From Acaryochloris thomasi RCC1774 (GTDB lineage Bacteria; Cyanobacteriota; Cyanobacteriia; Thermosynechococcales; Thermosynechococcaceae), in the NCBI RefSeq assembly GCF_003231495.1, contig NZ_PQWO01000003.1:399294-431293 (forward strand): DNA of 32,000 nucleotides, written 5' to 3'. The position numbers and the translations under genes are program-made. Shown piece by piece: positions 1-32,000 of this stretch. A model generated the notes under the pieces. The model searched no databases. It worked only from the letters and a program-made list of their open reading frames with translations, and had not been told where the DNA came from. Position 1 is the first letter of the stretch. Every line of letters starts with the position of its first letter.

Positions 1-1117
1 CACGAGTCGTCATCGCCGGGGAGCCAAGTCGTAAACCACTGGTCACAAAAGGCGATTCAGGATCGAACGGCACCGTATTTTTATTGGTCGTAATTCTCAC
101 CTGACCCATGAGCAAATCAGCCTGCTTGCCGGTCATCCCAATGGACCGCAGATCCACCAGCATCACGTGGTTATCCGTGCCATCAGAGACAATCTTGAAG
201 CCTCTCTCTTGGAGCTGCTTCGCTAGCGCTTGAGCGTTTTCAATCACGTGACCCGCGTAAGTTTTAAACTCAGGCTGCAGCGCCTCACCAAAGGCCACCG
301 CCTTCGCCGCAATCACGTGTTCTAACGGACCGCCCTGCGTCCCTGGAAATACCGCCTTATCAAACTTTTTCCCAAGGTCAGGGTCGCGGGTCAAAATCAG
401 GCCACCTCGAGGTCCCCGCAAAGTTTTGTGGGTCGTAGTGGTGACCACATCACAAATAGGAACAGGATTAGGATGATGTCCCGAGGCCACTAAGCCAGCA
501 ATATGAGCCATATCGGCCAGCAGGTAGGCTCCGACCTCATCAGCAATGGCGCGGAACTGTTCAAAATCAATAATGCGGGAATAGGCTGAATAGCCACAGA
601 TAATCATCTTGGGCCGATGCTCAAGGGCCACCTGACGAATCAGATCAAAATTGAGCTGCTCGGTTTCTGGATCGACGCCATATTGCACAACATTGAACCA
701 CTTCCCTGAAACGTTGACGGGGGAACCGTGGGTCAAGTGGCCACCGTGGGACAGATCCATACCCATGATCGTGTCACCAGGCTTCAGCAGCGCAAGGAAG
801 ACCGCAAAGTTGGCCTGTGCGCCGGAGTGGGGCTGAACGTTGGCGTGGGCAGCACCGAAGAGTTCTTTAACGCGATCAATGGCGAGCTGCTCCACCGTAT
901 CAATGTGCTCACAGCCGCCGTAGTAGCGTTTTCCGGGCAGACCTTCGGCGTATTTATTGGTGAGGACCGTGCCTTGAGCTGCGAGAACGGCTGCTGAAGT
1001 GAAGTTTTCGCTAGCGATCAGCTCTAGGTGATCGCGCTGGCGCTGCAGTTCTTGCTGCAGAATACCGGCAACGGTCGGATCAGTCGTTGACAGAATATCT
1101 AGGCTGGTTTGTGTCAC
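1..1117 (-). CDS. glyA: Serine hydroxymethyltransferase, N-terminal ~372 codons; the C-terminus lies beyond the window start
   Basis: Manual minus-strand translation from GTG at 1117 gives [71 protein letters not shown]...[35 protein letters not shown], the PLP-lysine region. The frame is open to position 1. It is absent from the ORF track only because it runs off the edge. Confidence 0.95.
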
Positions 1118-1376
1118 AGGGCACCCCTTTTTCCAACTGGATAGCGTAAAAATAATCAAAAAGACAGCCAGGAATCTTGAGAAGAAACGGCCTGTTCGCC
1201 TCAGGCTAACATCTTACCTTGATCGGCTCGGTCATAAATTCAACAAAAAAGAGAAATGCTCAGCAGGATTCTCCTGAGAGCAACAGGCATATATTAAGTT
1301 CAACACACAGATCCCCTAATCTCTCTAAGTCTTGGCTAGAATAGGGTCTAGGGTCTTAAACTCGTCCCGGAGGTGT

Positions 1377-1580
1377 ATGGTGCTGGTAATTGTCACAGAG
1401 GATCAACTGCTGCAGCCTCAGCTCATCTGTCAAAGCTGTGTGTTAGCAGATCGCAGCGGACGCCCGCGCTGGCATCAGGGTAAGTTAGATTGCGGCAGAC
1501 CGGTGCCGTCTCCTCCTGAAGATCAGCCAGATCAATATCGCTGTCAGATGGGTTTTCGAGTCACGAACATTCAAGAATGA
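1377..1580 (+). CDS. Small (67 aa) Cys-containing hypothetical protein
   Basis: An internal ATG at 1377 in the 1332..1580 ORF follows GGAGG (1370-1374) at good spacing. There are four Cys residues (ICQSC ... LDCG ... YRCQ), suggesting a zinc-ribbon-like fold. No family recognised. Confidence 0.45.
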   Translation: MVLVIVTEDQLLQPQLICQSCVLADRSGRPRWHQGKLDCGRPVPSPPEDQPDQYRCQMGFRVTNIQE

Positions 1581-1654
1581 GCGTTAGCATAGATATTAGG
1601 ATGAGTGGGCTGTAGCTCACTCCTACGTGAAGAAGACTTGGTGGAGAGCTATTT

Positions 1655-2134
1655 ATGACCTGGCGTGGAACAACAACCGTAAGCGATCGCATCTTTGCAA
1701 GCTTGCCTTACCTCATTACACTCATGTACGGCATTGAATTTGGTCGTTCAGTGTTGGAGGTCGTTCCGGCACTAGGACAGGTCTTGTATCCCTTGATTGC
1801 ACCACTTGCAATCATTTATGCCATTCCCTTTGCTAGCATCATTATCTTTTTTGCTCTGTTCCTATTGGTGGTCAGAAATGAGAAGATTAGCCACTTCATT
1901 CGCTTTAACACCATGCAGGCACTCTTGATCAGTATTGCGCTGTTCCTATGCCAATTGGTAATTGGGATTTTGAGCAACCTCGGCGGGAGCGTTGCTTCGA
2001 TTATTTTAGTGCTGAACAACGCAATCTTTCTGGGCGTGTTAGCGGCCTTTTTCTATTCGGTGGTCCAGTCTTTTCGAGGGCAGTATGCCGAGATCCCGAC
2101 CATTTCTGAAGCGGTCTATATGCAGGTGCGTTAA
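1655..2134 (+). CDS. Tic20-family integral membrane protein
   Basis: 159 aa with about 4 hydrophobic helices. The SHFIRFNTMQALLISI motif resembles the Tic20/HP-Tic20 signature (F-x-RFNxMQA). Confidence 0.75.
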   Translation: MTWRGTTTVSDRIFASLPYLITLMYGIEFGRSVLEVVPALGQVLYPLIAPLAIIYAIPFASIIIFFALFLLVVRNEKISHFIRFNTMQALLISIALFLCQLVIGILSNLGGSVASIILVLNNAIFLGVLAAFFYSVVQSFRGQYAEIPTISEAVYMQVR

Positions 2135-2349
2135 GTTCTAGTGCTTTCATGCTGCTGTAATTGCGACAGAAGCCTTACGTTTGCAAGAACAAGCCAAAAT
2201 TTTAATGGAATTCTCCTTCAAACTGGTCTAGGATTATAGATCCTTGCTTTTGGTGTTTAGGTACCCAGCACTACCTCCTTAAAATAGGAGTCCCGGCTGC
2301 TGTACTGAGTCGTCAAAGGCCACTATGCTCATAAGGACAAAATTCAACA

Positions 2350-2667
2350 ATGGTTTCCTACGAAACGATGTATATCCTCAGACCTGACGTCAATGAGGAG
2401 AAGTTAGACCAGGCAATTAACAAGTATCAAGATATTTTGCGCGAGAATGGCGTTGAGAATCTAGATACTCAGCACCGAGGTAAGCGCCGCTTAGCCTATG
2501 AGATTCAGCGCTTTCGGGAAGGGATTTATATCCAGATGAATTACGATGCACCCGGAGCTGCGATCGCAAAGATGGAGCGTGCCATGCGCATCAGTGAAGA
2601 TGTGATTCGATATCTAACCCTGAAGCAAAGTCCGCCTCAGCCCCAAGATGCAGAAAACGACGATTAA
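2350..2667 (+). CDS. rpsF: 30S ribosomal protein S6
   Basis: [34 protein letters not shown]...RRLAYEI...GIYIQMNY is a typical S6 sequence. The acidic C-terminal tail is also typical. Confidence 0.95.
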
Positions 2668-2816
2668 CTAATCTTGAGCAACTGCACATAAGCGTAAAAT
2701 AGACCGAAGAGGGGTCAGCATTTATCGTGTCGGCTCCTTTTTGGTATGCAATGCCATAGGACTGCTGCCGTAGAGTATAAGAAGTTTATGCAGGAGCCAG
2801 CCGCTGGAGTTTTCAA

Positions 2817-3344
2817 ATGATGAATCAACCACAGCAGGACCCTACCGCTTTAGAAAAAGAGCTTAAGCACCTGCGGCAGCAGCTCTCTGCCCGAGATCAG
2901 CTAGTGGATCAGCTTTCCTCTGAGTTATTTCGCCTCATTCAAGCCCACCCACCTCTGCTGGCCCCTGCAGCAGAGGTAACAACAGGACCACTCTCCCAGG
3001 TTGACCGGCTGCGCCAAGAGCTACAGGCTGTCGAAGAACAAATTGAATTCTACCAACAGCAGATCGACGATCGAGATGCTGAGATCAACCGCTTGCAAAA
3101 CTCTTGTCAGTCCCTTAGTGAACGGAACCAAATGTTAGAGCGACTGATTCAAGAACTGCCCGAAGTCTATAAGCATCAGTTCTCAGACCGCCTCGATCAA
3201 GTGAAGAACAAAATGCAGTCACTCCAGACCGAGAATCAGCGCCTTTACTCACAAATCCAGCAAGAATCGACCGAAGAACAACCGGGAATTGCCCGACGCC
3301 TCCTGCCCTCTTTTGGTGGCCCCAAAAATTCCTCTACTTCATGA
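2817..3344 (+). CDS. Coiled-coil hypothetical protein (175 aa)
   Basis: Q/E/L/R-rich heptad-like sequence throughout (LEKELKHLRQQL, LRQELQAVEEQIEFYQQQIDDRDAEINRLQ, QSLQTENQRLYSQIQQ). No enzymatic motif. Confidence 0.55.
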   Translation: MMNQPQQDPTALEKELKHLRQQLSARDQLVDQLSSELFRLIQAHPPLLAPAAEVTTGPLSQVDRLRQELQAVEEQIEFYQQQIDDRDAEINRLQNSCQSLSERNQMLERLIQELPEVYKHQFSDRLDQVKNKMQSLQTENQRLYSQIQQESTEEQPGIARRLLPSFGGPKNSSTS

Positions 3345-3494
3345 ATATCACTGAGAGCTATTAAAAATAGCAACTGGACAAGAAGCCATACCCCAAACTG
3401 CTAGAATCATCTGAAACTTTGGTGTTGCCTTTTGGCAATTTCCTGTTCTGACCTAGAGCCTGTTTGCAGAGTTATTTTCATCACTGGCAAAACA

Positions 3495-4439
3495 ATGAGA
3501 ATTTTAGTCACGGGCGGGGCGGGTTTTATTGGGTCACACCTAATCGACCGCCTCATGGCGGCAAATCACGATGTCGTCTGTCTCGATAATTTTTACACGG
3601 GTCGTAAACAAAACTTACTCAAGTGGATCAATCATCCTTTTTTTGAGCTGATTCGACATGACATTACAGAACCCATTCGTCTCGAAGTTGATCAGATATA
3701 TCACCTAGCTTGTCCGGCTTCGCCCGTTCACTATCAGTCCAACCCCGTCAAAACCGTCAAAACGAACGTGATGGGCACGCTCTACATGCTGGGCTTAGCC
3801 AAGCGGGTCAAGGCCCGCTTTCTTTTGGCCTCGACCTCAGAGGTCTATGGCGATCCTGCGGTACATCCCCAACCCGAAACCTACTGGGGTAACGTTAACC
3901 CCATTGGTATTCGCAGCTGCTATGACGAAGGTAAACGGGTGGCTGAGACTCTCACATTTGATTATCACCGTCAAAATCAAGTCGATGTTCGCGTAGCTCG
4001 AATTTTCAACACCTATGGCCCCCGAATGCTGTTCCAAGATGGCCGAGTCGTCAGCAATTTCGTGGCTCAGGCTCTGCAGGGCGAGGCGCTCACGGTTTAT
4101 GGGTCGGGGGAACAGACCCGCAGCTTCTGCTACGTTTCTGATTTGGTTGAAGGGCTGATCCGGCTCATGAATAGTGACCAAACAGGACCCATCAACCTAG
4201 GGAACCCCGACGAATATACGATCCTTCAGCTTGCCAAACAAATCCAAAATCTTATTAATCCCGAAGCATCTATTAAATTTGAACCGCTGCCAATGGATGA
4301 TCCCCAACGTCGCCGCCCAGACATTTCCCAGGCTCAGAAGCACCTAGGCTGGCAGCCGATGGTGCCACTTTCTGAAGGCCTTCAGCAAACCGTCGAGGAT
4401 TTCTCCAATCGTCTATCGGATAGGGTAAGTCCAGCCTAG
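3495..4439 (+). CDS. uxs: UDP-glucuronate decarboxylase (UDP-xylose synthase), extended SDR
   Basis: Starts [16 protein letters not shown], a Rossmann GxxGxxG motif. Long colinear similarity to UXS enzymes: [10 protein letters not shown]...[56 protein letters not shown]...[11 protein letters not shown]...[11 protein letters not shown]. The ATG at 3495 is preferred over the track start at 3432. Confidence 0.88.
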
Positions 4440-4524
4440 ATTGCAATCTAGGTTACTGCTGAATGGACATTTCTATTGTTCTGTTGTCTGTAACATTATC
4501 TTTAATCTAGTGGAGTGTAAGTGC

Positions 4525-5874
4525 ATGAAGGTCTGCGTAATTGGAACTGGCTACGTCGGTCTAGTAACCGGTGCTTGTCTTGCCCATGTCGGTCATCACG
4601 TCATTTGCGTTGACAACAATGCAGAGAAAGTCAAACTCATGCAGTCAGGGCAGTCTCCCATCTATGAGCCTGGGCTGTCTGAGGTTTTGCAGTCCGCTAT
4701 CGCAGCAGGCACAATTGAATTTACGACGGACTTAGCTGCAGGGGTGCATCACGGTGAGGTGCTCTTTATTGCGGTCGGTACGCCACCATTACCCAGTGGC
4801 GAAAGTGATACACAGTATGTTGAGGCGGTGGCGCGAGGCATTGGCCAAAACCTCAACGGTGGCTATAAGGTCATTGTCAACAAATCAACGGTTCCCATTG
4901 GTTCTGGGGATTGGGTGCGCATGGTCATTGTTGATGGCTTGACAGAGAGTCAAACTGCGGCGAAAGATGCCAAATTTGATGTGGTCAGCAATCCTGAGTT
5001 TTTACGAGAAGGCTCGGCCATCTACGACACCTTCAATCCAGATCGAATTGTGCTGGGTAGCAATGTTCCTGAGGCAATTGCGATCATGAAAGAGCTCTAT
5101 GCCCCCATTGTCAATCATGAGGCCAGTGAAGATAAAACTTTGCCGCCGGTGCCGGTTCTGGTGACGGAGCTGAATTCCGCTGAGATGGTGAAGTATGCGG
5201 CCAATGCTTTTTTGGCGACCAAAATTAGCTTCATCAATGAAGTCGCTAATATTTGCGATCGCGTCGGGGCTGACGTCCTCCAAGTCGCCCAGGGGATTGG
5301 TTTAGACTCTAGAATCGGCAACAAATTTCTGCAGGCAGGCTTAGGCTGGGGCGGCTCCTGCTTTCCTAAAGATGTGGCAGCCCTTGTCCATACCGCCGAC
5401 GACTACGGCTATGAAGCAGTACTTTTAAAGGCAACCGTACAGACGAATCAGCATCAGCGGTTACTAGTGGTTGAAAAGCTGCAGCAGACCCTTAAGATTT
5501 TAAAGGGCAAAACCATTGGGCTGCTGGGACTGACCTTTAAGCCCGATACTGATGATATGCGTGATGCCCCCGCCCTTACCCTCACCGAAGCCCTCACCCG
5601 TCTTGGCGCCAAAGTCAAAGCCTATGATCCACTGATTTCTCAGTCAGAAATCCGTCACACTTTATCCAATATTACAGTTGAGGCAGATATCGAGAAACTA
5701 GCTGCTGGCTGCGATGCTCTCGTTCTCGTGACCGATTGGCAACAATTCCAGTCACTCGACTACAACCGATTGGCCTCATTGATGAACAATCCGATCCTCA
5801 TTGATGGCCGCAACTTCCTCAATAAAGCAGCCCTCAAAAAAGCAGGTTTCAGCTACGTCGGCATTGGCCACTGA
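4525..5874 (+). CDS. ugd: UDP-glucose 6-dehydrogenase
   Basis: MKVCVIGTGYVGLVTGACLA is the N-terminal NAD fold. NPEFLREGSAIYD and GWGGSCFPKDV (catalytic Cys) are the Ugd signatures. The ATG at 4525 is preferred over the track start at 4441. The product feeds the upstream uxs enzyme. Confidence 0.92.
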   Translation: MKVCVIGTGYVGLVTGACLAHVGHHVICVDNNAEKVKLMQSGQSPIYEPGLSEVLQSAIAAGTIEFTTDLAAGVHHGEVLFIAVGTPPLPSGESDTQYVEAVARGIGQNLNGGYKVIVNKSTVPIGSGDWVRMVIVDGLTESQTAAKDAKFDVVSNPEFLREGSAIYDTFNPDRIVLGSNVPEAIAIMKELYAPIVNHEASEDKTLPPVPVLVTELNSAEMVKYAANAFLATKISFINEVANICDRVGADVLQVAQGIGLDSRIGNKFLQAGLGWGGSCFPKDVAALVHTADDYGYEAVLLKATVQTNQHQRLLVVEKLQQTLKILKGKTIGLLGLTFKPDTDDMRDAPALTLTEALTRLGAKVKAYDPLISQSEIRHTLSNITVEADIEKLAAGCDALVLVTDWQQFQSLDYNRLASLMNNPILIDGRNFLNKAALKKAGFSYVGIGH

Positions 5875-5891
5875 CGATATCGTCGCCCGTC

Positions 5892-8195
5892 TTACCGTTT
5901 GCCAATGGCCACTAGCGTGTCGAGCTTCCAGAGAGGAACTCCTGAGCGCTGGGCCGCTTCAGACCGACTGTATCCCTGACGCAACAATCGAATTGCATCT
6001 TGGGTTTTTCGCCAAGTCGCACCGTTAATAGCAATCTTGCCATCATTGCGGGCCAACACTAGCCCCCGAATGATGGCGTTTGCCTCTGATAGCAACTCAC
6101 TCGAAGGACGAGGCGGGGGAGCTGTCGCCACCGGCCTCTGACGGACCGGCGCAGGTTTGAACACGGGTTGGGCAGCAGGCGCAGGAGGACTTACTTTCGG
6201 TGAAGCTGGGCGACTCAAAGGCGAAGCAGGCGCTGGCTGCGGTGGACGAACTGCCACCGATTGAGGGGGGGGTTTAGGTGAAGCAGGCAAACTTTTAGCT
6301 GTTGACGGCTGATTTCGGAACTCAATGGCGACGGCCTGCTTGATTTGCTGACCACTCGCATCGACTGCCTGCAGAAAGAGCGTCCCCTTCTGAAAAAGCG
6401 GATTGAGCTGAACGGTGGTTTTTCCCACCGTGGGCACCGCACCAGGCGCTGGGAAAATAGCGGCCCTGACCTCATTACCGCCCTCTAGTTTCCAATCAAG
6501 ATCCAGCTTGGCCTGAGGACCTAGCTTCGCCACATCATAAATGTACTTGTCCGTCACATCCTGACCATTAATACGGAAGCTCGCAATGCGCAGAGGCTGT
6601 GGATTCACCTTAATGGGGCCAGTAGCCTTCGGTGCCGTTGCTTTAGCCAGCCGCCCTTTAGGAAATGCCGTCAGCTTAAAAACATAATCGCCAGGTTGTT
6701 GGGTCTGGGTTGGCACTTGCTTGCAAATCAACATCTCCCCAAAGGAGCAGTGCTTTGCCAACGCTGGGGGTAGCTCACCAGACTGCAGATCATAGGTTCG
6801 CAATTGACCGTTCGAGCTTCTCAACTGAAGTTCTTTGATCCGCTGGGCGTTAGTAATCTCCCAATTGAGAAGGACACCGGCCTTGCTGTTCTCTGTTTTG
6901 CCCTGATTCGACGCCTGGGCAACTAAAACGCCCGTACTTTTTTGGTCAGAAGTGTATACGGTGTTGGGTGAGAAGAAAGCCACAACTTTAGGAACAGGGT
7001 TCGACTGGATGGCGACAGCTTCAGTCAGTTTTGAATCAGCAGGCTGAGTCACGGACCGCCGCCCAAAGCTCTGAAGTTGAAACCGGTGGAGTTGAGTATT
7101 GGGAATCGGCGCTAGAACATTTTTGCAGGTTAGCGTTTTTGGTTTGGATTCAGCGCTGAGTTGACAGAACCCACGCGCTGCATTTTTTTGACGCAATTTC
7201 TCAGGGATACCTTGGCTAAAATCAAGGGTTTGCAGCGTCTGCTGGCCAGTGCTATCTTGCCGCATCAGAACAAGCTTCTGGAGTTGCTTGGGGTTCTTAA
7301 TTGTCCAGTTAAGGCGAACAGCCTCTTCCTGCGTTGCTTCAGAAGTAGCAATAACCTGCAGAGAGGCAATCTTGGGGACTTCTGACTGTCGCCCCCAAAA
7401 TATCCCGATCAACGCAGCGGCAGCTGTAGCACCCAAAACCAGCGGCAATAGGAGCCGCGGCAGACTTCCCTGAAGTTGCCATGTCAGAGAGCCCTGGGGC
7501 AGCTTACTCGGCAGCGGCAACCCATCATGATCTTCTAAACCCAGCTCAAATTTTTCGCGGCGAGGACGTCCCCACTGAAAACGGGCCGGCTTTTTAGGCC
7601 GTACTTCCAAAGCTACATAGATTTCAGTCTCGGGTGCCAGATTAATTACGAATGGCTCTAGCGCATAAACTGCAAGACTTTTGCGATTAAGGCTTCGAAC
7701 CTGAGCAGTGAGCTGTCGGTGGACAGAACCATTATTTTTTAGAAGAATCTGATAGTGCCCAACCTCTCCTCTAATGGCTTGGGACTTCGGTTCGAGCATC
7801 ACCAGCAAATCATGGGCAGGCTCCACGTATAAATACACCGTTTGCTGCACGTCCATAGCATCAGAAAGGTGATCTGAGTGAAGAGCAAGCGTTAATTGCT
7901 GCCGTTGGGTCGGAGCCCCCTGGGGGGGGTGAATCTGAACCTGAACTCGGCCGACCTGCCCCGGCTCTAGTTCCAAACTGTTGAACTTCACGACCAAACC
8001 CGTCCAAACCTGAACATCTGGATAATGAATGGTGTAACAATTCTCAGGGAGTTGGCTACCGACGAGATGAAGACGCCTAACTTCGCTTGATTGATTCTCG
8101 ATCGAGAGTTCAATCGTCAGCGTCTCGCCAATGGACAGGATGTGGGGATGCTCTGGGGTCGTAATGGGTGTGACGTCACACCTGAAATGACTCAT
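5892..8195 (-). CDS. Large single-pass membrane protein (767 aa) with repeated beta-sandwich-like modules, a proline-rich linker and a small helical C-terminal domain
   Basis: The long ORF has one clear hydrophobic span (LPRLLLPLVLGATAAAALIGIFWG). The ~100-aa modules share LNW(T/E)I.N....(K/E)L.L motifs and paired Cys residues. A P/A-rich stretch follows (PASPKPPPQSVAVRPPQPAPASPLSRPASPKVSPPAPAAQP). The C-terminus reads ...AINGATWRKTQDAIRLLRQGYSRSEAAQRSGVPLWKLDTLVAIGKR. No family name recognised. Confidence 0.7.
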   Translation of the reverse strand: MSHFRCDVTPITTPEHPHILSIGETLTIELSIENQSSEVRRLHLVGSQLPENCYTIHYPDVQVWTGLVVKFNSLELEPGQVGRVQVQIHPPQGAPTQRQQLTLALHSDHLSDAMDVQQTVYLYVEPAHDLLVMLEPKSQAIRGEVGHYQILLKNNGSVHRQLTAQVRSLNRKSLAVYALEPFVINLAPETEIYVALEVRPKKPARFQWGRPRREKFELGLEDHDGLPLPSKLPQGSLTWQLQGSLPRLLLPLVLGATAAAALIGIFWGRQSEVPKIASLQVIATSEATQEEAVRLNWTIKNPKQLQKLVLMRQDSTGQQTLQTLDFSQGIPEKLRQKNAARGFCQLSAESKPKTLTCKNVLAPIPNTQLHRFQLQSFGRRSVTQPADSKLTEAVAIQSNPVPKVVAFFSPNTVYTSDQKSTGVLVAQASNQGKTENSKAGVLLNWEITNAQRIKELQLRSSNGQLRTYDLQSGELPPALAKHCSFGEMLICKQVPTQTQQPGDYVFKLTAFPKGRLAKATAPKATGPIKVNPQPLRIASFRINGQDVTDKYIYDVAKLGPQAKLDLDWKLEGGNEVRAAIFPAPGAVPTVGKTTVQLNPLFQKGTLFLQAVDASGQQIKQAVAIEFRNQPSTAKSLPASPKPPPQSVAVRPPQPAPASPLSRPASPKVSPPAPAAQPVFKPAPVRQRPVATAPPPRPSSELLSEANAIIRGLVLARNDGKIAINGATWRKTQDAIRLLRQGYSRSEAAQRSGVPLWKLDTLVAIGKR

Positions 8196-8626
8196 GGTGA
8201 GTTAACTCAAACGATTGCGAACTGACGGCAACATCGGATCATAGGGCAGAACCAAGCGCAAACTAACTGGCTCTCGGCGCCGAGTCCCCCACCAACTTGG
8301 AGCAATCCCAGCACGTTGATCTTAGTCTCAAGCAGCTCTTGATTTTCCCCCTGCGATCAATTGGAACACTACCCAGTGTGATTGTGCAAGCACCCTTCGA
8401 GCATAGCTTCCCTCATTTTCTCTGACAAGATAAAACCTAGACAGGAACCTAAATCAATCAACAGACCACTCAATTGGCACCTCTTTATAGATAACCTTAG
8501 ATACGCCATTGAGATAAGCTAAAGAAATGCTAACGCTTTTATCTGCGTCTCAAACGCGCAATAAGTCTTCAAAAAATGTGCTTTCCCCAAAGACTTTTGC
8601 TCCTTATCACTTAACCCTCAATAACG

Positions 8627-9088
8627 TTGTTTGCAAGCAAAACACCCCGCATTATTACAAGGACTAATGACGAAGATTTAGTCCTACCCGCTTTAAATCA
8701 ACTGTTTGCCAAGGCTGGGCAGCCCGTTCGTGATCTCGCAAAGCTAGAGATAGCACTTCAGAATTCACTCCTGTTCGTAACGGCCCGCATACTTCGAGAC
8801 GACGCGGTAGTGGGATTTGTCCGCGTCACTGGGGATGGCGTTTTCAACGCCGCGATCTGGGACTTTGTTGTTGATCCCAGCCTGTCCAACGGTGAAGACA
8901 TCAAAAAGATGCTGCTGCAGCGCCTAAAGCAAGAAATTCGACGGACAGGGCTTCAATGCTCCGTCACAATTTTTGCGCAGCCAGAAGATGTTGCTTTCTT
9001 ACAGAAGGCTAATTTTAGTGAAGATCAAGATGGTATTCAAGCAATGGCCCTCCGCCGAGGGTTATTGAAGTGGCGTTCGCCATTTTAG
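8627..9088 (+). CDS. GNAT-fold (ycf52-like) protein, possibly non-catalytic
   Basis: GFVRVTGDGVFNAAIWDFVVDPS resembles the cyanobacterial/plastid ycf52-type GNAT core. The expected acetyl-CoA motif Q/R-x-x-G-x-G/A is not visible; LSNGEDIKK is in its place. The TTG start from the track is uncertain. Confidence 0.55.
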   Translation: MFASKTPRIITRTNDEDLVLPALNQLFAKAGQPVRDLAKLEIALQNSLLFVTARILRDDAVVGFVRVTGDGVFNAAIWDFVVDPSLSNGEDIKKMLLQRLKQEIRRTGLQCSVTIFAQPEDVAFLQKANFSEDQDGIQAMALRRGLLKWRSPF

Positions 9089-9137
9089 CTATTTCTACTC
9101 AGATGAAGAGACAGCAGGGTTGTGTGGAAAGGAAGAG

Positions 9138-9965
9138 CTATAGTGGCATCTCTGCGATCGCATCTAAATCATTCCCCCCCACAAACAGATCGCTACGACC
9201 ACGACAGCGGACCAGAAAAGGGCAGGTGTGCTGGCGACCATCGCACTGTCCATCTTCGATCTGCACTTGAGAGAAAGGCTGACCACGTTCATAGCCAACC
9301 AGGCTATGCCGCAACTGCCGTAGCATTGTCACCAATTCTTGGTGCGTCTGCTGATGCCGATCTGAATCATAGGGCAACACTAGAGAGTGAGACGCCTTGC
9401 CCCGCACTTGTGCAAACCAATAAACCATCGAAATCTGTTCTGGACTGTAACCGGTGGTTTCTACAAGCAAATAGGGATACAGCTTGGTTTGCCAGTCACG
9501 GCACAAAGCCTTTAAGTCACGAGGACGAGTATAGGTCTTCCAGTCTAAGATTTGAGCCTGCTGACTGTTTTGAATCAGTAAATCGTACACCGCTACCAGC
9601 GTGAAGCCCTCACAGACCATTGTTTTCTGGTGCTCACTTTGGCGTTCACCCGCAATTGAGGGGGGCGGAGACTGCTGTAGCGCATCAAACCACTGCTGTA
9701 GAGGTGGGTTCTCCTGGAGAAAGGGTTGGATATCGAGTCCCATGGACTGCTGCTGCAGTAAATAGTGAAACTGTGAGCCGAGGATCTGCCGTTCTCGCTG
9801 AGCATCGACCGTGGGTAATCCCCACTGCTCAAGATAGCGATATTGAAACTTCCGCTGACATCGGGCGAATTGACTGAGATGATTTTGAGAAATTTGCCAG
9901 ATTGAACCCATCGACTCGGCAGTGATCCTCAATTCGAGATTTTGCGGCGTCTGGTTTACAGGCAT
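9138..9965 (-). CDS. PD-(D/E)XK nuclease family protein, Cas4/RecB-like, with a probable Fe-S cysteine set
   Basis: There is an N-terminal Cys (FARCQRKFQYRYL). Candidate catalytic residues are VYDLL ... ILDWKT (D...D/ExK) and a QxxxY-type motif (WQTKLYPYLL). The C-terminal Cys triad is CDGRQHTCPFLVRC. Confidence 0.7.
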   Translation of the reverse strand: MPVNQTPQNLELRITAESMGSIWQISQNHLSQFARCQRKFQYRYLEQWGLPTVDAQRERQILGSQFHYLLQQQSMGLDIQPFLQENPPLQQWFDALQQSPPPSIAGERQSEHQKTMVCEGFTLVAVYDLLIQNSQQAQILDWKTYTRPRDLKALCRDWQTKLYPYLLVETTGYSPEQISMVYWFAQVRGKASHSLVLPYDSDRHQQTHQELVTMLRQLRHSLVGYERGQPFSQVQIEDGQCDGRQHTCPFLVRCRGRSDLFVGGNDLDAIAEMPL

Positions 9966-10149
9966 GTTTGCGAATTGTTAGCGTCTTAAGCTGTTTCTAA
10001 TCGTATTCTCGTACACTGAGTCTTCAGAATACAGAGCAGCTCCCAAACAGGTAGGGGGAAGCTGAGCAGAATGACGGGCCCCGTGGTCAGCGACGGCTCG
10101 GGGTGTACTCTAGTTTTGTACAAATAGATCACAGGATTTGACGAACGCG

Positions 10150-11130
10150 ATGATTGAGGTTGAGCACCTAAGCAAAATCTATGGCTCAACAACGGCAATC
10201 AAAGATGTCACCTTTAGGGCTGAGCCGGGTGAGATTTTAGGACTTTTGGGCCCCAATGGCGCAGGAAAGACCACGACGATGCGAATCCTAGCAGGTTACC
10301 TACCGGCCACCAACGGTGAAGCCCGCATTGCAGGATATGAAGTCCATGACAAACCGATGGCTGTACGTCAGCGGATCGGATATCTACCGGAAACACCGCC
10401 GCTGTACCTAGATATGACGGTGGCAGGTTACCTCTATTTTGTCTCGCGGATTAAGGGTGTGCCTGCAGGCGATCGCAACTCCCAAGTAGACTGGGCCCTG
10501 GATCGATGCCAGCTTCTCAAAAAGCGGCACGTCCTCATCCATAAGCTGTCAAAGGGCTTTCGACAGCGCGTAGGCATTGCGCAAGCTATTGTTCACGATC
10601 CACCCGCCATTATCTTAGATGAGCCAACCGTGGGCTTAGATCCACGTCAGATAATCTCTGTGCGAAATCTCATCAAAACCTTGGCGGAGAACAAGACGGT
10701 GCTACTTTCGACCCACATTTTGCCCGAGGTCAGCATGACCTGTAACCGAGTCGCCATTATTAATCAGGGCGAAGTCGTCGCCGTGGGTTCCCTGGAAGAC
10801 TTAATGGCTCAGCGTATCGGGGGTACAGCCTATGACCTTGATGTGCAAGGCGCTCGCACTGACATTGAAGGCCAACTAAACTCAATCGGAGGGATCAAAT
10901 CCGTGAAGTGGTTATCCGATGAGACAGAAACGCGACAGCAGGTTCGGGTGACCTCTGGATTAGGAATAGAGCCAGGGCCGCAGATTGCCTCAGCGCTGGC
11001 AGAGAAAGATCTGCCACTTTTTGAGATGCGTCGAGTCGCAAAAAGTTTAGAAGATGTATTTTTAAACCTCACCACGGAAGAACAAAAGCCAACCGATGAC
11101 GTGGATCCGATGGAGGAGGAGCTTACATGA
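10150..11130 (+). CDS. ABC transporter ATP-binding protein (GldA-like, ABC-2 type)
   Basis: Walker A GPNGAGKTT, signature LSKGFRQRV and Walker B IILDEPTVGLD are all present. The ATG at 10150 (MIEVEHLSKIYG) is preferred over the TTG at 10138. Confidence 0.92.
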   Translation: MIEVEHLSKIYGSTTAIKDVTFRAEPGEILGLLGPNGAGKTTTMRILAGYLPATNGEARIAGYEVHDKPMAVRQRIGYLPETPPLYLDMTVAGYLYFVSRIKGVPAGDRNSQVDWALDRCQLLKKRHVLIHKLSKGFRQRVGIAQAIVHDPPAIILDEPTVGLDPRQIISVRNLIKTLAENKTVLLSTHILPEVSMTCNRVAIINQGEVVAVGSLEDLMAQRIGGTAYDLDVQGARTDIEGQLNSIGGIKSVKWLSDETETRQQVRVTSGLGIEPGPQIASALAEKDLPLFEMRRVAKSLEDVFLNLTTEEQKPTDDVDPMEEELT

Positions 11131-11930
11131 ACCTCATCGTTAACAATGTGCTAGCTATCTATCGCAAAGAACTGCGGGGATACTTCAAGGCGCCCCTGGC
11201 GTTTGTGATTGCCAGTGTGTTCTGGCTGCTGGCAGGGCTCTTCTTCTTATTCATTCTACAGAGCGTGATTGAAGAAGCCTCTCAATTTGATGTCTTGCAA
11301 AGTCAGCTCAGTGAGTCGGGTACCGCCATTGACGTTCCCAGCGCGATTTTGCAGCTTTTTCTCGGGATCATGGGGTCGCTAGCCCTGGTCATTCTGCCCA
11401 TTTTATCGATGGGACTTTACGCCGAGGAGCGCAAACGCGGCACGCTGGAGCTACTGGCAACATCGCCGATTACCAACTGGGCTGTGGCCTTAGGAAAGCT
11501 AATGGCGGTGCTCACATTCTTCATTACGCTAGTGGTTCCGATCATTACACTAGAGGCATTGACCTTCAGCAGTGCTAATCCGCCGATGCCGCTGGAAATT
11601 TTGCTAGTTAGCCACCTAGGGCTAGTGCTGTTAGCCGCGTCAATTTTGGCGTTGGGACTGTTCATCTCTTCGTTGACAGATAGCGTGATCCTGGCAGCGA
11701 TTTTGACCTTTGCCGTCATTCTGCTTCTGTGGATTTTGGATTTGCTGGGAGAGCGTCTCGGGGGTCCATTGGGGGGCATCTTGAATCACTTATCGCTGCT
11801 GAAGCACTACTCCACCCTGAGCCAAGGGGTTTTAGATAGCAGCAGTGTTGTTCTATTTTTGAGCTATGTGGTTTTGGGACTATTTCTAACGGCTCAATCC
11901 ATTGATTTGTTCCGGTTTCAACGCTCCTGA
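11127..11930 (+). CDS. ABC-2 family transporter permease (GldF-like)
   Basis: 267 aa with about 6 hydrophobic helices. Its ATG overlaps the upstream stop (ATGA at 11127-11130), indicating translational coupling with the ATPase. Confidence 0.85.
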   Translation: MNLIVNNVLAIYRKELRGYFKAPLAFVIASVFWLLAGLFFLFILQSVIEEASQFDVLQSQLSESGTAIDVPSAILQLFLGIMGSLALVILPILSMGLYAEERKRGTLELLATSPITNWAVALGKLMAVLTFFITLVVPIITLEALTFSSANPPMPLEILLVSHLGLVLLAASILALGLFISSLTDSVILAAILTFAVILLLWILDLLGERLGGPLGGILNHLSLLKHYSTLSQGVLDSSSVVLFLSYVVLGLFLTAQSIDLFRFQRS

Positions 11931-11951
11931 TCTCTTTACCTCTGCTTCAAC

Positions 11952-13868
11952 GTGAAACGTTTTTTACCCCACTTCAAAGGTTCCTCTAAACTGATTATGC
12001 TCCTACTGTGGTTGGGGGTGTTGTTGGGGGTTGCGGGTGTCTGTGCGGGACTGATTGCAAGCTGGAGTGCGCTCCCGGTAGGGCTGGTCATCGGGGGATG
12101 TGTACTGCTGGGACTTGGCATTCTGCTCCAGTGGCAGTACTCGCCGCCACCGGATAGCTGGTGGCGAAGGAGATCGATCCAGGCAGGCACAAATTCGGTG
12201 ATTGCAGCAGCGGCGGTAATCGTTATTTTGGGGCTAATTAATTTTCTAGCCGTGCGCTATCCCGCCCAAGTTGACTTGACTGAGGCACGGTTATTTTCAC
12301 TGGCTCCCCAGTCAAAGCAGGTGGTGCGATCGCTACAGCAGCCGCTGAAGGTTCTGATTTTCGATAAGGTGACGGACCCCCAGAATAGAACGCTACTGGA
12401 GCAATATCAGCGTCTTAGCCCTCAGTTTGAGTTTGAGTTTGTCGATCCGCAGGCGCAGCCAGGATTAGCACAAAAGTATCAGGTGCAGACAGCAGGGGCG
12501 GTAGTTTTAGATGCAGGTGCCCGCACGAAAACCCTCGACACCGCACTGACAGAGGTGAATTTGACGGCTGCGATCGCAAATATTGTCAGCGATCGGCAAA
12601 CCCAAGTTTTTGTCATTCAGGGTCACGGAGAGCGACCCATCGCGGGCACGCAGGCCAGCCTTTCAGAAGCTGTAGAAGCCCTCCGCAGACAGGGCTTCAA
12701 AACAGAACTTCTGAACATAGTGGAGCGGCAACAGATCCCTGAAGAAACGGACGTTCTGATTATTGCCGGACCGAAGCGAGCCTTTCTCCCGGCAGAGATC
12801 AAGCTCCTGAACGGATATCTGCAGCAGGGCGGGAAAGCATTACTATTGCTCGACCCTGAAACAGAGCATGGTCTAGAACCAGTTCTTAAGCAGTGGGGGA
12901 TTACGCTGGACCGTCGGCTGGTAGTCGATGCCTCTGGCTCGGGTCAGTTGCTCGGCTTAGGGCCAGCCGTCCCTGTAGTCCTTGACTATGGCCCCCATCC
13001 CATCACCGAAGACTTTGCCCAGGGCATCTCCTTTTTTCCCCTTGCCCAGGCACTCAACGTGGAGCAGGCACCCAATCAGCAGGTGACCGAGTTATTGCGT
13101 ACTGGAGGGAGTAGTTGGGCCGAGTCTGAACCCGATAGCGAACAGCTTCAATTTGATGAGCAGAAAGATCGTCAGGGTCCCTTAGTGATCGGGGTTGCGA
13201 TTCAGGAGCTGGAGCCAGAGTCCTCAGCAACTCAGGCACCCCAAAAGTCAGACAAAGCCCCAGCCCCTAATCAGCCCACAGATCCGCAGTCCCAGTCTGC
13301 GAGTCCATCACCCAGTCCCTCGCCAACTACGAATGGCACAGGTAACGCACAAAGTTCTGCTTCGCCGCCCGTGTCTCCGAGTCCTTCAGCTTCACCCTCT
13401 GCATCGCCCAGTCCACAATCGAGTCCGCAAGCTCAGGCTCCTAGCCCTGAGGCGAGTCCCCAATCCCCGACAGCGCCTAAGACACCTAATGAAAATGCGG
13501 AGCAGACAGCAGCGTCTCAATCCTCTGCCTCATCGCCGAGTCCAAAGCCATCGCCGAATTCAAAACCCGCAGACTTTGCCGTTAAACCGACGCCGAAGCC
13601 ACTCGCTCGGCTCGTGGTCATTGGCGACTCTGATTTCGCATCCTCTGGACCGTTCGGGCAAGTGCTAAACGGAGATTTATTCCTGAATGCAGTGACTTGG
13701 CTTGGGAGTGATGAAACGAATCCGTCCCTTTCGATTCGACCGAAGGAGGTCACCAACCGTCGGCTACAAATTACACCTCAGCGGCAGCGACTATTAACGA
13801 TTCTAGGGGCGCTTCTGCCGGTGAGTGCTCTGGGGATTGCGGTCACGCTTTGGTGGCAGCGTCGGTAG
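11952..13868 (+). CDS. GldG-like ABC-transporter auxiliary protein with a long Ser/Pro-rich insert
   Basis: TM helices occur at the N-terminus and the extreme C-terminus (LLTILGALLPVSALGIAVTLWW). GldG-like blocks are present: VFVIQGHGE, DVLIIAGPK, LVVIGDSDFAS, NGDLFLNAVTWL. About 130 aa of low complexity (SPSPSPSP...) map to roughly 13205-13600. The GTG start is uncertain. Confidence 0.8.
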   Translation: MKRFLPHFKGSSKLIMLLLWLGVLLGVAGVCAGLIASWSALPVGLVIGGCVLLGLGILLQWQYSPPPDSWWRRRSIQAGTNSVIAAAAVIVILGLINFLAVRYPAQVDLTEARLFSLAPQSKQVVRSLQQPLKVLIFDKVTDPQNRTLLEQYQRLSPQFEFEFVDPQAQPGLAQKYQVQTAGAVVLDAGARTKTLDTALTEVNLTAAIANIVSDRQTQVFVIQGHGERPIAGTQASLSEAVEALRRQGFKTELLNIVERQQIPEETDVLIIAGPKRAFLPAEIKLLNGYLQQGGKALLLLDPETEHGLEPVLKQWGITLDRRLVVDASGSGQLLGLGPAVPVVLDYGPHPITEDFAQGISFFPLAQALNVEQAPNQQVTELLRTGGSSWAESEPDSEQLQFDEQKDRQGPLVIGVAIQELEPESSATQAPQKSDKAPAPNQPTDPQSQSASPSPSPSPTTNGTGNAQSSASPPVSPSPSASPSASPSPQSSPQAQAPSPEASPQSPTAPKTPNENAEQTAASQSSASSPSPKPSPNSKPADFAVKPTPKPLARLVVIGDSDFASSGPFGQVLNGDLFLNAVTWLGSDETNPSLSIRPKEVTNRRLQITPQRQRLLTILGALLPVSALGIAVTLWWQRR

Positions 13869-13901
13869 GGTATTGACGAAGCAACCGATGAGTAGAGAAC
13901 C

Positions 13902-14468
13902 ATGAAATCTAATACTTTGATCTTGGTCATCACTGCGGCGATCTTTGCCGGAGGCGTCTTCATTTGGGACCGTCAGCAGAGCTCGCAGCCACAGACCGAA
14001 GCCGAAGAGACTGGTACGGCGATTTTTACATTTAGTGAAGACGAAGTGCAGCGTCTAACCATCACCACTCCAGTACAAACCCTGACGTTCAAGAAGGTGA
14101 CGGGTTCTAGCACTTGGGCGATGGAAGCGCCAGAGGCGGGTCCTGCTGATGAAGCCGCTCTACTATTTTTGATCAATCTACTAGCGACAGCTCAAAGCCA
14201 GCGAACGCTGGATATTTCACCGGCCCAGCAACAGGACTTTGGTCTGGATCAGCCCACCACAGTTGAGGTTTTCCTCAGTAATCAACAGACCCATACGCTG
14301 ATCCTGGGCGGCAAAGATTACGAAGGGGGTGCCGTTTATGCTCGGGTTGATCCAGTTAAAACCGAGACACAGTCTTGGGCCGTTGAATTAGTGCCAACGT
14401 CCTTTCTGGATGCTGTCTCTCGGCCAGTCGCTGAATGGAAGGCCCAGCCCCAATCCAACGATAGCTGA
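13902..14468 (+). CDS. DUF4340-like protein, the usual partner of GldG-type clusters
   Basis: It has an N-terminal signal anchor (LILVITAAIFAGGVFIW). WAMEAPEAGPADEAALLFLINLL and DFGLDQPTTVEV match the pattern I associate with DUF4340. It sits directly downstream of the GldG-like gene. At 188 aa it is shorter than I would expect. Confidence 0.6.
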   Translation: MKSNTLILVITAAIFAGGVFIWDRQQSSQPQTEAEETGTAIFTFSEDEVQRLTITTPVQTLTFKKVTGSSTWAMEAPEAGPADEAALLFLINLLATAQSQRTLDISPAQQQDFGLDQPTTVEVFLSNQQTHTLILGGKDYEGGAVYARVDPVKTETQSWAVELVPTSFLDAVSRPVAEWKAQPQSNDS

Positions 14469-14482
14469 GTGAATCTCTGAAT

Positions 14483-15337
14483 ATGTCTGCTTCTACTGCA
14501 CAGTTGCTAATTTCTTGCCCGGACCAGCAGGGACTGGTGGCAAAAATCTCAAATTTCATCTACGCCAATGGCGGCAATATTATCCACGCCGATCACCATA
14601 CGGATTTTGCGGTGGATCGGTTCTTGACCCGCATCGAGTGGCAGCTAGATGGCTTTAAGCTGCCGCGAGAGCTGATTGGCCCTGCGTTTCAAGCCATCGC
14701 CGAGCCTCTGGAGGCCACATGGGAGCTCAGCTTTTCTGATGCGGTGCCTCGAATTGCGATTTGGGTGAGCCGCCAAGATCACTGTCTCTACGATCTGATC
14801 CTGCGCCAGCGAGCCAAAGAGCTGCAGGCAGAGATTCCGTTGATTATCAGTAATCACGAGAAGTTGGATGCGATCTCAACTCAATTCAACATCGACTATC
14901 ACCACATCCCGATCGCAGCCGCAACGAAGGAGGAACAGGAAGCCAAACAATTAGACCTACTGCAGCAGTATCAAATCGACGTGGTGGTGCTGGCAAAATA
15001 CATGCAGATTCTCAGTGCTGACTTCATCGCCAAGTTCCCTCAGATTATTAATATTCATCATTCTTTCCTGCCCGCCTTTGCCGGAGCCAACCCCTACCAG
15101 CGTGCCTACGAACGGGGTGTCAAAATCATTGGAGCCACCGCTCACTACGCCACTGCTGACCTCGACCAGGGGCCAATCATTGAACAGGATGTGGTCCGCG
15201 TCAGCCACCGCGATGAGACCAAAGATCTGATCCGCAAGGGGAAAGATTTAGAACGGGTTGTGCTCGCCAGAGCCGTCCGGCTTCATCTGCAAAATCGAGT
15301 CCTGGTTTACGGCAACCGCACAGTGGTCTTTGGCTAG
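14483..15337 (+). CDS. purU: Formyltetrahydrofolate deformylase
   Basis: An N-terminal ACT-like segment (LLISCPDQQGLVAKISNFI) is followed by the formyltransferase core: NIHHSFLPAFAGANPYQRAYERGVKIIGATAHYATADLDQGPIIEQDV. Confidence 0.93.
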   Translation: MSASTAQLLISCPDQQGLVAKISNFIYANGGNIIHADHHTDFAVDRFLTRIEWQLDGFKLPRELIGPAFQAIAEPLEATWELSFSDAVPRIAIWVSRQDHCLYDLILRQRAKELQAEIPLIISNHEKLDAISTQFNIDYHHIPIAAATKEEQEAKQLDLLQQYQIDVVVLAKYMQILSADFIAKFPQIINIHHSFLPAFAGANPYQRAYERGVKIIGATAHYATADLDQGPIIEQDVVRVSHRDETKDLIRKGKDLERVVLARAVRLHLQNRVLVYGNRTVVFG

Positions 15338-15468
15338 CGTTCTACAGCAAAGTAGCGACTAAGATTCCTATGGATTTGTCTGTTGAGAGCCTCACTGAGA
15401 AATAGCGTCAGTGAGCTCAAATAGCGAACTTTTGGGGACCGGTTCAATCTGCCCCTGGTAGGTGGCGA

Positions 15469-15720
15469 TCAGTCCCTGCTGTAGCCTTTCTGAAGGATGA
15501 AAAAGAAACACGCGGCTAAGGCATTCTCTATGTAGGTTTGGCGCTGATGCCCTCCCACCCGAGCAGAGGTAAGAACTTCGTCATGCCAGTAAATTTTTCG
15601 ATCTAGGTGATAGAGCCGGAAGAAGACGCCTAGAATCAGCAGCAGTATGATCACCACGAGGAGCTTAGATTGTAAAAGCTGCCATTTTAGAGAAGTGGGG
15701 TTCGTGGCGGATGGAGGCAT
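15469..15720 (-). pseudogene. Possible 5' remnant of a membrane glycosyltransferase (GT39/ArnT-like) gene, or a spurious small ORF
   Basis: The 83-aa ORF has one TM helix and the motif FFRLYHLDRKIYWHDEVLTS. This recalls the N-termini of large cyanobacterial GT39-type proteins (from memory). The remaining ~400+ aa expected for such a protein are absent, because purU ends at 15337. Confidence 0.3.
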
Positions 15721-16613
15721 TGATGGGATCGGCTAAAGTCAGGGCTGGCAAGATAGTAGCAGGCCAAACAATGGTCTCGATTGCCTATCCGTCTATGAAG
15801 CAAACGTTAGCCGATTTGTTCATAGATGCAGCAATTTCTCTCCCGGCTTCTCTGCAATCTATCCCCCTACAGGCTGAGGCAAGAGCCGGCACCTTCGTCT
15901 CTGCAGTGGCGCTTCAGCTTGCGAGTCAGCAGTCGGCGGCAGAGGTTGCCCAGGCGCTCCTGGCGGCGGTGCCCGTCACGCAGGGGCTGAAGCTGTGGGT
16001 AAAAGCACCGGCCTGGATTTATGGGCAGTTTTCGGCAGATGCGATCGCAACCCATCTCCAGCAGCTCACGGCCTTCCCCCCCCGCCTACCCTTGCCAAGT
16101 CCAGCCGCGCTGGACGCTAGCTTTAGCGATCCTCTTTTGTTCCCAGTCCAGTACGCCCATGCTCGCTGTTGCTCGCTGCTGTGTCTGGCCCAGCGCGAAG
16201 GATTGATTGATCTGCGGGCTGGCGAGCAAAGATTTCCAACGATCTCTACTCCGATTTCTTGGTGTACAGCACAGGACCAACTTCGACTGCAGCATCCTGC
16301 AGAACAGACCTTAATTCGATCCCTGCTTGACTTTCCGGGTGCTCTCCAAACACCCAAACAGGTCTGGCGAAGCGATCAATGGCCTGGGGTACCCCTCCCC
16401 TGGCCCCTCGTTCATCAACGCCTCGTTCGCTACACCCAGCAGTGGGGCGAGGACTTTCTACATTTTTATCGAGACTGTCGCATCTTCGGAGAGGTGAGCC
16501 AGCAAAATCGAGCCTTGAGTCAGGCTCGACTGGGTTTAATCGCCACGACTCAGCGCGTGCTGGCCTTTCTGCTCCAAGATTTGCTGCATCTGATGGCCCC
16601 CGAAGAGCTGTAG
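15711..16613 (+). CDS. DALR anticodon-binding-domain protein (stand-alone ArgRS C-terminal-like paralogue)
   Basis: LFPVQYAHARCCSLLCLAQREGLI matches the ArgRS DALR-domain motif (YAHAR.CS.LR). The 3' half is helical. The start is uncertain: the ATG at 15711 overlaps the divergent ORF, and the in-frame ATGs at 15771 or 15795 are more plausible. Confidence 0.7.
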   Translation: MEALMGSAKVRAGKIVAGQTMVSIAYPSMKQTLADLFIDAAISLPASLQSIPLQAEARAGTFVSAVALQLASQQSAAEVAQALLAAVPVTQGLKLWVKAPAWIYGQFSADAIATHLQQLTAFPPRLPLPSPAALDASFSDPLLFPVQYAHARCCSLLCLAQREGLIDLRAGEQRFPTISTPISWCTAQDQLRLQHPAEQTLIRSLLDFPGALQTPKQVWRSDQWPGVPLPWPLVHQRLVRYTQQWGEDFLHFYRDCRIFGEVSQQNRALSQARLGLIATTQRVLAFLLQDLLHLMAPEEL

Positions 16614-16659
16614 CGTTTCCATTCCCAGCCTCTCTCGCCATGCGTGACCACAGCAAACC

Positions 16660-16689
16660 TTGACAAGGGGGTATACGTTCCTGAATAAT
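16660..16689 (+). promoter_or_regulatory. Candidate sigma70-type promoter
   Basis: A perfect -35 TTGACA lies at 16660-16665. An 18-nt spacer separates it from the -10 AATAAT at 16684-16689 (5/6 match to TATAAT). Confidence 0.4.
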
Positions 16690-16716
16690 CACGATTGTGT
16701 GAGGAGCGAACATAAC

Positions 16717-16763
16717 AAAAAAGGCATCGAGACGAAACACGGCCAGTCGTCGGTGCCTTTTTT
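16717..16763 (+). terminator. Intrinsic, potentially bidirectional terminator hairpin
   Basis: The structure is AAAAAA-GGCATCGA(GA)CG-loop-CGTCGGTGCC-TTTTTT. The stem pairs 16723-16734 with 16748-16757 (8 bp including one G:U, a 2-nt bulge, then 2 bp). A T6 run follows at 16758-16763. Confidence 0.6.
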
Positions 16764-16908
16764 GATGCCTAAATTTAGAGCAAAAGAGAGAGGGACAAAA
16801 GCCATTTCCTGACTAAGACTCCCTCTGGGTCGAGGTTCAGCGTCTTAGTCCGTCGCTCGATTGCAACTGGTGCCCCTAGCCGCTGATCATCAAGATATTA
16901 AGTGCAGC

Positions 16909-18468
16909 ATGGATACAGTTCCCATTATTCGCACCATAGCGGGTCTGCAAAGCTTTCTGCAGATGATGGAGGCCACACCTAAGCCAGCGACGCCTGTGCT
17001 AAGCAAATTGGGACTAGTGCCCACGATGGGGGCGCTGCATGCAGGGCACCTCAGCCTGATTGAGCGAGCCCGCCACGAGAACCGCTGGGTGATTGTCAGC
17101 ATTTTCGTCAATCCACTGCAGTTTGCGCCCACTGAAGATTTAGATCGCTATCCCAGACCCCTAGAGCAGGATCAGCAACGGTGTCAGGCAGCGGGAGTGG
17201 ACGCGATCTTTGCCCCTACCTCCAGCGAGATACTCGGTGACGGTGACGAGGGGCTGACGGCGGTGGTGCCTCCCGCTCACCTTGACGATGGGCTGTGTGG
17301 TCCGTTCAGGCCCGGACACTTTCAGGGCGTGGCGACCATTGTTCTGAAACTTTTGAATCTCGTGCGGCCCGATCGCGCCTACTTCGGCCAAAAGGATGCC
17401 CAGCAATTAGTCATTATCCAGCGCCTTGTGCAGGATTTGAATGTGCCGGTGGAGATTGTGCCCTGTCCGACTGTGCGGGAAGCCAGCGGTTTAGCGTTGA
17501 GTTCTCGCAATCAATATCTCGACGCCCGAGCAGATGCAGCAATCATCTACCAGGGTCTGCAGGCAGCTCAGCAGCGTTTTGAATCGGGCGTGAGAGAGCG
17601 TGAGGCTTTGCTTAATACCGTTCGTCATCGGCTGGCCCCAGTGCCGGAAGTTGAGATTGAGTATGTTGATCTAGTGGATCCGGTGACGCTGGAGCCACTC
17701 TCTGAGGTTAAGGATGTGGGGAGAGTTGCGATCGCAACCAAATTCAGCAACACACGCCTGATCGACAACATTTTGCTAGACGCTCGCCCCCCCATCCTCG
17801 CCATCGATGGTCCAGCAGGCGCAGGTAAATCCACCGTCACTCGTCTCTGCGCCCAACAGTTAGGGCTGAAATATCTAGATACCGGTGCCATGTATCGAGC
17901 CATCACCTGGCTCGTTTTACAATCTCAAATTAAGCTTGACGATCAGCTCGCCATTGCCGATCTCGTCAGCCAAAGTGACATTAAACTGCAGCTAGACGCC
18001 AATCCAGATCACCCTCCCCGCGTATGGGTGCAACAGCAAGACGTCACGGACACAATTCGCTCCCCAGAGGTAACCCAATCCGTCTCTGCCATTGCCGCCC
18101 AAAGCGCCGTCCGTCAGGCCCTCGTTCGCCAGCAGCGTATCCTCGGTCAATCCGGTGGTCTCGCCGCGGAAGGCCGAGACATCGGGACGCAGGTTTTCCC
18201 AGCAGCAGGTCTGAAAATATTCTTAACAGCCTCTAGCCTAGAGCGCGCTCGGCGACGACATAAAGATCTAGAGCAGCAGGGCGCAGCCCCCATTAGCCTC
18301 GAGCAGCTCGAACAGCAAATTGCCCAACGAGACCAAAAAGATAGTCAACGGTCACTCTCTCCCCTCTGCAAAGCCTATGACGCCATTGAGATCGACACCG
18401 ATGGACTCAGCATTGCCGTCGTCACAGATCAAATCGTTCAGCATTACCGGAACCGTTTCGGCATTTAA
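16909..18468 (+). CDS. panC/cmk: Bifunctional pantoate-beta-alanine ligase / cytidylate kinase
   Basis: The PanC half has PTMGALHAGHLSLI, FVNPLQF and GHFQGVATIVLKL. The Cmk half has IAIDGPAGAGKSTV (P-loop), YLDTGAMYRA and GRDIGTQVFP. The fusion is typical of cyanobacteria. The ATG at 16909 is preferred over the TTG at 16861. Confidence 0.93.
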   Translation: MDTVPIIRTIAGLQSFLQMMEATPKPATPVLSKLGLVPTMGALHAGHLSLIERARHENRWVIVSIFVNPLQFAPTEDLDRYPRPLEQDQQRCQAAGVDAIFAPTSSEILGDGDEGLTAVVPPAHLDDGLCGPFRPGHFQGVATIVLKLLNLVRPDRAYFGQKDAQQLVIIQRLVQDLNVPVEIVPCPTVREASGLALSSRNQYLDARADAAIIYQGLQAAQQRFESGVREREALLNTVRHRLAPVPEVEIEYVDLVDPVTLEPLSEVKDVGRVAIATKFSNTRLIDNILLDARPPILAIDGPAGAGKSTVTRLCAQQLGLKYLDTGAMYRAITWLVLQSQIKLDDQLAIADLVSQSDIKLQLDANPDHPPRVWVQQQDVTDTIRSPEVTQSVSAIAAQSAVRQALVRQQRILGQSGGLAAEGRDIGTQVFPAAGLKIFLTASSLERARRRHKDLEQQGAAPISLEQLEQQIAQRDQKDSQRSLSPLCKAYDAIEIDTDGLSIAVVTDQIVQHYRNRFGI

Positions 18469-18666
18469 ACCATCAAGTTAAATAGAAGGATATTTTGACC
18501 CTTCTCACACCTCCACGATCCCCTCAGCGTGAGCTGCAAGATTTTTGATGCATATGCTAGAGTGGGCGTACTTTTGGAGTCAAAATGGGTACGATTAGCT
18601 TAGTCGTATCTTAGTCGCAACCGAAGCGCGACATCAGCGCATCTCAACAACAACCCGGGTAAGTCT

Positions 18667-19956
18667 ATGGTGATCTCAAAGCGTGGTCTTGTTCTAGGAG
18701 CCACTGCCCTTGTCGGTGCAAGCGTCGTGCTCACTGGAGCGGGCCTGCATTTTTCAAAAAGCTGGGCTCTCTTTAAAGAAAGCCCTAAAGAGATCGTTGA
18801 TGAAGTTTGGCAAGTCATCAATCATGACTACGTAGACGGCACCTTCAACGGAACCGACTGGCGCGCCGTGCGCAACAAATATCTAAAGCGGAACTATAGC
18901 TCTAACAAAGAAGCGTACGAAGCCGTCCGCGAAATGCTGGAGCCATTAGAAGATCCCTATACCCGCTTCCTCGATCCAGAGCAGTTTAAAAGCATGCAGA
19001 TCGATACCTCCGGTGAGTTAACTGGGGTCGGTATTCAGATCACCCAGGACGAGAAGAGCAAAGAAATTACCGTTATTTCTCCAATTGAGGGCAGCCCTGC
19101 ATCTCAGGTTGGAATTCTGCCTAAGGACGTGATTACGAAGGTCGATACAACCTCAACAGAGGGCCTAGATATCAACGAAGTCGTGGGCTTGATTCGAGGT
19201 CCAGTTGATTCAGAAGTGATGCTCACCGTTAAGCGGGGAGACGAGCAGCTGAGCTTTACCATCAAACGACAAAGAATCGAACTCCACGCCGTTGAGTCAG
19301 AGTATCGCCCCTCTGCTTCGGGTGGGATCGGGTATATTCGCCTGACTCAGTTCAGCAGCAACGCAGCCGCTGACATGCGGATCGCGATCAATAAACTCAA
19401 GAAGAAGGATGCCGCAGGCTATATCCTCGACCTGCGTCTCAATCCTGGTGGGCTTCTATACTCTAGTGCTGAGATTGCCCGGATGTGGATGGATAAAGGC
19501 ACTATTGTGTCCACTGTTAACCGCCGAGGTGAAGTTGATCGGCTCACAGCTGGGCGCGGCAAGCTCACCGACAAACCGATGGTGATCTTAGTCGATGGTG
19601 GCTCCGCCAGCGCTAGCGAAATTCTAGCCGGAGCTTTACAGGACAACAATCGTGCAGTGCTTGTGGGCGACAAAACCTTCGGGAAAGGGCTTGTGCAGTC
19701 CGTCCATCCACTAGAGGATGGCTCAGGCTTAGCCGTTACCATCGCTAAGTACCTCACCCCCAGCGGGCGAGACATTAACAAGAAGGGGATTGAGCCTGAC
19801 TACACCGTCAAGCTCTCTGAAGAACAGCTTGAGGAGCGGACTCGAGAGAAGTTCGCAACCTCGGCGGACCCTCAGTACGTTAAAGCCCTAGATATCTTGC
19901 TAGAGAAAATTGTAGCGAAGGATTCAACACAGCTACAGTCGGCTGCGACTGATTAA
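18667..19956 (+). CDS. Carboxyl-terminal processing protease (S41 family, Ctp)
   Basis: It has a signal-anchor N-terminus and a PDZ-like segment (ELTGVGIQI...VISPIEGSPASQVGILPKDVI). The catalytic region is VDGGSASASEILAGALQDNNRAVLVGDKTFGKGLVQS (Ser/Lys dyad). Confidence 0.9.
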   Translation: MVISKRGLVLGATALVGASVVLTGAGLHFSKSWALFKESPKEIVDEVWQVINHDYVDGTFNGTDWRAVRNKYLKRNYSSNKEAYEAVREMLEPLEDPYTRFLDPEQFKSMQIDTSGELTGVGIQITQDEKSKEITVISPIEGSPASQVGILPKDVITKVDTTSTEGLDINEVVGLIRGPVDSEVMLTVKRGDEQLSFTIKRQRIELHAVESEYRPSASGGIGYIRLTQFSSNAAADMRIAINKLKKKDAAGYILDLRLNPGGLLYSSAEIARMWMDKGTIVSTVNRRGEVDRLTAGRGKLTDKPMVILVDGGSASASEILAGALQDNNRAVLVGDKTFGKGLVQSVHPLEDGSGLAVTIAKYLTPSGRDINKKGIEPDYTVKLSEEQLEERTREKFATSADPQYVKALDILLEKIVAKDSTQLQSAATD

Positions 19957-19973
19957 GCTGTACATCCATCTCT

Positions 19974-20012
19974 TAGGGCTGCAGGGTTATAACCTTCAGC
20001 CCTAGCTGTTTT
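19974..20012 (+). terminator. Probable intrinsic terminator after the ctp gene
   Basis: The hairpin TAGGGCTG(cagggttataaccttc)CAGCCCTA spans 19974-20004, with additional inner pairing. A TTTT run follows at 20009-20012. Confidence 0.45.
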
Positions 20013-20095
20013 CGGGACCATCATTACAATCAACTTGATTGAGAGAAACCAGCCTTTCAAGGTAGGATTGGCAAGACGTAAAGAATTGTTGAATC

Positions 20096-20548
20096 ATGGT
20101 TGAGCGACCCATCAAGAGATCTGAGCGCGCCGAGCGTGGCGACGAAGCCAAGCGCGATGATCGCAGTAAGGGAAAAAAAGGGGGTCGCGGTAAAGGTCGA
20201 GGAGATCGTGAGGAACGCAAGCCTAAAATTTCTCCTGCGTTGATGCGTGGCCCCAAACCCAGTGCAAAGTCAGCCGAGCCGGAACCAGAATCGGTGGAGC
20301 CAACGGTAACGGATGCCGTTGTCGAAGAAAATCCAGAAACAGCTTCAGAAGCCCCGGCTGCGGCAGAGTCTTCATCGGAGGAAGCGACGGCAGCGCCCAC
20401 TGCAGAGGCAGCAAAGGACGCGACGACTGCTGTAGAAGAAAGTCCAGAAACAGCTTCAGAAAATCCAGCGACAGCAGAATCTTCGTCTGATACGACAGAG
20501 ACAGATCCCGCCGCAGAGGCAGCAGAGCCGGTTGCAGAAGACGTTTAG
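20096..20548 (+). CDS. Highly charged low-complexity protein: basic N-terminus and acidic A/E/S/T-rich tail with an internal duplication
   Basis: The 150-aa ORF reads MVERPIKRSERAERGDEAKRDDRSKGKKGGRGKGRGDREERKPK, then VEENPETASEAPAAAESSS ... VEESPETASENPATAESSS. The strand choice is uncertain because the mirror ORFs on the minus strand are equally open. Confidence 0.45.
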   Translation: MVERPIKRSERAERGDEAKRDDRSKGKKGGRGKGRGDREERKPKISPALMRGPKPSAKSAEPEPESVEPTVTDAVVEENPETASEAPAAAESSSEEATAAPTAEAAKDATTAVEESPETASENPATAESSSDTTETDPAAEAAEPVAEDV

Positions 20549-20600
20549 CCCTCAATTAGGATGGACAAACTGCGCTAATTTTGTCATCTCTCATGCCTAG

Positions 20601-22574
20601 TTAAGAACAAGGCTCAAATGACAATAAGTGCCACTGTGCTTTCAAATCGACTTTCATCCGTTGGCGAGGGCGACCCAATGATTGCCCCGTCAGCCCATCA
20701 GTGGCACAAATCGTTTGATTTGAATATCCAAGCTGTTGCCAATCTATCTCGATGGAGACCGGTTGACTTCTCGTGCTAGGCAGACTTTTAATCCCCTGGG
20801 TACTTAGGGGATGGGCGAGGGTCTGCGTTTGTACCTGTGAAAAAGATGGCGAGATAATCGACAGCAATGTTTTTTGCTTTTTGGGAGCAGACCAGAGAAC
20901 AGCCTGATAACCCTCGGGTAATGCTTCAATCTTGACCGGCGTCATCGCAGGATCTTTAAATACAGGGGTTAAGGCTTTACGATAGCGCCGTGTCCGGTTA
21001 AATGCGGGTGGTGCCTCAATAGACAATAGTTTGACGTTGTGGCGATCGATATTTTTTTGCTGCTGCTCAGACAGTTCACTCACCGTGGGCGAAATAATGT
21101 GTTGGTACACTGAGAGATCTCCCTCTGCCAAAATGCGATCATCAATAACGGCGGTGGGGATTTGCTTGTCTAGCAGTAGCTCAAAGACCTCAGTGACGGG
21201 ACCAGCGACGTCGATCCATCGCTTCCGGAGGCTGCGTTTGTTGCGTGACGTCTCACTGAAGTGAACCGCAACACGGCGAACAGGAGCTGCGCCTTCAAAC
21301 AAAGGCCCCAATTGTTGATCGAGGGCAAATATTTTCTCTAGAACATCGCGGGGAGTTGCGCCTCGTCGATTAACGGCTGCGGTGATGTTGAGTTCATCGA
21401 CATCTACATTAGCGACGCCCCCATGCGTGACGACAGCACCAACGGCACTGAAGAGCTGTTCATAGGTGGGGACACCATTGATCCACACGTGGGGAGAGGC
21501 CCCTGAAATAGTTCGCAGTAGATTCCAGCCCAGGGCCATTTGCACCGCATCTGAGGGTTTGTTGAGCAACAGATCGGGATGGTTGCGAAAGAGTCTGAGG
21601 TTGATGCCGTGGCGCGTGGCAACATGATATTCAGTTTTCGGTATTCCTGCCCGTGCCAGATCCGCCGTCATTTCTGGATTCACCAAGGTCGGTAGTGAGG
21701 TAGTGCTGACAATAAAGGCAAAGTTAGGGTCATTGCGGAATTGCTCTGACCACTCGTTCATCACCTTTGCCATCGCCTTTGCTTGGAACTGCTTGAGTGC
21801 CTCTTGGTACGTGGGAAAGGTTCGTTTTCTACGGGCGAGTCTGGGATTGGCCTGACGAAAGCTCGATTCAAGGGCGGTTCCGTAACAGCCCTCTGGCGGA
21901 TAGTGGCGAAAGTCAAGGTAAACCCCATCAGCACCATAGCGCTGCAGCTCTTGCAGCCGTTGGGCGACGACATCACCAAAGGGGCTAGAAATATCTAGGT
22001 ACTGCCCTTTTGCCTTATGTCCGGCGGGGGCACCATTGACGGTTTTGCATCCCCATTCGGGATTCAGCTTGAACATCCGCGTGTCGGAGACGTCCCAGTA
22101 GTAGGCTAAGAATTTTCGACCCGCAGCATGGGCCTCTGTAACCATCGGCTGTACTTGATTTTTGACCTGCCTTAGCTGAGGTCGGCCCTGAGCGTCAACG
22201 GGGACTGCGCTGGGCCAAATGGGATCTTCATCCTGGGTTTTTATATGTCGAGTAAAGGCCGGGGCACCTAGTTTTTTGAAGCCTGCGCCAGCCTTTCTAT
22301 AGGCCTCCAGCCAAGTCTGGATACGTGGAGGATAGGCGGGTTTACCTTTCTGCGCCCGCCGCTGAGCATTTTTCTTATATCTTGCGTAAGCAAGAGGCGA
22401 AATCCGACTGTGGGCATGAATGCGATGCGCTTCATACCAATCAGGAACGGCTGCCCCCCGAAAAGGAATCGATTCGACGGGAGCGCATGCGATCGCAGGA
22501 CTTACCAGAACCCCAAAGCCAATTGCTAGGGATAGCTTAGTGGTCGGTAAAGACTTTAGTCGGTTTTGACGCAT
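20601..22574 (-). CDS. Secreted or lipid-anchored glycoside-hydrolase-like TIM-barrel protein (function tentative)
   Basis: The N-terminal signal sequence ends AIAC, a possible lipobox. The block KGQYLDISSPFGDVVAQRLQELQRYGADGVYLDFRHYPPEGCYG resembles GHL/GH42-type barrels. The C-terminal part resembles a GH42 middle-domain arrangement. The family call is from memory only. Confidence 0.5.
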   Translation of the reverse strand: MRQNRLKSLPTTKLSLAIGFGVLVSPAIACAPVESIPFRGAAVPDWYEAHRIHAHSRISPLAYARYKKNAQRRAQKGKPAYPPRIQTWLEAYRKAGAGFKKLGAPAFTRHIKTQDEDPIWPSAVPVDAQGRPQLRQVKNQVQPMVTEAHAAGRKFLAYYWDVSDTRMFKLNPEWGCKTVNGAPAGHKAKGQYLDISSPFGDVVAQRLQELQRYGADGVYLDFRHYPPEGCYGTALESSFRQANPRLARRKRTFPTYQEALKQFQAKAMAKVMNEWSEQFRNDPNFAFIVSTTSLPTLVNPEMTADLARAGIPKTEYHVATRHGINLRLFRNHPDLLLNKPSDAVQMALGWNLLRTISGASPHVWINGVPTYEQLFSAVGAVVTHGGVANVDVDELNITAAVNRRGATPRDVLEKIFALDQQLGPLFEGAAPVRRVAVHFSETSRNKRSLRKRWIDVAGPVTEVFELLLDKQIPTAVIDDRILAEGDLSVYQHIISPTVSELSEQQQKNIDRHNVKLLSIEAPPAFNRTRRYRKALTPVFKDPAMTPVKIEALPEGYQAVLWSAPKKQKTLLSIISPSFSQVQTQTLAHPLSTQGIKSLPSTRSQPVSIEIDWQQLGYSNQTICATDGLTGQSLGRPRQRMKVDLKAQWHLLSFEPCS

Positions 22575-22705
22575 TGCTGAGGTTCACAGTCCTTCGTATC
22601 GGCACATCCAGAAATCATAGGACATAATCCTCTGCGAAGGATGAACGCTCAGCTTAAGCCCCCACTCACGGTGCCGACGTTACTCAGTAAGGGCGACAGA
22701 TCCGG

Positions 22706-23608
22706 TCAACGCTCAATGGAGTAATGGGCTTTGATGCTCATGGCCTGACCGGGCAAGACGTTAACGATATCTTGGGCAGCGTTGGCGGTCTCCACACAGA
22801 GCAAACGTTGATAGTCGGTGTCTTCTAAGTCACCCATGCTGGCGGAGTTCTCGACCCAAGGGTTCCAAACAACGGCGGTTTTGCTGCCTTCAGAGGTGAT
22901 GTTGATGCGGCGATCTAGGGCTGCATCGTCGATGATTAGCTTGGCAGGAGGTTCGGTATAGATGCGATCGCATTCTTCAGAGAACTCCACCACACCCTGC
23001 TGTGTTTTCTGCTGCCCACCGTCAACTTTATCGATATAATCGGAGCCGTTTAAGCCCAACACCTGCACCCGGTTGATATCGCCAATCTTGAAATAGGTAT
23101 GGAGAGCCTGAGAGATTGAAAATTCCTGACTGCCGGTATTTTGAGTTTTCAGCTCTATCGACAGCGTCTCACCCACCGTGTAGGTGATCGAAAGTTCAAA
23201 GGTCTGTGGCCAAATTTCTGTCGTCTCTGGCGTATTGACGACTCCGAGAGTGACTGCGGTGGCCCCATCTTCAGTCGTATGAGTGCCCATCACGGTCCAC
23301 AGTCGATTGCGAACAAATCCATGGCTGGCACGCCCTAATCCCTCTGGATCGGGACCAAACCAAGGCCAGCAGATGGGGGTCCCCCCCTTAATGGCTTTGC
23401 CCTGCTGATAATAGGCTCTTGTGCTGAGGAATAGAAGATCTTCGGGCTCATTAGCGGGCTGATAGGACAGAATTTGGCCGCCGTACACGGAGATTAAGGC
23501 TTTTGCTTTTCCATTACTGATCTCAACGTTGGGGAAACCTCCTTTGCCGTCAATGAACTGGAGCTGATCTGCAATGCCGTACTGGGTGTTGAGTTGCTCA
23601 GTCTTCAT
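22706..23608 (-). CDS. D-hexose-6-phosphate mutarotase (glucose-6-phosphate 1-epimerase, aldose-1-epimerase family)
   Basis: From the ATG at 23608 it reads MKTEQLNTQYGIADQLQFIDGKGGFPNVEI. GGTPICWPWFGP and SHGFVRNRLW are YeaD-type motifs. The upstream 59-codon extension in the track overlaps ltrA and is rejected. Confidence 0.85.
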   Translation of the reverse strand: MKTEQLNTQYGIADQLQFIDGKGGFPNVEISNGKAKALISVYGGQILSYQPANEPEDLLFLSTRAYYQQGKAIKGGTPICWPWFGPDPEGLGRASHGFVRNRLWTVMGTHTTEDGATAVTLGVVNTPETTEIWPQTFELSITYTVGETLSIELKTQNTGSQEFSISQALHTYFKIGDINRVQVLGLNGSDYIDKVDGGQQKTQQGVVEFSEECDRIYTEPPAKLIIDDAALDRRINITSEGSKTAVVWNPWVENSASMGDLEDTDYQRLLCVETANAAQDIVNVLPGQAMSIKAHYSIER

Positions 23609-23634
23609 ATTCTTTGTTGATAGTGCCAATATCT

Positions 23635-23751
23635 TTACAGTAACTTGGCATTGATCAAATACTTGGCTAGGTGGTACTCGGTACCGTAGTGGGTCATGAA
23701 TGTTTTGAGGAGATCTTGGATGCGATCGCGCCGTAGTACAGCCGTTTTCAT
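23635..23751 (-). pseudogene. Truncated 5' remnant of an MNT-type nucleotidyltransferase (antitoxin) gene
   Basis: The minus strand reads MKTAVLRRDRIQDLLKTFMTHYGTEYHLAK. It is colinear with the N-terminus of the intact MNT gene at 29288 (MNKAVLQRDLLQERLKTFMTQHGTEYHLHK). Similarity is lost after about 23668, and a stop follows at 23635-23637. Its ATG overlaps the ltrA stop (ATGA at 23748-23751). Confidence 0.6.
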
Positions 23752-24902
23752 ACCTTGCAGGTTGTGTAGTTCCTGACCAATACACAAAGCACCATTAGTG
23801 TAGCAACCCCTTCCAGCGACAGCAGCAACGGCACAATCAGAATCAATCCAGCAAAGACCGGGAGTATGTATTGTGCTGCACCACTAAAGGTGAACCGATC
23901 ACGCACAAGCCACAAGCCCACTAGGTAAAGCGCCACCGGAATGGCTACAGCATAATGACCAGCGAGTACACCGACCTTCGCATGATCTGTTACCACATCA
24001 ACTAGCACAGCAAAGCCTGCACCAACCGCTGCACCGGACGCAAAAATGAGAATATGTCCATATCCCCAAGTCAGCGCCCTCGACAGCTCGTTTGTTGCTA
24101 AATGTTCTTCTGGTGAAAAATATAGCCACCACATCGAGAACACAATCACTAGCGCTACCAACGCGATAGAGACTAACTGACCGTCAAAACCATCAGAGAC
24201 CTGCTCAAGTGCCATTGAACTAGACAGCAGTGTTTCACCGAGAACAATGATGATCAGCAGGCCATACCGTTCGACAATGTGATGCCGATGCCATGACGTG
24301 CTGCCATTGCGCTCGGCAAGGGCAGGGACCGTCAGCTCTAGGATGGTTCCCAACGCAAACAGAATATAGAACAAAACCCTTGGTAGGGGCTGACTCAATA
24401 GCAGAACGACCCAATACACCTGTGCCAGTGTGATTCCACCTGCGTACCATAGTGCAGTTCTCCGAGATGCTGGGTCGGATCGAGCTGCTCGAAGCCAAAG
24501 CACGACTAGGGCAAGACGCATAATCACATACCCAATCACCACTAGGGTCAGGTTAGTTGATTCAAAGAACAGATGAATGCCAGCCGCCATCGTCAATGCG
24601 CCGCCCATGAGCACCATCGTTAACAAACGAAACAGGGCATCGTCGTTATCGTATGCAGAGGCAAACCAGGTGTAGTTCATCCAGGCCCACCAGATGCCAA
24701 AAAAGGCTGCTGCGAACCGGAGAGTGCCATCGACGAAATGCCCCTCGGCAATGGCATGATGCAGCCCGGTCGCTGCCGCTGCGATCGCAATGACGGTCAC
24801 CAAGTCGAATAGCAACTCCAACGGCGTCGCTGCCCGGTGCGCTTCGTTCACATCGCGCGGTCTCATGGGACGGAAGCAGCCTGAAGCGAGTTTGCGAATC
24901 AT
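23748..24902 (-). CDS. ltrA: Low-temperature-requirement A (LtrA) family membrane protein
   Basis: RDVNEAHRAATPLELLFDLVTVIAIAAAA is the LtrA N-terminal signature. About 10 TM helices are present. The ATG at 24902 is preferred, because the longer track ORF runs through the SDR fragment. Confidence 0.85.
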   Translation of the reverse strand: MIRKLASGCFRPMRPRDVNEAHRAATPLELLFDLVTVIAIAAAATGLHHAIAEGHFVDGTLRFAAAFFGIWWAWMNYTWFASAYDNDDALFRLLTMVLMGGALTMAAGIHLFFESTNLTLVVIGYVIMRLALVVLWLRAARSDPASRRTALWYAGGITLAQVYWVVLLLSQPLPRVLFYILFALGTILELTVPALAERNGSTSWHRHHIVERYGLLIIIVLGETLLSSSMALEQVSDGFDGQLVSIALVALVIVFSMWWLYFSPEEHLATNELSRALTWGYGHILIFASGAAVGAGFAVLVDVVTDHAKVGVLAGHYAVAIPVALYLVGLWLVRDRFTFSGAAQYILPVFAGLILIVPLLLSLEGVATLMVLCVLVRNYTTCKV

Positions 24903-24954
24903 AGTATTAACAATCAGATGTCTTTTTAGTCGAGTACGTTCGCTGATTCGATTC

Positions 24955-25125
24955 TCAACGGGTCGTATAGCCGCCGTTGGCGAAGAACACTTGGCTAGTA
25001 ATCCACCAACCCTCAGGTGCGAAGAACCTGATGATAGGGACAATATCTTCAACTTGAGTCAGTTGGTTACCCGCTGCTTGAGACTTGTGGAACGCAACCC
25101 ATTCTAGTGTTTCCTATCCGTACTA
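24955..25125 (-). pseudogene. Orphan 3' fragment of a second SDR gene, paralogous to 25725..26480
   Basis: The minus strand reads YG*ETLEWVAFHKSQAAGNQLTQVEDIVPIIRFFAPEGWWITSQVFFANGGYTTR*. The intact gene reads YGQETPERTEFHKSQAMGNQLTKIEDIVPIIRFLATEGWWITGQTIFANGGYTTR*. An in-frame TAG lies at 25114-25116, and no upstream 5' part exists. Confidence 0.8.
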
Positions 25126-25169
25126 AGTTCAAGCGATCCATGCCAACAATATTTTCTGGCGAAAGTGCT

Positions 25170-25628
25170 TCAATACCGCATACGCCAGTTGATAATGCGC
25201 CCATTTTCAACTGTCAGTAGGAAGTTGGCCTCGCTCGCGTAGCCTATACTGCGATACTGGCCGGTCACGACCACTTCGTTGCCGTTGACAGCGAGCTGCG
25301 CGTTCTCAACTCGACCTTGGCGCTCAATGATGTCGCTATCAAGCCAACGAAAAAATGCCTCTCCCGACTTCGCAGCCCCATCCCCATATGCCTGTGAGGC
25401 GTTGGCATCGAACAGCGAACGTATCCGTTCCGCGTCGTTCGTTTGCATGGCATCGACCAGTGCGCTGACAACGGCCCTAGGCTTAGATAATTCGCTGCCC
25501 CCCTCCCTAGGCTCAGACGATTCGCTGACAGTTTCCCTAGACTGGGGCAATGGTGTCTGGACACTCTCGCAGGCTTGGACAGCACTCATATTTACAATAG
25601 CCAAGGCAATCAAGATTCTGTTATGCAT
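25170..25628 (-). CDS. NTF2/SnoaL-like fold lipoprotein
   Basis: The signal peptide has a lipobox-like SAVQAC. A short 10-aa duplication is present (SESSEPREGG/SELSKPRAVV). The C-terminal ~100 aa resemble the SnoaL/ketosteroid-isomerase-like pattern (ALVDAMQTNDAERIRSLF...VVVTGQY...FLLTVENGRIINWRMRY). Confidence 0.6.
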   Translation of the reverse strand: MHNRILIALAIVNMSAVQACESVQTPLPQSRETVSESSEPREGGSELSKPRAVVSALVDAMQTNDAERIRSLFDANASQAYGDGAAKSGEAFFRWLDSDIIERQGRVENAQLAVNGNEVVVTGQYRSIGYASEANFLLTVENGRIINWRMRY

Positions 25629-25724
25629 AAAGCCTCCACAGTCAAAGAAGAATCGACAGATGCCACTTGTCTCCGCGACTAAAAACGGTCAAGCAGCATC
25701 CAAGCTAGCGAGTCAAGTACTTAC

Positions 25725-26480
25725 CTACCGAGTGGTGTAACCGCCATTGGCGAAAATTGTTTGCCCAGTAATCCACCAACCCTCAGTTGCTAGGAACCTG
25801 ATGATAGGGACAATATCTTCAATTTTAGTCAGTTGATTGCCCATTGCTTGGGACTTGTGGAACTCTGTGCGCTCGGGTGTTTCCTGTCCATAGAAGAAGG
25901 GGGTGTCCATGGGTCCAGGGCCAATAGCGGTGACGGAGATGCCACGGGAGGCAAACTCCTTAGCCGCTGCACGAGTGAAGTGTTCTACGGGGGCTTTACC
26001 GCCCGCATAGGTTGAGTAACCGTCAGTAAATGCAGCCTGTAGCGATGTCACGATGGTAATAATCTTGCCGTTGTCATTGAGATGTTTACCTGCCTCTTTA
26101 ATGAAAAAGTAGGCTGTTTTTGCGTTGATATCGAACATTGAATCAAATTCAGCTTCAGTCGTCTCGACAATTGGCTTGCGCAGCACTTTACCGACGGTAT
26201 TTACAGCCACATCTACTCTGCCAAATCGATCTTTAGCCTGCTCGAACAAAGTAGTGACATTCTCTGGCTTCGTCAGGTCGCTCTGGATCGAAAATGCTTC
26301 TCGGCCCAATTTTTGAACGGCCTGCACGGTCGATTCAGCCTCCTGCTGGGAGGATTGGCTGTGGTAGTGAACAACTACATTGGCTCCTTTACCGGCAAAC
26401 TCTCGACTAATCAGTCCACCTAGATTCTTGGCACCCCCGGCAACCAGCACAACCTTATCAGTCAAATCATAATTAGGCAT
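25725..26480 (-). CDS. SDR family NAD(P)-dependent oxidoreductase
   Basis: VLVAGGAKNLGGLI is a cofactor-binding glycine motif. The catalytic YAGGK fits YxxxK, and PGPMDTPF follows. It is divergently paired with a LysR regulator. Confidence 0.9.
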   Translation of the reverse strand: MPNYDLTDKVVLVAGGAKNLGGLISREFAGKGANVVVHYHSQSSQQEAESTVQAVQKLGREAFSIQSDLTKPENVTTLFEQAKDRFGRVDVAVNTVGKVLRKPIVETTEAEFDSMFDINAKTAYFFIKEAGKHLNDNGKIITIVTSLQAAFTDGYSTYAGGKAPVEHFTRAAAKEFASRGISVTAIGPGPMDTPFFYGQETPERTEFHKSQAMGNQLTKIEDIVPIIRFLATEGWWITGQTIFANGGYTTR

Positions 26481-26627
26481 AGCTAACTCCTAGATAATTG
26501 AAAATTTTACGCAGCGATCGCTTGCTTCATTGAGTGCAATTCTGCTTGCTCGATCACTGTAGCTAATTGACAAAAGTATGGGTAGTAGAAAAAATTGCAA
26601 TCATAACTTGCGTTGAGAGCAATAAAC

Positions 26628-27512
26628 ATGCACAGCCTCCAGCAGCTATTTATCCAGGTTGTTGAAGCAGGCAGCTTCAAGAAGGCCGCCGAACAGATGC
26701 ACATGGAGCCATCATCTCTAAGCCGTAAGATAGCGGCACTTGAGAAGCACTTACATGTGAAATTGCTGCATCGTTCAACACGTCACACCCGTCCAACCGA
26801 GCTTGGCCAGCAATACTACGAAGGCCTGCGTCGGTTACTCGATGATGAAATAGCTCTGGAAGATGAGATAACCAGTGGTGTCAAGAGACTCAAGGGAACG
26901 CTCAGAGTTAGCGCACCCGTTGACTTTGGCGCTGAATTCGTTGTACCAGTTGTCCATGAGATACTGAAAAGTGCACCTGAGCTGTCCGTGGAATTATTGC
27001 TCGGTAGCCATTTCATCAACTTGGTTGAGCAAAATATTGATGTTGCAGTCCGGATCGGAGAAGCGTCGAAATCTAACTTGCTTGCCAAGAAAATTGGTGA
27101 AGTTTCCAGGGTTCTTGTAGCCAGTCACGACTATTTAAAGCGCTACGGTACGCCGAATACACCTGACGATTTAGTCAATCACAACTTCATTCTATACTCG
27201 CCAATTCAGGCTAGAAGTGATATCGAGTTTGCTGATGGTAATAAATATCCCTATTCAAAAATACGAAGCAACATCACCGTCAATAGCGTGAATGCAATTC
27301 GAACTTTAGTTAAAGATGGATTGGGCATTCATTTAGGGCCAGCTTGGGTATTTAAAGAGGCCTTGGAAAATGGAGATGTTTACAAAGTTCTATCAAAGTA
27401 CAATTTAAAAAGCTTTCCTATTCATGCTGTCTATTCAGCCCGAGCATATCTACCTAAAAAAACAGAAGAGTTTATCCAACAGCTATCAAGGTACATAGAA
27501 CGTAGTATTTAA
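26628..27512 (+). CDS. LysR family transcriptional regulator
   Basis: The N-terminal wHTH reads LQQLFIQVVEAGSFKKAAEQMHMEPSSLSRKIAALEKHLHVKLLHRSTR. A LysR substrate-binding domain follows. The ATG at 26628 is preferred over the TTG at 26613. Confidence 0.9.
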   Translation: MHSLQQLFIQVVEAGSFKKAAEQMHMEPSSLSRKIAALEKHLHVKLLHRSTRHTRPTELGQQYYEGLRRLLDDEIALEDEITSGVKRLKGTLRVSAPVDFGAEFVVPVVHEILKSAPELSVELLLGSHFINLVEQNIDVAVRIGEASKSNLLAKKIGEVSRVLVASHDYLKRYGTPNTPDDLVNHNFILYSPIQARSDIEFADGNKYPYSKIRSNITVNSVNAIRTLVKDGLGIHLGPAWVFKEALENGDVYKVLSKYNLKSFPIHAVYSARAYLPKKTEEFIQQLSRYIERSI

Positions 27513-27671
27513 ATCACTAATTAGAAGAGAGAATCTTGCTACTCCGTTTTACCAAGAGTTTGCATTATCATGGTTAGCAACTAACTCTAAGCAGGTCCGG
27601 ACAACCTAGAACCAATCCGTTCATGAGAGTGTCTTCATCGCGTGGGTTGCTTGTATATCTAAAATACTGCG

Positions 27672-27956
27672 ATGGTCTCCGGCCCGCCTCCAGAGGACAA
27701 CTACATAAACAGCCATCGCAACTCTAAAGATCGCTACCTAAGCAACGCCGCGAGAGAAAAAACGGATGTCCTGGTTCCGGTCGATCTTTGGGACTCTCTT
27801 CTAGCCCTGCTGCCAACACATAGTGGTCTCGACCCCATAGATGAGTTAGAACCCAACAATCAAACCCTGGTTGACCTCAAGGCTGCTACCTAGGAAGCTC
27901 AAGCCGGTCAAACCGTCCCGATGCCTGAACTGTGGCACGATCTCAATCAGAACTAG
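27672..27956 (+). pseudogene. Putative antitoxin gene interrupted by an in-frame TAG
   Basis: The ORF stops at the TAG at 27891-27893. The same frame continues as EAQAGQTVPMPELWHDLNQN to the TAG at 27954-27956, 1 nt before the toxin ATG. This is typical TA operon geometry. No antitoxin family recognised. Confidence 0.45.
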
Positions 27957-27957
27957 C

Positions 27958-28248
27958 ATGACTGAGGTTCACTTTATTACCTCCATCAAGCGTCGTCTGA
28001 AATCTCTAGCTAAGCGCTATCGCCAGAGCCAGAGAGATATTCAGCCCATTCTTGAAAACCTGCAAACAGGAAATTTCGTAGGAGACAAAATCCCCGGCAT
28101 ATCTATGACTGCCTTCAAGGTTAGAGCCAAAAATAGCGCCGTCTCTGTGGGTAAGAGCGGTGGCTACTGACTCATCGATCAAGTCCATTCACCTGATTTC
28201 GCTTCCTTATTGCTCATTTATGCCAAATCAGACCAAGCTGATAAGTAG
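27958..28248 (+). pseudogene. RelE/ParE-family toxin gene with an in-frame TGA
   Basis: MTEVHFITSIKRRLKSLAKRYRQSQRDIQPILENLQTGNFVGDKIPGISMTAFKVRAKNSAVSVGKSGGY is followed by the TGA at 28168-28170. The same frame then continues LIDQVHSPDFASLLLIYAKSDQADK. The family normally reads GKSGGYR(L/V)IY...(L)LxIYxKSxQxD, so the TGA sits where an Arg codon (CGA) is expected. Confidence 0.7.
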
Positions 28249-28299
28249 ATAGACTTAATTGACTTGAAGATTCCTGATTAAATTCAATATCGTTGCATT

Positions 28300-28355
28300 G
28301 GCCCTCACCCCCAGCCCCTCGCCCAACATTGGGCAAGGGGCTGGGGGTGAGGGCC
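28300..28355. repeat. GC-rich near-perfect 56-bp palindrome (MITE/hairpin-like element)
   Basis: GGCCCTCACCCCCAGCCCCTCGCCCAA-CA-TTGGGCAAGGGGCTGGGGGTGAGGGCC has 27-nt arms with a single mismatch (28320/28335). It is intergenic. Confidence 0.85.
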
Positions 28356-28435
28356 ATGTAGAGCATTTGCTAATATTTGATCTTTAACTTGATTCTGCCT
28401 CGCTACTTATCAGTCTCAAAGAGTTAGAAACATTA

Positions 28436-28471
28436 ATGCGAGAGGCGTAGGCCATGCTATCCCTCTCGCAT
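28436..28471. repeat. 10-bp perfect inverted repeat with a 16-nt loop
   Basis: ATGCGAGAGG (28436-28445) pairs with CCTCTCGCAT (28462-28471). It lies inside the decayed MNT copy. Confidence 0.7.
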
Positions 28472-28491
28472 CGGAGAAAGCAGATCTTGTT

Positions 28492-28563
28492 TAAGTGGTA
28501 CTCGGTTCTGTGTTGGGTCATGAAGATTTTGAGAAGATCTTAGATGCGATCGCGTTGCAGGAC
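28492..28563 (-). pseudogene. Decayed MNT nucleotidyltransferase 5' segment (second remnant)
   Basis: The minus strand reads VLQRDRI*DLLKIFMTQHRTEYHLNK, against the intact LQRDLLQERLKTFMTQHGTEYHLHK. An in-frame TAA corresponds to plus-strand TTA at 28540-28542, and there is no start codon. Weaker similarity (KICFL.. / ..AYASR) may extend down to about 28400. Confidence 0.55.
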
Positions 28564-28614
28564 CGAGGGGCGATGAGTAGCAAGAGATCTGCACATTTTT
28601 TAGAGCCTAGCAGG

Positions 28615-28990
28615 TCAAGTTGAAGTGTTTTCCAGATCGTTGATCATTTGCTGTAATGTTCCGATCAGCACGGGAATATTATCTCGGCAGACGTTGTAGA
28701 GCTGCTGTGGATCTGTTTGAAAGTATCCATGCGCTAGGACATCACGAAGTCCGATTGCACCACGCCATTCCACTTGAGGGTATTGGGCAAATAGCTGACC
28801 TTCAATGATCAGGTCAATTTTCTTGGACTCTTCACCTGCTGCAATCCGAACCATGCAGATGCTGTCCATGCGGTCTACACCGGCGTCGCTATTGATGAAA
28901 TCTGACTTTAGCAAACCGTCGGGGAATCCGCTCTAATATTGATAGAACCCGTTCTAATCGCTCTCGCAGTAGAGTTTTGCGATCAGACAT
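28615..28990 (-). pseudogene. HEPN-domain (DUF86/HepT-type) toxin gene, apparently frameshifted near its 5' end
   Basis: The ATG at 28990 overlaps the MNT stop by 8 nt. It gives MSDRKTLLRERLERVLSILERIPRRFAKVRFHQ*, with the stop at 28892-28894. A second frame, open from about 28932, gives (SGFPDG)LLKSDFINSDAGVDRMDSICMVRIAAGEE...GLRDVLAHGYF, which carries the Rx4H HEPN motif, and runs to 28615. Joined, the two frames give a normal ~125-aa DUF86 protein. Confidence 0.7.
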
Positions 28991-29288
28991 AGATGGCTTC
29001 TCGTTCAATTCGAGCTTTGAATTGAGGATGTAGATGTGGGTGTAGACGCACGATATCAACTGGACGGTCTAACAGGGCTTCTAGCTCTTGTTTGAGTACG
29101 GCTGTTGTGAATAGGTTTGGCTGATTGGTGGCAAATACAATATCTACGTCACTATCGGGGGTGGCTTGGTTGCGGGCGTAGGAGCCAAAGAAGCCGAGCT
29201 TGTGTAGGTGGTACTCGGTTCCGTGTTGGGTCATGAAGGTTTTGAGGCGTTCTTGGAGGAGATCGCGTTGTAGTACAGCTTTGTTCAT
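28983..29288 (-). CDS. MNT-type nucleotidyltransferase (MntA-like antitoxin of the HEPN/MNT module)
   Basis: From the ATG at 29288 it reads MNKAVLQRDLLQERLKTFMTQHGTEYHLHKLGFFGSYARNQATPDSDVDIVF, which fits the GSxxR..x..DxD NTase motif. It is 101 aa. The upstream 24 codons in the track ORF are rejected. Confidence 0.85.
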   Translation of the reverse strand: MNKAVLQRDLLQERLKTFMTQHGTEYHLHKLGFFGSYARNQATPDSDVDIVFATNQPNLFTTAVLKQELEALLDRPVDIVRLHPHLHPQFKARIEREAIYV

Positions 29289-29346
29289 ATCATTATTTCT
29301 TGTAAGCTTATTTCTCGAAGGGCCATTCAATGACTGAAAGCAAGCG

Positions 29347-29532
29347 TTACGGGACAGCATAGTCAGAATGTTCGCGCATTGCAGGATGATGGAAACCCAC
29401 TACAATCTCTTTCCTAGAAATGCCCATCTCTTCTAGTTCTTTATCAACTTCAACATCGGTATTTTTTGCTTGGATCCAAATTTTTTCATCTTTGATATCA
29501 AGCGGAAATAGCCTAGCTATGAATAGAAACAC
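29347..29532 (-). pseudogene. C-terminal remnant of a XisI-family (fdxN-element excision factor) gene
   Basis: LDIKDEKIWIQAKNTDVEVDKELEEMGISRKEIVVGFHHPAMREHSDYAVP matches the C-terminal half of ~110-aa XisI proteins (..HLDIKDGKIWIQ.D.TE..I...L...GIPK..IVL.F..P..R....FA). The N-terminal half is missing. The ORF begins with GTG 9 nt after the upstream gene's stop. Confidence 0.6.
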
Positions 29533-29541
29533 TATGCAAAA

Positions 29542-30240
29542 TCATCGGTTCTGTATAGCAATTCTGTTAGATAAAAGAAAATCTTTTATCTCGAACAAGG
29601 CAATAACAGTGTTTCTGATATTGACCCTAAACTTGCCTTGATTAATCTCACTCAAAAAATCAAATAGGTGCATATAATATTCAAGATAAATTTCTTCATT
29701 GAGTAATTTAATACAAAAATTAGAAAATGATATAGGCTCCTGGCTTCCTTCTTCAGCTAACTGCTCTCCTATACCGTTCAAGTAATTAAGCCATAGACTA
29801 GTTCGATTTGATACGCTGTCCTTGAAATTTTCAATTTTTGTTTGAAAGTTAGCAGTTAATGATTTTCTGCCGAAATTCAGATAAACTACATCTCTTTCAT
29901 ATGAAATAATCCAAAATGAAGCTACAGCGAGCATATATGCAGAAGAAGAAATATAATTTCCATGCTTAGTTGTGTACCAGCTTAGTGACTGAGCATCTCT
30001 AGGAGAAGCTGCAAGAGAAGTCCTCGGGCTATCCATCTTTTGTTCAATCTCTGACAAGCGGTGTTGTAAAGTTTGGCATGCATACCATAGTGGCTTACCA
30101 TATCTGAACAATTGTTTCCGGGCTTCTGATTGCTCATTCAACCTAGGTCCAATCCAATAGTTCTCAACAAGCTTTATGCTTGTTGATGCAATTCCACCTC
30201 CAATTACTCCATAAAGAAGATTAGATATTTGTTCACTCAT
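29542..30240 (-). CDS. Hypothetical 232-aa protein with no recognisable domain, downstream partner of the Ser/Thr kinase
   Basis: The clean ORF is AT-rich like the kinase gene and starts 35 bp downstream of it on the same strand. It has an N-terminal hydrophobic G-rich helix (LLYGVIGGGIASTSIKLV) and a second hydrophobic stretch (SSSAYMLAVASFWIISY). The rest is predicted helical by eye. Confidence 0.6.
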   Translation of the reverse strand: MSEQISNLLYGVIGGGIASTSIKLVENYWIGPRLNEQSEARKQLFRYGKPLWYACQTLQHRLSEIEQKMDSPRTSLAASPRDAQSLSWYTTKHGNYISSSAYMLAVASFWIISYERDVVYLNFGRKSLTANFQTKIENFKDSVSNRTSLWLNYLNGIGEQLAEEGSQEPISFSNFCIKLLNEEIYLEYYMHLFDFLSEINQGKFRVNIRNTVIALFEIKDFLLSNRIAIQNR

Positions 30241-30275
30241 TGTTTTTAAGATCTGTCTAAATCAATATTTTTTCA

Positions 30276-31847
30276 CTATGAGCATGCTTCAGATTTCGAA
30301 TCAATTGTGAAAGAATCATCAGGGATCCACCCTTGACGCCCTCCAGATTCAATTTTTAGCCATCTGCGTTCACTTATAGGCGTTTTTCTCAAAGTAGTAC
30401 TGATAACATAGTAATCATTTGGTTTGACAATGATAATTTCTTGGCTAAAGGGATCAGGCTCACTATGCAAAGATACAAGTCCACTCGTAATTGTGATTAT
30501 GCAATAATTTCTTCCTTCAGCTTCCCGTTTCTCTTTTTCCTGTTCTATACGTCTTTGTTCAGCAGCTCTTTCTTGTTCTATACGTCTTTGTTCAGCAGCA
30601 GCCTTTTCCTGTTCTATGCGTCTTTGTTCAGCAGTCCTCTCAGAAACGCCATTTTCTTGGTTTACCAGATTGCCTCTACCGACTACTTCAGCTTGAGGTT
30701 TATTTTCTGAAGTTGTAGGTTCAGGGGTACCAGACTGATTTAGTCCTACCTCTTGTTCTGGCAAATCTTTTGGGGGATCTGAATTAGGAGCAAGATCTCC
30801 ATTACCAGGTAGAGGAGGAGGCAGAAAAAATTCTTGAAACTTTAGTCTCAAGGATGGAGAACTAACCACTAGTATTGACCCTAATGTTATTAATACTCCA
30901 AATCCTAAGAATACCCCCCTAAAAAAGGGTGAAGATCTCAATCGTCTCTTAGATGTAGTTCCTTGAATTACAGTATTACTGCCATTTGCCGATCCATTTG
31001 CATCCAATGATGAAATAGAAGTAGTCTTGGATTGTAAAGCATTTTTCATTTTTTGCGCAGAAGCAAATCTTTGGGGAGGGTGGTTCTTAATTGCTTTATC
31101 AAGTATCGATGTAAGCCAAGGAGATAGTTTTGGGCAATGAGCTTGCCATAAAATGTCACCCGTACTTGAATCAGTAGGAAAATCATGAGGGAGCTTTCCA
31201 CTAAGTAAATAGATAGCAGTAAGCCCTAAACTATAGAGGTCACTGGAGGGAATAGGCCTACCAATAGCTTGTTCTGGAGGTAAAAAACCTGGAGTACCTA
31301 TTCGAACTGAGCTATTTATACTACCGTGTGTATTTAAGTGAATACCCATGATTTCTTTTACAGCTCCAAAGTCAATCAGTATGGGCTTGTTATCATTTTC
31401 TCGTATTATAATGTTATCTGGCTTAATGTCTCTATGAATAATACCTTCAGAATGAATATAATCCACAATATTGAGTATATTAATTGTTAGATTTCGAATA
31501 TATTTCTCCTTCATTAACCCCTCTGATTGCAGTTTTTGTGTTAGCGTTTTTCCTTCAACCCACTCTTGAACGAGATAGAACATTCCTCGCTCTGAGAAGA
31601 AAGCATATAAAGTAGGAATCTGACTATGTTTTTGGCCTAAGTTCTCCAAGACAGAAGCTTCCCTTTTGAATCTTTCTTGTACAAGATTTTGTGCTGTTTT
31701 GCTACCCGATATGGGTTGTAATTCCTTGATTACACAGTATGATTTAGAAGGCAGGTGAGTATCTTCTGTCAAATATGTTTTGCCGAAGCCACCCTGACCT
31801 AAGACTCTTAGGAGCCTATATCGGTTATTTAAAACTTTTAGAGACAT
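30276..31847 (-). CDS. Membrane-anchored Ser/Thr protein kinase with a repeat-containing linker and a C-terminal SH3b-like domain
   Basis: Kinase motifs present: G-loop GQGGFGKTY, VIKEL (Lys), HRDIKPDN, DFG, GTPGFLPPEQ and DLYSLGLT. The TM helix is FFRGVFLGFGVLITLGSILVV. A Pro-rich segment is followed by 3x AEQRRIEQE(K/R)AA. The C-terminus reads ..RRWLKIESGGRQGWIPDDSF and is SH3b-like. Confidence 0.9.
   Translation of the reverse strand: MSLKVLNNRYRLLRVLGQGGFGKTYLTEDTHLPSKSYCVIKELQPISGSKTAQNLVQERFKREASVLENLGQKHSQIPTLYAFFSERGMFYLVQEWVEGKTLTQKLQSEGLMKEKYIRNLTINILNIVDYIHSEGIIHRDIKPDNIIIRENDNKPILIDFGAVKEIMGIHLNTHGSINSSVRIGTPGFLPPEQAIGRPIPSSDLYSLGLTAIYLLSGKLPHDFPTDSSTGDILWQAHCPKLSPWLTSILDKAIKNHPPQRFASAQKMKNALQSKTTSISSLDANGSANGSNTVIQGTTSKRRLRSSPFFRGVFLGFGVLITLGSILVVSSPSLRLKFQEFFLPPPLPGNGDLAPNSDPPKDLPEQEVGLNQSGTPEPTTSENKPQAEVVGRGNLVNQENGVSERTAEQRRIEQEKAAAEQRRIEQERAAEQRRIEQEKEKREAEGRNYCIITITSGLVSLHSEPDPFSQEIIIVKPNDYYVISTTLRKTPISERRWLKIESGGRQGWIPDDSFTIDSKSEACS
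30535..30637. repeat. Three tandem copies of a 33/36-bp coding repeat inside the kinase gene
   Basis: TGTTCTAT(A/G)CGTCTTTGTTCAGCAG starts at 30541, 30574 and 30610. It encodes the (A)EQRRIEQE(K/R)AA repeats on the minus strand. Confidence 0.85.
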
Positions 31848-31848
31848 A

Positions 31849-32000
31849 GGTAACTCCGCAGAATATGATCAAAATATGGTAGTCCTAAATAGGTAAGGAT
31901 TGATTGTAATGGTGAATAAAGTACCAAATAGCACCGATATGATTCTCTAGCTTTTTGGAGAATGACAGTGTCTTGCGCACCAATCTTGAGACGCGTTGGC
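31849..32000 (-). mobile_element. End of an IS1-family insertion sequence; the element continues beyond the window
   Basis: It contains the transposase 3' end listed as a separate feature. The terminal sequence GGTAACTCCGCAGAATATGATC at 31849 resembles the E. coli IS1 terminus GGTAATGACTCCAACTTATTGAT, recalled from memory. Confidence 0.65.
31885..32000 (-). CDS. IS1-family transposase, C-terminal 37 codons (partial)
   Basis: Manual minus-strand translation gives QRVSRLVRKTLSFSKKLENHIGAIWYFIHHYNQSLPI*. Compare the IS1 InsB C-terminus ..[30 protein letters not shown]. Confidence 0.7.
   Translation of the reverse strand, partial: QRVSRLVRKTLSFSKKLENHIGAIWYFIHHYNQSLPI

Follow-up and report, generated by a model that had tools for sequence, protein, structure and literature searches.

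A horizontally acquired receptor-type Ser/Thr kinase gene and its small helical-protein neighbour in Acaryochloris thomasi: a possible two-gene membrane signalling module

Introduction

The receptor kinases PknB, StkP and Stk1 and the Spk-like kinases of cyanobacteria are built from an N-terminal cytoplasmic Pkinase domain, a single transmembrane (TM) helix and an extracytoplasmic sensor module. Stk2 of Staphylococcus is a soluble Hanks kinase encoded by a single gene, which serves as an abortive-infection switch: it is activated by a phage protein and brings about growth arrest. PD-T4-6 of E. coli is a single-gene Ser/Thr-kinase anti-phage system. The PD-T4-6 label also falls on a conserved PASTA kinase that every S. 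thermophilus genome has, and there the phage phenotype is very mild (PMC11514479).

With regard to small membrane proteins, the SLATT proteins are N-terminally membrane-anchored helical proteins, with 2-3 TM helices, that accompany variable enzymes in mobile islands. Drt1b, a TM protein, is encoded next to ~18% of the drt1 genes (PMC13275509, PMC9226505). It has no assigned function, and the majority of DRT1 systems do without it (PMC13275509); deletion of the TM gene has been reported to compromise UG1 defence (PMC13436386). The PADLOC model RTasTM, which describes the TM protein encoded beside UG1 (DRT1) and UG5-large RT-nitrilase genes, probably represents Drt1b/cluster 85, judging from the name of the model and from PMC9226505 and PMC13275509.

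Here, we compare with these systems an AT-rich two-gene block of Acaryochloris thomasi RCC1774, located at the end of a window of 32,000 nt, which is the whole stretch of DNA that was analysed. Its kinase has the same build as the PknB/StkP/Stk1 and Spk-like kinases and differs in having a charged repeat spacer and a Cys-clamped ectodomain of ~77 aa, without PASTA repeats (no PASTA Pfam match). In contrast to Stk2, it is a membrane receptor with a predicted periplasmic domain and a conserved small neighbour, and its likeness to PD-T4-6 is confined to the kinase domain. The neighbour, a 232-aa protein, resembles the SLATT proteins in size, anchoring and helical character, but its family has one predicted TM helix and no nucleotide-signalling enzymes nearby. 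The family (232-250 aa) also resembles Drt1b/RTasTM (a profile of 229 positions) in length and in the order of its parts, an N-terminal TM helix and then a helical domain; the RTasTM genes sit by RT-nitrilase genes, whereas here a kinase or nothing is found.

Results

The block comprises two intact genes on the minus strand. The features of the block and of its borders are as follows.

28615..29360, minus strand: MNT/HepT toxin-antitoxin pair (MNT 28983-29360, HepT 28615-28914)
29347..29532, minus strand: C-terminal fragment of XisI, 61 aa (PF08869, E 1.2e-17, profile positions 59-110 of 110)
29542..30240, minus strand: 232-aa protein (ORF call), hypothetical protein C1752_01491, member of an unannotated helical family
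30241..30275, minus strand: intergenic spacer of 35 nt (kinase stop to start of the 232-aa gene), free of terminator-like hairpins
30276..31847, minus strand: receptor-type Hanks Ser/Thr kinase, 523 aa (ORF call), annotated 'Serine/threonine-protein kinase C', A. thomasi RCC1774
31885..32000, minus strand: 3' end of an IS1-family transposase gene (QRVSRLVRKTLSFSKKLENHIGAIWYFIHHYNQSLPI and the stop, aligned to DDE_Tnp_IS1 positions 98-126 of 131, E 0.002)

In 500-nt windows, the GC content is 0.33-0.41 from 29.5 kb to the end of the window, compared with ~0.47-0.58 across most of the window. The GC content at the third codon position (GC3) is 0.26 for the kinase (z = -5.6) and 0.29 for the 232-aa ORF (z = -5.0), against a mean of 0.529 (sd 0.048) for the 27 other genes of the window. 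Both measures bear out the drop that the original prediction had placed at ~29.3 kb. The residues K, N, I, E and Y are abundant in both proteins. The HIP1 octamer GCGATCGC occurs 15 times in the window, compared with 0.54 expected by chance, with the last site at 28546. Its absence from the block, which had been noted at the outset, is real, but since only 1.2 sites would be expected there (P(0) ~0.3), it is not significant by itself and carries little weight.

The closest homologues among 5.8 billion clusters are only 63% identical for the kinase and 53% identical for the 232-aa protein. Both genes have their best relatives in an unrelated cyanobacterium, in which the cassette is AT-rich as well. 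A GC3 value 5 sd below that of the other genes, distant best relatives in an unrelated cyanobacterium and the abutting IS1 end strongly support acquisition of the block by horizontal transfer, which, as proposed from the outset, is well supported by the sequence data.

With regard to the flanks, three of the four proposed elements were confirmed by Pfam. The stop of the IS1 transposase gene lies 37 nt upstream of the start codon of the kinase, and the gene extends past the edge of the window. The XisI fragment lies at the low-coordinate edge of the AT-rich block and is context, outside the module. The same applies to the MNT/HepT pair, which matches Polbeta/NTP_transf_2 (E 7.6e-12) and HepT-like (E 1.3e-13), respectively, and has a near-native GC content of 0.47. 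The fourth element, a supposed decayed RelE/ParE module (ORF 27871-28170), has no Pfam match. No Rfam families or tRNAs were found in the window.

The domains of the kinase are the following.

31047..31820, minus strand: catalytic domain, aa 10-267 (Pkinase match, catalytic motifs intact)
30855..30929, minus strand: single TM helix, aa ~307-331, preceded by KRRLR (Kyte-Doolittle)
30535..30634, minus strand: tandem repeat of 2.9 units of 33 bp, encoding the units AEQRRIEQEKAA (TRF score 156, 88% matches; direct-repeat family D2)
30279..30509, minus strand: C-terminal domain of ~77 aa, possibly SH3-like, between C449 and C522 (homologue comparison)

The catalytic domain matches Pkinase (PF00069) with 133 bits (cutoff 31.7, E 1.7e-38, aa 10-267), and all the catalytic residues can be read from the translation: G17QGGFG22, K41, E63, H138RD140, N145 and D159FG161. 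The most hydrophobic 19-residue windows are found at aa 310-330 (Kyte-Doolittle 2.25). According to the positive-inside rule, the kinase domain would be cytoplasmic and the C-terminal part extracytoplasmic. The tandem repeat probably forms a charged helical spacer. As homologous kinases bear other charged repeats (EEAAARQAQ in P0003), this linker appears to evolve through repeat turnover.

The C-terminal domain is 49-53% identical in two other kinase-linked loci, with both cysteines invariant, and is present in only 2 of the 120 best kinase matches. Its matches to SH3 families are all below threshold: SH3_4 gave an E-value of 0.06 (13.5 bits, cutoff 24.1), and SH3_3 matched the domain of one homologue (L002) with an E-value of 0.011 (16.3 bits, cutoff 27). 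A profile of the three domains showed a weak match to spectrin SH3 (E 0.4), over the segment W-x-k-I-E-V-x-G-R-Q-G-w/f. The kinase build that had been predicted thus holds for the catalytic motifs, the single TM helix and the EQRRIEQEKAA repeat, while the SH3b-like tail has sub-threshold matches only.

At E<=1e-10, the kinase has 5687 homologues, mostly cyanobacterial and 55-60% identical across the kinase domain, which bear interchangeable ectodomains (YARHG, SH3_3, DUF4101, PDZ or TPR modules). By sequence, the kinase domain does not stand out from those of thousands of other cyanobacterial kinases. Its best sequence relatives in the PDB are PknB/StkP-type kinases, and it scores 145 bits against NF033483 (cutoff 450), with only aa 4-278 aligned. 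The kinase also matches the PADLOC model PDLC04045 of PD-T4-6 with an E-value of 3.2e-98. As only the generic kinase domain aligns (profile positions 29-301 of 350) and the PASTA kinase of S. thermophilus shares the label, this match means 'Hanks kinase' and not 'defence'. We therefore rejected it as defence evidence, the models being unspecific and also labelling core housekeeping kinases (PMC11514479).

The ORF located 35 bp downstream of the kinase, initially described as having no assignable family, was confirmed, and it has no match in Pfam, PADLOC (E<=1), NCBIfam or PHROGs. Judging by its homologues, the 232-aa protein is nevertheless not an orphan, but a member of a rare, unannotated and undescribed family. 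A word-index homology search returned only the protein itself, which is misleading given that an exhaustive HMMER scan of 1.84 billion representatives found 68 clusters. Among the 74 family members, none matches Pfam at E<=0.01, and none matches the SLATT Pfam families. Family members were also sought in phage, plasmid and viral-contig collections, and none was found.

The AlphaFold2 model of the protein is all-helical and confident (pLDDT 92.4, pTM 0.84); it is based on an alignment, the single-sequence model being unusable (pLDDT 38). Foldseek searches with this model gave nothing significant in the PDB (best E 0.08, TM scores <=0.37) or in BFVD (best E 0.11), which agrees with the earlier description of the fold as unrecognisable. 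The family profile matched nothing among PDB sequences, and we discarded the matches to PA26/PA28, TenA and designed bundles as the generic noise of helical bundles. Neither pore-formers nor SLATT proteins gave a significant structural match.

At the N-terminus, 54 of the 74 members have a segment of TM-level hydrophobicity, with 3.3 K/R residues after the helix versus 0.8 before it. The Gly-rich N-terminal hydrophobic helix of the protein of the window is weakly hydrophobic (Kyte-Doolittle 1.18). The protein is likely to have an N-terminal anchor and a cytoplasmic helical domain. A conserved T/S-S-T/S-A-Y segment at residues ~98-102 would be a candidate site of phosphorylation by the kinase.

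The PADLOC model RTasTM (PDLC03799, 229 positions) matches 8 of the 74 family members (A3), with a best E-value of 2e-4. Four more cyanobacterial or metagenomic members match as well, so that at least 12 relatives in all do. These matches are weak (E 2e-4 to 0.02, 12-19 bits) and collinear in one register: residues ~93-225 align to profile positions 94-220, as in P0128, P0134, L009, L010, L023 and L033, and residues 21-223 of P0130 align to positions 34-221. The 232-aa protein of the window itself has no match to RTasTM at E<=1. No DRT-type reverse transcriptase (RT) or nitrilase gene was found in the window or in ~25 contexts of the family. An RT located 1.1 kb from the kinase in L001 was rejected as a DRT, since it belongs to a group II intron (RF02005, 137 bits; its best PDB relatives are group II intron RTs).

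With regard to the linkage of the two genes, the spacer of 35 nt contains no terminator-like hairpin, those found being all inside the kinase coding sequence. The two genes are therefore probably co-transcribed, as a likely operon. In the three closest homologues of the 232-aa protein (100, 53 and 50% identity), the kinase or its C-terminal domain is found immediately upstream on the same strand. These three kinase-linked loci are the window, L001 and L002, and their flanks are otherwise unrelated. L001 comes from Cyanobacteria bacterium J06621_11 and carries the best homologue of the kinase, P0003. Downstream of it, after a spacer of 478 nt (versus 35 nt in the window), lies the gene of a 237-aa protein with 53% identity to the 232-aa protein (E 5e-99), and the similarity of L001 to the window is restricted to the two coding sequences. 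L002 contains the kinase-specific C-terminal domain (E 5e-25), with 55 nt from its end to P0122, whose identity to the 232-aa protein is 50%. In each of the three loci, the two genes have a higher AT content than the sequence around them.

No kinase is present in the ~20 other distinct contexts of the family. The family gene often stands alone as an AT-rich islet: in Nostoc LEGE 06077, this islet is flanked by ccsA-like and tilS-like genes, and in Oscillatoria CS-180, it is short and lacks a kinase. The family gene therefore needs no kinase. Distant members lie among housekeeping genes, e.g. murB. No recurrent partner gene was found across the family contexts; ParE, PIN, IS110 and integrase genes adjoin some relatives. 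The two-gene operon of the original prediction is thus preserved in the three closest loci (at least 49% identity) and not in the ~20 other contexts. Linkage to kinases across the family, which had been named as a test of the idea, is missing beyond the closest clade.

Some neighbours belong to phospho-signalling: besides the three kinases, a PP2C, a DSP phosphatase in L033 and a SpoIIE-like motif in L022 were observed. This theme is suggestive and not established, and the PP2C next to the family gene in Oscillatoria (L009) is probably there by chance, as its GC content of 0.55 is native and the family gene lies in an AT-rich islet. Lipase, patatin and PLD neighbours recur too seldom to support a theme.

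Discussion

Based on these results, we tentatively propose, with slightly less than even confidence, that the two genes of the block make up a membrane signalling module, acquired by horizontal transfer, which moves among cyanobacteria as a unit and in which the small protein is the partner of the kinase. In such a module, the catalytic domain of the kinase would be cytoplasmic, and the TM helix and the charged repeat spacer would lead to a disulfide-clamped, probably SH3-like domain in the periplasm, which could read an envelope signal. The 232-aa protein would be held by its N-terminal anchor and would expose its all-helical domain to the cytoplasm, where the kinase domain would also lie. 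This small protein may be a distant relative of Drt1b/RTasTM, the membrane accessory of RT-nitrilase defence systems. Under the most likely mechanism, it would act as a membrane-proximal partner of the kinase, either as a substrate or as an effector switched by phosphorylation, and the pair would turn an envelope perturbation into a membrane-level response. Functional coupling of the two proteins is plausible.

It is also possible, although on the doubtful side, that the two genes are functionally independent hitch-hikers and that their adjacency in three loci reflects the common descent of one transferred fragment. The kinase would then be one of many cyanobacterial envelope-sensing kinases and the 232-aa gene a self-sufficient accessory that also spreads alone. 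This would fit the ~20 contexts without any kinase, the islets of Nostoc and Oscillatoria, where the family gene stands alone, the distant members among housekeeping genes and the lack of a recurrent partner, as well as a kinase domain that is 55-60% identical to those of thousands of kinases with interchangeable ectodomains. Moreover, the three instances of the pair belong to one clade and are perhaps shared by descent alone. However, the pair persists through ~50% protein divergence in surroundings that are all different, a C-terminal domain that is missing from the other 118 top matches is common to all three paired kinases, and the genes lie on the same strand with short spacers (35 and 55 nt).

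A kinase-gated abortive-infection or defence module, in which the Drt1b-like protein is a membrane-damaging effector that the kinase restrains or triggers upon phage attack on the envelope, seems unlikely. The register-consistent similarity of family members to the model of a DRT-associated TM protein, the reported effect of the TM gene deletion on UG1 defence (PMC13436386), the MNT/HepT, XisI and IS1 elements in the window, the ParE, PIN, IS110 and integrase genes near relatives, a foreign AT-rich composition typical of accessory immunity genes and the PD-T4-6 label of the kinase would all be in line with it. In contrast, that label is unspecific (PMC11514479), the 232-aa protein of the window has neither a defence-model match nor a significant structural likeness to pore-formers or SLATT, and Drt1b itself is without assigned function and dispensable for most DRT1 systems (PMC13275509). 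A defence role of the pair is thus speculative, the weak, register-consistent similarity to RTasTM being its sole positive hint. We likewise consider it improbable that the family is a portable Drt1b-like effector shared by RT-nitrilases and a periplasm-sensing Hanks kinase, the cassette being an undescribed cyanobacterial kinase-gated defence system.

That the genes are native and owe their odd composition to amino-acid content is hardly credible and effectively refuted by GC3: the residues in which both proteins are rich favour AT-rich codons, but the shift is greatest at synonymous third positions (0.26-0.29 versus 0.53), no orthologue above 63% and 53% identity, respectively, exists in any other genome, other Acaryochloris included, and an IS1 end lies at the border.

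If the genes are independent, the block would be an ordinary horizontally acquired kinase gene beside a hypothetical gene, in a stretch rich in mobile elements. If the proteins cooperate, as in the signalling module that we favour, the pair would represent a new output of receptor Ser/Thr kinases, a dedicated membrane partner as opposed to cell-wall or division proteins. It would also provide a functional context for a family that Pfam, NCBIfam and PHROGs do not contain and whose fold has no significant counterpart in the PDB or BFVD. The weak tie to Drt1b is of importance, as no role has yet been assigned to this accessory protein in DRT1/UG5 immunity. A relative of Drt1b that is paired with a kinase or spreads alone would point to the membrane protein as an effector module in its own right and, if the portable-effector reading is true, the family would offer the first handle on what Drt1b-type proteins do.

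Composition and origin of the gene pair

ORF calls placed two genes on the same strand at the positions originally predicted, separated by a 35-nt spacer in which a search for a terminator-like hairpin found none.

Genes of the pair
29542-30240 (-): 232-aa ORF, identical to hypothetical protein C1752_01491 of A. thomasi RCC1774
30276-31847 (-): kinase gene, 523 aa, annotated 'Serine/threonine-protein kinase C'

The sharp drop in base composition noted earlier is real. GC is 0.33-0.41 from 29.5 kb to the end of the window, against about 0.47-0.58 elsewhere (500-nt windows), and GC3 is 0.26 for the kinase and 0.29 for the 232-aa ORF (z about -5.6 and -5.0, respectively), whereas the 27 other genes of the window average 0.529 (sd 0.048). 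As the shift sits at synonymous positions, it cannot be explained by amino-acid content, and the GC3 values exclude a native origin of both genes. The proposed horizontal acquisition is strongly supported. The window contains 15 HIP1 octamers, where 0.5 would be expected by chance, the last being at 28546. Their reported absence from the pair is true but is weak evidence, as only about 1.2 sites would be expected there (P(0) about 0.3).

Several other features were observed in the window.

Other features of the window
20002-20555 (both strands): three overlapping ORFs of 110-150 aa, gene call ambiguous; GC3 of the plus-strand ORF is atypical (0.42 at GC 0.57)
26613-27512: LysR-type regulator gene of intermediate composition (GC 0.44, GC3 0.42)
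28238-28271 and 28380-28413: 34-nt inverted repeats, 74% complementary
28299-28356: GC-rich, near-perfect 28-nt palindrome enclosed by these repeats
28384-28521: short ORF, 'MTQHRTEYHLNKICF...', resembling the MNT N-terminus
28478-28563 and 29191-29276: 86-nt direct repeat (84% identity); the first copy overlaps the short ORF, the second falls within the 5' portion of the MNT gene

The element at 28238-28413 resembles a MITE or a small dispersed repeat, and the region at 28478-28563, immediately downstream of HepT, seems to be the decayed remnant of a second MNT copy. Since the composition of the LysR gene is intermediate and GC falls to 0.39 at 27.0-27.5 kb, the variable region may start as early as about 26.5 kb, far ahead of the kinase gene.

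The kinase

Judged by its sequence, the kinase is a bona fide Hanks-type enzyme. It was described as complete, and both the Pkinase match (Pfam, E 1.7e-38) and the presence of all catalytic motifs (G17-G22, K41, E63, HRD138-140, N145, and DFG159-161) agree with this. Its nearest solved relatives are PknB/StkP-type kinases, and its 5687 homologues at E<=1e-10 are mostly cyanobacterial, with 55-60% identity over the catalytic domain and interchangeable ectodomains (e.g. YARHG, SH3_3, DUF4101, PDZ, TPR). To judge from these matches, the kinase domain is unremarkable and the protein is a further example of a very familiar kind of kinase. PADLOC labels it PD-T4-6 (E 3e-98). As this match covers the generic kinase domain, and as every Streptococcus thermophilus strain has a core PASTA kinase that receives the same label (PMC11514479), it was given no weight as evidence of defence.

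The single predicted TM helix corresponds to one strong hydrophobic helix at aa ~307-331 (Kyte-Doolittle 2.25). It is preceded by a KRRLR cluster, which would place the catalytic domain in the cytoplasm and the C-terminal 190 residues outside. In this outer part there are a stretch rich in Pro, a tandem repeat (33 bp x 2.9) coding for AEQRRIEQEKAA units, which is the triple repeat reported previously, and a terminal domain of ~77 aa with two cysteines, C449 and C522. Both are invariant in the two homologues having the same domain and probably form a periplasmic disulfide clamp. None of the other 118 best-scoring kinase matches carries the domain. An SH3-like nature, as originally predicted, is plausible, given the matches to SH3_4, SH3_3, SH3_2, and SH3_1 (Pfam) and to spectrin SH3 (PDB), but is unproven, as all of these are below threshold.

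The family of the 232-aa protein

No match to the 232-aa protein was found in Pfam, NCBIfam, PADLOC, or PHROGs, as expected from its reported lack of any assignable family, and in a fast homology search the protein matched nothing but itself. An exhaustive HMMER scan of 1.84 billion representatives retrieved 68 family clusters at E<=1e-3, of which 37 reach E<=1e-10 and 13 reach E<=1e-30; the protein is not an orphan. The relatives are all unnamed or 'hypothetical' and the majority are metagenomic, and no Pfam family matches the 74 aligned members. The AlphaFold2 model, built with the family alignment as input, is confident (mean pLDDT 92.4, pTM 0.84) and all-alpha: residues 3-67 form a long N-terminal helix, after which come six more. 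Foldseek found nothing significant for it in the PDB (best E 0.08, TM scores <=0.37) or in BFVD (best E 0.11), so that, within these two databases, the fold is as unrecognisable as had been stated.

A 19-residue N-terminal window reaches a Kyte-Doolittle value of at least 1.6 in 54 of the 74 members, and K/R residues number 3.3 after this helix against 0.8 before it. The segment thus behaves as a putative membrane anchor with a predicted N-out, C-in topology, the helical domain being on the cytoplasmic side, as is the kinase domain. For the protein of the window, insertion is less certain, as its N-terminal segment is Gly-rich and weakly hydrophobic (Kyte-Doolittle 1.18). In the homologue from Cyanobacteria bacterium J06621_11 (L001, 7286-7999), residues 5-66, the N-terminal third, weakly match phrog_5606 (E 1.4e-4), a functionally uncharacterised family of phage proteins with a profile that likewise has 232 positions; this may reflect a phage-borne relative or just a TM-helix artefact.

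Genomic contexts

The best kinase homologue, P0003 of J06621_11, exhibits the same architecture (63% identity over the kinase and juxtamembrane region); downstream of its gene, on the same strand, lies one for a 237-aa protein homologous to the small protein (53% identity, E 5e-99). On a metagenomic contig of 1.6 kb (L002), another homologue, P0122 (50% identity), is preceded at a distance of 55 nt by an ORF fragment that ends with the kinase C-terminal domain (53% identity, E 5e-25). Between the window and the J06621_11 locus, similarity is restricted to the two coding regions. The former has IS1, XisI, and MNT/HepT around the pair, all three as predicted, and the latter a group II intron, a DDE transposase, an astacin-like protease, and an nSTAND-WD40 protein; there too, the pair is AT-rich relative to its surroundings. 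The adjacency in three diverged loci, the unlike flanks, the shared kinase tail, the AT-richness, and the lack of a spacer terminator suggest that, in the closest clade, the two genes move together and probably also work together. The intron of J06621_11 (2683-4447, minus strand) lies 0.75-1.1 kb upstream of the kinase homologue. Its RT was rejected as a defence RT, as RF02005 domains D1-D4 (137 bits), together with an ORF for an intron-type RT/maturase, identify a group II intron.

With regard to the wider family, genes were called in 38 loci (the window, L001-L011, and 26 metagenome-scan loci, L012-L037), representing about 25 distinct contexts, and all neighbours were searched with the kinase domain and with the kinase C-terminal domain. 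Only the window, L001, and L002 have such a neighbour. The proposed linkage to a kinase therefore holds for these three and was found in none of the other contexts searched; it is not a property of the wider family, whose remaining neighbours are a mixed set.

Neighbours of family genes in other contexts
L003: GDSL lipase, Lipase_3, DUF900, caspase, CotH
L009: PP2C phosphatase
L011: tyrosine recombinase truncating the family gene
L012 (5022-5345) and L024 (143-496): thioredoxin
L018: ParE
L022: PIN
L023: patatin
L027: PLD
L033: DSP-type phosphatase
L034: IS110 transposase
L036: ParB_N
L041: murB and a PF06491 disulfide isomerase (3997-4422)
Several further contexts: unknown ORFs

Thiol-redox genes, two thioredoxins and the disulfide isomerase, lie directly beside family members in three contexts that are otherwise unrelated. 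In one soil-metagenome clade (L027, 2999-4138; L028, 664-1767), a 367-379-aa multi-TM protein without Pfam match is encoded upstream, its stop overlapping the start of the family gene and its GC locally lowered as well; this protein could be an alternative dedicated partner.

In Nostoc sp. LEGE 06077 (L010, 6900-8050), the family gene forms a single-gene AT-rich islet (GC 0.27-0.36 vs 0.42-0.48 around) between ccsA-like and tilS-like genes. In Oscillatoria sp. CS-180 (L009, 7900-9500), it occupies a 1.6-kb islet (GC ~0.40 vs 0.52-0.59 around) with two small ORFs, one of them degenerate HNH-like. Both islets have sharp borders and housekeeping surroundings, with no recognisable mobile-element gene. 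The adjoining PP2C gene in Oscillatoria has native composition, so this adjacency may be accidental. In most loci with sufficient flank, AT content is higher in the family gene than around it. As it also forms islets without a kinase, it behaves as an independently mobile accessory gene that needs no kinase.

Similarity to Drt1b and possible function

A PADLOC scan of all family members yielded one recurrent model, PDLC03799 'RTasTM', of the defence reverse-transcriptase (DRT) systems, whose 229 positions approximate the length of the family members. It matches 8 of the 74 (best E 2e-4), the protein of the window not being among them. Residues 21-223 of member P0130 align to profile positions 34-221, and residues ~93-225 of P0128, P0134, and the members at L009, L010, L023, and L033 to 94-220. 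Scores are low (12-19 bits), but the register is identical each time, and the alignments cover the globular domain rather than the TM segment; remote homology seems likely. From the model name and the literature, RTasTM would correspond to the TM protein whose gene neighbours those of the UG1 (DRT1) and UG5-large RT-nitrilases, termed 'cluster 85' (PMC9226505) and drt1b (PMC13275509). The Drt1b gene adjoins ~18% of drt1 genes (PMC9226505, PMC13275509), and deletion of the DRT-associated TM gene is said to compromise UG1 defence (PMC13436386). No RT-nitrilase was found near family members at any locus, and we found no published description of a kinase paired with a Drt1b-like protein.

Based on these observations, our tentative preference, at slightly less than an even chance, is for a horizontally acquired membrane signalling pair in which an envelope-sensing kinase acts on a Drt1b-like protein. 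The charged helical spacer, evolving by repeat turnover, would hold the periplasmic domain off the membrane, where it would sense an envelope cue. The cytoplasmic kinase domain would then act on the adjacent, presumably co-transcribed, Drt1b-like protein, whose helical domain is predicted in the same compartment and which could be both substrate and effector, or else a regulator of the kinase. The main rival, that the genes were just co-transferred and are functionally independent, draws on the many kinase-free contexts of the family and is a serious possibility, if not a probable one. A role in defence or abortive infection, which is a specific version of the signalling pair, was also proposed; it has the Drt1b similarity and the mobile, toxin-antitoxin-rich neighbourhood as its two grounds, the PD-T4-6 label being generic, and we consider it unlikely.

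The 232-aa protein belongs to an undescribed family, which may be a remote offshoot of Drt1b, itself a poorly understood group. Although the pair is known from three instances, the family, its islet-like spread, and its link to Drt1b are worth following up.
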